Part shown: in pieces, positions 1 through 64,000 of the stretch | How the letters are laid out: the number at the start of each line of letters is the position of its first letter | Numbering within the stretch: position 1 is the stretch's first letter | NCBI GenBank assembly: GCA_965213685.1 | Contig: CBDBZY010000045.1 | Location: 24,684-88,683, forward strand | DNA: 64,000 nucleotides | DNA from: a bacterium | Lineage (GTDB): Bacteria > UBA8248 | Direction: 5' to 3' | Made by a program: the position numbers and the translations under genes | The notes under the pieces: generated by a model | Database searches by the model: none | Told to the model about the DNA's origin: nothing | Seen by the model: only the letters and a program-made list of their open reading frames with translations

Positions 1-1035
1 GTGTATGGTTTCATGGGAGCGGAGAATCTTTCTGTCCAGCGTGGCGAAGGCCATCACGATTTTGAAGATCGAGCCGGGCGGATATTGGCCCCGCGTCGCC
101 CGGTTCTCCAGCGGCCTGAGCGGGTCCCGCGTGAGGTTTTTCCAGGTTTTGGCGTTGATGCCGGCGGCGAACAGGTTCGGGTTGAAGGACGGATTGCTGA
201 CCATCGCCAGGATGGCCCCGTCCGCCGGGTCGAGGATGACGATGCTTCCCTCGTGTTCGGCGAACAACTCCTCCGCTTTTCTCTGGAGCTCCATGTCGAT
301 CGTCAGGTGGACGTCGTTTCCCGGTTTTTCCCGAAACGGACGGACGACGCGCAACTCTCTTCCGTAGGCGTCTATCTCCACTTGCCGGAAGCCGCTCGCA
401 CCGCGCAGGAATTTTTCCTGGGCCCGCTCGATTCCGTATTTGCCGAGCAAATCCCCCCGGCGGTAGTTCTGCTTTTTCAAGCGGTTCAGCTGATGGCCGT
501 TGACCTCGCCGAGATAGCCGAGGAGGTGCCCCGTCCGATCCAGCGCCGGGTATTTCCTGAGCGGCGTCACCTGGATGAATACGCCGGGGAAGTCGGGCTT
601 GTTCTCCTCCAGGAAGGCCATCGTTTTCCGGCTGATGTCCGCTTTGATGAGAAACGGCCGGAAGGGGTTCGCGCGCTGGACTTTCTCGTAGAGCTCCTGA
701 TAGGGCTGTTCCGTGAGTTGCGCCAGCGTCTGAATGGTCGGCCGCAGCTTCTTCGCGTTCTCCTTGGTCATGTAGATGTTGAACGACGCGCGATTGTCCG
801 CCAGGATCTCGCCCCGGGAGTCAAATACCAGTCCCCTGGGGCTTTTCACGAGGCGGTAGGCGATTCGGTTCTCCTCCGAGAGTTTTCGGAATTTTGGGCC
901 TTGCAGCACCTGCAGGCCCCAGAGCCTGGCGAACAGGCCAAGCAGAACGACCCCGAAGCAAACGCCCAGTATGTAAATGTTGCGCTGGAGCGCGTCGTTC
1001 GTCTCGGGTTTTCGGTTGGCTTGCCACTCTTTCAT
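1..1035 (-). CDS. mrdA: Penicillin-binding protein 2 (N-terminal part; runs off the window edge)
   Basis: Manual translation from ATG 1035: MKEWQANRKP...LFARLWGLQVLQG...SEENRIAYRLVKSPRGLVFDSRGEILADNRASFNIY. Lies directly downstream of mreD. Confidence 0.92.
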   Translation of the reverse strand, partial: MKEWQANRKPETNDALQRNIYILGVCFGVVLLGLFARLWGLQVLQGPKFRKLSEENRIAYRLVKSPRGLVFDSRGEILADNRASFNIYMTKENAKKLRPTIQTLAQLTEQPYQELYEKVQRANPFRPFLIKADISRKTMAFLEENKPDFPGVFIQVTPLRKYPALDRTGHLLGYLGEVNGHQLNRLKKQNYRRGDLLGKYGIERAQEKFLRGASGFRQVEIDAYGRELRVVRPFREKPGNDVHLTIDMELQRKAEELFAEHEGSIVILDPADGAILAMVSNPSFNPNLFAAGINAKTWKNLTRDPLRPLENRATRGQYPPGSIFKIVMAFATLDRKILRSHETIH

Positions 1036-1036
1036 C

Positions 1037-1555
1037 TTACGCCCGCTCCGTATAGGGAGCGCCCGTGGAGGACGGCAGGATTTTTCTTTCTATCATGGAG
1101 AGGAGTCCGATGAACACCGGCGCCAGGAGGACGTTCAGCCCCACGGTCCGGATTCCCTCCGTCCAGTATCCCGCCGGCAGGGTTTGGTCGGGCAGAAATA
1201 TTTTCACGAGCGCGGCGGAAAACAATATGTGGATGATCGATGCCAGGAGCGCCAGCGTGCATTGAAACAGGGTGGCGTGCGCCGAGGCGTTGCGTTGGCC
1301 TCCCGCGTAATGGCCGATCAGCCCTTTCAGCAGGGCGTTGAGGCCCAGCAGCCCCCCCGAGAGCACATCCTGAAAAAGCCCCAGGACGAATCCGCCGATG
1401 AGGCCCGTCGCCCGGTCCCGACGCAGTCCCAGGAAGACCGCGGCGAGGAGTATGGCGTCCGGCTTGGCGCCAACCCAGTCCAAGGCGTACATGCCCACTT
1501 GCGTATCAAAGGCGATCGCGGTGATGGCGAGTATGCAGTAGAACAGAACAATCAT
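1037..1555 (-). CDS. mreD: Rod shape-determining protein MreD
   Basis: Hydrophobic 172 aa protein with PD..L and GLFQDVLSGGLLGLNAL motifs, between mreC and mrdA. Confidence 0.9.
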   Translation of the reverse strand: MIVLFYCILAITAIAFDTQVGMYALDWVGAKPDAILLAAVFLGLRRDRATGLIGGFVLGLFQDVLSGGLLGLNALLKGLIGHYAGGQRNASAHATLFQCTLALLASIIHILFSAALVKIFLPDQTLPAGYWTEGIRTVGLNVLLAPVFIGLLSMIERKILPSSTGAPYTERA

Positions 1556-1557
1556 TC

Positions 1558-2391
1558 TCAGGGGTTTTCCTTTGGTTTGGTCATCAGGATCATGACTTCC
1601 TCCAGGCTGGAGAAGTTCACGACCGGCTTCGCCTTGATTTTCGGGAACAGCCCCCTCCTGTCGGAGATGTCGGTGATATGGGCCACGGGAAACCCTTTGG
1701 GGAAAATTCCGCCCAGGCCGGAGGAGACGAGCATGTCCCCCACCTTGATGTCGATTTCTCCGTCCGTCTCCATATAGCGCACCTCGCGCTCTCCCGTGGA
1801 GGAGATGGCGAAGACCCCCTGCGCGCGCGAGGGCTGCGCGATGACGTTGACCGCGCTTCTCGAATCAAGCAGGAGCAACACCTGGCTCACGCTGGACCCC
1901 ACGCGGAAAATTCTTCCCACCAGTCCCGCATGGTGAACGACCGGCATATTCTTGCGCACGCCATCTGCGGCGCCCAGGTCCACTATCAGCGATTTTCCAT
2001 AAATGTTTCTGTCGTGCGCCAGGATGCGGGCGAGGCGAACGGGCGCCGGCATGTTCCTGGAGGCTTGGAGCAATTTCTCCAGGCGCGCGATTTTCGATTT
2101 CATCTCCTGTATCTGCGCGTGGTGCACGCTGAGCGATTGCATCTTCTTCCTCAGTGCGGCGTTTTCTTCCCGGGCGTCCCGGAGTTCCCGGTATTCTCGC
2201 CAGGCGTCGCTCGACCATTTTCCGGGGACGGCGGCGATCCGGACGACCTGCCCCGTAAGGGAGAAAAGAATTCTGTCTATCAAGGTGGAGCGCCCCCGGA
2301 GGCGCACGCTGGACGTCATGAGCGCGAAACAGACGACAAACAGGGCGATGAGAAGGGTGGCGTTGCGGCGTTGGAGCAGGAACTGAACCAT
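1558..2391 (-). CDS. mreC: Rod shape-determining protein MreC
   Basis: N-terminal TM, coiled coil (ENAALR), GLVGRI and SSGLGGIFPKGFPV motifs. Confidence 0.95.
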   Translation of the reverse strand: MVQFLLQRRNATLLIALFVVCFALMTSSVRLRGRSTLIDRILFSLTGQVVRIAAVPGKWSSDAWREYRELRDAREENAALRKKMQSLSVHHAQIQEMKSKIARLEKLLQASRNMPAPVRLARILAHDRNIYGKSLIVDLGAADGVRKNMPVVHHAGLVGRIFRVGSSVSQVLLLLDSRSAVNVIAQPSRAQGVFAISSTGEREVRYMETDGEIDIKVGDMLVSSGLGGIFPKGFPVAHITDISDRRGLFPKIKAKPVVNFSSLEEVMILMTKPKENP

Positions 2392-2470
2392 CGTATTCGG
2401 GATTCGCTTTCAGCGCGAGCGGAAAATGTCATGCCGGAATTGCCGAAGCGCATGAAGAAGAGTGTTTCGG

Positions 2471-3676
<1,206 letters not shown>

Positions 3677-3789
3677 TCAGCCGTCTCCGTTTGCGATGCG
3701 GGGAGAGGTGGGCTATTTTCTGTTGCGTGGTCCGCCGCCATCGCGTTTGCGCGCGATGGGCCATCCATTTGGAAGGAGCCAGGATACGC

Positions 3790-5691
3790 ATGCTTCGCTT
3801 TTTGCGCAACAAGGGAAAGAGCTGGGTTCTGAAGGCGTTGCTGGGGTTTGTCGCGCTCACATTCGTCTCCTTCGGGGGGTTTGCCCTCACGGATGGGCCC
3901 AGTCATTCCGGAGGCGCGCGGGTGGCGGCATGGGTCGATGAGGCTCCCATATCGGTGCGCGAATTCGAGCAGCGCTATTATCAGCAGGCCGAGGCGATCA
4001 GGCGGCAGGTGGGCGACGCCTATAACGAGGAGCTGGCGCGCCGCCTGCGCCTGCGGCCCCGGGTGCTGGACGCCCTCGTTCTGGAGAAGCTGCAGCTGCG
4101 CGAGGCGCGGCGCCTCGGCGTTCAGGTCACCGATGCGGAGGTCGCGCTTCAGATACAGTCGGTTTCCGCCTTCCAGGAAGAGGGAAAATTCAGCCCCGAG
4201 CGCTACCGCGCCGTCCTGGAGTCGAACGGCCTTACCCCCCGCCAGTTCGAGGAGGAACAGAGGCGCGCCGTCTTGCTCGCGCAGCTTCGCGATTACGTGG
4301 GCATGGGGGTGTCGCTCGGCGAGCAGGAGGCACGCGACGCCTATGCGTGGAGAAACGCGGAGGTGAGGTTGGCCGCGATCCGGCTGCGCCCGGAGACGTT
4401 CGCCGGGGAAGTGCCGATCCTCGAAGATGACCTGAAGTCCCATTATGAAAAAAACAAGGAAACCTTCCGGACCGCTCCGCAAAGGAAGGTGTCCTGGTGG
4501 TATCTCCCGGTTTCCTCGGTTGCGCAAGGAATCGAGCTGGGCGATGCGGACTTGCGGGCACACTATGGCCGAACGCGCGCCAGGTATGCGAGAGAGGAGA
4601 GCGTCTCGATCAACCAGATCTTGCTGAAACTTCCTCCCGACGCGAAAAAAGAGGAGGTGGAGGCCAAAAGGAAAAAACTCGAAGCCCTGCGCGAGCGCGT
4701 CGTCAAGGGGGAGAAGTTCACCGAGTTGGCCCAGGCCCACTCCGAGGGTCCGGGGGCGAAGCGGGGGGGCGACCTCGGCACCTTCGGCAGAGGCCAGATG
4801 CTGCCCGAGTTGGAGAGTGCGGCGTATGCCCTCCGAAAGGGAGAGGTGAGCAAACCGGTGAAGACTTCTTTCGGGATGCACCTGTTGTGGGCGAGGGACA
4901 GGGTGCCGCCGGGCCACAAGCCGTTCGACGAGGCGCGGGAAGACGTGGAAAAAGACTTGCGGGGCTTACGGGCCAGGCAGCGGGCCAAGAGCGCGTTGCG
5001 GAAAATCCGCTACGCTGTGGAGGACAACAAGGCGGAGCCCCGCGTCGCCGGCCTGGAGAAGGGGGAAACGGATTTCTTTGAGGAAGGGCGCCTTTCCGCG
5101 CCGCATGTGCGCGCACCCGACCTGGTGAACGCGCTCGCCTTCGGTCTGAGCGGGGAGGAAAAAATCTCCAGGGAGGAGGAGGATGCGAACGGCGTCGCCT
5201 TCGTGCGGCTCGAGGCGAAAAGAGCGCCCTTTGTCCCCGAGTTCCCGGACGTGCGGAAGCGGGTGGAGACCGCGTTTCTGCATGCCAGGGGCGGTGAGAT
5301 CGCCAAGCGAAAGGCTGCGCTCTGGCTTCAGGAGTTGCGGGACAAAAAACGCACCCTCCGGGCCATCGCCGGGGCGCTCAAGTTGCAGGTGCTTGCGCCG
5401 GAGGCGTTCAGGCGCGGGGACGTTCCCGTCGCGCTGGGGTCGTCACGGGACGTCTCCGAGGCGGCATTCGCCCGGAGGAGCGGAGAATTCGGGATGGCCG
5501 AATCCGCCGGCGGGGTGATTCTGTTCGAAGTGCTGGAGGGGCCCGTGGCGGACATGAAACCGTTCGACTCCGAGAAGGAGAACTTCCGGCGAGAGGCGTT
5601 GCGCGTGAAGAGGGCGATGGCCTTCGGCCGGTATTTGGAAAAACTCCGGGAGACGGCCAACGTGCGCTTTGCGGAGGGATTCAGCATGTAG
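3790..5691 (+). CDS. ppiD: SurA N-terminal domain / PpiD-type peptidyl-prolyl isomerase
   Basis: N-terminal TM anchor, SurA_N-like helical region, parvulin motifs (FTELAQAHS, GGDLG, SKPVKTSFGMHL). Confidence 0.85.
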   Translation: MLRFLRNKGKSWVLKALLGFVALTFVSFGGFALTDGPSHSGGARVAAWVDEAPISVREFEQRYYQQAEAIRRQVGDAYNEELARRLRLRPRVLDALVLEKLQLREARRLGVQVTDAEVALQIQSVSAFQEEGKFSPERYRAVLESNGLTPRQFEEEQRRAVLLAQLRDYVGMGVSLGEQEARDAYAWRNAEVRLAAIRLRPETFAGEVPILEDDLKSHYEKNKETFRTAPQRKVSWWYLPVSSVAQGIELGDADLRAHYGRTRARYAREESVSINQILLKLPPDAKKEEVEAKRKKLEALRERVVKGEKFTELAQAHSEGPGAKRGGDLGTFGRGQMLPELESAAYALRKGEVSKPVKTSFGMHLLWARDRVPPGHKPFDEAREDVEKDLRGLRARQRAKSALRKIRYAVEDNKAEPRVAGLEKGETDFFEEGRLSAPHVRAPDLVNALAFGLSGEEKISREEEDANGVAFVRLEAKRAPFVPEFPDVRKRVETAFLHARGGEIAKRKAALWLQELRDKKRTLRAIAGALKLQVLAPEAFRRGDVPVALGSSRDVSEAAFARRSGEFGMAESAGGVILFEVLEGPVADMKPFDSEKENFRREALRVKRAMAFGRYLEKLRETANVRFAEGFSM

Positions 5692-5753
5692 GGGGATTTT
5701 CGGGACTTTCTTCGCCGTTTTTCGCTGCGCGCAGACGCGCGCCTGTTTCGCCG

Positions 5754-6068
5754 TTATCGCCAGAAATCCTCCCGGTCCTCGGGCCTGATCACGTGTTTCT
5801 CCTGCATCCCTTTCTCGAAGAGATCGGCCGCCTCTTTTTTCCTGGCCGCTTGCTGATGCATCAACTCCCGGATGTCGGGAGTCTTCTTCCTGGCCGCCTC
5901 GGCAAACGGGTCCTTGACCTGGTGGCGCAGAATCCGAACCGAATCCCCCTCCACCTCGAACCGGAGCTGGTTGCCGGGCACGGCGCCGATGGATTTCATG
6001 ATCTCCTTCGGGAGGTGGATTCTCCCCCCGTGTCCGATTTCGACGATGTGCGGTTTCTTGCTGTTCAT
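5754..6068 (-). CDS. AbrB/MazE/SpoVT-family DNA-binding protein
   Basis: GRIHLPKEIMKSIGAVPGNQLRFEVEG swapped-hairpin signature. Confidence 0.75.
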   Translation of the reverse strand: MNSKKPHIVEIGHGGRIHLPKEIMKSIGAVPGNQLRFEVEGDSVRILRHQVKDPFAEAARKKTPDIRELMHQQAARKKEAADLFEKGMQEKHVIRPEDREDFWR

Positions 6069-6171
6069 GCGACGCCCCCTCCTTCGCGCGCGGCGCCCTC
6101 GGCGCCTTCGGGGGGCAGACTACCAGCAGACGGGGAAAACAGGAAGCGCCCCTCCTCCGCGCGCGCCAGCG

Positions 6172-8727
6172 CTAGTCCCAGGAGCATAGGTGCGGGCTGA
6201 AGGGGTGGATGAGGTATGGGTGATGCGGCACCGCGCGAACCGACAGGCCATGCGCGCCTGTTTTGCGGCACTCGACCTCGCCATGAAAGCGGTAGGCGCC
6301 GTTCCCCAGATTCTCCGCGAGCCTCATGGGGGAGGCGACTCCGTTGGTCAACTGCTTCTCCTCCTTCATGGCACTCTCGTATATCTCGAGACGCACCTCC
6401 TCGGGCGAGAGCCTCCCGAGAGAGACCTCTGCCTCGACCCGTATTTTGGAGCCCAGCGGAACGACGCTGTTTTGCGGGGTCGAGATGTGGGTGATCTGTA
6501 TCCGGATGCCGGTCCACGCGCCGCGCGTCCGCTCCTTCCATTCGGAGAGGGCCTTCGCGGGCGTTCTCTCGTCCGCCATGAGGCGCGCGTGATGCGCTCC
6601 CAGGGGCATATAAAATTTTTCGGCGTATTCGCGCACCATGCGGGTCGTGTTGAAGTATGGGCAGAGCGATTCCAAGGAACGCTTGACCATCTCCATCCAG
6701 CGGCGGGGAACGCCCGCCTCGTCGCGCTCATAGAAGAGGGGAACCACGGTCTGCTCGAGAATGTTGAACAGGCTCTCGCACTCTATCTCGTCCTGGTAGT
6801 CGAGGTCGCCCTCCGCCTCCACGCTGCCGATGGCCCACCCGAGATGGTCGGCGTACCCCTCCGCCCACCAGCCGTCCAGTATGCTGAGGTTCAGGGCGCC
6901 GTTGGCGGCGGCCTTCATGCCGCTGGTTCCGCTCGCCTCCTGCGGGCGGCGGGGGTTGTTGAGCCATAAATCCACTCCTTGCACGAGTTGCCGCGCAACG
7001 TGGATGTCGTAGTCCTCTATGAATACGAGCTTGTCCCGCACGTTTTCCCTTCGGGCGAAATGGATGATCTCGCGGATAAAATTCTTGCCCTCCATGTCCC
7101 GGGGATGCGCCTTGCCGGCGAATATGATTTGGACGGGTTTTTCCTTGTTCGTGAGGAGCGCAACGAGTCGTTCGGGTTTTTTGAGCAAGAGGATGGCGCG
7201 CTTGTAGGTGGCGAAGCGCCGCGCGAATCCGATCGTCAGCGCCTGGGGGTTGGGGAGCATGGTCGCGTTGGAGCGGCTGACGCTCCCCGGTGGGCGCCTG
7301 GAGGCGTGCTTGCGGCAAAATTCGATGAGGCGCTCGCGGTTTTTCTCCTTCACCCTCCAGATATCCTCCGCCGGGATGGAGGCGGCCCCCTCCCATATCT
7401 CGGGATTGTCCGTCTCGTCCATCCAGCCGCCCCCCAGGTGGCGGGCGAACACTCCCTTCATCTCCGTGGACACCCATGTGGGGAAATGCACCCCGTTCGT
7501 GATGGAGTCGATGGGAATATCCCAGCTGGGGACTTCCGGCCACATGGATTGCCACATCTTCCGAGAGACCTCCCCATGCAGCTTGCTGACGCCGTTTGCC
7601 GCCGAGGAGAGGCGAAGCGCGAGGATGGCCATGTTGAAGGGCTCGCTCTCCTGCTTCGGGTGTACCCGGCCCAGGCCCATGAACTCGTCCCAGCCCATCG
7701 AGAGGGATTCCGCGTAGGAGCGAAAATATTTTTCCATCATGGCGGGCGGGAAGATGTCGATGCCCGCCGGAACGGGCGTGTGCGTCGTGAAGATGTTGCC
7801 GGCGGAGGTCAGCTCCCGGGCGGTGCCGGCGTCGATGCCGAATTTCCGCATCGAGAACCGGATTCTCTCGATCGCCAGGAAGGCGGAGTGCCCCTCGTTC
7901 ATGTGGCACACGACGGGCGGGAGATTCAGCTTGTGGAGGAGCCGGACGCCGCCGATGCCGAGCAATATCTCCTGGCGAATCCGCGTCTCCATGTCCCCGC
8001 CGTAAAGTGCCAGGGTAATTTCGCGCAGCGAGGGCGCGTTTTCCGGAATGTTGGCGTCCAGGAGGTAGATGGAGTTCCGCCCCACCTGGACGCGCCATAT
8101 TTGCGCGGTGAGGAGGCCGTCGGGGTAGTCGATTTCCACCGTGGTGGGCGCGCCGCTCTCGTCGCACTCCAGGTGGATGGGCATGTGGTGAAACTCGTTG
8201 TCCGGGTAATGCTCTTGCTGCCAGCCGTCGGGGCCGATGTGCTGTCGAAAATATCCCTGGCTGTACAAGAGGCCGACGCCGATGAGGGGAAGCCCCAGGT
8301 CGCTTGCGGACTTCATGTGGTCGCCGGCGAGAATGCCCAAGCCGCCCGAGTAGTTGGGGAGGGATTCCGTCAGCCCGAACTCCATGCTGAAATACGCGAT
8401 GCGGAGAGCGGCGTCTTTCTCGCCCTCGGGCAGGTTCTGGTACCAGGTGGGTTTTTCGCAATACGCGCGCAGCTCCTGCCGGACGCCCTTCATCTCGCTG
8501 AGGAAGCGCGGGTCGCCCGCCGCCTCGTTCAGCCGCTCCTGGGAGACGGAGCGCAGCATCTTCACGGGATTTTGATGGCACTCCTCCCATTCCGTTTTGT
8601 CGAGCCGACGGAACAGCGCGCGCGCCCGATGGTTCCAGTCGAAGGCGACGTTGTGGGCGATTTCTTCGATCTCCCCCAGCGCGGGGGGAATGCTGGGCAC
8701 TACCTGAAACGAGAGCACATGGGTCAT
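6172..8727 (-). CDS. glgP: Alpha-glucan (glycogen) phosphorylase
   Basis: AYFSMEFG, YSGGLGILAGD, FARRFATYKR and EASGTSGMK (PLP lysine) motifs. Confidence 0.96.
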   Translation of the reverse strand: MTHVLSFQVVPSIPPALGEIEEIAHNVAFDWNHRARALFRRLDKTEWEECHQNPVKMLRSVSQERLNEAAGDPRFLSEMKGVRQELRAYCEKPTWYQNLPEGEKDAALRIAYFSMEFGLTESLPNYSGGLGILAGDHMKSASDLGLPLIGVGLLYSQGYFRQHIGPDGWQQEHYPDNEFHHMPIHLECDESGAPTTVEIDYPDGLLTAQIWRVQVGRNSIYLLDANIPENAPSLREITLALYGGDMETRIRQEILLGIGGVRLLHKLNLPPVVCHMNEGHSAFLAIERIRFSMRKFGIDAGTARELTSAGNIFTTHTPVPAGIDIFPPAMMEKYFRSYAESLSMGWDEFMGLGRVHPKQESEPFNMAILALRLSSAANGVSKLHGEVSRKMWQSMWPEVPSWDIPIDSITNGVHFPTWVSTEMKGVFARHLGGGWMDETDNPEIWEGAASIPAEDIWRVKEKNRERLIEFCRKHASRRPPGSVSRSNATMLPNPQALTIGFARRFATYKRAILLLKKPERLVALLTNKEKPVQIIFAGKAHPRDMEGKNFIREIIHFARRENVRDKLVFIEDYDIHVARQLVQGVDLWLNNPRRPQEASGTSGMKAAANGALNLSILDGWWAEGYADHLGWAIGSVEAEGDLDYQDEIECESLFNILEQTVVPLFYERDEAGVPRRWMEMVKRSLESLCPYFNTTRMVREYAEKFYMPLGAHHARLMADERTPAKALSEWKERTRGAWTGIRIQITHISTPQNSVVPLGSKIRVEAEVSLGRLSPEEVRLEIYESAMKEEKQLTNGVASPMRLAENLGNGAYRFHGEVECRKTGAHGLSVRAVPHHPYLIHPFSPHLCSWD

Positions 8728-8783
8728 GTCGTATTTCCGATAAGGGTTCGGGTTTTGCGCATGGGGCGGAGGCGCGCGCAGAA

Positions 8784-9194
8784 TCATTCCGCGAGTCCGT
8801 AGGCGCCCTTGTTCCGGAGCGCCACGTTGGGCCCTGGCGGAGCGTATAAAACCATATACTTGAACAGCGCGTCCCCCGTACTGGAGATTTGGTGCGTCTT
8901 GCCCGGAGGCACAAAAACCGCGTCTCCCGGCGCCACGGATATTTTCTCCCCCTCGATGTCCACGATTCCCGTCCCGCTGATGATGTAGAAAGCGTGCTCC
9001 TCGGCGTCGTGCTTGTGGGGGGTGGAGGTGAGTCCCGGGTCGAATTCGTTGATGAGCAGGGCGAACCGCCTGGCGCCCACGCTTTCCTCGTCCAGCAGAA
9101 TCCGGAACATGCTCCTGCCTCCGGGGACGGGCAGCTCCCCGCTCGCAGCTTCGCTCTCCCGCACGCGCAAGGGCTTGCTGGGCGTATCGCTCAT
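8784..9194 (-). CDS. Cupin domain protein
   Basis: [16 protein letters not shown] and [13 protein letters not shown] cupin motifs. Confidence 0.85.
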
Positions 9195-9267
9195 GGACGA
9201 CTCCTTCTGGCAGCGGAGCCCCGGCCGGCCATGGAAAAGCCCCGGGGCCCGCGTGGGCGGGCGTGGG

Positions 9268-10089
9268 TCATGATCGCTCCTCTTCGCGCTGGCGGTACAT
9301 GTGGTGGAGGGGGCCCCGGCCGTTTCCGATGGCCAGGGAGTTCTCGATGGCGCCCTGGATGAAGCGTTTCGCGCGCCTTGCCGCCTCGATGGCCGTCTCT
9401 CCGAGGGCGAGCCCCGCCGCGATGGCCGAGGACAGCGTGCATCCCGTGCCGTGGGTGTGCGGCGTGTCGATGCGTCTGCCCTCCAGGATATACTCGTTCT
9501 TGCCGTCAAAAAAAACGTCCGCCGCCCCCTCGGTGATGTGTCCGCCTTTCAGCAAAACGCATCGCCCCCCCAGCGCGTGGAGGGCCCGGGCGGCGCCTTT
9601 CATGCCCGCAAGGTCCTGTATCTCCGCGCCCCCCAGAATATCCCGCGCCTCCTCCGTGTTCGGGGTGATGACTTCGGCCAGCGGGAAAAGCCTTTCGACG
9701 AGCGCGTCTCTGGCGTCGGGCACCAGAAGGCGGTCTCCGCTTTTGGCGACCATCACCGGATCCAGCACGACGCGCGCGATGGCGTGCGCCTTCACCCGCT
9801 CGGCGACGACCTCGATGATGTCGGCCGTGGCCAGCATGCCGATTTTGGCGCTTGCGACCTCCAGGTCGGAACACACCGAGTCGAACTGCGCCCCCACGAA
9901 ATCAGGCGGCACGCCGTGCACTCCTTGCACGCCCACGGTGTTTTGCGCCGTCAGCGCGGTGACGACCGAGGCGCCGTATACGCCAAGGGCGCCGAAAGTC
10001 TTGAGGTCGGCCTGGATTCCCGCGCCCCCGCCGGAGTCCGACCCCGCGATTGTCAGGGCGATGGGGGGGATCGCCCGAGGCTCTCTCAT
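9268..10089 (-). CDS. thiD: Hydroxymethylpyrimidine/phosphomethylpyrimidine kinase
   Basis: [19 protein letters not shown] and [11 protein letters not shown] motifs. Confidence 0.96.
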
Positions 10090-10221
10090 GTCCAGCCCTC
10101 ATATCCTCGCCGCATTATAGTAAAATGACGCCGCATGAGAATGTAGCACACGGAGGGTATATCGGGAGTGCGCCAGAAGCGCATCGAGAAGCGGGGAGAT
10201 GGCGAACCCCGTCATGCGGGA

Positions 10222-10254
10222 ATTCTTGACAATTTTATTTGGGAATTATAGTCT
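10222..10254 (+). promoter_or_regulatory. Sigma70 promoter of the cys operon with an overlapping IscR/Rrf2-type operator
   Basis: TTGACA (10226-31), N17, TAGTCT (10249-54). A 25-bp imperfect palindrome ATTCTTGACAATTTTATTTGGGAAT (10222-46) covers the -35. Confidence 0.6.
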
Positions 10255-10313
10255 CCCGTTGGCCGGGTGGGAGCGAGGAAGAAGGGATTCGGAGGAACGG
10301 GAAGGGTATTCTC

Positions 10314-11273
10314 ATGGCATTGGGCGCCCGAGGCCGTCCGCCCCAGATTTTGAGGGCGCTGCCCTCGCTGATTGATCGCATCGGGGGGACGAGCCTGGTT
10401 CAGCTGCAGCGCCTGCCCCGCTCCTCCGGCGCGCGCGTGTTCGCCAAGCTGGAGCAATACAACCCCGGCGGAAGCGTCAAGGATCGCATCGCGCTCAGCA
10501 TGGTGCTGGACGCCGAGCGGCGTGGACTCCTCCAGCCCGGGGGCACTATCGTCGAGCCTACGAGCGGCAACACGGGCATCGGCTTGGCGCTCATCGGCGC
10601 CATTCGCGGCTATCGAACGATCATCGTGCTGAGCAGGAGCATGAGCCACGAGCGGCACTCCCTGCTCAAGGGCTACGGGGCGGAGGTGGTCTTCAGCTCC
10701 TGCGAGGGCGGCATGTACGGCTCGGTGCTGAAGGCGGAGTCCCTTCTGGCGGACAATCCGGATTACTTCATGCCCCAGCAGTTCAACAACCCGGCCAATC
10801 CGGAGATTCACCGCAGGACGACGGCGCGGGAGATTTTGCGGGACATGGGGGCGGAATCGATAGACGCCTTCGTGGCGGGCGTGGGGACGGGAGGCACCAT
10901 CACCGGCGTGGGGGAGGTTTTGAAGCAAAGAAGGCCCGAAACCCGCATCGTCGGGGTGGAGCCGGCGGCTTCTCCCGTCCTCTCCGGCGGGGAGCCGGGC
11001 CCGCACCAGATACAGGGGATCGGCGCCGGCTTCATCCCCGAGGTTTTGAACCGCTCGATCATGGACGAGGTGGTCCAGGTAACCGATGCGGACGCCTACG
11101 ACATGAGCAAGGCACTGAGCCGGGAGGAGGGCATGGCCGCGGGCATTTCGGCCGGCGCGGCCGTTTGCGCGGCCCTGCGCGTGGCCGGGCGGATGGGTCC
11201 GCAGGAGAACGTGGTGGTCGTCATCCCCGATGGATGGGAGAGGTATTATAGTCTGGAGCGGCAGTTTCATTAG
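10314..11273 (+). CDS. cysK: Cysteine synthase A
   Basis: KLEQYNPGGSVKDR, EPTSGNTGIG, GVGTGGT and PHQIQGIGAGFIP motifs. Confidence 0.93.
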   Translation: MALGARGRPPQILRALPSLIDRIGGTSLVQLQRLPRSSGARVFAKLEQYNPGGSVKDRIALSMVLDAERRGLLQPGGTIVEPTSGNTGIGLALIGAIRGYRTIIVLSRSMSHERHSLLKGYGAEVVFSSCEGGMYGSVLKAESLLADNPDYFMPQQFNNPANPEIHRRTTAREILRDMGAESIDAFVAGVGTGGTITGVGEVLKQRRPETRIVGVEPAASPVLSGGEPGPHQIQGIGAGFIPEVLNRSIMDEVVQVTDADAYDMSKALSREEGMAAGISAGAAVCAALRVAGRMGPQENVVVVIPDGWERYYSLERQFH

Positions 11274-11339
11274 AATGAGAGACGCGAAATCGCATTTCGC
11301 CACCCCCCGAAGAGGGATTTTCAAGATCAGGAGGCAGAG

Positions 11340-11648
11340 ATGGCGGTAACGGTTCATATCCCGACACCCTTGCAGGAGTTCACCCAGCAGCAGGACGCCG
11401 TGGAGGTCGAGGGCGAAAACGTCCGGGAAGTGCTCGCAACCCTCGACGAGCGGTTCACGGGCATTCGCCAGCGCCTCTATGACGAGGAGGGCAGGCTGCG
11501 CCGCTTTGTGAACATCTATGTGAACCAGGAGGATATTCGCTTCCTGCAAGGCGAGGGGACGGAGTTGAGCGATGGCGACGAGCTCTCCATCGTGCCGGCC
11601 ATCGCGGGGGGTGCGCATCGCTCGCGTCCGGAATCCGCATCCCTTTGA
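11340..11648 (+). CDS. MoaD/ThiS/CysO-family sulfur carrier protein with an 11-aa extension after the Gly-Gly motif
   Basis: Ubiquitin-like sequence (VHIPTPL, RRFVNIYVN..DIRFL, IVPAIAGG) followed by AHRSRPESASL. Confidence 0.92.
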   Translation: MAVTVHIPTPLQEFTQQQDAVEVEGENVREVLATLDERFTGIRQRLYDEEGRLRRFVNIYVNQEDIRFLQGEGTELSDGDELSIVPAIAGGAHRSRPESASL

Positions 11649-11669
11649 TGATGAGAGGAGCGCCTCTCC

Positions 11670-12326
11670 ATGAGTCTGGGGGAGGAGCAGATACAGCGCT
11701 ACAGTCGGCACATCCTTCTGCCCGGAGTGGGAGGGATCGGGCAGGAGCGTCTGCTGGCGTCGTCCGCCCTCATCGCGTTTTCGGCGAGGGAGGAGGGCGC
11801 CGCCGTCGTGGCCCTGACGTATCTGGCCGCGGCGGGCTTGGGCCGCATCGGGTGGTGTCCGCTGGAAGGCGCCCGCGGGGGAGGCGGACTTCGGGACGAA
11901 TCGCCGTTTCTCTCGTTTCTGGGCGCCTGTGCGGAAGATGGCGTCCGAAGCCTCAATCCGGATGCGGAGCTGATTCCCTGTCGCCCGGACGAGGCGGCGG
12001 CGGAGGTTTTTGACGCCCTCGTCTGGCTGGGCGACGCATCGGGTTTCGCGGGGCGCAAGCCTGCGGCCAGGATCACCCTGCGGGGCGCCGCCGGCGATGA
12101 GGCGGGCGAGATTCTCGAGGGGAGCGGCGGCCCCTTCGGGGATTTGGCCTCCCGGAGCCGGGGCGAAGGCGCGCCGATGGCGGCGACCCAGGGCGTCCTC
12201 GGTGCGTGGCTGGCGGCCAGGTGCTTGCGGCGTCTGTTGGATGGGGAGGATACGGTGGGGTCGACTGCGCAGGCCCGTTTTGATCTTTCGCGTGGCTTCC
12301 TGGAAGCGAATGCGAATGTTTCCTGA
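11670..12326 (+). CDS. ThiF/MoeB-like protein, degenerate (no P-loop, no Zn-binding CxxC)
   Basis: N-terminal RYSRHILL...GQERL and YLAAAGLGRIG are retained; the GxGxxG position reads FSAREEG. Confidence 0.75.
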   Translation: MSLGEEQIQRYSRHILLPGVGGIGQERLLASSALIAFSAREEGAAVVALTYLAAAGLGRIGWCPLEGARGGGGLRDESPFLSFLGACAEDGVRSLNPDAELIPCRPDEAAAEVFDALVWLGDASGFAGRKPAARITLRGAAGDEAGEILEGSGGPFGDLASRSRGEGAPMAATQGVLGAWLAARCLRRLLDGEDTVGSTAQARFDLSRGFLEANANVS

Positions 12327-12361
12327 AAATGTTTCTGCGTCACAGAACGAGGGCCGGACCG

Positions 12362-13309
12362 ATGGTCGAACCAGCGGTGGAGAACCCGAGGAGCGCGTTT
12401 AGGGCCATAGAGGATTCCGCAATCATCCGGTGCATCGGCAAGACCCCCCTGTTGCGGATCCGTGCGTTCGAGAGCGAATTTCCAGAAGTGGAGGTCTATG
12501 CCAAGGCGGAGTGGTTCAATCCGGGCGGATCGGTGAAGGACAGGCCCGCACTCTATATGATGAAGGAGGGGCTGGAATCGGGAGCGTTGCGGCCGGGCAA
12601 GATTCTTCTCGATTCCACCAGCGGGAATACGGGCATCGCCTACGCCATGATCGGAGCGGCGCTGGGGATTCCCGTCCGCCTAGTTCTTCCGGCGAACGCG
12701 AGTGAGGAGCGCAAGGCGACGTTGCGGGCCTATGGCGCCGACGTCGTGTATTCGGACCCGATGGAGGGCTCCGACGGCGCGCAGCGGCTCGCGGCGGCTA
12801 TGTTCCGGGAGGAGCCGGAGAAGTATTTCCTGCCGTGCCAGTATGATAACCCGGCCAACCCGCTCGCCCATGTGGAAACCACGGCGGTGGAGATTCTGGA
12901 GCAAACCGACGGGCGCGTGGCGCATTTCGTCGCCGGCCTGGGCACGACGGGCACCCTGGTGGGCACGGGGCGCGGCTTGAAGATGCGAAAGGCGGATGTC
13001 GCGGTGCATGCGGTCATGCCGTCCGACTCCTTTCACGGCCTCGAGGGGATGAAGCACATTCCCACGGCCATTCGCCCGGGGATTTACGACGAGGGCGTGC
13101 ACGACCGGCTGATTCTGGCGGGCACCGAGGAGAGCTATCACCTCGCCGAGAGGGTCGCGCGGGAGGAGGGCGTCTTTATCGGCCACTCCGCCGGCGCCGC
13201 GCTCGTGGGCGTCCGCGAGGTGGCGAAGCGGGTAGGGGAGGGCGTCGTCGTCACCGTGTTTCCCGACGGCGGAGACCGGTATTTGAGCGAGGCGCGCCAG
13301 GGAGGCTGA
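12362..13309 (+). CDS. cysM: Cysteine synthase B / sulfur-carrier-dependent (CysM-type) sulfhydrylase
   Basis: KAEWFNPGGSVKDR, DSTSGNTG and GLGTTGT motifs; co-located with CysO-like and Mec-like genes. Confidence 0.85.
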   Translation: MVEPAVENPRSAFRAIEDSAIIRCIGKTPLLRIRAFESEFPEVEVYAKAEWFNPGGSVKDRPALYMMKEGLESGALRPGKILLDSTSGNTGIAYAMIGAALGIPVRLVLPANASEERKATLRAYGADVVYSDPMEGSDGAQRLAAAMFREEPEKYFLPCQYDNPANPLAHVETTAVEILEQTDGRVAHFVAGLGTTGTLVGTGRGLKMRKADVAVHAVMPSDSFHGLEGMKHIPTAIRPGIYDEGVHDRLILAGTEESYHLAERVAREEGVFIGHSAGAALVGVREVAKRVGEGVVVTVFPDGGDRYLSEARQGG

Positions 13310-13314
13310 ATGAT

Positions 13315-13812
13315 TTGCGATTGAACCGCGAACAGGTGGAGGCGATGTACCGGCACGCGCGCGCGGCCTATCCCGATGAGTGTTGCGGCCTCATCACCGG
13401 CCCGCCGCCTGCGGAGGATGGGGGGCCGGACGCGCCCCTGCGCCTTTTCCCCTGCAGGAACGTCCAGGACGAGATGCGCGCGAAAGACCCGCAGGCCTAT
13501 CCCCGAACGGGGCGGCGCGCCTTTTTGATCGATCCGTTCGAATTCGAGCGCATCCTCCGGGAGGCGGAGGAGGCGGGCGAGGTGATTCGCGGGATATTCC
13601 ACAGCCACCCGGATGAGGACGCCTATTTCTCCCGGGAGGACAAGGATGCGGCGCTTCCCTTCGGGGACATCCCCTCGTTTCCGCATGCCGGACACATCGT
13701 CATGAGCGTGCGCGGAGGGGTGGTTTGCGGCGAGAAGGTGTTTTTTTGGGACGCGGGGCAGAAAGATTTCGTCCCGGGCGACCTGGAGGTGACGGAGGAA
13801 GCGGGCGGGTGA
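13315..13812 (+). CDS. JAB/MPN (Mec-type, M67) metallopeptidase
   Basis: AYPDECCGL and FHSHPDEDAYFSRED (JAMM HxH-x7-S-x2-D). TTG start. Confidence 0.92.
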   Translation: MRLNREQVEAMYRHARAAYPDECCGLITGPPPAEDGGPDAPLRLFPCRNVQDEMRAKDPQAYPRTGRRAFLIDPFEFERILREAEEAGEVIRGIFHSHPDEDAYFSREDKDAALPFGDIPSFPHAGHIVMSVRGGVVCGEKVFFWDAGQKDFVPGDLEVTEEAGG

Positions 13813-14660
13813 GCCGCGAGAGCGACCTCGCGCGTTCGCCGGATGAGGAGCAGGCCGCGCCCGCGGGCCCGTCCGGGGGCCGCGTGTCCGATGCGCAGTC
13901 TCTCGCGCGTTCATCGGCCCTTGTCCTGGGAGTCGGCGGCATCGGCTCGCCCGCGGCGCTGGCGCTCGCGGCATCCGGCGTGGGGCGGATCGGCGTGGTC
14001 GATCATGACAGGGTGGACCTCGGCAACCTGGCGCGTCAGATTCTCCACCGGACGGAGGACTTGGGCCGCGAGAAGGTGGATTCGGGCGCGGATTCCATCC
14101 GCAGGCTCTCCGCCCGGACGGCGGTGGACGCCATTCCCCGCAGGCTCACGCCCGCGAACGCCGCCGAAATCATCGCCCCCTACGATGTCGTCGTGGACGG
14201 CAGCGACAACCTGCTCTCGAAGCTCGCCCTCAACGACGCCTGCGCCGCATCCGGCAAGCCCTGGGTGATGGGGGGCGTGCTGCGGTTTTTCGGGCAGGCG
14301 ATGACCATTCTGCCGGGCAGGAGCGCATGTCTGCGGTGCCTGGTGGGCGAGGAGGGCGCGGGGGCGCGGGGGCTGGACTGCGGGGATGCGGGCGTCTTCG
14401 GCGCCGTGGCCGGTTTTGTGGGCATGGCGCAGGCGGCCGATGCGATCCGGGTTCTTCTGGGGCTGGAGCCGGCCTGGTCGAACAGGTTGATGACGGCTGA
14501 TTTTTGGAAAAATGCCTTCGGCGGCCTGCGGGTGGCGCGGAATGCGGATTGTCCCGCCTGCGCGCTTGCGAGGCGCCGGAGCGTGGAGGCCCCGATGGTC
14601 CGGGAAGCGTCCGGGGAAGGGATGCTGCAGGGACGCCTCATGGGAGGATGCCGCCGATGA
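13809..14660 (+). CDS. moeB: MoeB/ThiF adenylyltransferase (E1-like)
   Basis: GVGGIG P-loop, DRVDLGNLARQILH, DGSDN, CLRC...CPAC Zn motifs. GTG start overlaps the Mec stop. Confidence 0.88.
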   Translation: MSRESDLARSPDEEQAAPAGPSGGRVSDAQSLARSSALVLGVGGIGSPAALALAASGVGRIGVVDHDRVDLGNLARQILHRTEDLGREKVDSGADSIRRLSARTAVDAIPRRLTPANAAEIIAPYDVVVDGSDNLLSKLALNDACAASGKPWVMGGVLRFFGQAMTILPGRSACLRCLVGEEGAGARGLDCGDAGVFGAVAGFVGMAQAADAIRVLLGLEPAWSNRLMTADFWKNAFGGLRVARNADCPACALARRRSVEAPMVREASGEGMLQGRLMGGCRR

Positions 14661-15115
14661 AGATATCGACCAAGGGACGATACGCCGTGCTCGCCATGAT
14701 AGAGCTGGCGCGGCACTCGCAAACGCACCCGGTTCCCTTGCCCCAGATAGCCGGCAAGCTGGAAATCAGCCAGCACTACCTGGAGCAGCTGTTCGTGAAG
14801 ATGCGCCGGGCCTCGCTGGTGCGCAGCACGAGGGGGCCGGGAGGCGGCTACATCCTGGCGCGGCCCCCCTCCCGAATCAACATGCGCGACGTTCTGTTCG
14901 CGGTGGAGGAAACCGTCCAGCCGGTGGATTGCGGAGAGGCGCCGCCTTCCGTTCCGTGCCCGAACATCCGGGCGTGCGGAAGCCGCATTCTGTGGAAGAG
15001 GCTCGAGGATGCGATAGACAAGACGTTGCGGGAGACCACGCTGGAGGAGTTGAGCGCGCGCCCGGCCGGGGAGGGAGAGGGCGTCCGCCTGCCGAGTTTC
15101 CAGGTGAGCATCTAG
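14657..15115 (+). CDS. Rrf2-family transcriptional regulator (IscR/CymR-like, three Cys)
   Basis: MKISTKGRYA, YLEQLF, STRGPGGGYIL motifs and a C-x8-C-x5-C cluster. Confidence 0.92.
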   Translation: MKISTKGRYAVLAMIELARHSQTHPVPLPQIAGKLEISQHYLEQLFVKMRRASLVRSTRGPGGGYILARPPSRINMRDVLFAVEETVQPVDCGEAPPSVPCPNIRACGSRILWKRLEDAIDKTLRETTLEELSARPAGEGEGVRLPSFQVSI

Positions 15116-15144
15116 CGAACGGATCGTCGTCGGGGAGGAAGGAC

Positions 15145-16221
15145 ATGTCGTTTGAACCTGTGCGCGTCGCCTCGATGGGCCTGGGGCGATGGGCCAACGT
15201 GCTCGCCGACGCCGCGTTGCGCGGAGGAAAGATTCGGATCGTCTCCTGCTTCAGCCGAACGGCCGGGAAGCGGCGCGACTTCACGGAGCGCTACGGGACG
15301 CGGGAGGCGGAGAGTTTCGATGCGCTGTTGCGAGACGAGGAAATCGAGGCCGTCATCCTCACGACGCCGAACCACGCCCACAAAGAGCACATCGAGGCGC
15401 TGGCCGCCGCCGGCAAGCATGTCTATTGCGAAAAGCCCATCGCCCACTCCATGGAGCATGCGCGCGCCATCGTCCATGCGGTCGAGGCCGCCGGCGTCAG
15501 GCTCGCGGTAGGCCATAGCGCGCGCCGCCTCGCCGTCTCGAGGCGCATGAAGGCGCTGATCGACGAGGGGGCGATCGGGCGCGTCTCGATGAGCGAGAGC
15601 AATTTCTGCACCGAGCGCGGCCTGGAGCTGACGCCCGAGAAATGGCGTTCGAGCCGCGCGCTGAACCCCACGGGCGTGGTCATTCAGCTGTCCATCCACC
15701 ACGTCGACACGTTTCGCTACCTGCATGGCCCGGTGAAGACCGTCACCGCCAGGCTCAAGCGCATGTATGCGACCGAGGACGTGGAGGACGCCTCGATGAT
15801 GATTCTCGAGCATGAAAGCGGGGCACTCTCCTATGTGGGCGGCGGCTGGGCGTGTCCCTGGGCGTTTCACATGAACGTTCATGGCACGAAGGGAATCGCG
15901 CATTTTCGCATTACCGGCCAGCAGTGGCGGGACCCCTCGAAGGCACCCGATCCGATTCGCCTCCGGCTGGACAGGGAGCCGCTGGGCGCGGACGCCGTCT
16001 ACGACATGCCGGAGGGCGATATGTTCCGGGACGCACTCGATGATTTTGCCGACAGCGTCCGCACGGGCCGCACCCCCGAGGTGGACGGCAGGGTGGCCGA
16101 GGAGAACCTGGCCATCGTCTATGCGGCTGCTGAGAGCTCGCGCCTAGGCAGGACGGTGGAGTTGCGGGATCATCTCCAGGAAACGCTGAGATTGACCCCC
16201 GGGGGGAGGCGCGTCCGCTAG
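15145..16221 (+). CDS. Gfo/Idh/MocA-family oxidoreductase
   Basis: GLGRWA, TTPNHAH and GKHVYCEKP motifs. Confidence 0.9.
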   Translation: MSFEPVRVASMGLGRWANVLADAALRGGKIRIVSCFSRTAGKRRDFTERYGTREAESFDALLRDEEIEAVILTTPNHAHKEHIEALAAAGKHVYCEKPIAHSMEHARAIVHAVEAAGVRLAVGHSARRLAVSRRMKALIDEGAIGRVSMSESNFCTERGLELTPEKWRSSRALNPTGVVIQLSIHHVDTFRYLHGPVKTVTARLKRMYATEDVEDASMMILEHESGALSYVGGGWACPWAFHMNVHGTKGIAHFRITGQQWRDPSKAPDPIRLRLDREPLGADAVYDMPEGDMFRDALDDFADSVRTGRTPEVDGRVAEENLAIVYAAAESSRLGRTVELRDHLQETLRLTPGGRRVR

Positions 16222-16901
16222 TCGTCCGGGTTGGGCTCCGGGAAATCATCCGGCCAGTTCTCGAGCAGCGATTGCAGGTACGCCTTCATCTTGTCGGGGT
16301 TTCCCCGCACCGATTTTTTGATCTTCTCCACCTCGCCCTCGTTTTCAATGGGTATCCGGAACGAGTCCATGAACCGGTTCATCATCCCCTGCTTGCCGCT
16401 CATCAGGGACATCTCGACAATCTCGCCGTCGGTGAAATGCTCTTTCACCGCATCGAGCACGTCGGGATTCTCGCGCGCGGTGTTTTTCGTGAAATGCTCC
16501 GCCCAAAGGCAGGCGGCGCGCTCCCGGGGGTTCAGGAGGGGGGACGTCATGTATGCGTCAGAGGCGATCGCCTCGATTTGCGCATCGGTGATTCCCGTCG
16601 CTTGACCAAGCGCCGTGTTGTGCGCGATTCAGTAGGCGCAGGCGTTCACGAAGCTCGTCTTGAGGACGACGATCTCCTTGATCCTGCAGGTCAGAAGCCC
16701 GCCCATGCCCTCGCGCTGGAGCGTGGCGTTGAAGGGCAGGTAGAACCTGGCGACGTAGGGCGTGTTCGCCATCGCGCGCGCCGAGTTGGGAATGCGGCCC
16801 AGAAACTCGCGCGTCGCCTCGAAGAACAGGGCCGTGTCGCCCGCCGCCTCCTGCGGGTCGAGCAGCCGGATTCCGCTTGTCTGGCTCGTCTGGTCTGGCA
16901 T
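16218..16901 (-). CDS. AhpD/carboxymuconolactone decarboxylase-family protein, probable selenoprotein (TGA at 16631-16629 read as Sec)
   Basis: Track ORFs 16629..17051 and 16218..16550 share a frame; read-through gives ...TSFVNACAY*IAHNTALG..., the AhpD CxxC..H motif with TGA at the second Cys. RBS GAGGA before ATG 16901. Confidence 0.85.
16592..16631 (-). promoter_or_regulatory. Putative bacterial SECIS hairpin
   Basis: 16 nt after the TGA: CGCTT-GGTC-AAGCG stem-loop with G first in the loop. Confidence 0.6.
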
Positions 16902-17107
16902 GAATGTCCTCATTCTGGGGGGTAGGGGATTTTTTATGGTCCATGATGATAGGGGATTATAGGGCAACCTCGCCTCTGCGGGGAGTGCGTTCCGGGGAGT
17001 GGGGGACGCGCCGCTCGCCGTCCGCACCCCCGCCCGCCGTTTTTGATACAATGCCCTCCCTTTTGCAGGAAAACAGGCGAAACAGGCACCCGTAAGGAGC
17101 GCGCGGC

Positions 17108-17752
17108 ATGGCGGATTTTCCCCTCGAGATAACCGACAAGCTTTTGTCCACGACCCGCTCGGTGCGGAGGCGCCTGGATTTTCAACGCGCGGTGTCGCCC
17201 GAAGTCGTGATGGATTGCCTCCGGCTCGCCATTCAGGCGCCCACGGGCTCCAACCGGCAGGGTTGGCGCTGGCTGGTGGTGACGGATGAGGAGCTCCGCC
17301 GAGAACTCGGGCGATTGTATCGCAAGGGGGCCGGAGACTACCTGGAGCAGGGGCTGGCGCAGGCGCGAAAAGACGGCGCCGCCCAAAACGAGCGGGTCTT
17401 CGATTCCGCCGTGTATCTGGCGGAGAACCTCGAGCGCGCTCCCGTTCACGTGATTCCCTGCATCGAGGCCAACCTGCCCGATGATCCGCCCAGGTTCATG
17501 TGGGCCGGCCTCCTCGGCTCCATCCTCCCGGCGGTGTGGAGCTTTCAGCTGGCGCTCAGGTCGCGCGGCCTCGGTTCCGTCTTCACCACCCTGCACCTGC
17601 GCTGCGAATCCGAGGCGGCGGCCCTCTTGGGCGTGCCGGACGGGTTTATGCAGGCGGCGCTCATTCCGGTGGCCCATACGCTGGGAAGCAGATTCCGGCC
17701 CGCCGAGCGTCGCCCGCTCGAGGAGGTTGTGCACACCAACACCTGGGGGTGA
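17108..17752 (+). CDS. Nitroreductase family protein
   Basis: LLSTTRSVRRRL, QAPTGSNRQGWRW and LALRSRGLGSVFTT motifs. Confidence 0.92.
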   Translation: MADFPLEITDKLLSTTRSVRRRLDFQRAVSPEVVMDCLRLAIQAPTGSNRQGWRWLVVTDEELRRELGRLYRKGAGDYLEQGLAQARKDGAAQNERVFDSAVYLAENLERAPVHVIPCIEANLPDDPPRFMWAGLLGSILPAVWSFQLALRSRGLGSVFTTLHLRCESEAAALLGVPDGFMQAALIPVAHTLGSRFRPAERRPLEEVVHTNTWG

Positions 17753-18339
17753 TTTTCCGGGCGCCCATTCGGAGCGCGCCCCTGCGTGCGCAAGACGCCG
17801 ACGCCGTTCGCCGAACCTCCCGGCCCGCCGCGCCCGGGAGCGTCCAGCCCCCCGCTGTTTCCCGCGCCCCGCGCCCCGGGCCTCCCTCCGTCGCGCATCC
17901 GCCTCGTCCGGTCGCGCAGACTCCTCCCTCCGCCAGTCGCCAAGCGGCATGACGGGCCTCCCCCACTTGTCCGCACCGCTCGGCCGCGCGAGCTATGCAC
18001 GAGAGGCGGACCTCGTGAAACAGCTCCGGCCGGGCGGGGGCAGGGGCTGCCCGACCGGGGGTGCGGCTACGGGCGGATGTCCCGTTTGCCGGAGCACCGG
18101 GGGTTCGAGGGCGTCCCCTGCAGCGTCGAGGCGGAGGCGCCCTCTCTCCGGAACCTCTTCCTCCGCCGGGCAAAAAAAGCATGGACGTCGTCTATTATGG
18201 CGAAGACCCCGTCGCCCTCCCGTTCGGGGAGGAGTCGTCGCATGCGAGGCGCTATCGCGCGCGGGGGGAATGTCCGTTTGCTTTCGCGAAGGGCACGCGG
18301 GAAAGCGCGAGAAACCGGAGGCGTCCCGCGCGCGCGTCT

Positions 18340-18414
18340 TGGTGACCCCTAGGGGACTCGAACCCCTGTTCCCGGCGTGAGAGGCCGGTGTCCTGACCGC
18401 TAGACGAAGGGGCC
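18340..18414 (-). tRNA. tRNA-Glu (CTC)
   Basis: Cloverleaf GGCCCCTTCGTCTAGCGGTCAGGACACCGGCCT-CTC-ACGCCGGGAACAGGGGTTCGAGTCCCCTAGGGGTCACCA. Confidence 0.97.
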
Positions 18415-18546
18415 ATGAAGCGGCGCTGCCCCCCATATCGCGCACGTGCGGCGCGCATACGGGACGCAATGGCGAAAGGGTAGCCCCTATCGGGGTTTCC
18501 CGTCAAGCGGGCGGGCGCGCCTCCTCCGCGCATGGCGGTTTCCGCC

Positions 18547-19773
18547 TCAGCGAAACGAGCAGGGGGGCAGCGTGCGCTTCGAGGCTGCGGCGCGCCGTTT
18601 TCGCCTGGCTTGCAGGCCGAGCGTCAGCTGCGTGGCGAGAGTCGGTTTTGGCCCCAGGCGCTTGCCGCGCAGCGCGAGCCAGCCCGCCGCCGACTTGCGG
18701 ATGCGGCCCAGGCGCGTCAGGTCCCGAAAATCGCGGATGTGCGCCCTTCTCCTGAGGTGGACGAGGCGCCTCGCCCACACAGGGCCGACCCCCGGCACGC
18801 GCATCAGGGTCTGCAGGTCGGCGTCCATGATTTCCACCGGAAACGTCGAGGGGTTTCGCTTGGCCCACGCCATTTTGGGGTCCTCGTCGAGGGGCAGATT
18901 TCCTTGGGATGCGGGAATCTCCTCGAGTGCGAACGCATATTCGCGCAGCAGGCGCTCCGCCTGGTAGAGGCGGTGCTCGCGCCTTTTGGAGACCGGAGGG
19001 AGGCCGTCCATCGGCGTGTCTTCCACCGGCCGGAAGGCGCTGAAGTGCGTGTGGTGGAGGAGTCCCTCCCTCTGGAGTGCGTGGGACGCCGAGAGGACGT
19101 CCATGTCGCTCTCCCCGCTGGCGCCCACGATGAACTGCGTCGTCACGCCGGCGGGGATGAGTCCGGTTTTCTCCCGAGACGATTCGCGCGCCGTTTCTCC
19201 CAGGTACGCGAGGGCGGGCCTGAGGTCTGCCTCCAGGTTCTTCTCGGGCGCCATGACGCGAAGTCCCTCCTCGGTGGCGGCCTCGAGGTTCACCGAAAGC
19301 CTCGTGGCCACTTGGGCGGCGCGGCGGAGCTGGGCGTCCTCCACCCCGGGAAGCATCTTGAGGTGAATGTAGCCGCCAAAGCGATGCCGGAAGCGCAGGA
19401 GCTCGGCCACCGCTATCATCCTGTCCACGCCGGTGACGCCGCTGCCCGGAATCCCGCTGGTGAGAAAAAGACCCTGGGCGCGGTTTCTTCTCCGGAGCGC
19501 CATGAAGACGTCGGCCAGCTCCTCCGGGCCGAAGGCGAAGCGCGGCATGTCGCGCGAGGCGCGCATCGGGCAGTAGCGGCAATCGTAGCTGCAGGCGTTG
19601 GTCATCATGGTGGAGAGAAGCGGCATGACGCGCCCGCCGGAGAAGGGGACGGGGAAAACCCCCGGCGTGTCCGAGCCCGGAAATTTTCGCCGGGCGCGGG
19701 GCGGGCCCTCCCTGTCGTCGAAGGATTGGCCGCCGAGGATGGTGAGTTTCTGGAGGGTTTTTTCTGTCGCCAT
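18547..19773 (-). CDS. Putative DNA modification/repair radical SAM protein with helix-hairpin-helix
   Basis: TNACSYDCRYC, GLFLTSG, GYIHLK, REHRLYQA..LLR.Y, DPKMAWA and LMRVPGVG motifs. Confidence 0.9.
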   Translation of the reverse strand: MATEKTLQKLTILGGQSFDDREGPPRARRKFPGSDTPGVFPVPFSGGRVMPLLSTMMTNACSYDCRYCPMRASRDMPRFAFGPEELADVFMALRRRNRAQGLFLTSGIPGSGVTGVDRMIAVAELLRFRHRFGGYIHLKMLPGVEDAQLRRAAQVATRLSVNLEAATEEGLRVMAPEKNLEADLRPALAYLGETARESSREKTGLIPAGVTTQFIVGASGESDMDVLSASHALQREGLLHHTHFSAFRPVEDTPMDGLPPVSKRREHRLYQAERLLREYAFALEEIPASQGNLPLDEDPKMAWAKRNPSTFPVEIMDADLQTLMRVPGVGPVWARRLVHLRRRAHIRDFRDLTRLGRIRKSAAGWLALRGKRLGPKPTLATQLTLGLQARRKRRAAASKRTLPPCSFR

Positions 19774-19810
19774 CGCCATTCTCCCTGTAGTTGTGGAGGC
19801 AATGAGGAGA

Positions 19811-19857
19811 ATGGTAAGCGAAAATAAAACGAAAATCAATGCGTTTTTGTAAAACGC
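19811..19857 (-). promoter_or_regulatory. Sigma70 promoter with direct and inverted repeat operator candidates
   Basis: Minus strand TTGATT-N17-TACCAT. CGAAAAT repeated at 19819 and 19830; perfect inverted repeat GCGTTTT-N3-AAAACGC at 19841-19857. Confidence 0.55.
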
Positions 19858-19994
19858 CCGCACGTGGTGATGCGGATGATCGCATCCACATATGAAAGCG
19901 ATGTATCGACATGTGGGGTGGATTCTCTGGGAACGGGCACCGGAGAAGGGCGCGTCCGCCGGATGTTGCCGAGGCGCGCGCCAGCGCGCCTCCG

Positions 19995-21293
19995 CTAGGG
20001 CGTTTCCGGCGTGGCCGAGGTTTCCGGATCCGGAGCCGGCACCGGCGAATGGTTCTCTCGCCAGGATGCGAGCGCGCTCCGGAAGGCGTCCATGTCTGGC
20101 GGAATCCGCCCCGGCCTCCCCAGGGCCGCACCCGCCACTTCCGCCGCGTTTTTGCCCGTGCCCGTGCCGATGCAGACGATGGTCTCATCCGCCCCGGGCC
20201 TCTCCGGTCGCTCGGCACCCTCCATCAGGCTGGCCACGGAGGCCGCCGAGGCGGGCTGTAAAAACAGCCCCTCGCTCCTGGCGATCAGGAATTCCGCCGC
20301 CAGGTTGAGCGCATCGCTCACCAGCGCGCCTTGTCCCTCCGAAGCGCGCACGACATCGGCCACGCGGTCGCCCGCACCCGGGGACGGACTCGTGAGACCG
20401 GCCGACTTCGTCCGCACCGCACCCCAGGGCGCCACCTTTCCGCCGGAGCGCAGGGCGCGGACGATGGGCGCGCAGCCATCGGGCTGGACGACGTCTATCG
20501 CCGGCATCCTGTCTATCCATCCCAGAGCCAGCAGCTCCCGGAAGCCCTGGTCCATCGCGAGTGCCATGGTGCCGCCGGCGGTGGGGCAGATGGCGCGGTC
20601 GGGCGCGCGCCAGCCGAGCTTCTCCGCCACCTCGTAGGCCGCCGTCTTCTTCCCCTCGATTCTGTATAAGTTTCGGGGCAGGGCGGCGTGCAGACAGCCC
20701 AACTCTCGGGACGCCTCCTCGGCGAAGCGCGCCCCCACGCCCTGGTCGCCCTCGACGATGAGCGTGAACGCCCCGTAGGCGCCCACCTGGAGGCAGTGAA
20801 CGGACGAGCTGTCCTCGCGCACGAAGCCGATGAACTCCACCCCGCCCCGCGCGCAGTAGGCGCTGAAGGAGGCGGCCGCGTTGCCGGAGGAGGGCAGCAC
20901 GATGCGCCGGACGCCCACCTCCCGGCATTTGCTGACGGTGACCGAGCCGCCGCGGTCCTTGAACGAGCCGGTGGGGTTGCGCGACTCGTCCAGAATGTAG
21001 AGGTTCCTGAACCCGAGCGCCTTGCCCAGCCTCTCCGCGCGGATGAGGGGGGTGTCCCCCTCGACGAGCGAGACCACGTTTTTCGCATCCCGCACGGGCA
21101 GCAGTTCGTGCCAGCGCCAGATGCCCCGGGGCCGACGAGCCACCTCGTCCCTGTCGAGATTGCTCCGGAGCCATTCGACGTCGTAGCTGCCCCGCAGGTT
21201 CCCGCCGGTATCGGGGCAGGTGAAGGGGTGCTGGAGGTCGTCCACGATTTTTCCGGAGTCCAGGCTCAAAAGGCCTTTCAGCGCGCTATACAA
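19995..21293 (-). CDS. Threonine synthase-like PLP enzyme
   Basis: GIWRWHELLP, EGDTPL, NPTGSFKDRG, SSGNAA and RIEGKKT motifs. Confidence 0.88.
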   Translation of the reverse strand: MYSALKGLLSLDSGKIVDDLQHPFTCPDTGGNLRGSYDVEWLRSNLDRDEVARRPRGIWRWHELLPVRDAKNVVSLVEGDTPLIRAERLGKALGFRNLYILDESRNPTGSFKDRGGSVTVSKCREVGVRRIVLPSSGNAAASFSAYCARGGVEFIGFVREDSSSVHCLQVGAYGAFTLIVEGDQGVGARFAEEASRELGCLHAALPRNLYRIEGKKTAAYEVAEKLGWRAPDRAICPTAGGTMALAMDQGFRELLALGWIDRMPAIDVVQPDGCAPIVRALRSGGKVAPWGAVRTKSAGLTSPSPGAGDRVADVVRASEGQGALVSDALNLAAEFLIARSEGLFLQPASAASVASLMEGAERPERPGADETIVCIGTGTGKNAAEVAGAALGRPGRIPPDMDAFRSALASWRENHSPVPAPDPETSATPETP

Positions 21294-21384
21294 GTGCGGT
21301 TCTCCTCGGTTGGCGGCGTTATTTGGCGGCAGGGGGGGAGCGGCCCCCGCGTTTCGGACCTCCGCCCGGATTCCCCCGGCTGGC

Positions 21385-22755
21385 CTAGGCGACGCCCTCT
21401 TCCTTCATGGCCCGCACCCCCGCGCGGAAGGCGGCGAGCGTCTCCTCGATCACGTCGTCCGTGTGGCAGGTGCCCACGAGGGCGCGCGCGCCGTTGAAGT
21501 CCACCCCGTGGAGGATCAGCGCCTGCCGCAGGGCGCGGCTCCTCCGGGCGTCCTTGGAATCCAGGCGCCTCCATTCCACGCCGTCCACCTTCTGGTCCGC
21601 CCCGTCGCGCGGCGGGGCGTCGGCGCCGAAGAAGATTTTCCAGTCGCTGTAGGCGCCATACGCCCTCCACGCCACCGCCTCCTGCGCCAGAATCTCGTTC
21701 ATCCCGTATCGCAGCTTCTCCGCCTGCGCGTTCGCCAGTCTCGTGGCCTCCCCGTCGGCCAGCGAGGAGAGCATGGCGACGCCTGCTGCCGCCGAGACGG
21801 GGTTGGCGTTGAAGGTGCCGTGGTGGGCGATTTTCGCGTGGCGCACAGCCTTCGGATCCGCCGGGGTGGCGAGATGCTCCAGGATGTCCGCCCGCCCGGC
21901 GACGGCGCCGCCCGGCAAGCCCCCCGCGAGTATCTTGGCCAGGCTGGTGAGGTCCGGCGTCACGCCGAAGTGCGCCTGCGCACCGCCCGGGGAGACGCGG
22001 AAGCCGCTCACCACCTCGTCGAAGACGAGCAGGGAGCCCGTCTCCAGGGCGGCTTCTCGGAGCCGGGCCACGAAGTCCCGTCCCATGGGGACGGTGCCGA
22101 AATGCCCGCCGGTCGGCTCGAGGATGACCGCGGCGACCTGCCTCGGCGCCAACGCTGCGCGGACGGCGTCGATGTCGTTGGGCGGGCATACGGTGACGAG
22201 GCTGGCCGCCTCCTCGAGCTGCCCAGCCTCCGGCGCGTTCGTGTAGGGGGGGCGAACGCCGACCTCCAGCCCCTCGTGCCAGCCGTGGAAGTGGCCCGCG
22301 AACTTCACCACGCGCTTTCTGCCCGTGGCGGCGCGCGCGAGCCTGAGCGCCATGTGCGTGGCCTCGGTGCCCGAGGCGGTGAAGCGCACGCGCTCGGCGC
22401 TCGGCACCAGGCGGCGCACCCATTCCCCCCACTCCACCTCTCGCCTGTGGCCGGCGCCGTGGTGGGAGCCCTGGCGCACGGCCTCGAGGGCGGCGGCCTC
22501 GACGTGGGGCGGGTTGTGCCCGAACAAGAGGGCGCCGTGGCCCATCCAGTAGTCCACATAGCGGTTGCCGTCCACGTCCCACTTGTAGGCGCCGCGGGCG
22601 CGCTCGACGTAGATGGGAAACGGGCGCATCCTGCGATTGTCGTGCGTCACCCCGTCGGGAAAAATTTCCTTCGCCCGCTCGAACAGGGCGCGCGAGGCGG
22701 GCAGCGATTCGGCGTAGGCGTCGGCGAGTCTGGGCGTGTCCGTTGGCTGCTGCAT
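21385..22755 (-). CDS. Class III aminotransferase (glutamate-1-semialdehyde aminomutase-like)
   Basis: WDVDGNRYVDY, SGTEAT, FDEVVSGFR, PDLTSLAKILAGG and GTFNANP motifs. Confidence 0.9.
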   Translation of the reverse strand: MQQPTDTPRLADAYAESLPASRALFERAKEIFPDGVTHDNRRMRPFPIYVERARGAYKWDVDGNRYVDYWMGHGALLFGHNPPHVEAAALEAVRQGSHHGAGHRREVEWGEWVRRLVPSAERVRFTASGTEATHMALRLARAATGRKRVVKFAGHFHGWHEGLEVGVRPPYTNAPEAGQLEEAASLVTVCPPNDIDAVRAALAPRQVAAVILEPTGGHFGTVPMGRDFVARLREAALETGSLLVFDEVVSGFRVSPGGAQAHFGVTPDLTSLAKILAGGLPGGAVAGRADILEHLATPADPKAVRHAKIAHHGTFNANPVSAAAGVAMLSSLADGEATRLANAQAEKLRYGMNEILAQEAVAWRAYGAYSDWKIFFGADAPPRDGADQKVDGVEWRRLDSKDARRSRALRQALILHGVDFNGARALVGTCHTDDVIEETLAAFRAGVRAMKEEGVA

Positions 22756-23056
22756 GGAGAAATCTCCCGTGGGAGCGGGTCTCGAAGCCTGAAGTCTCAT
22801 ATGGCGGCACCACGCTACGCCCAACCCGCGGCCGGCGTCAAGGGAAGCGCCCCTCCTCGAGGCAGGGGAGGGAAAAGCCTTGCGACGCTTCTCCTCCTCC
22901 CTCGTCAGCCTCGAAGCGTGCGAGGACCGCACTGCGCGCGTCCGGGAGAAAAGCCTCGTGGCGCCGCCTCTCCTCCCTTGTCAACCTGCCCCCGAATGTT
23001 CATGATCCCGTGTGTCTGCTGGATGCATTACTCTTCCGCTCGTCCTGGAGGTTTCC

Positions 23057-23995
23057 ATGCCCGGCTACGATCACGCGAAAGTATGGCTCAACGGCAAGGT
23101 GGTGCCGCCCGAGGAGGCGAAGATCAGCGTTTTCAGCCAGGCCGTTCTCAGGGGTTCGAGCGTGTATGAGGGGATTCGCGCCTATTGGAGCGCGGAGCGC
23201 GAGAACCTGTTTCTCTGGAAGATGGCCCCCCACATCCGGCGGCTTTTCGATTCGATGAAGGTGATGCGGATGACCCCGCCCTATACGGCGGAGGAGTTTC
23301 AGGAGGCCGTCATCGAATGGATACGGGCGAATGGCTTCCGCGAGGACATCCACTTTCGGCTCAACGTGTATTTTGACGATGCGGGGCCTCTGGACATGAA
23401 GGGCTATGCGGCCGAGGAGGTGGACACCTGCGTCTTCATCAGCGGGGGGCCGAACAGCAATCGCAGGCGCCAGGAGCGCGGCGTGAACCTGTGCGTGAGC
23501 AGCTGGCGCCGGATTTCGGACGATTCCGTGCCCCCGCGCGTCAAGGCGTCGGCCAACTATCAGAACAGCCGGCTCGCGGGGGTCGAGGCCCGGGTGAACG
23601 GATATGACGACGCCATCCTGCTGAACCACAACGGCAAGGTGGCCGAGGGCACGGGCACGTGCGTGATGATCGTCCGCGAGGGGAAGCTCATCACGCCGCC
23701 GGTGACCGACTCCATCCTGGAGAGCATCACGCGCGACAGCGCACTCGAGATGTTTGCCCGGCACCTGGGCCCGGCGCCGGTGGAGCGCTCTGTGGATCGC
23801 ACGGAAATCTACGTGGCCGATGAGGCGATGGTATGCGGATCGGCAGCCGAGGTGGCGCCGGTTCTCTCGCTCGACCGCATCCCGATCGGAGACGGAAAAC
23901 CCGGAAAAATCACGCGCCGGCTGCAGGAGATTTTCTACGCCGCCGCCCGGGGCGCGGATGAAGCCTACGAAAAGGACATTTCGCCCGTCTATTGA
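23057..23995 (+). CDS. Branched-chain amino acid aminotransferase (class IV)
   Basis: VYEGIRAY, KASANYQNS, ILESITR and CGSAAEV motifs. Confidence 0.9.
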   Translation: MPGYDHAKVWLNGKVVPPEEAKISVFSQAVLRGSSVYEGIRAYWSAERENLFLWKMAPHIRRLFDSMKVMRMTPPYTAEEFQEAVIEWIRANGFREDIHFRLNVYFDDAGPLDMKGYAAEEVDTCVFISGGPNSNRRRQERGVNLCVSSWRRISDDSVPPRVKASANYQNSRLAGVEARVNGYDDAILLNHNGKVAEGTGTCVMIVREGKLITPPVTDSILESITRDSALEMFARHLGPAPVERSVDRTEIYVADEAMVCGSAAEVAPVLSLDRIPIGDGKPGKITRRLQEIFYAAARGADEAYEKDISPVY

Positions 23996-24091
23996 TGATG
24001 GGGAGAGGGCCGCTCCCCCGCAGGCGCGGGCGACCCTCTTTTCGCTGTCGCCCAGCGCACGCCTTCCTTCCCGTGAAAAGGTGCCGGCGCG

Positions 24092-25240
24092 TCAACCTAG
24101 GTGGCGGAATACCTCGCCCACAATCCGCATCCCCTTCTCGATCGCCTCCTCCTCCACCGAATAGGTGAAGCGCAGGTGGCCCTCTCCCGCGTCGCCGAAC
24201 TCCGAGCCGCTGCGGATCGCGGCCCCGGCCTCCCAGATGCGCTTTCGCACCTCGACGGAGGGAATCGGGTATTCATACCGGCAGTATTGATAGAAGCCGC
24301 CCTGGGGCTGGATGGGAATCAGTCCGGGGATGGCCTGCGTCATCTCATGGATGAGGCGGCCCCGCCTGTGGTATTCGCGTCCCATTTGCGCCACGCATTC
24401 CTGGGAGCCTCTCAGGGCGGCGGCGCCCGCGCGCTGGACGAAGGTGTTGATCGGCCCGTTGATCGCGCGGTGAACGCCGAACATCGTCCGGGCCAAATCC
24501 TCCGGAACGGCCATGTAGCCCAGACGCCAGCCGGTCATCGAATAGGTCTTGGAAAAGGTGTCGAGGAGGACGAGGCGCGCCCTGTGTCCGGTGAACGAGA
24601 GGAGGGGGACGTGCTGGAAGCCGGGCTGGAGGATTTTCGCGTACGCCTCATCCGATACGACCATGAGGTCGCGCTCCGCCGCGAGTTCGACCAGCCCCTC
24701 CAGCTCCTCGCGCCGATAGACCACGCCCGTGGGGTTGTTCGGGTTGTTCATGAAAATCAGGCGCGTCCTCGGGGTGATGGCGCGGCGAACGGCCTCGACG
24801 TCGATATGATAGTCCGCGTCGTGCGGCACCTCCACCGGGACGGCGCCTATCTGCCGCGCGACGTGGGAGTAGAGGGAAAAGGTGGGGTCCATCAGTATCG
24901 CCTCATCCCCCGGGTCGAGGAACGTCGTCATGACGGCGTATATGCCGGAGCTCGCCCCGTTCGTGGCGATGATGGACGCGGGCGCATACTCCGCCCCCGC
25001 CTCGCGCGCGATGTGCTCGCACACGGCCTCGAGGAACTGCGGATCCCCCTGGCCCGGGGCATAGCCCGTCAGTCCCTGGTCGAGCGCCTCCTTGGCGGCG
25101 GAGCGGATGTGCTCGGGCGTGGGGAAGTCGGGCGTTCCCGAATCCAGACGCACCATGCCCGGCGGCCTTCGGGCCGTCATGTGGGCGGCGCGCTCCCCGC
25201 CCGAGGTTTCGGCGACGTTTCTGGCGATGCGTCTTTTCAT
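24092..25240 (-). CDS. Class I/II pyridoxal-phosphate aminotransferase
   Basis: GTPDFPTP, NNPNNPTG, SDEAY and FSKTYSMTGWRLG motifs. Confidence 0.92.
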   Translation of the reverse strand: MKRRIARNVAETSGGERAAHMTARRPPGMVRLDSGTPDFPTPEHIRSAAKEALDQGLTGYAPGQGDPQFLEAVCEHIAREAGAEYAPASIIATNGASSGIYAVMTTFLDPGDEAILMDPTFSLYSHVARQIGAVPVEVPHDADYHIDVEAVRRAITPRTRLIFMNNPNNPTGVVYRREELEGLVELAAERDLMVVSDEAYAKILQPGFQHVPLLSFTGHRARLVLLDTFSKTYSMTGWRLGYMAVPEDLARTMFGVHRAINGPINTFVQRAGAAALRGSQECVAQMGREYHRRGRLIHEMTQAIPGLIPIQPQGGFYQYCRYEYPIPSVEVRKRIWEAGAAIRSGSEFGDAGEGHLRFTYSVEEEAIEKGMRIVGEVFRHLG

Positions 25241-25370
25241 GTTCTCTCCTGGAGTGAGCGGGTCATGCGGCTGTGAGCGGCGCGCGGGCCCGCCCCTGGT
25301 TCGTGATGCGCGCCATTTCGCCGGTTTGCCTCCGGGAATATCCCCGGAACCCGCGGTGCGCGGGAAAATT

Positions 25371-26171
25371 TCACCCCTCCCCGGGCGCCCAGGCGGGCGG
25401 GCGCCCCTCGCGCGCCGCAGCCATGCCCTCCTGCGGCTCGCCGGTTCGGTAGGAAGCCTCGAAGGCGTCGATGGAGGGCGGAACGGCCGCCTCCAGATAG
25501 CCTTGCGTCCACCGCCACAGCAGCTTCTTCTGGGCGCGCAGCGCCTCCGGGGCAGCCCGGAGAAGCTGCGCGGCGACTTGCTCCGTCGTCTCCTGCAGAG
25601 CCTCGGACGGACATATCCGCTGGACGAGTCCTGCGCGATGCGCCTCCGGTGCGCCGAACGTCCTGCCGGTGAGCAGCAAGTCCTGCGCTGTGCCGAGACC
25701 GCAAAAAGGCAGAAACAGCGCCGCCTCGATGACGGAGGGCACGCCCACCCGCACCTCAGGCATCCCGAAGCGCGCGTCGTTCGCCGCGATGCGCAAATCG
25801 CTCCCCAGCGCCAGCTCCAGCGCACCGCCGAGGACGTGGCCGTGGCATTTGCAGACCACGGGGAACGGAAATTCGCGGAGGCGGCGGATGAGGCCATGGA
25901 CGTTCGAGATGAAGCCCCGCGCGGTTTTCTGCGTGAGCGCGCCCATTTCGGCCACGTCGGCCCCGGCGGAGAAGGCGGTCCCCGCCCCCTCGAGGATCAG
26001 GACGCGCAGGGAGTCCTCTCCCTCCATCGCCGCCATCGCCGCCATCGCCTGACGGATCATCGCCGCGTTGATGGCGTTTCTCTTCTCGGGACGGTTCAGC
26101 GTGAGGGTGGCGATCGGACCCTCCCGCTTCAAGAGAACCAGGGGGTTTGTGGCTGTTGTCGTTGGCGGCAT
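25371..26171 (-). CDS. Enoyl-CoA hydratase/isomerase family protein
   Basis: LNRPEKRNAI, AFSAGAD, GGALEL and FGMPEV motifs. Confidence 0.9.
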   Translation of the reverse strand: MPPTTTATNPLVLLKREGPIATLTLNRPEKRNAINAAMIRQAMAAMAAMEGEDSLRVLILEGAGTAFSAGADVAEMGALTQKTARGFISNVHGLIRRLREFPFPVVCKCHGHVLGGALELALGSDLRIAANDARFGMPEVRVGVPSVIEAALFLPFCGLGTAQDLLLTGRTFGAPEAHRAGLVQRICPSEALQETTEQVAAQLLRAAPEALRAQKKLLWRWTQGYLEAAVPPSIDAFEASYRTGEPQEGMAAAREGRPPAWAPGEG

Positions 26172-26513
26172 TTTTTTGCGACATCCTCCCCGAAAGCCGG
26201 TCCGACGCGCGATGCGGGCCTGGAGGGAACGATAAGGGTAAGGGGGGCATGACCCCGCGCGCCCGCATGATGGATATGATACGTTTTTGCGTCCGGAAAA
26301 ACGAGGCGGACGCCGCTTCAGGGAAGGGGAGGCGTCCATCCGCAGAGAGGGCGCGCGCGCGCCCATCGCCCGAAGTCCGGGGGGTTCGCCGCCGTCTTTT
26401 CGCGGGAATCTTGACGCTCCGGGTCCGAAGTGCTAGCAATTTTCCACCGTCCGCCTCGCCGCTTCCCGCGCGAAAACGAACGGAACGAATCTCTCCTGGA
26501 CCGGAGGTGGCGC

Positions 26514-27734
26514 TTGGCCCGCCTGCTCGAAAACGATTCCCTGACGCTACTGAAACAAGGCGGCGTTCCCGTGCCGGACTTCGAGGTTTGCGCCAGTGCG
26601 GACGAGGCGGCCCGCGCCCTCGCGCGCCTGGGCGGGCGCGTCGTCATCAAGGCGCTCGTGCCGGTCGGGAAGCGGGGCAGGGCGGGCGCGGTGAAGTTCG
26701 CCGCCTCGGCGGATGCGGCCCGCGCGCGCGCCGGCGCCATTCTGGGGATGGAGGTGCGGCGCTTCCCCGTGCGCCGTCTCATCGTGATGGAGGCGCTCGA
26801 CATCCGGCGCGAGATATTCTGCTCCATCTCCTTCGACGCGGGGAGGAAATGCCCGCTCATCCTCTTCAGCGCCGAGGGGGGCGTGGACGTCGAGGAGCTG
26901 GCCGAGAAGCAGCCTGACAAGCTTCTGGAATGGCCCGTGAACATCATGGAGGGGCTGGACGCCGGGGACGCCGTCCGTCTGGCGCAGAGCGCAGGACTCC
27001 CGGACGACCTCGCCGAACGGGTCGGGCGCGCCGTTCTGGCGATGTATCAGGTGTTCTGCGCCCGCGACTGCGAGATGGTGGAGGTGAACCCGCTGGCGGA
27101 GCTGGCCGATGGCCGCGTGGTGGCGGCGGCGGGCGTGGCGCAGATTGACGAGCAGGCGCTTTTTCGTCATCCGGACCTGGCGGCCATGCTGGGTGAGGAG
27201 GGGGGAAACGGCTGGCGACCGCTGACCCCGCTCGAGCGGCGGATGCGCGCCATCGACGCCATCGACCCCCACGTGGGCGCCATTCGCTTCAGCGAGCTCG
27301 ACGGCGACATCGGCTTCATGGTCACCGGCGGCGGCTATGGCCTCTCCAGCCTGGAGGCTCTCCTGGACCTCGGAGGAAGACCGGCCACCACGTTCGACAT
27401 CACGCCCGGCCGCTATGAGGAGAAGATGTGCGAGGCGGTCAAGGCGGTGCTCTCCAAGCCCGGCATCCGGGGGCTCGTGCTGGCGGGGAACGTGAGCAAC
27501 TTCACGCGGGTGGACGTCAAGGTGGCGGGAGTGGTTCGCGCCCTCCGGGAGGCGGGGCTGGATTACAACAAGTTTCCCGTCGTCGTCCGCTACGCCGGCC
27601 CGGGGGCCGAGGAGGCGCGGCGGCTCATCGCCCAGGTTCCGGGCGTGGAATGGCACGAGGAGGAGGCGTCGATAGAGGACGTCGCCTGTCGCATCGTGGC
27701 GCGCGCGTACGGGAGGAGGGGGGCCGCGAATTGA
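26514..27734 (+). CDS. Succinyl-CoA synthetase beta-like ATP-grasp CoA ligase subunit (divergent)
   Basis: VIKALVPVGKRGRAG, EGGVDVEE and EVNPL motifs. TTG start after GGAGGT. Confidence 0.82.
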   Translation: MARLLENDSLTLLKQGGVPVPDFEVCASADEAARALARLGGRVVIKALVPVGKRGRAGAVKFAASADAARARAGAILGMEVRRFPVRRLIVMEALDIRREIFCSISFDAGRKCPLILFSAEGGVDVEELAEKQPDKLLEWPVNIMEGLDAGDAVRLAQSAGLPDDLAERVGRAVLAMYQVFCARDCEMVEVNPLAELADGRVVAAAGVAQIDEQALFRHPDLAAMLGEEGGNGWRPLTPLERRMRAIDAIDPHVGAIRFSELDGDIGFMVTGGGYGLSSLEALLDLGGRPATTFDITPGRYEEKMCEAVKAVLSKPGIRGLVLAGNVSNFTRVDVKVAGVVRALREAGLDYNKFPVVVRYAGPGAEEARRLIAQVPGVEWHEEEASIEDVACRIVARAYGRRGAAN

Positions 27735-28666
27735 GCATTTTGCTGGACTCGGCGACGCGGGTGCTCGTGCAGGGGGTGACGGGGGCGGAAGCGCGGAGGC
27801 TACTGCCCACCATGACCTCCTATGGCACCCGCGTGGTGGCGGGCGTGTCTCCCGGCAAGGGGGGAGAGGCGGTGGACGGCGTGCCGGTGTATGACGCGGT
27901 GGAGGACGCGGTGCGCGCCCACGAGGCGGACCTCTCCGTGCTGTTCGTGCCGGCGCGCTTCGTGCGCGACGCCGCCCTGGAGGCGATAGAGGCGGGCGTG
28001 CCCACCATCCACATTCTGGCGGAGGGCGTGCCCCACCATGACGCTTGCGCACTGCTGGCGCGCGCGGCGGAGAGGGGCACCTTCGTCATCGGCCCCAACA
28101 GCCAGGGCATGGTGAGTCCGGGGAAGGCGAAGGTCGGCGGCACGGGGGGCGAGGTGCCGGACCTCATGTTCCGCCCGGGACCTGTGGGCGTGGTGAGCAG
28201 AAGCGGGGGGATGGGCGCCGAGATTTGCCTGTTTCTGACGCGCGCGGGCATCGGCCAGAGCACCTATGTGGCCCTGGGCGGCGACCTGCTCATCGGCGCC
28301 TCTTTTGTCGAAATGCTCGCCTTGTTCGAGAACGACCCCGAGACCCGGGCCGTTGTCCTGTTCGGAGAACCCGGCACGGACAGGGAGGAGGCGGCGGCCC
28401 GCTTCATCGCCTCGGGCGGGTTCACCAAGCCTGCCGTGGCCATGATACCCGGCGAGTTTTGGGAGACGTCCCCCACGCCGGCGAGCGTGAGCCATACCGG
28501 CGCGCTCATCGAGCGGGGCCGGGGCGCGCCCTCCCGGAAGAAGAAGATGCTGCGGGAGGCCGGCGTCTCGGTGGCCGAGAAATTCTCCGACATCGTGCCC
28601 CTGGTCGAACGGGCGCTGCGGGAAGCGCCGGGCAAAGCGGCCGAACCGGACCCTGCGCCGATTTGA
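27731..28666 (+). CDS. Succinyl-CoA synthetase alpha-like CoA-binding subunit
   Basis: VLVQGVTG, IGPNSQG, SRSGG and the phospho-His motif SHTGA. Confidence 0.85.
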   Translation: MSILLDSATRVLVQGVTGAEARRLLPTMTSYGTRVVAGVSPGKGGEAVDGVPVYDAVEDAVRAHEADLSVLFVPARFVRDAALEAIEAGVPTIHILAEGVPHHDACALLARAAERGTFVIGPNSQGMVSPGKAKVGGTGGEVPDLMFRPGPVGVVSRSGGMGAEICLFLTRAGIGQSTYVALGGDLLIGASFVEMLALFENDPETRAVVLFGEPGTDREEAAARFIASGGFTKPAVAMIPGEFWETSPTPASVSHTGALIERGRGAPSRKKKMLREAGVSVAEKFSDIVPLVERALREAPGKAAEPDPAPI

Positions 28667-28846
28667 CCCCTTGTCGGACGCAAGCGCCGCCGCCGGAAGG
28701 GAGGGGATTTATTTGCGCGCGCGCTCCCGCCGACCTCGCCGGCCCTCCCCGGGCGCGCCTCCCCACGCCGTTTCCGCCTCCCTTGGGGGGATGGCGCGCG
28801 GGGCGCATCGCCCGCCCTGCAGGGCCAGTCCCCGGAATTTTTGGGA

Positions 28847-28875
28847 TTGCCCCGGATATCCCGAAACGATATAAT
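28847..28875 (+). promoter_or_regulatory. Sigma70 promoter for the first peptide unit
   Basis: TTGCCC (28847-52), N17, TATAAT (28870-75); predicted +1 near 28882. Confidence 0.65.
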
Positions 28876-28967
28876 CGGGTTGGTTGCGGGGACGTTGCGT
28901 CCGGTTCTTGGCGCGCCGCACAACGAGGGAATTCACATCTCGTCGTAGCAAACCGGAGGGTGCGAGA

Positions 28968-29135
28968 ATGAATGAATCGGCTGAGAAAGACAAAGTGGTT
29001 GCGAAGGAGACCGAAGAGAAGGATCGGGAGTTGAGCGACAAGGAGGTGGATGAGGCCAAGGTGTCGGGAGGAACGGACAGCTCGATAGCGGATACGGGAA
29101 GAGCCCAGGGCCAGAGGTGGGGTCACAGGATATAG
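28968..29135 (+). CDS. Double-glycine-leader peptide precursor 1 (55 aa)
   Basis: MNESAEKDKVVAKETEEKDRELSDKEVDEAKVSGG|TDSSIADTGRAQGQRWGHRI, with GGAGG RBS. Confidence 0.75.
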   Translation: MNESAEKDKVVAKETEEKDRELSDKEVDEAKVSGGTDSSIADTGRAQGQRWGHRI

Positions 29136-29338
29136 CCCGGGGGGAGTGCATCGCCCCGGGAGGGCAGGGCGGACGTTGGACGCACGGGTCGGCGTCTTCA
29201 TATCATGGTGCCCCCTCCGTTCGCGTCCAGATGATCGGGCTGGTTGTCGCGGTGATGTGTGCCTGGTTCGTAGGCGCACCGCACACAGGCGGGGAAATGT
29301 GAATCCACAGTCGTTGCAATAAACCGGAGGATGCGAGG

Positions 29339-29518
29339 ATGAATGAATCGGCTGCGAAGGAGACCGAAGGGAAGGATCGGGAGTTGAGCGACGAGGAGAT
29401 GGAGGAGGCCCAGGTGTCGGGAGGAACGGGCGACTCGGCGTCGGAGGGAAAACTCCCGGATGAGGATGCGAACAAATTCAATCAGCAGCACTACCTCAAC
29501 AGGGTCCCTCGGCCGTAG
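29339..29518 (+). CDS. Double-glycine-leader peptide precursor 2 (59 aa; not in the ORF track)
   Basis: Manual translation MNESAAKETEGKDRELSDEEMEEAQVSGG|TGDSASEGKLPDEDANKFNQQHYLNRVPRP, with GGAGG RBS. Confidence 0.78.
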   Translation: MNESAAKETEGKDRELSDEEMEEAQVSGGTGDSASEGKLPDEDANKFNQQHYLNRVPRP

Positions 29519-29721
29519 CCCTGGGGGGGGGGGGAGCACCGCTCCTCGGGACGGGCCCTGGCGGGTATTGTGAGGGATCGCCCTGTAGCCCTCCCGAAAC
29601 GCGCGATATAGCGATACGGAGAGGCTGGTTGCGGGGACGCGCGGAGTCCGCTTCGTGTTGTGCCGCGCACAGCACGGGGAAATGAATCCGGAGTCGTCGC
29701 GGCAAACCGGAGGATGCGGGA

Positions 29722-29904
29722 ATGAATGAATCGGCTACGAAGGAGACCGGGGGGAAGGATCGGGAGTTGAGCGACGAGGAGATGGATGAGGCCCAGGTGT
29801 CGGGAGGAACGGGCAACTCGGCGTCGGAGGGAAAACTCTCGGCGGAGGAGGCGGAAAGACTCCGGAACCATGGCTGGCGCAACGAGGTTTGGGGGACGGA
29901 ATGA
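29722..29904 (+). CDS. Double-glycine-leader peptide precursor 3 (60 aa)
   Basis: MNESATKETGGKDRELSDEEMDEAQVSGG|TGNSASEGKLSAEEAERLRNHGWRNEVWGTE, with GGAGG RBS. Confidence 0.78.
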   Translation: MNESATKETGGKDRELSDEEMDEAQVSGGTGNSASEGKLSAEEAERLRNHGWRNEVWGTE

Positions 29905-30088
29905 CGTTGCGGTAAAATTCGCCCCGCGTATCTTCTATCTATCTCCGCGCGTCAAGTTTCGCTCGCATCCGGTGTCCCTCCCGCGCGACCCGGTTTCCCC
30001 TTCTTTCTCCTCTCCGGCCATCGCGCCCGCGTGGGTTTGTTTCACAATCGCCCCGGCGGGGATGCCGCTCCTCAGTTCAGCATCTTCA

Positions 30089-30844
30089 TCAGATCATCGT
30101 CGCCCCGCCGTTCACGTCGAGGGTGACGCCGTTGATGTAGGCCGCTTCCTTCGAGCAAAGAAAGACGACCGCCTCGGCAATCTCCCGGGGTTCCGAAAGC
30201 CTGCCCGCCGGAGTGGATTGTTGGATGTAGGCGATGCGCTCGGGCGTTCGGATGCCAATCGTTCTCGGCGTTCGCACGTTGGCCGGCGCCACAGCGTTGA
30301 CGGTGATCCCGTGCGGCCCCAGTTCGCGCGCCGCCTGGCGGGTGAGGCCCAGCACCCCTGCCTTGGCGGCCGTGTAGTGCGGCGGGTTCGGGTTCACGCC
30401 GCTGCGCGCGGCCATGCTCGAGAGGGTGACGACGCGCCCGTACCGCGCCGCCACCATCAGGGGAGCGACGGCCTTGAGGAGGTAGAACATCGACTTCAGG
30501 TTCGAGTCCACCACGCCGTCCCAGGCTTCGACCGGGCAGTCGAGAAGGCTCACGTAGCGGGGGAATCCGCCCGCGCTGTGCACGAGGGCGTCCACCCGCC
30601 CCGCCTGCGCATGCGCTTCCCGCACGGCGGCGCTGGTCGCCTCCCAGTCGGTGAGGTCGACGACGGCGCAGCGGGCGCGGCTGCCGCTCTCGTTGATGGA
30701 TTGCGCGACCGCCGCCGCACCCTCCCCGTTCACGTCCATCACGGTGACCGCCGCTCCCTCCCGCGCGAGAATTCTGGCGGTGGCCTCCCCGATGCCCGTC
30801 GCAGCGCCCGTGACGATGGCGCTTTGCCCCTCAAAGCCGCTCAT
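30089..30844 (-). CDS. SDR family oxidoreductase
   Basis: TGAATGIG, YTAAK and NAVAP motifs. Confidence 0.92.
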   Translation of the reverse strand: MSGFEGQSAIVTGAATGIGEATARILAREGAAVTVMDVNGEGAAAVAQSINESGSRARCAVVDLTDWEATSAAVREAHAQAGRVDALVHSAGGFPRYVSLLDCPVEAWDGVVDSNLKSMFYLLKAVAPLMVAARYGRVVTLSSMAARSGVNPNPPHYTAAKAGVLGLTRQAARELGPHGITVNAVAPANVRTPRTIGIRTPERIAYIQQSTPAGRLSEPREIAEAVVFLCSKEAAYINGVTLDVNGGATMI

Positions 30845-30927
30845 GCGCGCCTCCTATTGCGGAAAGGCTGCGCGCGCGCGCGACGACCCCGGCAGGGGAC
30901 CGCCGCCGCGCCCGCGCGCGTCGGATT

Positions 30928-31941
30928 CTATCCCTCCTGCATCTTCAGGATGCGGTTGATGAGGTCGATGCCGCCCACCTGGTCGGCGAATTTCCGGTGA
31001 ACGGGCTTCACCGCCGCGCGGAAGGGCTTGAGGTCGGGCGTCGCGATTTTGAGGCCTTTTTCGGCGAACCCCTTCATGATGTCCTTCTCGTTCTCCTCCG
31101 CATAGGCGTTCGCCCAGGCTATCGTGTCCCGGGCGGCGGAGAGGACTGCCTTTTGCATGCCCTTGGGCAGCTTGGCGTAGTATTTGTCGTTGATGATGAG
31201 CGCACCCGCCACGAGCTGGTGCCGCGTGATGGAGAGGTATTTCTGCACTTCGTAGAGTTTCATCGCCCACGCCCAGCTCGAGCCGCCGTCGTGGCCGTCC
31301 ACCGTCCTGGTGCTCAGCGCGCTGAACAGCTCGGTCGGCGCCATGCCGATGGTGCTGCCGCCCAGGGACTTGTATGTCTGGACCATGATGGGGTTTTTGG
31401 CGATCCGCATCCGCAGGTCCCCCAGGTCGGCGGGCTTCGTGATGGGGTGCTTGCTGTTCATCATGTTGCGGAAGCCCGTGGCGACGAAGCCGAGGATGCG
31501 GATGCCCGATTTCTTGCGAAAGTTCTCGGCGATGCTCCGGCCGATGTCGCTGTCGAACACCTTGACGGCGCCTTTGAAGCTGCCGAACATGAAGGGCAGG
31601 GTGAAGATGTCCAGCCGTCTGTCGAAGGCCGTGATGTTGTTCGAGGCCACCAGCTGCATCTGCACCGATCCGAGCTGCACCTTCTTCGCGGCGACGCGGT
31701 CCTTGCCGAGCTGGGAGGAGGGGAATATCTGGATGTCGATCTCCCCCTTGGAGTAGACCTGCAGGTTCTTGCGCATGGTCAGGGCCGAGGCCTGGTAGAG
31801 GAGCTCCGGCTTGGGCGGGTTGTTGTGGGCGAACTTCATGACGTATTTGGCGGCCTCGGCCCGGGGAGCCGCGAGGCTGATCAGACCGGCGGCGAGGATG
31901 ATGCCCGCCAGTGCCCGGAAACGCCTTTTCCAGTGTCGCAT
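30928..31941 (-). CDS. dctP: TRAP transporter substrate-binding protein DctP
   Basis: Signal peptide, IFPSSQLG, GFRNM and LYEVQKY motifs. Confidence 0.9.
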   Translation of the reverse strand: MRHWKRRFRALAGIILAAGLISLAAPRAEAAKYVMKFAHNNPPKPELLYQASALTMRKNLQVYSKGEIDIQIFPSSQLGKDRVAAKKVQLGSVQMQLVASNNITAFDRRLDIFTLPFMFGSFKGAVKVFDSDIGRSIAENFRKKSGIRILGFVATGFRNMMNSKHPITKPADLGDLRMRIAKNPIMVQTYKSLGGSTIGMAPTELFSALSTRTVDGHDGGSSWAWAMKLYEVQKYLSITRHQLVAGALIINDKYYAKLPKGMQKAVLSAARDTIAWANAYAEENEKDIMKGFAEKGLKIATPDLKPFRAAVKPVHRKFADQVGGIDLINRILKMQEG

Positions 31942-31979
31942 GGGTTGCCTCCTTCTCCGTATAGAGGGTTTTTTGTCCC

Positions 31980-33266
31980 TCACCTGCCGAGTATCAGGTT
32001 CGGCAGCACGAGGGAGATGCTGGGGAAATACGCCAGAATGAGAATGCACAGGAACATCGTCAGGATGAAGGGCAGGACGGCCTTCGCGATGGCCCCGAGC
32101 GTGGTGTCCGCGATGCCCATCGCCACGAACAGGCTGGTGCCCAGGGGCGGCGTCAGGTATCCGATCTCGCAGTTCACCACGAACACGATCCCGAAGTGGA
32201 TGGGGTCGATGCCCACCGCCTTGATGACGGGCAGGAACATCGGCGTGAGGATGATCACCTGCGCCATGGTGTTGAGCCACATGCCCACGAAGGTGAGGAA
32301 GAGGCTGATGAGGATGAGAATGAGGAAGGGGGAGGTCGTAACCCCCTGGATGAACGCGGTCACCAGCTGGGGAATCTGGTGAATGGTGATGAGCTCGCCA
32401 AAGGCGAGCGAGGCGCCCCAGATGATGGCGATGGTCCCGGTGACGAGGGCTGCGATTTCCAGGCATTCGCGCGTCTTGCGCCACGTGAGCTCCCGATAGA
32501 CGAACATGCCCACCGCCCAGCCGTATAAGACGGCGATGACGGCGCTCTCCGTCGGCGTGACGAAGCCGCCGTAGATGCCGCCGATGATGACGCCGGGGGC
32601 CAGGAGCGCCCAGCGCGCCGCCCAGATGGTGCGCAGCGTCCGGGAGACGGAGAAGGGCTCCGCGTCGGACTCCACGGTCATGAAGCGCGCCATGATGGAG
32701 GCGCAGCCCATCAGCATGAGCCCGAGCATGACGCCGGGCAGAAAGCCCGCGATGAACAGGCGGGTGACCGACTGATCGGCGCTGACGCCATAGACGATGA
32801 GGGTGATGCTCGGGGGGATGAGGATGCCGAGCGTCCCGCCGCAGGCGGAGACGGCGCCCGAGTAGTTCTTGTCGTATTGGCGGCGGAGCATGGTGGGGAT
32901 CATGAGTCCGCCGACGGCGGCCGTCGTGGCGGGGCCCGAACCCGAAATCGCCGAGAAGAGCATGCACGCCAGGATGGTGACGTGGGCGAGGCCGCCCTGG
33001 ACGTTGCCCACGAAGCAGTCGGCCACCGAGATCAGCCTTTTGCTGATGCCCCCCTTCTCCATCAGCGCGCCGGCGAGCAGGAACATGGGCACGGCGATGA
33101 AGGGGAACTTGTCCAGCCCGTCGTAATAGGAGAGCGCCAGGCTCTCGAAGCGCTCCCCGGTCGCGAAATACACGAGGATGGAGGAGACCCCCAGGGCGAC
33201 GCCCACGGGCACGCGGATGAAGAGGAACAGCGCCAGGGAGCCGAGCAGCAGCAGGGGCATGTTCAT
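31980..33266 (-). CDS. dctM: TRAP transporter large permease DctM
   Basis: AVPMFLLAG, SAISGS, LIPPSI and DPIHFG..TPPLG motifs. Confidence 0.93.
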   Translation of the reverse strand: MNMPLLLLGSLALFLFIRVPVGVALGVSSILVYFATGERFESLALSYYDGLDKFPFIAVPMFLLAGALMEKGGISKRLISVADCFVGNVQGGLAHVTILACMLFSAISGSGPATTAAVGGLMIPTMLRRQYDKNYSGAVSACGGTLGILIPPSITLIVYGVSADQSVTRLFIAGFLPGVMLGLMLMGCASIMARFMTVESDAEPFSVSRTLRTIWAARWALLAPGVIIGGIYGGFVTPTESAVIAVLYGWAVGMFVYRELTWRKTRECLEIAALVTGTIAIIWGASLAFGELITIHQIPQLVTAFIQGVTTSPFLILILISLFLTFVGMWLNTMAQVIILTPMFLPVIKAVGIDPIHFGIVFVVNCEIGYLTPPLGTSLFVAMGIADTTLGAIAKAVLPFILTMFLCILILAYFPSISLVLPNLILGR

Positions 33267-33772
33267 CGTTCTTCTTCCTGTTTTTGCACTTCGTAGAGCA
33301 CCTCGGGCTCGCCCCGGACGTAGACGCGATACATGTATTGGGCGAGACGCAGGCTCATCAGCCCGAAGCCGATGGGGATGATCGAGTGAACGGCGGCTTC
33401 GGGTATTTGCAGGATGTCCGTCTCCGACCAGACTTCAATCTCGCTACGCACGAAAAGATAGCCGAAATACGTCATCAGGATGTTGAAGGCCATCCACAGG
33501 GAGTCCGCCAGCAGGGCGATCGGGCGCGCCCAGGAGGCGGGGGCGACCATCTCGATGGCGTTGACGCGGATGTGCCTCCCCTGGAGGATGATCCAGCTGA
33601 TGGTCAGGTAGATGAACCAGATGAAGACGATGCGGGAGAACTCCTCGATCCAGCCGATAGAGGTGAAGAATATGTAGCGCGCGATGACCTGGGTCGTGAG
33701 CATCAGGGTGAGCGCAAGAAGAAGTATCCAGGAGAGGTTTCTTTCGATATTTCGCACGATGGGCTTTTCCAT
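33263..33772 (-). CDS. dctQ: TRAP transporter small permease DctQ
   Basis: QVIARY, WIEEFSR..FIW and HIRV motifs; 4 TM segments. Confidence 0.88.
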   Translation of the reverse strand: MEKPIVRNIERNLSWILLLALTLMLTTQVIARYIFFTSIGWIEEFSRIVFIWFIYLTISWIILQGRHIRVNAIEMVAPASWARPIALLADSLWMAFNILMTYFGYLFVRSEIEVWSETDILQIPEAAVHSIIPIGFGLMSLRLAQYMYRVYVRGEPEVLYEVQKQEEER

Positions 33773-33827
33773 TCTGTCCGTGGAGCGAAGCCGATCTCTT
33801 CTTGTCGTCGTCTGGCGGATAGGGAGC

Positions 33828-33856
33828 AGTCTAGCTTGCCTCGCGCGGATCGTCAA
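33828..33856 (-). promoter_or_regulatory. Sigma70 promoter of the TRAP operon
   Basis: Minus strand TTGACG-N17-TAGACT; a duplicate lies at 34731-34759. Confidence 0.6.
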
Positions 33857-33876
33857 ACGCAAAGCGCACCCGGATG

Positions 33877-34674
33877 CTACAAGTCCCCGGTTTCGCGGGA
33901 AATCCCCCTGTGGGCGAGTTCGGCGTAGAAGCGGGCGACGACCTTCAGCAGGCGCGCGTCGAGGTATTCGAGTGTTCTCGCGCGGATGCTCTCCGGGATG
34001 CCGAAACGGGCCTCGGCGATGCTCCCGGCAATCGCCCCGAGGGTGTCCGCATCCCCGCCGAGAGAGACGGCGAGGCGGATCGCATCCTCGAAATCCTCGG
34101 CTTCCAGTGCCGCCGTGAACGCCTGGGGGCAGGTTCCCTGGCAGGATTCATCGAAGGCGTAGTCCGGACGGATTTCGTCGCAGGTGCGGGAGAGGTCATA
34201 CCCGTATCGGCGGGCGATTCCCTCCCGCAGAACCTTTGCGGACGCACCCGTGCGCGCACCCCAGATCGCCCATGCGGTCGCCTCCGCGCCCCGGATTCCC
34301 TCGGGGTGATCGTGGGTCGGCGCGGCGCTCGCCCTGGCGAACGCCACGCACTGCGCCTCGCTTTCCGCCAGCCATCCGGCGGGTGAGGCACGCATGGCGG
34401 AGCCGTTCCCGTAGCTGCCGTAGGGCTGGGGGTCCTCGCTGTGCAGCCACCGCAGGAAGAAGCCCCCGTATCCCTTGCCGGGGTATGCGCGTCCCCATTC
34501 CTGCATCTTGCACTCGATGTCCCCGCCGTCCAGCATGGCGTCGGCGACGGCCACGGTCATCACCGTGTCGTCGGTGAAGAAGTTGTCCGGCCCGAACAGC
34601 TCGAAGTCCTTCGTCTTGATGCCTTCGAACTCATGGATGCTGCCGGCAACGTCGCCTGCTATCGCTCCCATCAT
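33877..34674 (-). CDS. ADP-ribosylglycohydrolase family protein (copy A)
   Basis: GAIAGD, TDDT, SYGNGSAMR, THDHPEG and GGDADT motifs. Confidence 0.92.
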   Translation of the reverse strand: MMGAIAGDVAGSIHEFEGIKTKDFELFGPDNFFTDDTVMTVAVADAMLDGGDIECKMQEWGRAYPGKGYGGFFLRWLHSEDPQPYGSYGNGSAMRASPAGWLAESEAQCVAFARASAAPTHDHPEGIRGAEATAWAIWGARTGASAKVLREGIARRYGYDLSRTCDEIRPDYAFDESCQGTCPQAFTAALEAEDFEDAIRLAVSLGGDADTLGAIAGSIAEARFGIPESIRARTLEYLDARLLKVVARFYAELAHRGISRETGDL

Positions 34675-34782
34675 CCCCGGAGTCTCCTCTCTTTTTTGTC
34701 GTCTTTGGTCGTCGTCTGGCGGATCGAGGCAGTCTGGTTTGCCTCGCGCGGATCGTCAAACGCAAAGCGCGCTCGAGGCTCG

Positions 34783-35586
34783 TCACAAGTCCCGGGTTTC
34801 GCGGGAAATCCCCCTGTGGGCGAGTTCGGCGTAGAAGCGGGCGATGACCTTCAGCAGGCGCGTGTCGAGGTATCCGAGGGTTGTCGCGCGGATGCTCTCC
34901 GGGATGCCGAAGCGGGCCTCGGCGATGCTCCCGGCAATCGCCGCGAGGGTGTCCGCATCCCCGCCGAGAGAGATGGCCAGGCGGAGCGCATCCTCGAAAT
35001 CCTCGGCTTCCAGTGCCGCCGTGAACGCCTGGGGGCAGGTTCCCTGGCAGGTTACGTCGAAGGCGTAGTCCGGGCGGATTTCGTCGCAGGTGCGGGAGAG
35101 GTCATACCCGTATCGGCGGGTGATTCCCTCCCGGAGCGCCTTTGCGGACGCACCCGCGCGCGCACCCCAGATGGCCCATGCGGTCGCCTCCGCGCCCTTG
35201 ATCCCCTCGGGGTGGCCGTGGGTCGGCGCGGCGCTCGCCCTGGCGAACGCCACGCACTGCGCCTCGCTTTGCGCCAGCCATCCGGCGGCTGAGACCCGCA
35301 TGGCGGAGCCGTTCCCGTAGCTGTTGTAGGGCTGGGGGTCCTCGCTGCGCATCCACCGCCGGAAGTAGCCTCCGTATCCTCTGCGGGGGTATGCGCGCGC
35401 CCATTTCCGAATCTTTCGCCCGATGTCCGCGCCGTCGAGCAGGGCGTCGGCGACGGCCACGGTCATCACCGTGTCGTCGGTGAAGAATTTGGTCGGCTCG
35501 AACAGCGCGAAGTCCTTCGTCTTGATGTTGCGGGACTTCGACTCATAGATGCTGCCGACAACGTCGCCTGCTATCGCTCCCATCAT
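34783..35586 (-). CDS. ADP-ribosylglycohydrolase family protein (copy B)
   Basis: Same motifs and closely similar to copy A; real start is MMGAIAGD at 35586. Confidence 0.92.
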   Translation of the reverse strand: MMGAIAGDVVGSIYESKSRNIKTKDFALFEPTKFFTDDTVMTVAVADALLDGADIGRKIRKWARAYPRRGYGGYFRRWMRSEDPQPYNSYGNGSAMRVSAAGWLAQSEAQCVAFARASAAPTHGHPEGIKGAEATAWAIWGARAGASAKALREGITRRYGYDLSRTCDEIRPDYAFDVTCQGTCPQAFTAALEAEDFEDALRLAISLGGDADTLAAIAGSIAEARFGIPESIRATTLGYLDTRLLKVIARFYAELAHRGISRETRDL

Positions 35587-35732
35587 CCCCGGAGTCTCCT
35601 CTCTTGTTGTCGCGGCATGCGGGCGATCAAGCGGCAGGGAGTATACCACATTTGATTTGCCGGATTCGCCGCCAAAAAGCAGGGTCGGAGGGCACCTTTC
35701 CCGCCCCGAGGCCGTTGCCGTCCGCGCCTCGC

Positions 35733-36962
35733 CTAGGGGTGGGGAATCGCCCTCGGGCGCGGGCCGCCGAGGCTCGCGAGGGCGAAGGGCAGGGTGATCA
35801 GCGTGGCGGCGGCGCCCACTCCGACGAGCCCCGCCACGTCCACGCAAAAGCCGACGAGGGGGGCGAGACCCATGGCGAGGAGCGATTTGCTTTGCGTCTC
35901 GACCGAGAGGATCGTGGCGCCCGCCCCGGGCGCGCTGTGGGCGTCGATGCGGCTCATCAGCACCGGGCGCCAGATGTTCTGCAGCACGGCCAGGGCGACG
36001 AAGCCGGCGATGACGATGGATTCCCAGCCCGCCCACAGCCCCCACGCGAGGGCGGCGTAGATGAGGGAGGTCGCCCCCCAGAGGGATTTTGCGGCCCCCT
36101 CCTCCGAACCCGCCGCGCGGACGAGGCGGTGGCCTCCGCGCGAGGCGAAGCTCGACAGCAGGTGCAGGACGAAATAGACGGCGCCGATCAGAATGGCCAC
36201 GCGCTGCTGCTGCTCCCACGCGGCGAGGAGCGCGAGGCCGAGGGCCGCCTGCTGGATCACGGGCTGGATGTAGTCCTTGGCCACCTTGTAGGTGCCCTCG
36301 TAGCCCATCGACTCGGCGAGGATGCCGCGCAGCGGCCTGTCCGTGAACGCCGTGCGCATGGATTCCTTCAAATGTCCCCAGACGCCGGGGATTTTCGCGT
36401 CCGCCGCGCGCGCGCCGTCGAGTGCGCTCGGGTAGCCCATGAAGTTCACGATGTTCATCGCGTAGGGGATGATGGCGAGGAGGAATATGTCGCTGTAGCG
36501 CGCCCCGGTGAAGATGAACCCGCTGGCGATCACGACCGAGACGGCCGAGCCCATCTTCGACCACGAGCGCGTGAACCCGTAGACGCGGGTGCGCTCGTCC
36601 TCTCGTCCCTGGATGCGCAGCCACTCGAAGATCATCGCCTTGTGGGTTCCGGTGCGGAACGAATCGCCGAGGGCGAAGGCGAACATGGCGAGAAGCAGGG
36701 CGGCGAAGGAGGTCGAGTGGGCGAAGACGAGGAACGAGGCGATGTAGGCGAGGAACGAGAATATCATCGAGCGTCTTCTGCCGTAGAGGTCGGCCACCGC
36801 CCCGCTGGGAATTTCAAAGATGTTGATGCATACCTCGCGGAAGCCGACCAGAAGGCCAATCTGGAAAAAGGAGAGGTCTTTTTCCAAGAAGGCGAGGATG
36901 AGGAAAGGCTCGAAGTAGGTCTGGTTTTTGAGAAAGCCGTACAAGGAGAATCGAAACAGCAT
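35733..36962 (-). CDS. MFS transporter
   Basis: FEIPSGAVADLYGRRRS motif, FRTGTHKA, about 12 hydrophobic segments. Confidence 0.88.
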   Translation of the reverse strand: MLFRFSLYGFLKNQTYFEPFLILAFLEKDLSFFQIGLLVGFREVCINIFEIPSGAVADLYGRRRSMIFSFLAYIASFLVFAHSTSFAALLLAMFAFALGDSFRTGTHKAMIFEWLRIQGREDERTRVYGFTRSWSKMGSAVSVVIASGFIFTGARYSDIFLLAIIPYAMNIVNFMGYPSALDGARAADAKIPGVWGHLKESMRTAFTDRPLRGILAESMGYEGTYKVAKDYIQPVIQQAALGLALLAAWEQQQRVAILIGAVYFVLHLLSSFASRGGHRLVRAAGSEEGAAKSLWGATSLIYAALAWGLWAGWESIVIAGFVALAVLQNIWRPVLMSRIDAHSAPGAGATILSVETQSKSLLAMGLAPLVGFCVDVAGLVGVGAAATLITLPFALASLGGPRPRAIPHP

Positions 36963-37118
36963 CGAACGCCTCCTTTCGCCGGACTTGGGGCTTCGCCCAC
37001 CCCTTCCTCCGCCGCCGCGATGCCGGGACGGACGCGGAGGCGGCGCGCGCACGGCGTTTATTATTGTAGCGGAAATCCGGCCGCTTGCCACGGTGCTTGT
37101 TCCGCAGGGAGGCGCGCC

Positions 37119-38003
37119 CTAGCGAATCCGCCAGCCGATGAGGGCGGCGCCGACCACCATGCAGATTGTGCCGGCGATGATGGGGGGCGTGATGCGCTCC
37201 ACGCGCCGGAGCATGAAGAAACTCATGACGAGGCTGAAGATGGGGGCCGTCGACGTGAGCGGGGCCACTATCGAGAGGTCGCCGATGCTGATGGCGGTGA
37301 AGTGCAGGAAAAAGCCCAGCGCGTTGAGCAGCCCGCAGAAGCCGAAGATGAGCCAGGCCCTCGGGCGGCCAAACTGGTTGGGTTTCTGCGCCTCCGGAAA
37401 GAGCGGGACGAAGGCGAGGAGAAAGACGAACCCCGCCAGCGTGGAGAGGGTGGCTCCCATGAGCGGGGCCGAAACGTGGGCGAAGGCGAGCTTCCGGAAG
37501 AGGAACGACAGGGCGGCGGTGATGCTGCTCGCGAACGCGAGCCAGAGGTGCTTGCGCTGCCAGGAGGTGTCCTCCGGCTTCTTGTAGGTGAGGGTGACGC
37601 CGCCGCAGATGATGAAGAGCGTGCCCGCGAGGATGAGTGCTCCCGGCCTCTCGCCCAGGAAGGCGATGGCGAGCGAGGTGGCGAAAAAGGGGGTCAGCGA
37701 ATTGAAGGGCATGGCGCGCGCGACGCCGAGATAGGAGATGCTCAGATACAAGAAGACGCGCGACATCGCCGGCCCGACCAGGCCCGCCAGTGCGAAGAAG
37801 AAAAATGCGGCCGGGCTCCACCATTCCGGCTCCCAGTAATACCAGGTGACCCCCAGCATGACCGGCAGGGAGGTGAGCATGCCGATGAAGACGCCCGTCA
37901 GCGCGTTGGCGTGCTCGCTACCCTTGCGGATGAACACGCTGAACGTGGCGAACACCACGGCGGTGGACATGGCGTAGGATGCGGCGATGAGCTGGGGGTT
38001 CAT
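37119..38003 (-). CDS. DMT/EamA family transporter
   Basis: Two EamA repeats, about 10 TM segments (FLGERP, FMLRRVERIT). Confidence 0.88.
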   Translation of the reverse strand: MNPQLIAASYAMSTAVVFATFSVFIRKGSEHANALTGVFIGMLTSLPVMLGVTWYYWEPEWWSPAAFFFFALAGLVGPAMSRVFLYLSISYLGVARAMPFNSLTPFFATSLAIAFLGERPGALILAGTLFIICGGVTLTYKKPEDTSWQRKHLWLAFASSITAALSFLFRKLAFAHVSAPLMGATLSTLAGFVFLLAFVPLFPEAQKPNQFGRPRAWLIFGFCGLLNALGFFLHFTAISIGDLSIVAPLTSTAPIFSLVMSFFMLRRVERITPPIIAGTICMVVGAALIGWRIR

Positions 38004-38396
38004 CTGGCTCTCATGGCGGGAAGGGAGCGTTCTCCGCGCGGGGCGGGCACGGCGCGCGCGCGACCCGCCTGCCGGGTTCGCACCGGGTGCGCGTCGCTCG
38101 GAGGTGGACGGAAGCCCGCTGCTCCCCCCAATCTACAGGCTGCGCGCGTCCCTGGGAAGGGCGGTCCCGAAAAACGCCCCCCGGACCTTGGAGGCGAAGC
38201 GGGATTCCCTGCGCGCCGCCCGCCTCTCGCGCGAAGCCATGCGGCTAGCCGCCGGATGCGTTTCACGGAAGTTTCACCTTTTTGTCATACAAATGCGACG
38301 ACTCCTCCCTACAATCGGCAATCGGCGTTGCGCGGGGCCATCTCGCGCGTCGATGTTCTGAACTGAACCGCCCAAAAAAGAGGGGAGGAGCGCAAA

Positions 38397-40317
38397 ATGT
38401 CGGAGGTGCCCATCGTCAAGGAGTGCGGGATGGAAGCGGACGAGTTCGACGACCTCGAGGAGGCCGACCATCCGGAGTTGCCGGAAACCGATTTCGGCAG
38501 GTTGGCCGAGAATGTTCTCTCCCGGCGCGGATTTCTGAATGACACCGCCGCGTTCGCCGCGAGTGCGTTCGTCATGAGCGCAGGCGGAATCTCGCCCCTG
38601 GCGGCTTTCGCCGCCCCCAACCGGTTCGGGTTCGACCCCGTCCCCGCCAACGACCTCGACACGATCACCGTCCCCAAGGGGTATCGTTGGCACGTGGTCG
38701 CCAAATGGGGAGAGCCGATGTGGAAGCACTCGGTCGCGTTCGACCACGCGACGCGCGGCACGGGCGCGAGCCAGGAGTTCGCCTTCGGCGACAACAACGA
38801 TGGAATGGCGCTGTTCCTCCACGGAGACCGGAACATCCTCGCTGTCAACAACGAATACGTGAACCTTGACGTCATCTACGGCGGCAAGGGCAGGGGCAGG
38901 CCCGAGAACGCCGACGACGTGCGCAAGGGCAAGGCCGCGCACGGGGTGTCCATCGTGGAGATCGAGCAGAACAACGGCACCTGGTCCATCGTCAAGGATT
39001 CCCCCTACAACCGGAAGATCACGCCCGACACCCCGATGGAGATCACCGGGCCCGCCCGCGGGCACGACCTTCTCCGCACGGCCGCCGACCCCGCCGGCGT
39101 CAGGAGCCTGGGGACCTGGAACAACTGCGGCAACGGCGTCACCCCGTGGGGCACCTTCCTCACCTGCGAGGAGAACTTCCACGGCTACTTCTCCTCGAGC
39201 GACCCCGATATCGAGGTCGGCCCCGCGTTCAAGCGATACAGCGTAGGCACCCGGGATCGGGGGTATGCGTGGGTGATGGTGGATGAGCGGTTCGACATCG
39301 CCAAGCACCCCAACGAGCCGAACCGCGTCGGCTACATCGTCGAGATCGACCCCCTCGACCCCGCTTCCACGCCCAAGAAGCGCACCGCCCTGGGACGCTG
39401 CAAGCATGAGAACGCGGAGGTTGTCCTCGCGGCGAACGGACAGGTGGTCGTCTACATGGGCGACGACGAGCGGGGCGAGTTCATCTACAAGTTCGTGAGC
39501 GCGGGGCGCTATGTCGAGGGTGGCGACAACGCCGACCTCCTGGAGGCGGGCAAGCTGTTCGCCGCGAAGTTCGCCGACGGCGGCCGGGGCGAGTGGGTAG
39601 AGCTGACCTCGGAATCCACGGGCATGGCCTCCCTGGCGGAAATCTGCGTCCACACCCGCATGGCGGCCTCGGCGGTGAAGGCGACCACCATGGACCGCGC
39701 GGAATGGGTGGCGGCGAACCCCAGGAAGGCTGAGGTCTACTGCTGCCTCACCAACAACAAGAACCGCGGCAAGAAGCCCAACAAGGGCGGCGACCCGACG
39801 CCCGTCGGCGGGCCGAACCCCCGCAAGGGCAACATCTATGGCCAGATCGTGCGGTGGACGCCGGACGGGGGCGATCACCTCGCGACCGCCTTCTCCTGGG
39901 ACTTGTTCGTGGTTGCGGGCAACCCCGTTGTGCACACCGGCCCCAACGCGGGTTCGAAGAACATCGCGCGGGACAACATGTTCAACTCGCCTGACGGTCT
40001 CGCGTTCGACCGCAACGGCATGTTGTGGATACAGACCGACGGCAACTACTCCAACGCCAAGGGGTTCGCGGGACAGGGGAACAACCAGATGCTGGTGGGC
40101 GACCCCGTAACGGGCGAGATTCGCCGCTTTCTCGTCGGCCCCAGACAGTGCGAGGTCACCGGCATGGCCTGGAGCCCGGATGGCAAAACCCTGTTCGTCG
40201 GCATCCAGCATCCGGGCGAGAAGGGCGGCGACAGCCACTTCCCCCGACGGCGGGGACACGACCCCCCGCTCGTCCGTCATCGCCGTGACGCGCGAAGACG
40301 GGGGGCGCATCGGCTAG
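38397..40317 (+). CDS. phoX: PhoX-family alkaline phosphatase (Tat-exported), with a +1 frameshift near the 3' end
   Basis: SRRGFL Tat motif, NNDG, NCGNG.TPWGTFLTCEEN, MDRAEW, SPDGL, QHPG. Removing one C at 40241-45 restores HFPDGGDTTPRSSVIAVTREDGGRIG* (TAG 40315-17). Confidence 0.9.
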
Positions 40318-40527
40318 CACGACAATCCCTCGCTGTGGCTTCCCGCACGTCACGGGGAGGGCGACGCCGCGCCTTCTCCGGGACGTGCGGGTGCGGTGTG
40401 CGCGGGGGCGTTCCGGGAAAAGCCCCCGCCGCCCTTGCGGAGGATGCGCCTTTTTTCGCAAACTGGCGTCCGCGCGGAGGAGGGAAGCGCCGAACTGCAG
40501 AACACGCCCCCACGGGACGCACTCCCC

Positions 40528-41628
40528 ATGAGCACGAAGCGGAAGGCCATCGAATACGCCTGGTATCTGCCCTCGAACCAAAGGGGCGACGCCACGCGGC
40601 TCGGCACGGGCGAGGTGGAGATTCCTCCGGAAATCGACTACCTCGTCCACGTGACGCGGACGGCAGAGGCGAGCGGTCTCACGAACATGCTCATTCCCTG
40701 CAACACTTCCTGCTCGGACGGCTGGCTACTCGCCGCCGCCATCGCCCGAGAGACGGAGCGCATCCGGTTTTGCGTCGCCATCCGCCCCGGCCTCACCACG
40801 CCGACCTTCGCCGTCCAGCAGGCGAACACGCTCGACTTCATCTCCGGCGGCAGGCTCACGGTCAACGTCGTGCCGGGCGGCTCCTCCACGGACGCGCGGC
40901 GCTACGGCGACTGGGCGGACCACGACGCGCGCTATGCCCGGGCCGACGAGTTTCTGGAGGTCGTGCGCGCCTTCTGGGCGGAGGAGGGAAGGGTGAACCA
41001 TGAGGGCGCGCACTACCGGGTGGAGGATGGCTTCGTCTTTCCCGGCCCCGCGCGCAAGGGCGGCCCGCCGCTTTATTTCGGCGGCAGCTCGCCCGCTGCC
41101 AAAAGAGTCATCGCCAGGCACGCCGACGTCTTCCTGAAGTGGGGCGAGCCCCCCTGGCAGATAGCGGAAGAGTATCGGGAGGTGCGGAAGATGGCGCGCG
41201 AGGAACACGGGCGCGACCTCGGGCTGGGCGTGCGGTTTCACATCCTGGTGCGCGAGGACGACGCGCAGGCCAAGCGCGAGGCCGAGTCCATCATCGCGGG
41301 CAGGGTCTCCTACGGCGAGAGCTCCTCCGTCACCGGCTCCGTCGGCGGCGAGGTGGAATCCGTCTCCCAGCAGCGCATGAACGCCATGACGGCGGAGGGG
41401 AGGCTCTGGCACGGCCCGGCGCTGTTCTCCGGCGTCAACCTCGTGCGCCAGGGGGCGGGCACCATGCTCGTGGGCAGCCCGCAGGTCGTGGCCGACGCCA
41501 TGCGCGAATACGTCGCCGTCGGCGCCACCACCTTCATCCTCTCCGGCTGGCCGCACGATGCGGAGGCCCGGAACTTCGGCGAATACCTCCTGCCCCTGCT
41601 CCCGAGGACGGCGCCGCCCCAGCCCTGA
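40528..41628 (+). CDS. LLM-class flavin-dependent monooxygenase (SsuD-like)
   Basis: AIRPG, LDFISGGRL, RYARADEFL and LYFGGSS motifs. Confidence 0.88.
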   Translation: MSTKRKAIEYAWYLPSNQRGDATRLGTGEVEIPPEIDYLVHVTRTAEASGLTNMLIPCNTSCSDGWLLAAAIARETERIRFCVAIRPGLTTPTFAVQQANTLDFISGGRLTVNVVPGGSSTDARRYGDWADHDARYARADEFLEVVRAFWAEEGRVNHEGAHYRVEDGFVFPGPARKGGPPLYFGGSSPAAKRVIARHADVFLKWGEPPWQIAEEYREVRKMAREEHGRDLGLGVRFHILVREDDAQAKREAESIIAGRVSYGESSSVTGSVGGEVESVSQQRMNAMTAEGRLWHGPALFSGVNLVRQGAGTMLVGSPQVVADAMREYVAVGATTFILSGWPHDAEARNFGEYLLPLLPRTAPPQP

Positions 41629-41681
41629 GCCGTTTCATATGGGTGAGGCATTCGCCCCCATCGTGGAGAGGGAGCCCCTCC

Positions 41682-42629
41682 CTACCTGGGAATCAGTATC
41701 TCCCCGGAGATCGACGCCAGATCCTTGCAGCCCGCCATGATCATGGCCCGCTCCAGCTCCTCGTTCAGCAGCTCCAGCATCTGCGCCACGCCCTCCGCTC
41801 CGCCCGCGAACAGGCCGAGCACCAGGCCCCGGCCCGTCAGCACCCCCCGGGCGCCCCGGGCGAGCAGCTTCAGCGCGTCCTCCCCGCGGCGGACGCCGCT
41901 CTCCGCGAGCACGAGGAGGTCGTCGCCCACCTCGCGGCACACCTCGGGCAGGATTTCCATGGGATGCCCCCAGGAGGGGCCGTGCGCCCCTCCGTGGGTG
42001 GTGACGATGATGGCCGAGGCACCGGCGTCGCGCGCGACTCGCGCGGTCTCGGCCGATCCCACCGCCTTGAGGATGAACGGCAGCCCCGTGGCCTCCACGT
42101 AGCGGGCGAGCGCCTCCGCCGTCTGCGGGCTGCACTCGGGGTTGTAGAAGCCGGATTCAAAATCCATCCCCACGGCGAACGCACCCGTATCCTCGGCGAG
42201 CTGCAGGGACGCCACGACGCGCCCGGAATCCCGCCAGGGCTTCACGATCCGCACCGCCGAGGGCGCGGCGGCGGCCACCTCCTTCCAGGTCGCGTCGTCG
42301 CAGTCGCCGATCCAGTACTGGGTTCCGAAGCGGGCCGCCCCCTCGGCGACCGCGCGAAAGGCGTCCCGCCGGTGGACGCGCAGGGTGTTCTCGCTCATCG
42401 AGGCGGTCATGAGGGGGCTGCGCAGCCTCTTGCCCAGGAAATCGAAGCCCGTGTCCGCACCGCTGGCGAGCAGCAGGCGCATCTTCAGGCCGAATCGCGC
42501 GTATCCCTCGCGGGCCACGATCATCCCCGGCTGGACGGGACGGAGGATGTCGAAGGGATTCTCCGCCCCCGCCCGCGCAACGTTCTTCCGCGCCCGCTCA
42601 TACAGCGCCCGGTAGGCCTCCTCGCTCAT
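41682..42629 (-). CDS. FMN-dependent alpha-hydroxy acid oxidase-like protein
   Basis: PFILKAV, THGG, ESGVRRGEDALK and ELERAMIMAG motifs. Confidence 0.8.
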   Translation of the reverse strand: MSEEAYRALYERARKNVARAGAENPFDILRPVQPGMIVAREGYARFGLKMRLLLASGADTGFDFLGKRLRSPLMTASMSENTLRVHRRDAFRAVAEGAARFGTQYWIGDCDDATWKEVAAAAPSAVRIVKPWRDSGRVVASLQLAEDTGAFAVGMDFESGFYNPECSPQTAEALARYVEATGLPFILKAVGSAETARVARDAGASAIIVTTHGGAHGPSWGHPMEILPEVCREVGDDLLVLAESGVRRGEDALKLLARGARGVLTGRGLVLGLFAGGAEGVAQMLELLNEELERAMIMAGCKDLASISGEILIPR

Positions 42630-42798
42630 CTCTCCCTCTCCTCCTTCGCGCAATCAGCGGCGGCGTCCGCCCGGCTCCGCGCGGGGCGGCCCGCCCGCCC
42701 CTCTCTCTCCCGCCCGCTGGCGGATTCGCCTCCCCTGGGGTAGGATGCGGAGCAGACAAGCGAGAAGAAGCGCCGCCGCCGCCCAGGGAGGAGTCGCC

Positions 42799-43113
42799 AT
42801 GATCATGGTCATTCTACACTATCCGGCCGTCGCGCCCACGCTCGGCGAGGTCCGCGCGGACAAGGAGAAATCCGTCCCCTTCTTTGAGAACGAGATACCG
42901 GGCCTCATCGACAAGACGTGGGGCATGAACGAGGAGACCGGCCGCATGGCCTCCGTCTATCATTTCGAGGACCGGCCCACCGCCGACGCCTGGTTCGACT
43001 CCGAGAAGCAGCGCAGCTTCCGCAGGCAGAACAAACGCCACCATCGAGTTTTTCGACGTGGCGGCCCTGGCGTTTCCGAAAGCCGCTGCGCGAGGCGGCG
43101 ACCGCATGACCTG
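42799..43113 (+). CDS. YdhR-like dimeric alpha-beta barrel protein (frameshift near 43033; 3' end uncertain)
   Basis: IPGLIDKTW..NEETG...VYHFED...ADAW; continues ATIEFFDVAA in another frame. GGAGG RBS. Confidence 0.6.
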
Positions 43114-43183
43114 ACGCGGCCCCCCGGCTCCCGACGATTTGGGTGCCGATCCCGTGAGAATAGGCACAGCAGAAGGGCATGCG

Positions 43184-44104
43184 ATGAAGAAGTCCGTCAA
43201 TGGCAGGCGAATAGTGAAAAACGCTAATCAAAGACGAAAGAAAATGATCGCCTTTGGCTGGTATGGGGGGAAATTCTCGCACCTGGACTTCATATTGCCG
43301 CATTTGCCGGAAGACGCCGTGCATTTTTGTGATGTGTTCGGCGGAATCGGGGGCGATTTTGATCAACCGAAAGCCCACCCTGGTAGAAACATACAACGAT
43401 CTGGACTCGGAGCTGGTTAATTTTTTTCGAGACACTGAGGAACCAGGGGACGAAACTGATCAAGGCGATTAGTCTGACGCCGTTTTCACGGGAAGAATTG
43501 ATGCGGGCGTGTCGCCCGGAGCCCGAATTGACCAGGCTGGAAAGAGCGAGAAGGTTTTATGTAAGAGCCAGGCAAACGCGCACCGGCCTCGCCCAGACAA
43601 GCAGCGAAGGCAGATGGGCCCATTGCGTCCTCACCTCCCGTGCGGGGATGGCCGGGGCGGTTTCGCGCTGGCTCGGAGCCATTGACGGACTCCCGGAAAT
43701 CGTCCAGAGACTGCAGCGGGTGCAGATTGAGAATGTCCCCCGCCCTGGAGCTCATCGAACGCTATGACACGGAAGACACGCTCTTTTATTTGGACCCTCC
43801 CTATGTTCATGAAAGCCGGAATGACCCGCATGCGTATGGGCATGAGATGACCAACGATGAACACGTCGAGCTCGCTCGTTCGCTTCATTCCATTCGCGGC
43901 AGGGCCGTCGTGTCCGGGTACAAGACAAAGCTGTACGACAAGTTGTTTGCTGACTGGACGAGGGTCGATGCGCCGGCCAAAACCTGCAGTTCTTCGAAGG
44001 GAAAACGACAGGAATCGCTATGGCTGAACTTTCATCCGAGGAAAAGAGGCGATGCGGAAAGGGATTTCTCCGGATGCGGAACGGGCGCGCGCATCACTGA
44101 ATGA
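43184..44104 (+). CDS. DNA adenine methyltransferase (Dam/D12 class), split by three +1 frameshifts
   Basis: FGWYGGK, DVFGG(S)GA, YNDLD and LFYLDPPY motifs spread over successive frames; shifts near 43345, 43424 and 43739. Confidence 0.88.
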
Positions 44105-45138
44105 ACTCTGGCAAATCGTAACTCAGGAAAAAGATGGAACGATAGACCAAGATATTGACAGGCTCATCAACAGCCGTTTTGTCTCGATACGATTCTGTCT
44201 GCCGACACAGCTGCTCGGAAAACTCACGGATCCCGATCTGGATTGTCTTTGTTTGCAAAAAGGCGGTGGCGGATCTGATTCGGGTTCTCAATGAGACCCC
44301 AGAAGTTTCTCGAACAAAGTCGTCGTTCCCTGGGCTTCCGAGAACCAGTCCGTCCTGGGCACAAGCCCTGATCCATATGTCAGCAAGCCCCTCCGGAAAC
44401 CCCGGCTCGAGGAAACCCCGGAAAATGTCAAGGGAAAGGAAGAGTGGGTTTTGCTGCATCGAGTTTTGAGTGAGGTGGAACGACGAAATTCGGCAGAATA
44501 CACACGCCTTCGCATGCTTCAGGCGTTGCGGAGCATTCACAGGCAATTCACTGCGCTCGCTTTTGAATATCTTGTGCCGGAGAGAATCAGCATCGAGCAA
44601 ACCGAACGCCTCATCCGCGCCTTTTTGTCCGAGGCAAGCGGAGGAGATAGGGGGACTTTCCGTTGCGGCGGCCTTGTTTCAGACGTTTGGGAAGTACTTT
44701 GGAATCTACAAAGAGGTGAAGCGCTATGCGATAAACGCTTCGGATCGATCGACGGGCCTGGTCGCAGATATCGAGTGCATTGGTGAGGACGGAGAAAGAA
44801 AGCTGGCAATCGAGGTAAAAGAAAGAAATCTTGTCCTCGCGGATGTGAGGAGTGCTGTGGGGAAGGCGCGAAGGGCTGCCTTGCGGGAGCTGTTGTTTCA
44901 TGCGCCCGGTGCGAATCCGGCGGAAGAGGAGGCCATCGCCGATCTGTTCGCCCGGACGTGGGCACAGGGGGCGAACCTGTATCGCCTTTCCAGCTTCGAG
45001 CTGATTCGGGTTGGTCTCGCCCTGACCGGCGAGCCTGGCAGGAAAGATTTTTTGGAAAACGTCGGGAGGCAGCTGGATGCGTACAACACGCAGCCGATGA
45101 ACAGAAAACGCTGGAAGGAATTGCTGGAGGAAACATAA
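44052..45138 (+). pseudogene. SacI-family type II restriction endonuclease with an in-frame TGA and one frameshift
   Basis: Q*DPRSFSNKVVVPW...LGTSPDPYVSKPLR; INASDRSTG..ADIE...AIEVK (PD-(D/E)xK). TGA at 44292-94; extra G at 44650-54. Confidence 0.72.
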
Positions 45139-45185
45139 GGATGGAGAGAGGCGCCCCTCCCGCGTTCTCCTGAACCCCGCGTTCG

Positions 45186-46294
45186 CTAGGCGAAGCGCAT
45201 CGGGTCGTATGGCGCCGGGTCGAGCGGGGGGGGAGTCGCCGAGGTAGAGGGCGGCGGCGAGGCGCGCGCTCGCAGGCGCCGGCCCGATGCCCGACGGCCC
45301 GTGGCCGGCGCAGAAATACAGACCCTCCAGCCCGCCCTGGCCGATGAGGGGCAGGTAATCCGACGAGGTGGGCCGGAAGCCGCTCCAGGTCTCCTGAATG
45401 GCGCAGGAGGCGATGGAGGGGGCGATGCGGGCGCCCTCTCGCAGCAGCCAGGCGAGACCTCCCACGGTGAGCCTCGGGTCCTCGCCCGCGAACTCGCGCG
45501 TGGCGCCCAGGATGACGCGGCCGTCGGCCCTGGGAACGAGATAGGGGTCGTTGACGGTGAGCACCACGCGCCGGAGCCCGATGGCGCGGGCGTCGAGGGC
45601 GACCATCTGCCCGCGCTGGGGGGTGATGGGCGCCCGGGGGGATGGCGCCCCGGCAGGCTGCGGCTGCCGATGCCCGCGCAGATGAAAACGGCGGACGCCT
45701 CGTGAACGCCTGCGTCCGTGCGAAACGCCGGTGACCCTGGCGCCATCGTTCATGATTTCCTCCACCACCTGGCCCGTGATGATCTCCACGCCCAGGTGCC
45801 GGCAGGCCAGCTCCAGGCCGGGCCCCAGCTTTCTGACCTCGACGTTTCCGCCCCGCGACGAGCAACGCTCCCGCAAGCGCATCCGACAGGCAGGGCTCCT
45901 CGCCCCGCAGGACGTCCGGCGGCATCCATTCGGCGTCGCCCCACTCGCGCGCGCGGGCTTTCTCCTGGATGGCCTGCGCCTCCTCCGCATGGAGGGCGAC
46001 CAGGAGAACGCCGGTGAGGCGGTATTCGACGTCCGTACCGCTTTCCTCCAGAATGGCCTCCGCCAGCAGGGGCCATTCCGCAAACGAGGCGGTGCGGAGC
46101 CTGAGGCCGGGGACGCCCGCGATGTCGGCGGAGCCGCTCGTGCCGTGGGTGGAGACGATGCCCGCAGAGGCCCAGGTGGTGCCCGCACCGGGCCGGCTTT
46201 TCTCGATGAGGGCGACGCTCCTGCCCGCCTTGCGGAGCTCCCGGGCTGTCAGGAGTCCCATGATGCCGCCACCGATGACAAGGACGTCGCGCAT
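45186..46294 (-). CDS. thiO: Glycine oxidase ThiO-like FAD-dependent oxidoreductase (several +1 frameshifts)
   Basis: VIGGGIMG, TWASAG, PQRGQM, YLVPRADG, WSGFRP and AGHG motifs across frames. Confidence 0.75.
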
Positions 46295-46391
46295 GGTGTG
46301 CCTTTCTTTTTATCGGTCGGTTCCGGTCCAGCCACAGGCCGGGTTATACCACGGAGGCTTCGCCCGCTCGCAAGCGCGTATATCGGCAGGC

Positions 46392-46423
46392 AAAAAAAAC
46401 GACGGCTCGGGTGAGCCGTCGTT
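46392..46423 (-). terminator. Rho-independent terminator of the csp gene
   Basis: AACGACGGCTC-N4-GAGCCGTCGTT hairpin followed by a T run on the minus strand. Confidence 0.8.
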
Positions 46424-46458
46424 GTCGATTTTTTACACCATGAAGGGTTTGTTGTTCC

Positions 46459-46668
46459 TTAGGAAGCACCCCCTTTTGTGACGTTGGCTGCCTGAAGCCC
46501 TTTCGGGCCCTGGACAATTTCGAAGTTGACGTTTTGTCCTTCCTCCAGGGTTTTGAATCCGTCTCCCTGGATGGCGGAGAAGTGAACGAAAACATCGTCA
46601 CCGTCCGTCTGCGAAATAAACCCATAGCCCTTTGCGTCGTTGAACCACTTGACTGTTCCCTCTGGCAC
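46459..46668 (-). CDS. cspA: Cold-shock protein
   Basis: [15 protein letters not shown] and DVFVHFSAI motifs. GTG start. Confidence 0.96.
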
Positions 46669-46901
46669 TTGTGCATCTCCTGCATATTTTGGAAACGGGC
46701 GGAGACGAATGTGACGAAACCTCTCGCCTCCGCGACATTTCCAGAAACTCGGGTTGGCCGCGCCGGCCGCGGCCTCACCAAATGATTACCAAACTCCGGG
46801 CCGCCTTGCAACCTCCGAAATTCTTATGTAGCAGTTGAATGTCTGGCACCCGCATACATTTTCCATCGCCGGGAGAGCGAAAAACGGGGGAGCGAAAATC
46901 G

Positions 46902-47453
46902 ATGGCCCGCTTACGGGAAACGCCCATAGAAGAGATGACGGATGCGCAAAAGAGACTGCATGAGAAGATCGCCTCCGGCCCCAGGGGAGGCGTGAGGGGC
47001 CCGTTTCTGGCGTGGCTCAAAAGCCCGGCGTATCTCGAAAAGCTTGAAGAAACAGGGCGTTACTTGCGCTACGACTCTGTGCTTGAGCCGCGGCTGAGCG
47101 AGTTCGCGATTCTGATCACCGCCCGGTTCTGGGGCTCGCAATACGAATGGTACGCCCACGAACCCCTGGCCCGGAAGGGGGGGTTGTCGCCCCGGATCAT
47201 CGAGGCTGTTCGGGAAAATGTCCGGCCTGCGGAGATGGCCCCGGATGAGAAGGCGCTCTATGACTTTTGCGCAGCGTTGCACGAAAATCACTTTGTGGAT
47301 GCGGAAACCTACCAGAATGCGTTGGCGCATTTCGGGGAGCGCGGGCTGGTGGAGCTCATCGGCCTCATGGGGCACTACACGACGGTTTCCATGACGCTCA
47401 ACGCATTCGAACTCCAGGTGCCCGAGGGAGCAGAGCGCCCGTTCAGGCAGTGA
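46902..47453 (+). CDS. Carboxymuconolactone decarboxylase family protein
   Basis: GPFLAWLKSP, EFAILITAR..SQYEWYAH and GERGLVEL motifs. Confidence 0.85.
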   Translation: MARLRETPIEEMTDAQKRLHEKIASGPRGGVRGPFLAWLKSPAYLEKLEETGRYLRYDSVLEPRLSEFAILITARFWGSQYEWYAHEPLARKGGLSPRIIEAVRENVRPAEMAPDEKALYDFCAALHENHFVDAETYQNALAHFGERGLVELIGLMGHYTTVSMTLNAFELQVPEGAERPFRQ

Positions 47454-47471
47454 GGGGGACAATTTTTTGCC

Positions 47472-48229
47472 ATGCGACTAGAGGGGAAGAGGGCGTTTCT
47501 CACCGGAGCCTCCGTGGGAATCGGGGCCGCCATCGCGAGGCGTTTCGCCGAGGAGGGTTGCGCGCTGTATCTGGCGGGGGGCAGGAACGCGGACGCTTTG
47601 AAGTCCACGATCGCGTATTGCAGGTCCCGGGGTGCGGCGGCGGCCGGCGAGGGAGTCGACCTGGCGAACCTGGCGAATGCGCCCTCTTTGATGGGGCGTG
47701 CCCTGGCATACCTCGGCCATCTCGACATTTTGGTGAACTGCGCCGGAATCCGCTGCAACAAGCCGGTGGAGGAGGTGACGCATGACGAGGTGGTCGCCCT
47801 GTTTCAGGTCAACGCGATGGCTTCGTTCATGCTGAGCGGATTGGCGGCCGGGCATATGATCCCCAGGGGCCAGGGCCAGATCATCAACATCGGCTCCACG
47901 TCCGGCGAGGCGGGAGTGCCTCGCAATTCCTTGTATTGCGCGACGAAAGGGGCGATGCACCTGATGACGAAGGCGCACGCGGCCGAACTCGGCCCCCCAA
48001 GGGATCCGGGTGAACGCCCATAGCGCCGGGGACGACGTTGAGCGAGGGGACGAAACGCCGCGTGGAGACGCAGGCGGGCAGAGGGGAGATGCTGATGCGC
48101 AATATACCGCTGGGGCGCTTCGCAACTCCGGAGGAAATCGCTGATTGCGCTGTTTTCGTGGCCTCGGATGCGGCCGCATACATGAACGGGGCCGTCATTC
48201 CGATGGACGGGGGACGCTTGTGCCAATGA
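47472..48229 (+). CDS. SDR family oxidoreductase (two +1 frameshifts near 47995-48020)
   Basis: TGASVGIG, NCAGI and YCATK; correcting two extra C gives ELGPQGIRVNAIAPG...IPLGRFATPEEIA...DGG. Confidence 0.85.
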
Positions 48230-48272
48230 GCGTCGTCGTCATGGAGAGCGCGGTTTTCGGGAAGGGATTCGC

Positions 48273-49271
48273 ATGAGGGACCGTCTCGGCTTCTGGCTTC
48301 TCACGTTCGCGGACATTTCGTTCCAGGGCATGGGAGAGGTCTCCAGGCTTGGCGAGGAATTGGGGTATCATCGCGTCTACACCACCGAATCCCTCACGGA
48401 CACCCTGGCCATCAATCAGCTGATGGCGACCTATACGTCCCGGATGGAGATCGGCAGTTCGGTCGCCATCATTTATTTGCGCCACGCCTCCCTCGCCGCC
48501 CAGGGCGCCGTGGCGATCAGCGAAATCTCCGGCGGCCGCTATATCCTGGGTCTCGGTCTGGGGCATCCCCCCCGGATTCGGGCGATGGGGATAGAGCCGG
48601 GAAGTCCCCTCGAGGACATGCGCCAATATGTCCGGGAGGTGAGAGGGGTATGGAGGGGGGAGTCCGTGTATCCCCTGCCCGTCCAGACTTATCAGGGGAA
48701 AGCGCTGGCGTTCAGGCGCTCGAAGCACCCGATTCGGATATATATGGCTGCCGTCGGCCCGAAGATGACGGCGCTTGGCGGGGAAATCGCCGACGGGCTG
48801 TTGCCTTACATGGTCCCGCTCTCGAGGATGGGCGCCTACGTGGAGGCGAGGGACATCGGAGCGAAGCGCGCCGGCAGAAATCCCCGGGACATACAGATCG
48901 ACCTGGGAATCCATACGTTTTTGTGCGATGATCTCGCTTTGGCCAGAGAGACCGCCCGTCAAACCCTCACGTATTGGCTGGGGCTTCCCGCATACAATCG
49001 CTCGATTCGCGAAAGCGGCTATGAGGAGGAGGCGGAGCGCATGCGAGCGGCCTTTGAGCGCGGCGATCAGAAGGCTCTGCGGGAAGGGATCACCGACGCC
49101 ATCATCGACGAGTTTTGCCTCGTTGGCCCGCCAGAGAGGTGCCGGGAGCGCCTGGCCGCCTTTGTCTCCGCCGGGGTGGACATGCCGGTTTTGATGACGG
49201 ACCCGGTGCCGGCGGGCGAAAGCTATCAAGAGGCGGTGGAGCGCACGCTAACAGGGCTGGCCCCGAGGTAG
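48273..49271 (+). CDS. LLM-class (luciferase-like, flavin/F420) oxidoreductase
   Basis: EISGGRYILGLG, MAAVGPKM..LGGEIADG and VGPPERCRERL motifs. Confidence 0.85.
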   Translation: MRDRLGFWLLTFADISFQGMGEVSRLGEELGYHRVYTTESLTDTLAINQLMATYTSRMEIGSSVAIIYLRHASLAAQGAVAISEISGGRYILGLGLGHPPRIRAMGIEPGSPLEDMRQYVREVRGVWRGESVYPLPVQTYQGKALAFRRSKHPIRIYMAAVGPKMTALGGEIADGLLPYMVPLSRMGAYVEARDIGAKRAGRNPRDIQIDLGIHTFLCDDLALARETARQTLTYWLGLPAYNRSIRESGYEEEAERMRAAFERGDQKALREGITDAIIDEFCLVGPPERCRERLAAFVSAGVDMPVLMTDPVPAGESYQEAVERTLTGLAPR

Positions 49272-49273
49272 GC

Positions 49274-50488
49274 ATGAACACAACCCCCGCGAATACGGGA
49301 AAGCCGTCCATGCGCACCTTGCCCTGGACGGGAACGGGCCTCATATTTTTCGCGCATTTTGTGGTGGATAGCCAGGCGAATTTCTTTGCGCCCCTCGTTC
49401 CCCTGCTCCAGGAAAAACTGGGCATGGGCATTACGACGGTCGGATTCCTGATTTCCCTCCAGGCCGTGAGCGGCTCCATCTCGCAACCCGTCACCGCCCT
49501 CGTCGTCGACAGGTGGCCCTGGCTGCCGTGGCTCGCCGTGGGCCTGCTCGGGAGTTCCATCGCCTTTACGGCGATCGGATGGGTGACGAGCGTATACGGC
49601 CTGGCCGTCGCACTCACCACGGGAGGAATTCTTTTCGGGCTCTGTCATCCGGACATGGCCGCGCGCGCGGGCCGACTGAGCTCCGAGCACGCCGGCTTCA
49701 TCGTCAGCCTGTTCGTGACGGGGGGGAGGCTGGGTTTCGCGATTGGTCCGCTGATTGCCATCTTTCTGGCGGAAACGCTGGGCATGGAGCATTTGTGGGT
49801 GTTTGTCTTCGTGGCCCTGCTCGCCATGTCGGGCGTGAAATGGGGAATGCCCGCTCCTCCCCGGAGAGGGAGAAAAGACGGGAAACGAGGGGATCGGGAA
49901 GGGTTGGCGGCGGCGCTGAAATCCGTTCGCGCTCCGATGATGCTCCTGTTCGGCATCGCCATCGTCCGGGGGACGACCCTGGCGAATTTGGGGGGATTTT
50001 TGCCCGCGGTGTTTTTTGACAAGGGTCTGGGGCTTTGGCGAGGCGGCATGGCCAACGCGGTCATTTTTTTCTCGGGCGCCATCGGCGTGATGCTCGGGGG
50101 CATCATGGGCGACAGATACGGCAAGCCCAAGGTCATCGCCATCGGCGTCGGATGCGCCCTGGTCGGGATGCTGGCGTTTCTGCTCTCGCCCCTGGAGTGG
50201 GCGTATGCCTCTCTCGCCATCATCGGCGCGGGGGTTTTCGTGCCCATGGGGGTCTCCGTCGCGTTGGCGCAGGAATACCTGCCCGAACACAGGGGATTCG
50301 CAAGTTCCCTGATGCTGGGCGGCGGCTGGATATTGGCCGGCTTGACGGCGATTCCCGTTTCCTTGCTCGGAGAGAAAATCGGGATGCTGAACGCTTTCTG
50401 GGTGATTCCGTGCGTCCTGCTTGTGGGCCTCGTTCTGGCTTTGGTGCTGGAAAGGCAACAAAGCCCCAGGCCCGAGCCGGCGGTTTGA
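49274..50488 (+). CDS. MFS transporter (Fsr-like)
   Basis: HFVVD, QP, HP, GGRLGFAIGP and DRYGKP motifs; about 12 TM segments. Confidence 0.85.
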   Translation: MNTTPANTGKPSMRTLPWTGTGLIFFAHFVVDSQANFFAPLVPLLQEKLGMGITTVGFLISLQAVSGSISQPVTALVVDRWPWLPWLAVGLLGSSIAFTAIGWVTSVYGLAVALTTGGILFGLCHPDMAARAGRLSSEHAGFIVSLFVTGGRLGFAIGPLIAIFLAETLGMEHLWVFVFVALLAMSGVKWGMPAPPRRGRKDGKRGDREGLAAALKSVRAPMMLLFGIAIVRGTTLANLGGFLPAVFFDKGLGLWRGGMANAVIFFSGAIGVMLGGIMGDRYGKPKVIAIGVGCALVGMLAFLLSPLEWAYASLAIIGAGVFVPMGVSVALAQEYLPEHRGFASSLMLGGGWILAGLTAIPVSLLGEKIGMLNAFWVIPCVLLVGLVLALVLERQQSPRPEPAV

Positions 50489-50770
50489 GAGAGGGGGGGG
50501 ATCCTGTTCGCGTCGCCTGGAATGCGCACGGCGTCTGAAGCGGTTTGCCGGTATCCGGGAAACGGTGGGGGCGGGGATGGGGAGTGGGCGCAGGGTGTAA
50601 AGACGCATGCAAGTATGATAATGTGTTGCCCCTCCAAGGGAAAAATGGCCGGAGAAACCATGACCGGAACGGTGGCTTTCCCCTGAAGTCTGCTTGCGCG
50701 CGGCGGGTTTCCCGCCGGGTTTTTCAGGTGGGCCTTCGGGCCCATGAACCCCGAGAAGGAGGATTTTGGA

Positions 50771-51766
50771 ATGAAGAGCAGAAGTGTGTGTCTTGTTGTT
50801 GGCATGGCCGTCGCGGGAGTGTTGCTGGCTGCTTTTTCCGCGAGCGCGGCCACGTTTCGCATCGGCCATCATCGCGCCGTCATGGGGTCTGTTACCGTAG
50901 TCGCCTACAAGATGGGCTACTTTGATCAGACCATCGGCAAAGGAAAGTATACGGTCAAGCAGTTCCCCCAGGGCAAGTTGATGCGGCAGGCGATTCTGGC
51001 GAACTCCCTGGACGTGGGCGGGGCGGCCGACCGCGCCTTCCTCTCCGCCATCGCGAAGGGCGCGAACGCGCCCGGCATTGCGAACGCCAACTACTGGTGC
51101 AGGTCGAACAAGATTCTCACGGACCCGAAGTCTCCCATCAAGACCCTGGCCGATTTGAAGGGCAAAAGGCTGGGCATCGGAAAGGCCACGGGCTCCTATT
51201 TCACGCTGACCACCTTCATCCTGCCCAAATACGGCCTGAGCGAGAAAGACTTCACCACCGTGAACATGAACACCGACACCCGCATGGCGGCGCTCAAGTC
51301 CCGGACGGTGGACGTGATAGGCCTGAATAACCCGCAGGCCGCCATCGCCATCGACAGGGGCTGGGCGCGCACGGTGGAGACGTATTGCAAATACGCCAAC
51401 AACCTGTGGATTTTGATGGCCAACGGAAAAACCCTCAAAAAAGACAAGGACGTGTATACGAAATTTTTGAGAGGCTATATTCGCGGCATGAAGCTGCACA
51501 AGGAGAATCGGGACAAATTCGCGCAGGTCTACCTCAGGCACCTGCAATCGAAGGGCTCGAAAGTCAAGCTCAAGATCGTGAAGGCGTCGGTGAACGACCT
51601 GGATTTCGGCCTTCTCCCGAACGAGACGGATTACAAGTGGTTTGACTTCATGGGCGAGGTGCTGGTGAAAAAGCGCAAGGCGAAGCGCGTGGTGAACCTG
51701 CGCAAGGAGGGCATGCATCTCAGCATGGTGAAAAAGGCCATGGCGGCCGAGGGGTGGAAGAACTAG
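50771..51766 (+). CDS. ABC transporter substrate-binding protein (SsuA/TauA/NrtA-like)
   Basis: Signal peptide ending ASA, FPQG, LDVG and IKTLADLKGKRLG motifs. Confidence 0.85.
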   Translation: MKSRSVCLVVGMAVAGVLLAAFSASAATFRIGHHRAVMGSVTVVAYKMGYFDQTIGKGKYTVKQFPQGKLMRQAILANSLDVGGAADRAFLSAIAKGANAPGIANANYWCRSNKILTDPKSPIKTLADLKGKRLGIGKATGSYFTLTTFILPKYGLSEKDFTTVNMNTDTRMAALKSRTVDVIGLNNPQAAIAIDRGWARTVETYCKYANNLWILMANGKTLKKDKDVYTKFLRGYIRGMKLHKENRDKFAQVYLRHLQSKGSKVKLKIVKASVNDLDFGLLPNETDYKWFDFMGEVLVKKRKAKRVVNLRKEGMHLSMVKKAMAAEGWKN

Positions 51767-51788
51767 AACTTGATCGAAGCGCGTCACC

Positions 51789-51829
51789 AAGGGCCGCGGC
51801 CGGCGGATACGGGCCGCGGCCCTTTTTTT
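51789..51829 (+). terminator. Rho-independent terminator
   Basis: GGGCCGCGGCC...GGCCGCGGCCC hairpin followed by T7. Confidence 0.85.
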
Positions 51830-51937
51830 GTCTGCCTGGGGTTTCCCCCGTGAAGCGTTTTGTTTTGCGCCCCGCCTTCCATGACGGATGACGGAAAACG
51901 CCGCCTCCTCATGGGGGTGGGAGCGGCGCGCCCGCCC

Positions 51938-52594
51938 TCACGGCTGCTTGACGATCCGGATGTAGGGGAGGGGCGTCTCCCAGCCATCGGGATATTTCTT
52001 CTTCGCGTCCTCATCCGAAACGGCTGGCAGGATGATCACGTCTTCGCCCTGCTCCCAGTTCGCCGGAGTCGCCACCTGCTCATCCGCCGTCAGCTGGCAG
52101 GAGTCCAGCAGCCGCAGGATTTCGCTGAAGTTCCGTCCCGTGCTCATCGGATAGGTCAGCGTCGCCTTGATCTTCTTGTCCGGCCCGATGACGAACACCG
52201 AACGAGCCGTCGCGTTGTGCATCGCCGTCCTACCCTCCGACGTGTCGCCCGCATCGGCCGGCAGCATGTCGTATGCCTTGACCACCTTCAGCTCGGGATC
52301 GCCGATCAACGGATAGTTCACGGCATGGCCCTGGGAGTTCTCGATGTCCTTGGACCATCGTTCATGATCGGAGACGCCGTCGACGCTGATGCCGAGCACC
52401 TTGCAGTTGCGCTTCTCGAACTCCGGCTGGAGCCCGGCCATGGTTCCCAGCTCCGTGGTGCAGACCGGCGTGAAATCTTTCGGATGCGAAAACAGGATGG
52501 CCCAACCATCGCCGATCCACTCATGCAGCCGGATGGGGCCTTGCGTCGTGTCGGCGGAAAAATCTGGCGCTTCATCGTTGATTCGTAGCGTCAT
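51938..52594 (-). CDS. 1-Cys peroxiredoxin (Prx6)
   Basis: FSHPKDFTPVCTTEL, YPMSTGRNF and ATPANW motifs. Confidence 0.95.
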   Translation of the reverse strand: MTLRINDEAPDFSADTTQGPIRLHEWIGDGWAILFSHPKDFTPVCTTELGTMAGLQPEFEKRNCKVLGISVDGVSDHERWSKDIENSQGHAVNYPLIGDPELKVVKAYDMLPADAGDTSEGRTAMHNATARSVFVIGPDKKIKATLTYPMSTGRNFSEILRLLDSCQLTADEQVATPANWEQGEDVIILPAVSDEDAKKKYPDGWETPLPYIRIVKQP

Positions 52595-52813
52595 TCTCTC
52601 GCTTCCTCGGTTAGTAAAGGGGGTATTAAAGTGTTCCTCTCTCATTTTCCTGTGCATGCGCCAGCTGGGTGCGCGCGGCACACAAGGCGGAGAATAGCCC
52701 ATCGCACCGGCCGGCGCAATTTCTTCCGGACGCTGCGCAAAGAGCGGAAAAATGGCGTCGTGGCGGGAGTCCCCCGAGGGGTGTGCGGAGCGGAAGGGAA
52801 CCCGGGAGCGGAG

Positions 52814-52887
52814 TGGCTGGGGGAGGAGGATTCGAACCTCCGTACCCAGATCCAGAGTCTGGTGTCCTGCCGCTAGACGATCCCCCA
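52814..52887 (-). tRNA. tRNA-Gln (CTG)
   Basis: TGGGGGATCGTCTAGCGGCAGGACACCAGACT-CTG-GATCTGGGTACGGAGGTTCGAATCCTCCTCCCCCAGCCA. Confidence 0.97.
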
Positions 52888-52953
52888 GAACGGCCTACGG
52901 GATGTTTATATGTATGCGTCCCCCGTTCGTCAAGGAGGATGAGAAAATCATTT

Positions 52954-54363
52954 TCATGGATGGATTCTCGCCAGTGCGGCGTCGAGGCGATGGATGGTTC
53001 TGTCCCTGCCGAGAAGATGGATCGTCTCAAAAATGCCGGGGCTGACGGTTCCGCCCGTAATCGCCACGCGCACGGGTTGGGCCAGCTTGCCGAGTTTGAG
53101 ATTCTCCTCCTCGAGGACGTCGTGAAAGGCGGACTGGACATTTTCGGCGGAAAACGTATCGATCCTGGCCAATGCGTCCCGCAGTTTCGTGATGGGCACC
53201 AGCATTTCCGGCTTCAGGAATTTCGACGCGGCCCCCTCGTCCGGCGCCGTTTCCTCATCAAAGAAAAAACGGGCGCCCTCCACCATGTCTGTCAAGGTTT
53301 CCGAGCGTGTCCTGAGTTCGTCGACGACGCCCCTGCGCGCCTCGGGTGCGAGCGCGTCCGGGGACAAGCCCCTCTCCCGCAGTCCCGCGTCCAGGTATTC
53401 CACGAGCCGATCTCCGTCGGCTGATTTGATATATTCCTGGTTCACCCACAACAATTTCTCCGGGTTGAAGATCGCAGCCGACCTGTTCAGGTTCTCCAAG
53501 GCGAAATGCGCGATGATCTCCTCTCGGGAGAATATCTCCTGATCCCCGTGGCTCCATCCGAGCCGGACGAGATAGTTGATCAGCGCTTCGGGCAGAAACC
53601 CTTGTTTTTTGTATTCCAACACCGAATCTGCGCCGTGGCGTTTGGAGAGTCTTTTCTTGTCGGGGCCCAGGATCATCGATATGTGGGCGAATTTTGGCGT
53701 TGGCGCGCCGAGTGCCCGATAGACGAGAACTTGCTTGGGCGTGTTGGACAGGTGGTCGTTTCCGCGTATCACATGGGTGATGCGCATGTCGATGTCGTCG
53801 ACGGCGACGCAGAAGTTGTAGGTGGGCGTGCCGTCGGTGCGAACGATGACCATGTCATCGAGCTGCGCGTTCTCGAACGCGACGTCGCCGGCGAGGACGT
53901 CCGCGACAGTCGTCTCTCCCGCATCCGGGACCCGGAGGCGGAGACAAAACGGGGCGGTCGGCTCCTCCTCGTAGCGGTCCCTGCAGGTGCCGTCGTATTT
54001 CGGGGTTCTCCCCTCGGCGCGGGCGCGGGCGCGCATGGCGTTCACTTCCTCCGGCGTGCACGTGCACCGATAGGCGGCGCCGGAGGCCAGGAGCCTGCCA
54101 GCCGCCTCCCGGTAAATATCCATGCGCGCGGATTGCCGATGCGGCCCCTCGTCCCATTCCAGCCCCAGCCAGTCGAACGCCTCGAGGATGGCGTCGTAGT
54201 ATTCTTCCGTGGAGCGCCGCCGGTCGGTGTCCTCGATTCTCAGGATGGCCGCGCCTGCGTGACGCCTCGCGAAAAACCAGTTGAACAGCGCGGTTCGCGC
54301 GCCGCCGATGTGGAGGTGGCCCGTGTTCGATGGCGCGAAACGGACTCGAATGGCGTCGCTCAT
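52954..54363 (-). CDS. gltX: Glutamate--tRNA ligase
   Basis: RVRFAPS..GHLHIGG, LRIEDTD, HVIRGNDH and LSKR motifs. Confidence 0.97.
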   Translation of the reverse strand: MSDAIRVRFAPSNTGHLHIGGARTALFNWFFARRHAGAAILRIEDTDRRRSTEEYYDAILEAFDWLGLEWDEGPHRQSARMDIYREAAGRLLASGAAYRCTCTPEEVNAMRARARAEGRTPKYDGTCRDRYEEEPTAPFCLRLRVPDAGETTVADVLAGDVAFENAQLDDMVIVRTDGTPTYNFCVAVDDIDMRITHVIRGNDHLSNTPKQVLVYRALGAPTPKFAHISMILGPDKKRLSKRHGADSVLEYKKQGFLPEALINYLVRLGWSHGDQEIFSREEIIAHFALENLNRSAAIFNPEKLLWVNQEYIKSADGDRLVEYLDAGLRERGLSPDALAPEARRGVVDELRTRSETLTDMVEGARFFFDEETAPDEGAASKFLKPEMLVPITKLRDALARIDTFSAENVQSAFHDVLEEENLKLGKLAQPVRVAITGGTVSPGIFETIHLLGRDRTIHRLDAALARIHP

Positions 54364-54537
54364 GAAAAGAGTGTCCTGTATGGCCATACGCCGGGTTCGA
54401 CGAGACAGGAGGGGATTCTAGGGATGGTTGGCGCCGGATTGCAAGGCGGATATGGTGCGGCTCTTGCCGCCGACGCCCGGAGAAGTCCACAATCGGAAAA
54501 TCCATCCCATCCATCCCCAACGAGGAGGAGCGCGCGG

Positions 54538-54870
54538 ATGCGGTATTTTTACGATCTCGCGGAGGTGGCGCCGCAAAGGATGCCGGGCAGGGAGCGCAGA
54601 CTCGTCGTCGGCGAGAACGTCATGATGTTGTATGTCGAGAGGGAGGGAGGCACGGAGCAGGAGCATAGCCACGACGTGGAGCAACTCGTGTATCTCCTGA
54701 AGGGGGAGGCGACGTTTACCGTCGCCGGCGACGAAACCCGCAAGGTCGAGGCGGGTCAGGTGGTGCACATCCCCAGGGGGGTGCCGCATCGGCTCGACGC
54801 GCCGACGCCCATCACATACATCGGAATTTATTCTCCTTTGCGCGAGGAGGCGATTCGCGCGGAGGCGTGA
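54538..54870 (+). CDS. Cupin domain protein
   Basis: EHSHDVEQLVYLLKG and GQVVHIPRGVPH motifs; GAGGAG RBS. Confidence 0.85.
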   Translation: MRYFYDLAEVAPQRMPGRERRLVVGENVMMLYVEREGGTEQEHSHDVEQLVYLLKGEATFTVAGDETRKVEAGQVVHIPRGVPHRLDAPTPITYIGIYSPLREEAIRAEA

Positions 54871-54908
54871 GGGTCGGGGTGCTACGGCGAAGCGTCGCGC
54901 GGGGTCTT

Positions 54909-55304
54909 CTAGCCGGGGGGCGTCCACCCCTCGTCCCGGAGCTCATCCATGGCTTCCAGCATACAGGTGACCCCGTAGGTCAGCACCTTGGAGCCTGCCG
55001 GGTTCACGCAGACCATGAGCGCCTCCGCGATTTCCTCGGGGTGCAGGCCCAGTTGCAGGCCTTTTTTCAGGTGTTGTTTCAGATGGGGCTGGTTGTGGGG
55101 GTTGGAGCCCTCCACGGCGAGGGCCAGAATATGAAACAACTCGTGCATCCGCTCATCGAATCTTCTCTGTTTCGCGCGAATGATTTCATCGAGACGCAGC
55201 AGCGCCTCCATGTAGTCGGGAAATTTTTCGGCGATAAACTCGTGCGCCGGATATCGGCGGCCCCTGCGCTCTGCAATTTCATCGGCGAGTTTTTTTCCTG
55301 ACAT
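54909..55304 (-). CDS. Carboxymuconolactone decarboxylase family protein
   Basis: ELFHILAL, HLKKGLQLGLHPEEIAEAL and PAG motifs. Confidence 0.75.
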   Translation of the reverse strand: MSGKKLADEIAERRGRRYPAHEFIAEKFPDYMEALLRLDEIIRAKQRRFDERMHELFHILALAVEGSNPHNQPHLKQHLKKGLQLGLHPEEIAEALMVCVNPAGSKVLTYGVTCMLEAMDELRDEGWTPPG

Positions 55305-55325
55305 GGCGAACCCCTATGGTCGGAA

Positions 55326-55697
55326 TCATTCGATCTCGTCAAAGAAATCCAGATCGTCCAACGGCTTCTTCCGCCCTTGCAGCGTGTCCAGCAAAACTTG
55401 CCGGAGGGCGCGTATGGCGCGGTTTCTCGCCTGGCGGTCGATCATCTCATAGACTATTTCCGTGGCTCCGTCGCCCTGGGCGTCCAGAACCCTGCGGGAG
55501 GATTGCTCCGCCCATGCGTTGGCGTAGCGCTGCAGAATCTGGCGCAGGCTCGCCTCGTAGACCCTCTCCTGCGTGACGCGATCCAGGATGTGAACGATGT
55601 CGGAGGCGAAAGCGTCCACCCTCTCCCGGGGAATTTCCGCTTCTCCGAGATGCAACATGAGCCTTTGGTAAATCTGCTCGCGAAAATCCAAGTCCAC
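55326..55697 (-). CDS. Hypothetical protein
   Basis: Plausible composition; fills the gap in a minus-strand run; no family recognised. Confidence 0.6.
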   Translation of the reverse strand: MDLDFREQIYQRLMLHLGEAEIPRERVDAFASDIVHILDRVTQERVYEASLRQILQRYANAWAEQSSRRVLDAQGDGATEIVYEMIDRQARNRAIRALRQVLLDTLQGRKKPLDDLDFFDEIE

Positions 55698-55785
55698 TCC
55701 GCAAGAGGGCCGCCCCGGGCGGCATGCTCAACTCAAAATGTCGCGCCTTCGTCCAAAAAAGGCAAACGCATGGCGGCCGCTGGCT

Positions 55786-57069
55786 TCATGCGTTCCGTCC
55801 TCTCGCCTCCGGCGTCAGCCAAAGCAGGGCGCCTCCCAGAAGAAAAAAGACGAGGACGGACAGTATCGCCAGCCTCTGGTTTCCCGTGAGCGCGGAAACG
55901 CCCCCGAAAACGATTGGCCCCAGAACCGAACTCATCTTGCCGCAAACCCCGTAAAACGAAAACGATTGCGCAGATCGGTTTCCGGGAATATAGCTGGCCA
56001 TCAGCGCCCTGCTTGCCGATTGGCTGGAGCCAAGGGAAAGCCCCGCCAGCAGGGAGACGCTCAGGAAAACGGATTTCGTGCTCGTGAAATAGGCGGCGAT
56101 GACGACCACGCACCAGTTGGCCAGCGTCAGCAAGATCGTTTTTCGGGGACCCCAGCTGTCCACGAGGTATCCCAACGTGAAGGCGCCGATGCCGGCCGAC
56201 ACCTGAACCGCGATGAACAGGCCCAGCACCTCGTTCATGGTGAATTTCAGCGTCGAGACGGCGTAGATGGAGCTGAAGGATATGACGGTGACAATTCCGT
56301 CGTTATAGAGAAAAAAGGCGAGGAGGAACCTGAGTGCGCCCGGAGTTTTTCTGATCTCCCCCAGCGTTCGCCACAATTCGGCGAAAGCCCCCTTGGGGTT
56401 CTGTTGTTCCGCGGGCCTTGCCGGTGCCTCGCGCAGCCAGAATATGAGTGGAAGCGAGAAGAGGCCATAAAACCCGGCGACCGCGACGAAGCTCAGCCGA
56501 AACAACGGAAGATTCTCCGGCGAGAATCCTCCGGCCAAAAAAGGTTTGACCAGAAAGAGGCAGAGCAGTCCGCCGAGGTAGCCGAGCCCCCAGCCCCAGC
56601 CGCTGATCTTCCCGATGGTCTTTCGGGTGGATACGTCGGGCAGAAAAGAGTTGTAAAAGATGAGGGAGCTTTCAAACGCGGCCGTGGCGATGATGAAAAG
56701 GAGCATTCCGGCCAGGATCATGCCGGTCGTCACGCTCGCCAGAAGGGCGGTGGCCAACACGCAGACATAGGTGTAAAGGAGCAAAAAGCGTTTGCGGTGA
56801 CTCCTGCTGTCCGCGATGGTGCTGAGAGGCGGGGTGATCGTCACGCTGATGATCATGGCCAGGGAGAGGGACAATCCCCACAGGAAGTCCGCGTTTCCGC
56901 CGCCGCCGGCTACGATTTCCTTGAAATAGACGCTATACGCGACCGTGATGATGAGCGTGGGAAAGGCGGAGTTCGCAAAGTCATACATGCACCAGGCGAA
57001 GATTTCCCTGCGTCGATTCGGCTGCCGGTGGCTGGAGCTGGTGGCGGGCATGGGGTCATGGTCTTTCAT
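55786..57069 (-). CDS. MFS transporter (UMF1/Atg22-like)
   Basis: AWCMYDFANSAF, FYNSFL, SGWGWGLGYLGG, FLYNDG and QSASR motifs. Confidence 0.9.
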   Translation of the reverse strand: MKDHDPMPATSSSHRQPNRRREIFAWCMYDFANSAFPTLIITVAYSVYFKEIVAGGGGNADFLWGLSLSLAMIISVTITPPLSTIADSRSHRKRFLLLYTYVCVLATALLASVTTGMILAGMLLFIIATAAFESSLIFYNSFLPDVSTRKTIGKISGWGWGLGYLGGLLCLFLVKPFLAGGFSPENLPLFRLSFVAVAGFYGLFSLPLIFWLREAPARPAEQQNPKGAFAELWRTLGEIRKTPGALRFLLAFFLYNDGIVTVISFSSIYAVSTLKFTMNEVLGLFIAVQVSAGIGAFTLGYLVDSWGPRKTILLTLANWCVVVIAAYFTSTKSVFLSVSLLAGLSLGSSQSASRALMASYIPGNRSAQSFSFYGVCGKMSSVLGPIVFGGVSALTGNQRLAILSVLVFFLLGGALLWLTPEARGRNA

Positions 57070-57250
57070 ATGGACTCATGTGGAGGTCGCGCTGGCTGTA
57101 TGCGGATCGAAATGGTTTCCCCGGAAACGGGAGCGGGAATAAAAAACCTTGTATTTTGATGATAATATACCCCATGAAGGGGGCGTGGGGTATCGGGATA
57201 CGTTCCTCATAGCCCATCGCCGCTGACCGCCTTTCCCGCGTGAGTCGCAC

Positions 57251-60200
57251 ATGCGTCGATTGCTGAGATGGGCAATCTGGAGTGCCGCCGCATTCCTCGT
57301 TGTCGTCCTTGTCGGGGTCGTTGCCGCGCGAATTTTCCTCTCCCCGGATGAGGTTATCAAAATCGCGGAGGCGGAGGGGCGCAGGCTCCTGGGGAGAGAG
57401 GTCTCGATCGGGCGCCTGCGTCTGGGCTTGTTCCGGGTTCAGGCCAGCGGAATCGTCATCGGCGGGGAGGGGGAGCAGGGCGAGGAGGGCGAGGCGAAGA
57501 ACGGCAAGCCCTTCGTCCGCATCCGGGACGTGGATGTATTCCTGAACCCCTCGACCTTGATGTATCGGCGCATCAGCATCATGCAGCTCACCGTGCGGGG
57601 CGTCTCCGCCCGGGTGAGGGGGCATGCGGATGGCGGGTTCAACTTCCAGGACATCATCGAGCATTGGAGTCGACAGAAAAAAAAGGCGATCCTGGCGCGA
57701 GCAGCGAAACATCTCCCGCCGCTCCCCGCATCCGCCGAAGCGGCGCAGGCCGACGCGCAAGGCGTTGCGCCGTGGTTCGATTGGACGATTCACGAACTCG
57801 ACTTGTACGACGTGAGAGGCGAATTCCGCTCTGACGCCGGCGGCGCCTCCTGTTCTTTTTCCCACATAGAAGTCGACAAAATCAGGCCGGGCGAGCCATG
57901 GGACGTTTTTTTCGACGGGGCATGCCAGAAACCGGGCGCGCGGCAGCAAATGCAGCTCCGGGGCGATTTACACATCGACACGGAGAAGCGGAATTATCGC
58001 GCGTCGCTCGAAATACCCCTGCTGGACTTCTCCCTCATCGAATCGCTAGCGCCGCAAGCGGAAGGCTATCGTTTGCGGGAGGGAATTTTCGCGGGGAGCC
58101 TGAGGGTCGCCCACGCCGCCGGCGGCCCGACCTTCTGGGATGTCGACTGGAAGGGGAAATCCATCCAGGCGGATTTTCGGGCGGACCCGCGGGGCGAATG
58201 GCGAAGATGGGCCTTGCCCGAGTTCGGGCTGAAGACAAAAGGCCGATACGATTCGTCCGGAAGTTCCGCCCGCATAGAATCTTTCCTCTTGGAAACGCCT
58301 TTTGCGGCCGCGAAATTGACGAAGCCCGCTCGGTGGAACGTCTCGGCGAAGGATGAGGTGCATGCCGAAGTGCGCGTGGACGACGCGGGCGAGGCGGGCC
58401 GCTGGCTCTCCCGAATCGCGGGCGTGCCGCCGCCCGAATTCGGGAAGAAGACGATGGCGAGGATGGCGCTGTCGATGAAGCGGGACCGCCGGAGAACGCC
58501 GGACGATGTCAGGATCGAGGTGACGTCCCATCTTGATCCGGCAGATCTGGTGCTGCCGGGCGGGTTTCTCCCCCTTGCGGACAACGTCTCGCGGGTGCGG
58601 GGAAACATCGGCGGAAAGGCGCGCGCCGTTTTCGTTTCCGGCAAGCGGGTGTGGTGGGACGTGGACCTGAAGGCGCGGGAGGTGGGCGCCAGCGTGCGGC
58701 TCGAGGAGGATGGGCGGTGGGAAGTCGTGCGGTTCGGGGAATCCGCTTTCCGATCGCGCGGAACGTTCGACCTGCAGAGTGGATCCGCGCGAATCAACAC
58801 CCTGGAAATCGCGTTGCCATTTGCGAGGGCGGGGCTGAAAAAGCCCGCCAGCTGGAATGTGTCCGGTGCGGATGAAGCCGCTTTGTCCGTGGAGGTGAAT
58901 GACCTCCCGTTCGTGGCGGATTTCCTGGAACGGCTGGGGGTGGCCTCGCTCGGGGACGTTTCCGGGGATGCGAAAATACGCCTGGACGCCGCCGTGTCGC
59001 GGAATCGAAAAACTCCCCTGGCGTTCCACGTGGATGCGCGCGCGCGTTTTGACTCCCTGCCCGTTGCGCCACTCGTCGGTTTGGCGCTCCTGCCCGACCG
59101 CATCCGAAAGCCGGAAGGGCGGCTTGGCGGGGAGTTGCAAGTCTCTCTCCGCGCGGATGGCGTCGTGCGCTGGCGCGCGAATCTCGCCACAGGAAGAATC
59201 GGCGCGCAGGCCCGGACGGACCCCGGGGAGGAATGGAGGGACGTCCACCTGGACTCCTTCGGCCTGCAGGCGCATGGCGCCTACCTTCTCCCGGATGGCT
59301 CCTGGGAGATAGAGGCGTTCGATTTGCGTCTTCCCTTTGCGCGGGCATACCTGCATCGCCCGGCTTTCTGGAACAAAGGGGGCAGGGATGCGTTTCGGGG
59401 GACGCTTGCGGTCACGGATTTGGGCGCCGCCGAGGCCTGGTTGGGGAGCCTGATGGCGCATTCTGCCGGATGGGGGAGCAAGGGGGGGAAACTGACCGTC
59501 TTGGTGTCCGCGGAGCGAGACAGGAGGGATGGGGCTGGTTTTTCCTGGGAGGCGTCCGCCTTGTTTGATCCCCTCCATCTTGCCCCTTTGTCGAAATTCA
59601 CGGGGCTTCCTCCCGTTCTCCGCACCCTGCGTGGAGAGGTCACCGGCAAAGCGGAATTCGCGTATCTTCCGGAGAAGAAGATGCGCTGGCACCTGGACCT
59701 TGCGAGCCATAACTTGGACGCGCAATTCCTCGCGCTGATAACCGGGAGGTGGAGGCCGCTGCGCACGGGGAACGTCCGCGTTCAGGCCGCCGGTGCGTAT
59801 GACTACGAGAATGAATCCGCCAGATTGCGGCGCTTCGCGGTTTCCCTGCCATTCGGCCGCATCGAAATGCCAAGGCCCGCGCACTGGAACAAGAGCGGGA
59901 TGGGCGCAGGCCGATTCCGGTGGGACATATCGAATCTGGAGGCTGCGGCGCCATTTCTCGGAGGCGTTTTGGGAGAACCGGTGTCGGAGTTGTCGTTGGC
60001 GGGGAGGGCCAGTGGCCGGGTCGCCGTTTCGGGAAGCGGAGGAAAGACGCCGGGCGTTTCGACCAGATGGTCCGTCGCGGCGCACCTGGAGTCGGTCGGC
60101 CATGCCCGCTACCCCAACTGGAACATGGCGGGTAGCGTTTCTGCGCAGGTGGGCGATGGCGTCCTGAAGTTGCGTGCACCGGAGTGGAGGGTGAATGATT

Positions 60201-61399
60201 CGAGCAGGCCAGGCGCGAAGCCCGACGTGATTCTGCAGGGCTTGCGCGCGTCTTTGGATTGGGCGTCTCTCCTGCAGGGGGAGATACGCTCCCCTTCCAT
60301 ACGCATGAAAACCCTCAAAATTCGCTATCTGCGCGGTGCGGAAAGAAAAAGCAATTTCGCTTCTTTGTTCTGGAGGGGGGAGGAGCGAAAACGAGGTTCT
60401 CCGCAGGCGGTCGGAAGAAAGCCGGAAAAAGAGGGGCCGCGCGAGGCGCTTCCCGCTCCTCCGCTGTATGTCGCACCCAAACCGGGACCCGGGGCGCCTC
60501 CGGGGAGCGGGGGAGAGGCGAACGGGCCGCTGCCGGCCATCAGAATCGCGGAATTGGAAATTGAAAGGATGGGATTTCATTTTGAAGATGTGATAGCGCA
60601 GGATGCGCCCCCGGTTGTCTTGCGGGTGTCGGACGCCCGGTTGCTGGTGATGGATTTTGATACCCGGATGGCGCCCAACCTGCGAAAAACCCGCCTGACG
60701 CTGAGGACGCCCGGAGAGGTACCCGACATTTTCGCGAAAGCGACCCTGAATCCTGGACGGTTGCCGCCGGATGCGGAGGGATTTTTCCATCTTTCTCGGT
60801 TCGACTTGCGCAAGATATCCCCCTACGCCCGCGATATTCAGGGGAATGACGTGAGTGCCTTGCTGATTCGGGGGACCCGCATCACGAGGGGAAATCTGAA
60901 TTTTCGGTCCACGTATTCATTGAGGGACAAGCATTTGACGTGGAAGGGGCGCGCGCAAATCGTGGGCCTGCGTTTGAAGCCGGACGAGAAAGCGCCCCTG
61001 GCCGGTTTGGCGGTGGAGTTGCTGCGGACCTCGGTGTTGCGCCTGCTGAAGAGGCGGAACGACACGATCGCGCTGGACGTCCGGGTGTCGGGCCGGGTGG
61101 ATGACCCCCGGTTTCATTTTCTGGATGCCCTCGTGGAACCCATGTTTGCGGGTTTGTTTGAGCGGTTGGGGAAGTTGGGAGGCGACGTCCAGAATGTTGT
61201 AAAAGAGGTTCTGGGAAGGGTTGTGGAGGGGGCGCAAAAAGTAGTGCCGGGCACCGGGAGTGGCGGCGCCCCGCCCCGGGAAGGCGCCCGGGAGCCGCCG
61301 GGGTCCGGGAAAAAACAAATCGAGAAATTGGGCAAGGAGCTCGAGGATATCCTGAAAAAAGGGTTCGGCGTCCTGTTTGGCGGGAGGGGCTCCAAATGA
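57251..61399 (+). CDS. AsmA-like / DUF748 envelope protein with internal repeats
   Basis: N-terminal TM plus AsmA-type N-terminus (LGREVSIG, DGGFNFQDI), beta-rich repeats, C-terminal LDVRVSGRVDDPRF. Confidence 0.8.
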   Translation: MRRLLRWAIWSAAAFLVVVLVGVVAARIFLSPDEVIKIAEAEGRRLLGREVSIGRLRLGLFRVQASGIVIGGEGEQGEEGEAKNGKPFVRIRDVDVFLNPSTLMYRRISIMQLTVRGVSARVRGHADGGFNFQDIIEHWSRQKKKAILARAAKHLPPLPASAEAAQADAQGVAPWFDWTIHELDLYDVRGEFRSDAGGASCSFSHIEVDKIRPGEPWDVFFDGACQKPGARQQMQLRGDLHIDTEKRNYRASLEIPLLDFSLIESLAPQAEGYRLREGIFAGSLRVAHAAGGPTFWDVDWKGKSIQADFRADPRGEWRRWALPEFGLKTKGRYDSSGSSARIESFLLETPFAAAKLTKPARWNVSAKDEVHAEVRVDDAGEAGRWLSRIAGVPPPEFGKKTMARMALSMKRDRRRTPDDVRIEVTSHLDPADLVLPGGFLPLADNVSRVRGNIGGKARAVFVSGKRVWWDVDLKAREVGASVRLEEDGRWEVVRFGESAFRSRGTFDLQSGSARINTLEIALPFARAGLKKPASWNVSGADEAALSVEVNDLPFVADFLERLGVASLGDVSGDAKIRLDAAVSRNRKTPLAFHVDARARFDSLPVAPLVGLALLPDRIRKPEGRLGGELQVSLRADGVVRWRANLATGRIGAQARTDPGEEWRDVHLDSFGLQAHGAYLLPDGSWEIEAFDLRLPFARAYLHRPAFWNKGGRDAFRGTLAVTDLGAAEAWLGSLMAHSAGWGSKGGKLTVLVSAERDRRDGAGFSWEASALFDPLHLAPLSKFTGLPPVLRTLRGEVTGKAEFAYLPEKKMRWHLDLASHNLDAQFLALITGRWRPLRTGNVRVQAAGAYDYENESARLRRFAVSLPFGRIEMPRPAHWNKSGMGAGRFRWDISNLEAAAPFLGGVLGEPVSELSLAGRASGRVAVSGSGGKTPGVSTRWSVAAHLESVGHARYPNWNMAGSVSAQVGDGVLKLRAPEWRVNDSSRPGAKPDVILQGLRASLDWASLLQGEIRSPSIRMKTLKIRYLRGAERKSNFASLFWRGEERKRGSPQAVGRKPEKEGPREALPAPPLYVAPKPGPGAPPGSGGEANGPLPAIRIAELEIERMGFHFEDVIAQDAPPVVLRVSDARLLVMDFDTRMAPNLRKTRLTLRTPGEVPDIFAKATLNPGRLPPDAEGFFHLSRFDLRKISPYARDIQGNDVSALLIRGTRITRGNLNFRSTYSLRDKHLTWKGRAQIVGLRLKPDEKAPLAGLAVELLRTSVLRLLKRRNDTIALDVRVSGRVDDPRFHFLDALVEPMFAGLFERLGKLGGDVQNVVKEVLGRVVEGAQKVVPGTGSGGAPPREGAREPPGSGKKQIEKLGKELEDILKKGFGVLFGGRGSK

Positions 61400-61671
61400 G
61401 GCGCGGCCCCCTTTTGTCCGATGCTCCCCGGCGGTGAGCCCCACCCTCCGCCACGCTTGCGCGACGCAACCGGCAAACGCCGGATGTCCCCCGCTTCCCC
61501 GGGGAATGTGACGAGATGCGACCCCCGGCCGCTCATTTGTGCGTCTGATTCCATTAACATCAAACTTTTCTTGCGTTTCCCTGCTGCATTTGATAACGTT
61601 TCGAGGTTTTCCTCTGCCCGAGGACCTGCATCCCGTTCGATCCTCTCGACGGGATAGATGAGGTGAAACGT

Positions 61672-64000
61672 ATGCCTGCTCGCCGCTCGGGCGCCCGCTC
61701 CGGACCATGCGCGTTTTCTGAAAGAACCAACGAGATCATCGGTTTGTCCCTAATCGGTTTCGCTGTTTTTTTGACGATGGCGCTGTGGACTTTTGATGCG
61801 GGCGACCCTTCCTGGGGTTCGCACGTCCACGAAGAATGGCCGATCCGGAATTATGGAGGCGCCGTGGGGGCATATGTCGCCGGCGTCCTGGTCCAGGTTC
61901 TGGGGTCCTTCTCCATCCTGATGCCCGCCGGCTTGATCGTCTGGGGCGTGGCGGCGTTCGCCGGTTTGCGGTCATGGCGGCCGGGCTGGCGCGAGCTCGT
62001 TGGCGCGTTCTTGCTCGTCAGCGCATCCGGCCTGTTTTTCAAGACGTTTGCGGCGGATCCCCTCTTTGGCGTGACGACGCTCGCTGGCGGGATCGTGGGC
62101 TATAGCGTCGCGATATTGCTGGACGCCTATTTGGGCGACGCGGGAAGTTGGGTGTTGCTCACCTCCGTTTTTCTGGCCGCCTTCGTCGCTACGACCGGTT
62201 TGTCTGTCCGCAGAATGATTTCCGGATCCGCCAACGCGGGCCTGTGGTTTTTCTCGCGCGCTTTTATGGGCCTCCGAAAATCCGCGCGCGCGACGGCGGC
62301 GGGAGCCGCATATGTCGCCGGCAAACGGGTTTCCACGGCCTTCGGGAGTTTCTCCTTGCGCCGGCGGCGGGAGGAGGAATCGCGCACAGCGTTCGTGGGC
62401 GGCGGCGAGGCCGAAGAAGAGGGGACGATGCAGGACGGGAAGGGCGATGGGGGTGGCAAAAAGAAAAAGCCGGCGCGAGGCGAAAGTCCCGCGAAAAACC
62501 CCGCGAGAGAGGGCGCGGGCCGGTGGCTTGCGAAGCAGATCGTCAACCATTCCGCTCCGGCAAGTCCCTCCGATGCCCGCAGAAACGGCGGGCGCAGCTC
62601 TCGGGGCGCGTCCCCGAACGCGCCCTCCCTGTTCGGGGAGGAGGAGTTCCCGGAGCCCGGGTTGCCCGTGTTGTCCGGGCCAGCGGCGGCGGAGTTCATC
62701 CGCCCCGAAGAGAATCCCCGAAAAAATGCTTTTCACGCACCTGCAGAGGATTCTGGCCGTGCGGCGCGCGTTCGGGAAGATGACGCCCCGCCGCGGCCTT
62801 CCGACCCTCCGGAGAATGGCGATTTGTCCCCCGGCACAGCGGCCGGGAATGCGCCAAACGGAAGCGCGAGCATGGAGGATGCGGACTGCGCTCCAGGGCC
62901 GCCGGCAAGCCCGCCCGTCGGAGGTCTGCGGAGCCGGCGGAATGAAATCCGGAGCGATTCTGGCGATTCTTTGCCCCGAGAACGGGAGTTGCCCGAAGAA
63001 CGGGAAGCCGCGTTTTCGGGGCGTGCGAAACCGGTCGGGAAGTCCGGCGTCGCCCCCGCAGCGAACGGCGCGCGCTCGGGAGAGAACGAGGCGTCGGCTT
63101 CCGGGGAGGCGGGAGGTTTCGCAGGGGGCGGGAGTGCCGCTGCGGACATGAAGGTGCGCCACGCGGGAGCGAACGGGGAGGCGGAAGTCGTCCGTATTGA
63201 GGATGATGCCCTCGTCCGCGCCGACGAGGGGGCACCTCCCCCGGGGGAGGAGGGGCGGGCGCATCGATCCAGGAAGGAATATGCCCTCCCCTCGCTGGAG
63301 ATATTCAAGGACCCGGCACCGGGCGGGACGCTCGTTGACGAGGAGGCGGTGCGGGAAAAATCGTCGCTCCTCGAGCGGACGCTCCAGGAGTTCGGCGTCG
63401 TCGGAAAGGTCAAGGAGGTGAAAACGGGGCCCGTCATCACCGTCTTCGAGTATGATCCGGCCCCGGGTATCAAGGTCGCGAAAATCACCGGCCTCGCCGA
63501 CGATCTCGCCCGCGCCTTGTCCGCCCTCAGCGTCCGCATCGTCGCCCCGATACCGGGAAAATCCGTTGTGGGCATCGAGGTCCCCAACCTCAGGCGCGAC
63601 GCCGTATTCGCGAAAGAGGTGTTTTCATCGCGGGAGTTCCTGCAGGCGGAAAACAAGCTGACCCTGGGGCTGGGCAAGGATATTCTCGGGAGAACGGCGT
63701 TCACCGACCTCGCCAAAATTCCCCATCTCTTGATTGCGGGCACAACCGGCTCCGGTAAGAGCGTTGCCCTGAACATGATGATTTGCAGCCTGTTGTCGCG
63801 GTGCACGCCCAGAGAGGTGCGCTTTTTGATGGTCGACCCCAAGATGCTGGAGCTGTCGATATATGAGGGCATTCCCCATCAGCTCGTGCCTGTCGTGACC
63901 GACCCCAAGAAGGCCGCGGCGGGGCTGCGGGGCGTCCTGGCGGAGATGGAGCGGCGCTATCAGATCATGAGTGCGGCGGGGGTCAGGAACATTCAGGGCT
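61672..64000 (+). CDS. ftsK: DNA translocase FtsK (3' truncated by the window edge)
   Basis: Manual translation from ATG 61672 after GAGGTG: 4TM N-domain (DPSW, NYGGAVGA), long linker, GPVIT, PHLLIAGTTGSGKS, DPKMLEL. Confidence 0.95.
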   Translation, partial: MPARRSGARSGPCAFSERTNEIIGLSLIGFAVFLTMALWTFDAGDPSWGSHVHEEWPIRNYGGAVGAYVAGVLVQVLGSFSILMPAGLIVWGVAAFAGLRSWRPGWRELVGAFLLVSASGLFFKTFAADPLFGVTTLAGGIVGYSVAILLDAYLGDAGSWVLLTSVFLAAFVATTGLSVRRMISGSANAGLWFFSRAFMGLRKSARATAAGAAYVAGKRVSTAFGSFSLRRRREEESRTAFVGGGEAEEEGTMQDGKGDGGGKKKKPARGESPAKNPAREGAGRWLAKQIVNHSAPASPSDARRNGGRSSRGASPNAPSLFGEEEFPEPGLPVLSGPAAAEFIRPEENPRKNAFHAPAEDSGRAARVREDDAPPRPSDPPENGDLSPGTAAGNAPNGSASMEDADCAPGPPASPPVGGLRSRRNEIRSDSGDSLPRERELPEEREAAFSGRAKPVGKSGVAPAANGARSGENEASASGEAGGFAGGGSAAADMKVRHAGANGEAEVVRIEDDALVRADEGAPPPGEEGRAHRSRKEYALPSLEIFKDPAPGGTLVDEEAVREKSSLLERTLQEFGVVGKVKEVKTGPVITVFEYDPAPGIKVAKITGLADDLARALSALSVRIVAPIPGKSVVGIEVPNLRRDAVFAKEVFSSREFLQAENKLTLGLGKDILGRTAFTDLAKIPHLLIAGTTGSGKSVALNMMICSLLSRCTPREVRFLMVDPKMLELSIYEGIPHQLVPVVTDPKKAAAGLRGVLAEMERRYQIMSAAGVRNIQG

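Follow-up and report, generated by a model that had tools for sequence, protein, structure and literature searches.

Two ThiF/MoeB-family proteins with complementary motif losses as candidate subunits of an asymmetric E1-like enzyme in a bacterial cysteine-synthesis operon

A cysteine-synthesis operon from a bacterium of the UBA8248 lineage encodes two ThiF/MoeB-family proteins, A and B, with complementary motif losses: A keeps the N-terminal arginine-finger segment and none of the catalytic motifs, while B keeps the catalytic motifs and has no finger. This complementarity is conserved in relatives, the two genes are inherited and lost together, and A is under purifying selection. We think it probable, as the most likely reading of these data, that A and B form a heterodimeric enzyme for carrier activation, with its origin in complementary degeneration. 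From the sequence comparisons we infer a physical heterodimer with a single active site, in which Arg13 of A acts in trans, and an origin from two once-intact paralogues.

Results

The operon and its genes

The window, the whole stretch of DNA analyzed, comprises 64,000 nucleotides of contig CBDBZY010000045.1. It contains a cluster of seven genes, whose order is identical in all 20 related loci:

10239..11273, + strand: CysK-type cysteine synthase A, first gene of the cluster (PF00291, E 2.4e-79)
11340..11648, + strand: ThiS/MoaD/SAMP-like sulfur-carrier protein, CysO-like (PF02597, E 1.2e-18)
11670..12326, + strand: protein A, degenerate ThiF-fold protein, candidate inactive subunit (hhalign against the B/MoeB profile, 99.5%; without Pfam match)
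12329..13309, + strand: CysM-type cysteine synthase (PF00291, E 1.9e-65)
13315..13812, + strand: JAMM/MPN+ metalloprotease, Mec+-like (PF14464 Prok-JAB, E 2.6e-19)
13809..14660, + strand: protein B, MoeB-type adenylyltransferase, candidate active subunit (PF00899, E 4.2e-62)
14654..15115, + strand: Rrf2-family regulator, IscR/CymR-like, last gene of the cluster (PF02082, E 6.2e-37)

The CysK gene product, encoded at the same position in all 20 loci, scored 403.5 bits against TIGR01139 cysK, above the cut-off of 350.95. A ThiS-fold carrier with a Gly-Gly, a CysM-type PLP synthase and a JAMM protease (PF02597, PF00291 and PF14464) are encoded by adjacent genes. The NCBIfam models closest to the carrier are SAMP1 and moaD_arch. 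Its C-terminus reads AIAGG followed by a tail of 11 residues, which has to be removed past the Gly-Gly; in its orthologues 1-2 residues follow AIAGG. The best NCBIfam model for CysM is TIGR01138 cysM, at 336 bits and thus under the cut-off of 394.2, and this synthase is the likely user of the carrier thiocarboxylate. By analogy with the pathway described for M. tuberculosis (PMC3227635), the JAMM protease likely trims the carrier tail and frees cysteine from a carrier-cysteine adduct. A and B are not adjacent, being separated by the CysM and JAMM genes, and CysM lies between them in 20 of 20 loci. The Rrf2 gene and the end of B share 7 nt. The Rrf2 product scores above the cut-off of the rrf2 superfamily model, and the position of its gene is conserved, 3' of B or, in genomes that have lost B, 3' of JAMM. 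Pfam domain matches revealed no E2-like protein among the seven operon genes.

Protein A retains the arginine finger and has lost the catalytic motifs

A sequence-only reading of this DNA had described A and B as paralogues of the ThiF/MoeB family with complementary losses. Both open reading frames, A at 11670-12326 and B at 13809-14660, were confirmed, and the motifs in each are as that reading had described them. A is 218 aa long and begins with ATG downstream of a GGAG-type Shine-Dalgarno sequence. RYSRH occupies residues 10-14, FSAREEG stands at the position expected for GxGxxG, and both NLxRQ and CxxC are missing; the GVGGIG of A aligns with the segment preceding GQE, not with the P-loop. 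A search of A against Pfam returned nothing at E<=0.1, and its NCBIfam matches covered residues 2-62 only, corresponding to the N-termini of MoeB/UbaA, with scores far under the cut-offs. Pairwise BLAST of A against B gave nothing significant, whereas hhalign against the B/MoeB profile detected homology over A residues 1-191 (probability 99.5%, E 2.9e-22); the term paralogue therefore holds at the profile level only. A has the ThiF fold in full length, in a catalytically degenerate form. Its N-terminus aligns with the N-termini of both ThiF and MoeB, finger arginine included, so that Arg13 of A matches ThiF Arg11, and all equivalents of MoeB Gly41, Arg73, Lys86 and Asp130 have been lost, the aligned positions being replaced.

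These features characterize the whole A family. Among its 65 protein clusters RYSRH is found in 62 and RYSHH in one, the other two being N-terminally truncated fragments; NLxRQ and CxxC occur in none, and a GxG[GA]xG-like loop in two. An alignment of 27 sequences, with identity down to 41%, contains 33 invariant columns, among them R10, Y11, S12 and H14, and R13 is present in 26 of the 27. The most conserved segment is residues 1-30 (0.88), while residues 63-94 and 122-170 are variable. The reading frame is open in all 20 loci (210-232 aa), and A is under purifying selection, with a median dN/dS of 0.37 that is the highest in the operon (B, 0.27; neighbouring genes, 0.11-0.15). One A lineage carries His at the finger position (RYSHH; P0055, locus L123).

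Protein B retains the catalytic motifs and has lost the finger

B is 283 aa long, and its GTG start overlaps the JAMM stop codon, here and in most of the 20 loci. Its match to PF00899 (209.8 bits against a cut-off of 28.1) spans profile positions 14-238 only and is, one sub-threshold match to a Rossmann-type family aside, the sole real domain match. Pfam and NCBIfam searches showed no further domain in either A or B and no rhodanese domain in B; since B also keeps both CxxC motifs, it is of the MoeB type. GVGGIG, NLARQ, DGSDN, the two CxxC and the crossover-loop Cys are all present. RYxR was not found in the first ~40 residues, where, by a count on the alignment, the canonical spacing of the finger arginine falls on Ala17. 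In an alignment of 26 sequences, made up of the B family and canonical MoeB relatives, G41/G43/G46, R76, K89, D133, C174/C177 and C248/C251 are invariant, and B retains equivalents of MoeB Gly41, Arg73, Lys86 and Asp130 as listed in PMC12355090.

In the B family, R[YF]xR precedes the P-loop in none of the 69 clusters, NLxRQ is present in every one of them, and 67 have at least two CxxC; among the next 51 matches of the same search R[YF]xR is present in 46. Residues 1-29 are the least conserved part of B (0.22), and in its orthologues 11-40 variable residues precede the P-loop. Four further matches of the B search (P0204, P0224, P0231 and P0235) are MoeB-like proteins that apparently also have no RYxR N-terminus.

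A and B are inherited and lost together

The complementary pattern, seen in 65 A and 69 B clusters and in 20 of 20 related loci, goes beyond chance. In a check on co-occurrence, which the sequence-only reading had suggested, the two genes are strictly co-present or co-absent in 50 relatives from the phylum: 28 genomes encode both and 20 neither. As for the remaining two, in G009 both genes lie on contig ends, and in G022 A is present and the contig ends right after JAMM. In none of the 50 was one gene found with the other demonstrably absent.

On a tree of flanking proteins from 32 loci the A+B state changes five times, and the starred branches force at least three changes. Remnants of the deleted genes were detected in several genomes. 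C-terminal pieces of A persist in G023 (25 aa, E 3.5e-8), G034 (22 aa, E 1e-5) and G037 (75 aa, E 2e-8), and a C-terminal piece of B in G010 (42 aa, E 1.7e-13). Given these deletion scars, the absence of A and B represents loss in three lineages; A and B have been lost together at least three times. Relatives without A and B retain CysK, ThiS, CysM, JAMM and Rrf2, and presumably rely on a rhodanese-MoeB fusion encoded elsewhere in the genome. The correlation of A and B rate residuals (r 0.36) was the top one among the 21 operon gene pairs, a weak covariation; the p value of 0.023 is nominal over 21 comparisons, and the branches are non-independent.

The strict co-occurrence, the repeated joint changes (at least three, up to five), the purifying selection on A and the mirror-image conservation of the two N-termini strongly bear out the proposal that A and B belong together. 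Co-loss shows a shared function, which need not mean a shared complex.

A proposed model of carrier activation by an A:B heterodimer

In the model that we favor, A and B make up, one subunit each, a single asymmetric adenylyltransferase of the E1-like kind, and this enzyme serves specifically the CysO-like carrier of the operon. The JAMM protease would take off the carrier tail, after which B would bind ATP-Mg as well as the carrier's C-terminal Gly-Gly and form the acyl-adenylate. A would be a ThiF-fold pseudo-enzyme that takes the position where the ordinary MoeB/ThiF homodimer has its second protomer and that serves as the dimer scaffold; Arg13, from its N-terminal helix, would complete the nucleotide site of B in trans, standing in for the arginine that B has lost. 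Such action from the partner subunit has been described for ThiF Arg11, MoeB Arg14 and Uba4 Arg18 (PMC13139853, PMC7527816). Because B has no rhodanese domain, the activated carrier would be thiocarboxylated by a sulfur donor encoded outside the operon. CysM would then use the thiocarboxylate to make a carrier-cysteine adduct, which JAMM would cleave; this supply of sulfur to CysM and the release of cysteine by JAMM are suggested by gene content.

For MoeB and for ThiF, the arginine finger is reported to be non-essential (PMC13139853). On the evidence at hand, the earlier description of the A:B enzyme as obligate is too strong: the main importance of A may be that of a structural partner, and B alone might still adenylate the carrier.

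In an alternative that we consider unlikely, B is a self-sufficient homodimeric adenylyltransferase working without an arginine finger and A is a non-catalytic accessory in the same pathway, not a substitute for a B protomer; A could for example be a regulator, or else a scaffold or chaperone with the carrier, CysM or a sulfur donor as its binding partner. The dispensable fingers of MoeB and ThiF and the reported absence of a finger from E. coli TcdA (PMC13139853) would suit such an arrangement, as would the presence in B of every cis-acting catalytic residue, the existence of other MoeB-like proteins that seemingly also have no N-terminal segment, and the co-loss, which is compatible with any role in a shared pathway. 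However, it leaves unexplained why the finger segment should be the best-conserved part of a protein that has lost all other active-site motifs, and why the N-terminus of B has drifted or been deleted solely in A-bearing lineages. What is more, A keeps the whole of a ThiF fold, which dimerizes in all characterized relatives according to PMC10557695, and genomes lacking A and B run the rest of the pathway without an A-like accessory.

The need of B for a sulfur donor raises another alternative, that A partners with the housekeeping rhodanese-MoeB fusion, or bridges the fusion to B, so that a persulfidated rhodanese reaches the carrier adenylate made by B. The genome does encode a rhodanese-ThiF fusion of 411 aa whose RYSRH-type N-terminus is intact, and almost all of the relatives have a gene of this type. 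The fusion is very improbable as the partner of A, since A tracks B while the fusion is present with or without A, the fusion has its own arginine finger and P-loop and so requires no donor, and the two genes are unlinked, lying on different contigs. Finally, that A is a decaying, functionless duplicate, its frame kept open by chance or because its translation is coupled to that of CysM, is disfavored and very hard to credit: the dN/dS is the highest of the operon, Pfam matches are lacking, the variable stretches are long and A has been deleted several times, but a value of 0.37 is well under neutrality, the frame is open in all 20 loci, there are 33 invariant columns and 65 clusters, and the loss of a functionless gene would not be expected to be accompanied by loss of B.

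Comparison with known systems

The operon resembles the CysO-CysM-Mec+-MoeZR pathway of M. tuberculosis, described as comprising a Gly-Gly ubiquitin-fold carrier, a CysM-type synthase, a JAMM/Mec+ protease and an E1-like activator (PMC3227635). The same four functions are encoded here, within a single operon. However, the M. tuberculosis activator is reported to be a single MoeZ-rhodanese fusion, mostly without CxxC (PMC3227635), whereas here a rhodanese-less MoeB-type B with two CxxC motifs is accompanied by a separate, degenerate A, and the carrier is tailed after its Gly-Gly.

B shares with E. coli MoeB and ThiF the fold, the P-loop, the Arg/Lys/Asp triad and the zinc site. The E. coli proteins are described as symmetric homodimers in which either subunit's N-terminal arginine completes the active site of the other, making two sites in all (PMC13139853, PMC12355090). 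Since finger and active site reside here on different polypeptides, at most one complete site per dimer would be expected.

An asymmetric arrangement is known from the eukaryotic NAE1-UBA3 and SAE1-SAE2, in which an inactive and an active adenylation domain are pseudo-symmetric and the key arginine comes from the inactive one (PMC10557695, PMC12355090). The parallel with eukaryotic E1s that the sequence-only reading had drawn applies to the adenylation module and extends no further: the A/B pair has no catalytic-cysteine domain and no ubiquitin-fold, E2-docking domain, the sole cysteine of this kind in B being that of the crossover loop, and there is no E2 nearby. The product of A/B is presumably a thiocarboxylate for metabolism, unlike the eukaryotic conjugate.

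The same partition of roles has precedents in two other systems. BilD, the bacterial E1 of BilABCD antiviral ubiquitination, has fused inactive (IAD) and active (AAD) domains and one active site, to which the inactive domain is reported to supply Arg9 (PMC10557695). Unlike A/B it consists of one chain, which includes a mobile Cys domain, and its role is in defence, together with an E2, a Ubl and a deubiquitinase, whereas A and B are separate genes, with two genes between them, in a biosynthetic sulfur-carrier operon. The yeast tRNA ct6A dehydratase Tcd1-Tcd2 is a heterodimer of ThiF-domain paralogues with the same complementary split: inactive Tcd1 donates Arg59 to the site of Tcd2, which has no finger of its own (PMC13139853). 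It differs from A/B in being eukaryotic and mitochondrial, in acting on a tRNA and not a Ubl, and in having an extra C-terminal domain on both subunits. Mutation of its finger is reported to lower activity by just 26%, the inactive partner serving mainly the solubility of the active one (PMC13139853).

Possible origin and wider distribution

In a more distant genome (G051) the gene order is CysK, ThiS, E1a, two DsrE-like genes, CysM, JAMM, TusA, E1b and Rrf2. E1a and E1b each have RYSR, the P-loop, NLQRQ and two CxxC, and this pair of intact E1 genes, occupying the operon positions of A and B, plausibly represents the ancestral state. In phylogenetic trees A and B each formed their own clade, A on a long stem; the origin of neither protein could be resolved in these trees, which leaves the tie to E1a and E1b as one of position only, nor did they show any sign of common descent of A/B with the eukaryotic E1 subunits.

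Tentatively, and with less assurance than for the heterodimer itself, we suggest that a bacterial sulfur-carrier pathway came independently to an asymmetric E1, two intact E1 paralogues within the operon having degenerated in complementary ways, and that A may be the tip of a much larger pseudo-E1 class. A two-gene heterodimer in ordinary sulfur metabolism would show that the inactive-plus-active design known from eukaryotic E1s can come about by plain duplication and complementary loss, without a link to protein conjugation. With a possible two-intact-copy ancestor, the split state and repeated joint losses, the lineage is an unusually clean natural experiment, and the A/B system allows one to ask what a trans arginine and a second protomer contribute, given the reportedly dispensable fingers of MoeB and ThiF (PMC13139853). 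For annotation, the product of a B-type "MoeB" gene may have no activity by itself, and A-type genes, mostly nameless at present, are not junk.

Stand-alone pseudo-E1 proteins may be dedicated partners of active ThiF/MoeB enzymes across bacteria. Among the best 150 cluster representatives of at least 190 aa in a profile search, 49 had RYSR and neither NLxRQ nor DxxDN. An alignment of 27 such pseudo-E1 proteins, of which 11 belong to those 49, shows invariant finger arginines and four invariant zinc cysteines.

Complementary Motifs in Proteins A and B

Seven tightly packed genes lie on the + strand of the window at 10239-15115, where the widest spacer measures 66 nt and the tightest junctions are overlaps of 4 and 7 nt.

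10239-15115, + strand: CysK, ThiS/SAMP-like carrier, A, CysM, JAMM protease, B and Rrf2 regulator, in this order
11670-12326, + strand: A, a catalytically degenerate ThiF-fold protein
13809-14660, + strand: B, a MoeB-type adenylyltransferase

The carrier of the window extends 11 residues past its AIAGG, its orthologues one or two. A scan for promoters and terminators gave results at chance level. The gene set is that of the CysO/CysM/Mec+ cysteine route of M. tuberculosis (PMC3227635); the activator of that route, however, is a MoeZ-rhodanese fusion, which the activator of the window operon is not.

The sequence-only reading had described A as keeping an N-terminal RYSRH, carrying FSAREEG at the position of the glycine-rich loop and lacking NLxRQ and CxxC, and had paired its early GVGGIG with the segment before GQE rather than with the P-loop. 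All of these statements hold: A has 218 aa with RYSRH at residues 10-14, and our alignments give the same pairing for GVGGIG. No similarity between A and B was detectable by BLAST, and a Pfam search with A returned no match. Profile-profile comparison aligned residues 1-191 of A with a B/MoeB profile at a probability of 99.5%, so that A is a whole but degenerate ThiF fold and not the mere N-terminal piece of a split gene. In an alignment made through a solved ThiF chain, Arg13 of A is the equivalent of ThiF Arg11. Both ThiF Arg11 and MoeB Arg14 serve as the finger, the N-terminal arginine supplied to the neighbouring subunit (PMC13139853), and Arg18 of Uba4 is likewise donated to the neighbouring subunit (PMC7527816).

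The start codon of A in the window (11670) is ATG, while the equivalent position in the related loci L109-L128 is TTG in 18 of 20 and GTG in 2 of 20. Such weak starts may keep the A:B ratio low or be a sign that translation of A is coupled to that of the carrier gene.

In B (283 aa) we confirmed the P-loop, NLARQ, DGSDN, two CxxC and the crossover-loop cysteine, as well as the reported lack of RYxR; the Pfam ThiF model matches B from position 14 onward only. B starts with a GTG that overlaps the JAMM stop. A longer B beginning at TTG 13725 is unlikely, since the DNA there belongs to the JAMM gene and the JAMM stop is where the orthologues begin. It is also unlikely that an RYxR is concealed in another frame upstream of B, where the DNA codes for JAMM and no such segment is seen in the other frames.

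The Motif Pattern Belongs to Two Families

We collected about 65 relatives of A (90% cluster level), which are 198-232 aa long, a few fragments aside, have 41-82% identity to A and, where the source is named, come from Nitrospinae/Nitrospinota. RYSRH is present in 62 of the 65 clusters and RYSHH in one, the other two being truncated fragments; NLxRQ or CxxC occurs in none of the 65. All of the roughly 69 relatives of B contain NLxRQ, and in none of them does R[YF]xR precede the P-loop, a segment found in 46 of the next 51 matches of the same search. It is two families, rather than a single genome, that carry the complementary pattern. Conservation follows the same division, the first 30 residues being the most conserved segment of A (0.88) and the first 29 the least conserved of B (0.22). 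The N-terminal stretch of B orthologues is either a variable tail of 32-40 residues or shortened to 11-17 residues. One A lineage has His in the finger position, and some deeper branches (genome G009; cluster representatives P0055 and P0061) still show a recognisable glycine-rich loop; the arginine segment is retained in nearly all members.

An exhaustive profile search with A returned only 8 representatives at E<=1e-30. A profile scan of metagenomes yielded no full-length A relative among the best 80 loci of at least 599 stretches, these loci matching only the N-terminal part of A or having an identity below 40%. A similar scan of genome contigs gave 6 true A loci among 80 kept matches, labelled Nitrospinota, Nitrospinaceae or 'bacterium'; 28 other loci inspected from that scan are canonical MoeB genes.

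Four MoeB-like matches of the B search outside the close B family (P0204, P0224, P0231 and P0235) also have no RYxR N-terminus. Their starts may have been called wrongly, or they may be remote relatives of B or independent instances.

A and B Are Inherited and Lost Together

The order of the seven genes is identical in 20 of 20 related loci. Of 50 further genomes of the phylum, A and B are both present in 28 and both absent from 20. The remaining two are interrupted by contig ends: in G009 the start of A stands at one contig end and CysM-JAMM-B at another, and in G022 the contig stops directly after JAMM. In none of the 50 genomes is one of the two genes present and the other demonstrably absent.

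The rest of the operon is present in 11 genomes that have neither A nor B. In all 11 loci B is missing between JAMM and Rrf2, and A is missing between ThiS and CysM in all 10 that cover this interval. In a tree built from the flanking proteins of 32 loci there are five changes of the A+B state, at least three of them forced by well-supported branches. Deletion scars are found in the spacers: the last 22-25 codons of A survive in G023 and G034, while G037 keeps about 75 degraded A codons and G010 the last 42 codons of B. The absence of A and B in those lineages is therefore a secondary loss, and because A and B flank two retained genes, each joint loss took two separate deletions.

Pairwise dN/dS has a median of 0.37 in A and 0.27 in B, against 0.11-0.15 in the five neighbours; the constraint on A is relaxed but clear. 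With the topology fixed, the residual branch rates of A and B correlate with r 0.36 (nominal p 0.023), the top value of 21 pairs, and this covariation weakly supports their association.

In L135 (G038:C50:27594-37567), at about 7470-7650, CysM is cut to a match over residues 254-326, and A and B are lost; the carrier route seems to be decaying in G038. A, JAMM and B each occur twice in G029, a genome of the same genus, on contigs C6 and C8. The estimated contamination of G029 is 16%, and the double set most likely represents two strains in one bin and not a true duplication.

Proposed Role of the A:B Pair

From the motif patterns, from how they are conserved and from the way A and B are gained or lost jointly we infer an A:B complex in which the arginine of A acts in trans. 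B would adenylate the trimmed carrier, while A would stand in for the second protomer of a MoeB-type dimer and give its N-terminal arginine to the site of B. The thiocarboxylate would then be made by a sulfur donor outside the operon, and CysM and JAMM would finish cysteine synthesis. The MoeB finger and the ThiF finger are reported to be non-essential, and in yeast Tcd1-Tcd2 mutation of the finger lowered activity by only 26%, whereas the active partner needed the inactive one to be soluble (PMC13139853). In light of these results, A may be chiefly a structural partner.

The division of labour proposed for A and B is shared with NAE1-UBA3 and SAE1-SAE2 and with bacterial BilD, in which an inactive adenylation domain (IAD) and an active one (AAD) are fused and Arg9 comes from the IAD (PMC10557695); the closest match is yeast Tcd1-Tcd2 (PMC13139853). 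A and B are not members of the canonical E1 class, whose Cys domain, ubiquitin-fold domain and E2 are all absent here. BilD excepted, the bacterial E1-like proteins known are homodimers (PMC10557695), and in a limited search of open-access literature we found no paper that describes a bacterial heterodimeric E1-like enzyme encoded by two genes. In the text of PMC1779556, a search for inactive forms or paralogues returned only inactive E2-like domains.

Loci with Two Intact E1 Genes

A locus in G051, a genome outside the window's phylum that is labelled Nitrospinota, has the frame of the window operon with two intact E1 genes where A and B stand. Related clusters with two intact E1 genes occur at several Nitrospirota loci.

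L259 (G051:C31:154500-163500), about 1300-7700, + strand: CysK, ThiS, E1a, DsrE-like, DsrE-like, CysM, JAMM, TusA, E1b, Rrf2
L256 (Nitrospirota G055): CysK-like, E1a, 460-aa PLP enzyme, ThiS, NIL-domain protein, E1b, JAMM
L257, L258, L263 and L264 (Nitrospirota G063, G052, G058 and G075): CysK, E1a, ThiS and E1b mapped, in the order of L256

E1a and E1b of G051 each contain RYSR, the P-loop, NLQRQ and two CxxC, and none of the 17 genomes of the phylum group of G051 has an A-family member. The two intact ThiF/MoeB genes of L256 are about 2.6 kb apart, and JAMM was mapped in three of the four loci L257, L258, L263 and L264. L259 is a candidate for the ancestral state, and an origin of A and B by duplication followed by complementary degeneration fits these data. 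The trees do not place A, which has a stem of about 2.8 changes per site, or B with any sister group, so that the tie to E1a and E1b of G051 is one of position.

Compared with the window operon, L259 has three extra genes, the two DsrE-like genes and TusA, which are possible sulfur-relay partners absent from the window operon.

Other Degenerate ThiF Proteins

The searches also uncovered a large unnamed class of ThiF-like proteins, here called pseudo-E1, that keep RYSR, have neither NLxRQ nor the aspartate motif DxxDN and mostly contain two CxxC. Members, found among representatives P0246-P0383 and P0386-P0495, are 204-267 aa long; they make up 49 of the best 150 representatives at least 190 aa long in the search with the A profile, and 16 of 116 matches of a follow-up search. 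In an alignment of 27 of these proteins (A3), two arginines, a tyrosine and four cysteines are invariant. None of 10 scanned against NCBIfam reached the cut-off, and one is labelled Candidatus Binatia. When their context was sought in 50 genomes, the top-scoring matches were ordinary ThiF genes in the 9 regions inspected. Among 301 genomes sampled from the phylum around G071, with 9 candidates scored per genome, there was no match at E<=1e-68, a guessed threshold.

Three adjacent genes of an Opitutia genome form another case.

L260 (G100:C141:3000-10000), 2305-4518, - strand: small protein ending in AGG, ThiF-family protein, MoeB-type protein

The small protein has no Pfam match. The second gene encodes a 243-aa ThiF-family protein (PF00899, E 1.5e-49) in which the patterns RYxR, NLxRQ and DxxDN are absent, and the third a canonical MoeB-type protein of 382 aa with a long C-terminal extension. 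Judged by these motifs, L260 is a putative pair of degenerate and active ThiF proteins of a different kind, its degenerate member having no finger.

In the window's own genome (G000), contig C51 has ThiF-family matches in several frames at about 78.7-80.0 kb (L145), and the stops that separate them give the look of a gene divided by introns; these matches adjoin long dinucleotide microsatellites. L145 resembles eukaryotic DNA that ended up in the bacterium's bin. Such DNA may explain the size of G000, 7.97 Mb versus 2.9-4.6 Mb in genomes of the same genus.

What the first reader, a model, noticed from the sequence alone, without database searches (positions are those of the whole stretch)
28968..29904. 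Orphan array of three RiPP-like precursors: conserved GG leader, hypervariable core
Seen: three 55-60 aa ORFs with strong RBSs share MNESA..KET..KDRELSD(E/K)E(M/V)(D/E)EA(Q/K)VSGG-T and then diverge: TDSSIADTGRAQGQRWGHRI, TGDSASEGKLPDEDANKFNQQHYLNRVPRP, TGNSASEGKLSAEEAERLRNHGWRNEVWGTE. The middle gene is missing from the ORF track. Cores have no Cys, start Ser/Thr-rich and end with His/aromatic clusters (WGH, HYL, HGW..W). Known: ELSxxEL..VxGG is the leader signature cleaved by C39-peptidase ABC exporters (bacteriocin, Nif11 and NHLP precursors), and a constant leader with variable core is typical of RiPP libraries. Caveat: the motif has two extra residues versus the canonical spacing. No exporter or maturase is in the window. 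Inference: an undescribed secreted peptide family processed in trans.
Basis: partly seen in the sequence, partly recalled or inferred. Interest (0 to 1): 0.82.

Follow-up and report, generated by a model that had tools for sequence, protein, structure and literature searches.

The report
Tandem orphan double-glycine-leader peptide genes
Three neighbouring mini-genes encode small peptides with a shared export-type leader and very different tails; they are probably cut and secreted by a transporter encoded elsewhere in the same bacterium, which makes them a new but modest addition to a well-known kind of secreted peptide.

Summary
Three tandem small ORFs (28968-29135, 29339-29518, 29722-29904, + strand) share an acidic leader ending in VSGG-T and have divergent, Cys-free cores rich in Trp, His and Arg. 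Each ORF has its own GGAGG ribosome-binding site and a conserved upstream stretch of about 100 nt. They look coding: all indels are in frame, and 5 of 6 between-strain SNPs inside the ORFs are synonymous.

The family is nearly orphan. It matches no Pfam, NCBIfam or Rfam model and was found in none of 50 other genomes of the phylum. In billions of proteins there is one relative (P0006).

P0006 links the window peptides to a 62-aa paralogue (pep62) on contig C3. pep62 lies next to the assembly's only C39-peptidase ABC exporter, an NHLP-type HlyD/ABC1/ABC2 set. Export in trans is therefore plausible.

Three points count against the reading:
- The leader carries two extra residues, which puts acidic residues at the canonical -7 and -12 hydrophobic positions.
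- ABC2 reads in three frames in this assembly.
- No known maturase was found, so "RiPP" is unsupported.

Verdict: a new small family of double-glycine-leader secreted peptides with a +2 leader variant. Cleavage, export and function are unproven.

The parts
28847..28875 (+). Promoter-like site of unit 1 (TTGCCC, 17 nt, TATAAT)
   Evidence: Consensus scan, 10 of 12 matches. This is a pattern match only.
28876..28967 (+). Conserved upstream stretch (probable 5' UTR) of unit 1, ending in the GGAGG ribosome-binding site
   Evidence: It aligns with the corresponding stretches of units 2 and 3. It has no Rfam match and no significant fold, z = +1.01.
28968..29135 (+). Peptide gene 1, 55 aa: 35-aa leader ending VSGG, 20-aa core starting with T and ending RWGHRI
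   Evidence: It has a 6-codon in-frame insert in the leader relative to copies 2 and 3. SNPs in other runs: 2 synonymous and 1 D37G.
29232..29338 (+). Conserved upstream stretch with RBS of unit 2
   Evidence: No SNP was listed here in X4 or X5, whereas 6 were listed in the 96-nt spacer 29136-29231.
29339..29518 (+). Peptide gene 2, 59 aa: 29-aa leader ending VSGG, 30-aa core
   Evidence: One synonymous SNP in X5. Part of it is present without differences in a contig of X6 from a third study.
29617..29721 (+). Conserved upstream stretch with RBS of unit 3
   Evidence: Fold z = -1.85, not compelling.
29722..29904 (+). Peptide gene 3, 60 aa: 29-aa leader ending VSGG, 31-aa core
   Evidence: Two synonymous SNPs in X5. 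88% nucleotide identity to unit 2 over 180 nt (D1).
27428..28666 (+). Left flank: succinyl-CoA-ligase-like alpha subunit. Not part of the system; it marks one edge of the variable slot.
   Evidence: Pfam CoA_binding and Succ_CoA_lig. Synteny is kept in 11 of 11 relatives' loci examined.
30089..30844 (-). Right flank: short-chain dehydrogenase. Not part of the system; it marks the other edge of the variable slot.
   Evidence: Pfam adh_short_C2. Orthologues of 78-85% identity are in 21 of 22 genus relatives.

Best explanation
The array is a lineage-specific tandem triplication of a small gene that encodes a double-glycine-leader peptide. Each copy is probably transcribed from its own promoter. 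The inferred pathway is as follows. The 29-35-aa acidic leader is recognised by the C39 peptidase domain of the bacterium's single peptidase-containing ABC transporter. That transporter is the NHLP-type ABC1 with ABC2 and HlyD on contig C3, about 3 Mb of assembly away. The precursor is cut after VSGG, and a 20-31-aa hydrophilic, Cys-free, Trp/His/Arg-containing peptide is exported. It is most likely unmodified or modified by nothing now recognisable. The upstream stretch and leader are kept alike, by gene conversion or constraint, while the cores diversify.

Shown: the genes, their coding signature, their homology to the exporter-adjacent pep62, and the exporter with an intact catalytic triad.

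Inferred: cleavage, export and an extracellular role. A signal peptide or a narrow antagonistic peptide are the two usual roles of this kind.
For: - Leader. It ends in VSGG with Val at -4 and carries the (R)EL-x3-E-[MV] half of the Gram-negative double-glycine consensus quoted in PMC3140520 (passages; sequences).
- Exporter. The assembly has one C39 hit, in ABC1 = TIGR03796 at 1021 bits against a cut-off of 853. HlyD = TIGR03794 scores 244 bits against 156. The Gln/Cys/His/Asp columns of the C39 domain are invariant in 9 of 9 aligned sequences, including this one.
- Exporter-adjacent peptides. Two GG-leader peptides lie divergently beside the exporter, pep62 and a 116-aa weak NHLP-like one.
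- The bridge. P0006, a 60-aa protein from an unrelated 1.68-Mb contig, has the window-type leader with the same two extra residues. It is 59% identical to ORF1 over 29 aa (E 6e-9) and 68% identical to ORF3 over 22 aa (E 4e-8). It also has the pep62 core tail (47% over 62 aa, E 1e-13). Window peptides and pep62 are therefore one family, and the +2 leader is kept in a second organism.
- Count of candidates. A regex scan of 176,657 frames found only these 5 small GG peptides in the contigs of 60% GC or more, plus 1 hit at the end of a 410-aa frame.
- Same organism. C45 and C3 both belong to the 65% GC bacterium: GC content and orthologues in genus relatives.
- Coding signature and presence in other runs.
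Against: - Register. Counting from GG, the window leaders have Glu at -7, Asp at -12, Met/Val at -9 and Leu at -14. [quoted passage not shown] Charged replacements at -4 or -7 and most changes at -12 abolished cleavage (PMC6363468, passages).
- ABC2 (TIGR03797) reads in three frames in this assembly, with shifts at a T8 and a G5 run. It is one open frame in G022 and G008. This is either a sequencing error or a broken gene.
- The cores are hydrophilic. From my own knowledge, this is unlike membrane-active unmodified bacteriocins.
- There is no direct evidence of transcription, cleavage or export.
- The profile comparison of the window family with pep62 alone is weak: hhalign E 0.0029 over 17 columns.
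Confidence: 0.55

Rival explanations
1. RiPP precursor library. The peptides are exported as above, but the cores are first modified by a maturase encoded in trans, possibly of an unrecognised family. The modification might act on the recurring aromatic-x-Asn/His site near the C-terminus.
For: The pattern of constant leader and hypervariable core resembles prochlorosin-type libraries, which are Nif11-family precursors modified by one promiscuous enzyme (abstract of PMC10783134). An aromatic residue followed by x-N/H/D lies near the C-terminus in 6 of 6 family cores. Read, these are WGH, YLN, WRN, WHN, WHN and WND. pep62 and P0006 share an identical 14-residue core tail across organisms.
Against: No maturase lies in the window or beside the exporter, where the neighbours are DUF1302 and DUF1329. 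YcaO gave 0 matches. SPASM gave 1 match of 23.7 bits, under the 27-bit cut-off. LanC gave 0 matches, but the control rang nowhere, so that result is uninformative. The cores have no Cys. The core motif was read by eye from 6 related sequences and is not a statistical result.
Confidence: 0.2
2. Small acidic cytoplasmic proteins that merely descend from a double-glycine-leader gene. The two-residue insertion has uncoupled them from the exporter, and they now do something else or are decaying.
For: The canonical -7 and -12 positions are acidic. The genes lie far from the exporter among metabolic genes. The cores show pN above pS, which also fits relaxed constraint.
Against: Between strains, 5 of 6 SNPs in the ORFs are synonymous. 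All three frames and ribosome-binding sites are intact. The same +2 leader is kept in P0006 together with a conserved core.
Confidence: 0.17
3. Not protein-coding. On this reading it is a repeated regulatory or small-RNA element whose open frames are accidental in GC-rich DNA.
For: GC-rich DNA gives many spurious ORFs, and 34 ORFs of at least 30 aa overlap 28000-31000. The upstream stretch is as conserved as the leader.
Against: The indels are in frame, GGAGG is kept at a fixed distance from ATG, the SNP pattern favours third positions, and there is a protein-level homologue in another organism. There is no Rfam match. The folds are no better than shuffles, with z = +1.01, -0.35 and -1.85.
Confidence: 0.05

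Closest known systems
Double-glycine-leader peptides exported by peptidase-containing ABC transporters (PCAT/AMS; C39 domain), including class II bacteriocins, microcins and peptide pheromones
   Same: The leader is short and acidic and ends in Gly-Gly, with Val at -4 and an EL-x3-E-[MV] block. One cognate-type exporter with HlyD is in the genome, and a paralogue lies beside it.
   Different: Two extra residues lie between the E-[MV] block and V-x-G-G, so the -7 and -12 positions are acidic. The cores are hydrophilic. No immunity-like gene was recognised, though this was not formally tested. The genes are remote from the exporter.
NHLP (TIGR03793) and Nif11 (PF07862) leader precursor families with the NHLM_micro ABC1/ABC2/HlyD export set
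   Same: The exporter is of exactly this type (TIGR03794, TIGR03796, TIGR03797). The last 15 or so leader residues resemble Nif11 or generic ELSDEEL..VSGGTG leaders. Precursors encoded away from the cluster are known for these families (PMC3140520, passage).
   Different: The window peptides match neither model. Their leader is 29-35 aa, whereas from my own knowledge the NHLP/Nif11 leader is a folded domain of about 70-80 aa. No YcaO, LanM or radical SAM partner was found.
Prochlorosin-type precursor libraries
   Same: Several paralogous precursors have a near-identical leader and unrelated cores, encoded apart from the processing genes (abstract of PMC10783134).
   Different: There are only three copies, no Cys, no LanM-type enzyme detected and no Nif11 domain.

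Membership tests
Double-glycine (GG) leader / PCAT substrate | Gly at -2 and Gly/Ala/Ser at -1 | tested here: met
   VSGG is invariant in 3 of 3 window peptides and in pep62 and P0006.
Double-glycine (GG) leader / PCAT substrate | Hydrophobic residue at -4 | tested here: met
   Val at -4 in all copies. The requirement is taken from PMC6363468.
Double-glycine (GG) leader / PCAT substrate | Glu(-8)-Leu/Ile(-7) and Leu(-12), the consensus L-x3-E-L ... x2-[IV]-x-G-G | tested here: not met
   The L-x3-E-[MV] block is present but lies two residues further from GG. Position -7 is Glu, -12 is Asp, -9 is Met/Val and -14 is Leu. Consensus. pep62 and pep116 do meet the canonical spacing.
Double-glycine (GG) leader / PCAT substrate | A C39-peptidase ABC transporter in the same genome | tested here: met
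   One PF03412 hit, 126 bits, on contig C3. It is TIGR03796 at 1021 bits, with HlyD TIGR03794, and the catalytic columns are intact. ABC2 reads in three frames.
Double-glycine (GG) leader / PCAT substrate | Cleavage after GG and export | not testable with these tools
   This needs biochemistry or peptidomics.
NHLP leader (TIGR03793) / Nif11 leader (PF07862) | Match to the family model | tested here: not met
   No Pfam or NCBIfam hit up to E = 10 for leaders of the 3 peptides. The only hits were two sub-threshold Pfam matches in the core of ORF3. pep116 on C3 scores 30.1 bits against a cut-off of 50.9.
RiPP (post-translationally modified peptide) | A modifying enzyme encoded with the precursor or exporter, or of a known class elsewhere in the genome | tested here: not met
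   Window flanks are CoA ligase, SDR and TRAP transporter genes. Exporter flanks are an ABC ATPase, DUF1302 and DUF1329. YcaO gave 0 matches and SPASM gave none over the cut-off. The LanC search was uninformative because the control was silent. An unknown enzyme class cannot be excluded.
Unmodified class II bacteriocin / microcin | Adjacent immunity gene and a hydrophobic or Gly-rich membrane-active core (features recalled from my own knowledge, not from a call) | tested here: inconclusive
   The cores are charged and hydrophilic by inspection. No other credible gene lies between 28667 and 30088. No transmembrane prediction was run.

The most novel reading that the evidence does not exclude
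The +2 leader (L-S-x-x-E-[LMV], four residues, V-S-G-G) is a functional second register for recognition by a C39 domain. It marks an undescribed secreted-peptide family whose otherwise free-running cores keep an aromatic-x-Asn/His site near the C-terminus. That site could be the target of a still unrecognised maturase, for instance a cyclophane-type cross-link as in radical-SAM triceptides, or it could be a receptor-binding determinant of a diversifying signal system.
Probability: 0.12. Interest if true: 0.7.

Novelty: new variant of a known kind. Interest (0 to 1): 0.4.

Why it matters
If the C39 domain cuts these leaders, the accepted spacing rule for double-glycine leaders (-4, -7, -12) has a natural exception. 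Motif-based genome mining then misses such precursors; the canonical regex found none of the three here. The array would also be a compact natural example of leader homogenisation with core diversification outside cyanobacteria, in a small and little-studied phylum. If the leaders are not cut, the array shows how secreted-peptide genes decay or are re-used. Either way the result is of specialist interest and changes no larger picture.

Tried and rejected
- Rfam with permissive thresholds on 27000-32000 gave no match.
- The upstream stretches were tested as a structured RNA. The RNAalifold consensus is weak: covariation term -0.99, and 3 of 26 pairs have double changes among only 3 sequences. 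Single folds are no better than shuffles. Rejected as a riboswitch-like element.
- A sigma-54 promoter was considered by eye and dropped because the spacing does not fit.
- Homologue searches that found only the window's own peptides: 3 of 54 candidates, all own; 2 own plus P0004. P0004 is a 3670-aa repeat protein matched 29 times over 19 profile positions. I judged it spurious after reading it.
- Pattern scans of genome contigs (187 stretches, none confirmed) and of metagenome contigs (586 and 179 stretches, none confirmed) found nothing.
That was a poor use of the scan.
- In 60 relatives, the matches at E up to 1 all lie inside long frames, and the best has E = 0.006. I take them as chance.
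- Regions upstream of the exporter in 8 relatives' loci and downstream of it in 2 held no peptide of this family.
- Complex prediction with the C39 domain and the leader of peptide 2 gave no verdict: score 0.31 against a mark of 0.32. It is not evidence either way.
- The ESM Atlas gave no usable hit.
- The look-up of sequencing runs listed no RNA holder, so nothing can be said on expression.
- The Pfam SHOCT-like hit (E 0.0089, 16 bits against a cut-off of 27) and the zf-HC2 hit in the core of ORF3 were judged chance.
- Supplementary files of papers were not consulted. The supplementary tables of PMC3140520 and the figure supplements of PMC6363468 may list leaders with unusual spacing that I could not see.

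Full report
WHAT IS THERE. The + strand between a succinyl-CoA-ligase-like alpha-subunit gene (ends at 28666) and a convergent short-chain dehydrogenase gene (30089-30844, - strand) holds three small ORFs. The three proteins share 24 invariant columns. All of these lie in the N-terminal part, M-N-E-S-A ... K-E-T ... K-D-R-E-L-S-D.E..E-A.V-S-G-G-T, plus one Ser. The repeat unit is more than the ORF. About 100 nt upstream of each ATG is alignable, including A-A-A-C-C-G-G-A-G-G followed by 8 nt and ATG. Repeat families show 84-90% identity with spacings of 353-383 nt. Promoter-like hexamers precede units 1 and 2 (pattern match only).

IS IT CODING.
- The length differences between copies are an 18-nt insert in leader 1 and 3-nt multiples in the cores.
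- GC3 is 0.70-0.77 and GC2 is 0.38-0.49, as in neighbouring real genes.
- Contigs of public runs carry the array. X1 has no difference and is possibly the source sample. X4 is from the same study. X5 is from a second study. X6, from a third study, carries part of unit 2.
- Of the 6 differences inside the ORFs, 5 are synonymous third-position changes and 1 is D37G in core 1. By contrast, 6 differences fall in the 96-nt spacer 29136-29231.
- A protein-level relative exists in another organism (see "The bridge" below).
I take the genes as real. No RNA run was listed, so expression is unknown.

LEADER VERSUS CORE. Between paralogues the leader has pS 0-0.06 and pN 0.04-0.09. The core has pS 0.22-0.31 and pN 0.38-0.55. 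Even synonymous sites are four- to five-fold more alike in the leader, and the upstream stretch is alike too. This means the 5' halves are homogenised by gene conversion or nucleotide-level constraint, or the cores were exchanged. Simple recent duplication does not explain it. Core alignments are poor, so pN above pS should not be read as proof of positive selection.

HOW ALONE IT STANDS.
- No Pfam or NCBIfam family matched the leaders up to E = 10. The only hits were two sub-threshold Pfam matches in core 3. Rfam gave no match.
- A word-seeded profile search of 5.8 billion proteins returned only the three peptides themselves.
- An exhaustive HMMER search of 1.84 billion representatives returned two of them plus one spurious repeat protein.
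- DNA-pattern scans of 185,579 species genomes and of JGI metagenomes confirmed nothing.
- In 60 relatives there was no credible hit. With a wider family profile, 0 of the 50 other genomes of the phylum held here matched at E up to 0.01.
- The relatives are the right ones. The only bacterial 16S in the assembly lies on a 65.5% GC contig and is 97-98% identical to those of the genus.

THE SLOT. The order CoA-ligase alpha, gap, dehydrogenase, DctP is kept in 11 of 11 relatives' loci examined. The gap is 105-1080 nt there against 1422 nt here. In relatives it holds either nothing or an unrelated coiled-coil membrane protein. The array is therefore a lineage-specific occupant of a variable intergenic slot among metabolic genes. 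It is not part of a conserved operon.

THE ASSEMBLY. The assembly is a mixture: 49 contigs of at least 60% GC sum to 3.07 Mb, the genus range being 2.9-4.6 Mb, and 22 contigs under 60% GC sum to 4.90 Mb. The window contig (64% GC) and contig C3 (66% GC) both belong to the high-GC bacterium. Their genes have close orthologues in the genus.

THE EXPORTER. The assembly has one C39 peptidase match. It lies in a 731-aa protein that scores 1021 bits on TIGR03796 (NHLP-family export ABC1; cut-off 853). It is preceded by an HlyD-type adaptor (TIGR03794; 244 bits against 156) and followed by ABC2 (TIGR03797). The Gln, Cys, His and Asp columns of the peptidase domain are invariant across 9 sequences, including this one. 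ABC2 reads in three frames, with the shifts at a T8 and a G5 run. It is a single frame in the two closest relatives. I cannot tell a sequencing error from a real defect.

Two small genes lie divergently upstream of HlyD:
- pep116 is a 116-aa peptide with a weak NHLP-leader match (30 bits, under the cut-off) and a canonical E-L-S-E-A-E-L-D-S-V-A-G-G site, followed by a Trp-rich 23-aa core.
- pep62 is a 62-aa peptide with a canonical S-D-E-E-L-G-E-V-S-G-G site.
No modifying enzyme is in this cluster. The downstream genes are DUF1302 and DUF1329.

THE BRIDGE. A profile of the three window peptides plus pep62 recovered P0006, a 60-aa protein from an unrelated 1.68-Mb contig (E 1.8e-6 against 5.8 billion sequences). 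P0006 has the window-type leader including the same two extra residues, D-E-A-K-V-S-G-G-T as in ORF1. It is 59% identical to ORF1 over 29 ungapped residues (E 6e-9) and 68% identical to ORF3 over 22 residues (E 4e-8). Its core ends in the same 14 residues as pep62 (47% over 62 aa, E 1e-13) (E-values are for single comparisons). The window peptides, pep62 and P0006 are therefore one family. Both leader spacings occur within it, and the +2 form is kept in a second organism on a conserved core. A regex scan of all 176,657 frames of the assembly found only these five small double-glycine candidates in the high-GC contigs.

THE DIFFICULTY. The Gram-negative consensus quoted in PMC3140520 (passage read) is M(R/K)ELX3E(I/L)X2(I/V)XG(G/A). 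[quoted passage not shown] It reports loss of cleavage when -4 or -7 is made charged and for most changes at -12. The window leaders read R-E-L-x3-E-[MV]-x4-V-x-G-G. Counted from GG they therefore have Glu at -7 and Asp at -12, with the hydrophobic residues at -9 and -14. One defining feature of the family is thus tested and not met. The peptides work like, and descend from, double-glycine leaders, but whether this C39 domain accepts the shifted register is open. A complex prediction gave no verdict and is not used.

RiPP OR NOT. Nothing supports modification. The cores have no Cys, and there is no enzyme gene near the array or the exporter. YcaO gave no match and SPASM gave none over the cut-off. 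The LanC search was uninformative. An aromatic residue followed by x-N/H/D stands near the C-terminus of all six family cores (read by eye). That is the only hint of a shared site. It could as well be a binding determinant, and it is not a statistical result.

MOST LIKELY MECHANISM. Each unit is transcribed on its own. The precursor's leader docks on the C39 domain of ABC1 and the chain is cut after VSGG. The 20-31-aa hydrophilic core then leaves through ABC1/ABC2, HlyD and an outer-membrane partner. The genes, the homology and the exporter are shown; the rest is inferred. Confidence is 0.55. The rivals are the same export with an unknown modification (0.20), exporter-uncoupled cytoplasmic mini-proteins (0.17) and non-coding repeats (0.05).

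COMPARISON AND NOVELTY. The kind is well known: double-glycine-leader peptides served in trans by a PCAT, with a constant leader and variable cores. Three things are new. The sequence family matches no model and has six members in all searched data. The leader register is shifted by two residues. The setting is a small phylum. I rate it a new variant of a known kind, with interest 0.4.

Noticed in passing
whole assembly G000 (window = C45:24684-88683): The assembly is a mixture. 49 contigs of at least 60% GC total 3.07 Mb and carry the only bacterial 16S found. 22 contigs of 33-54% GC total 4.90 Mb, among them contigs of 1.6 and 0.8 Mb. Reported contamination is only 3.7%. Some low-GC frames show simple Gly/Lys/Arg repeats. 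The origin of the low-GC part was not determined, because the eukaryotic SSU search failed twice.
   Followed up: partly
L025 11366-14307 (G000:C3:57365-60306): The ABC2 gene (TIGR03797) of the exporter reads in three frames, with shifts at a T8 and a G5 homopolymer. Its orthologues in G022 and G008 are single open frames of about 975 aa. This is either an assembly error or a pseudogene.
   Followed up: partly
L025 6211-6558 (-) (G000:C3): A 116-aa peptide beside the exporter has a sub-threshold NHLP-leader match (30.1 bits against a cut-off of 50.9), a canonical double-glycine site and a 23-aa core with three Trp.
   Followed up: partly
L029, L031, L033, L034, L035, L038 (relatives' gap between the CoA ligase and dehydrogenase genes): In several genus relatives the slot that holds the peptide array here holds a gene for a 109-238-aa protein with an N-terminal hydrophobic stretch and a coiled-coil-like part. 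In L034 and L038 this protein has tandem G-S-L-K-S-D-V-type repeats. In L030, L036, L037 and L039 the gap is only 105-271 nt.
   Followed up: no
L055 2529-2801 (-) (G002, beside a second NHLP-type exporter): A 90-aa NHLP-like precursor ends only three residues (I-Y-Y) after an A-G-A site, which would be an unusually short core. It was not checked against the family model.
   Followed up: no
window 13725-16221, 38397-41628 and 48273-50488: These are pairs or triplets of overlapping same-strand ORFs in different frames, all with high GC3. They could be further frameshifts of the kind seen in ABC2, or GC-rich shadow frames.
   Followed up: no
window 29519-29531: A run of 12 G lies directly after the stop of peptide gene 2. 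It is reproduced without gaps in the X1 contig. In X5 a contig ends at 29531, with unlike letters behind (table 7).
   Followed up: no
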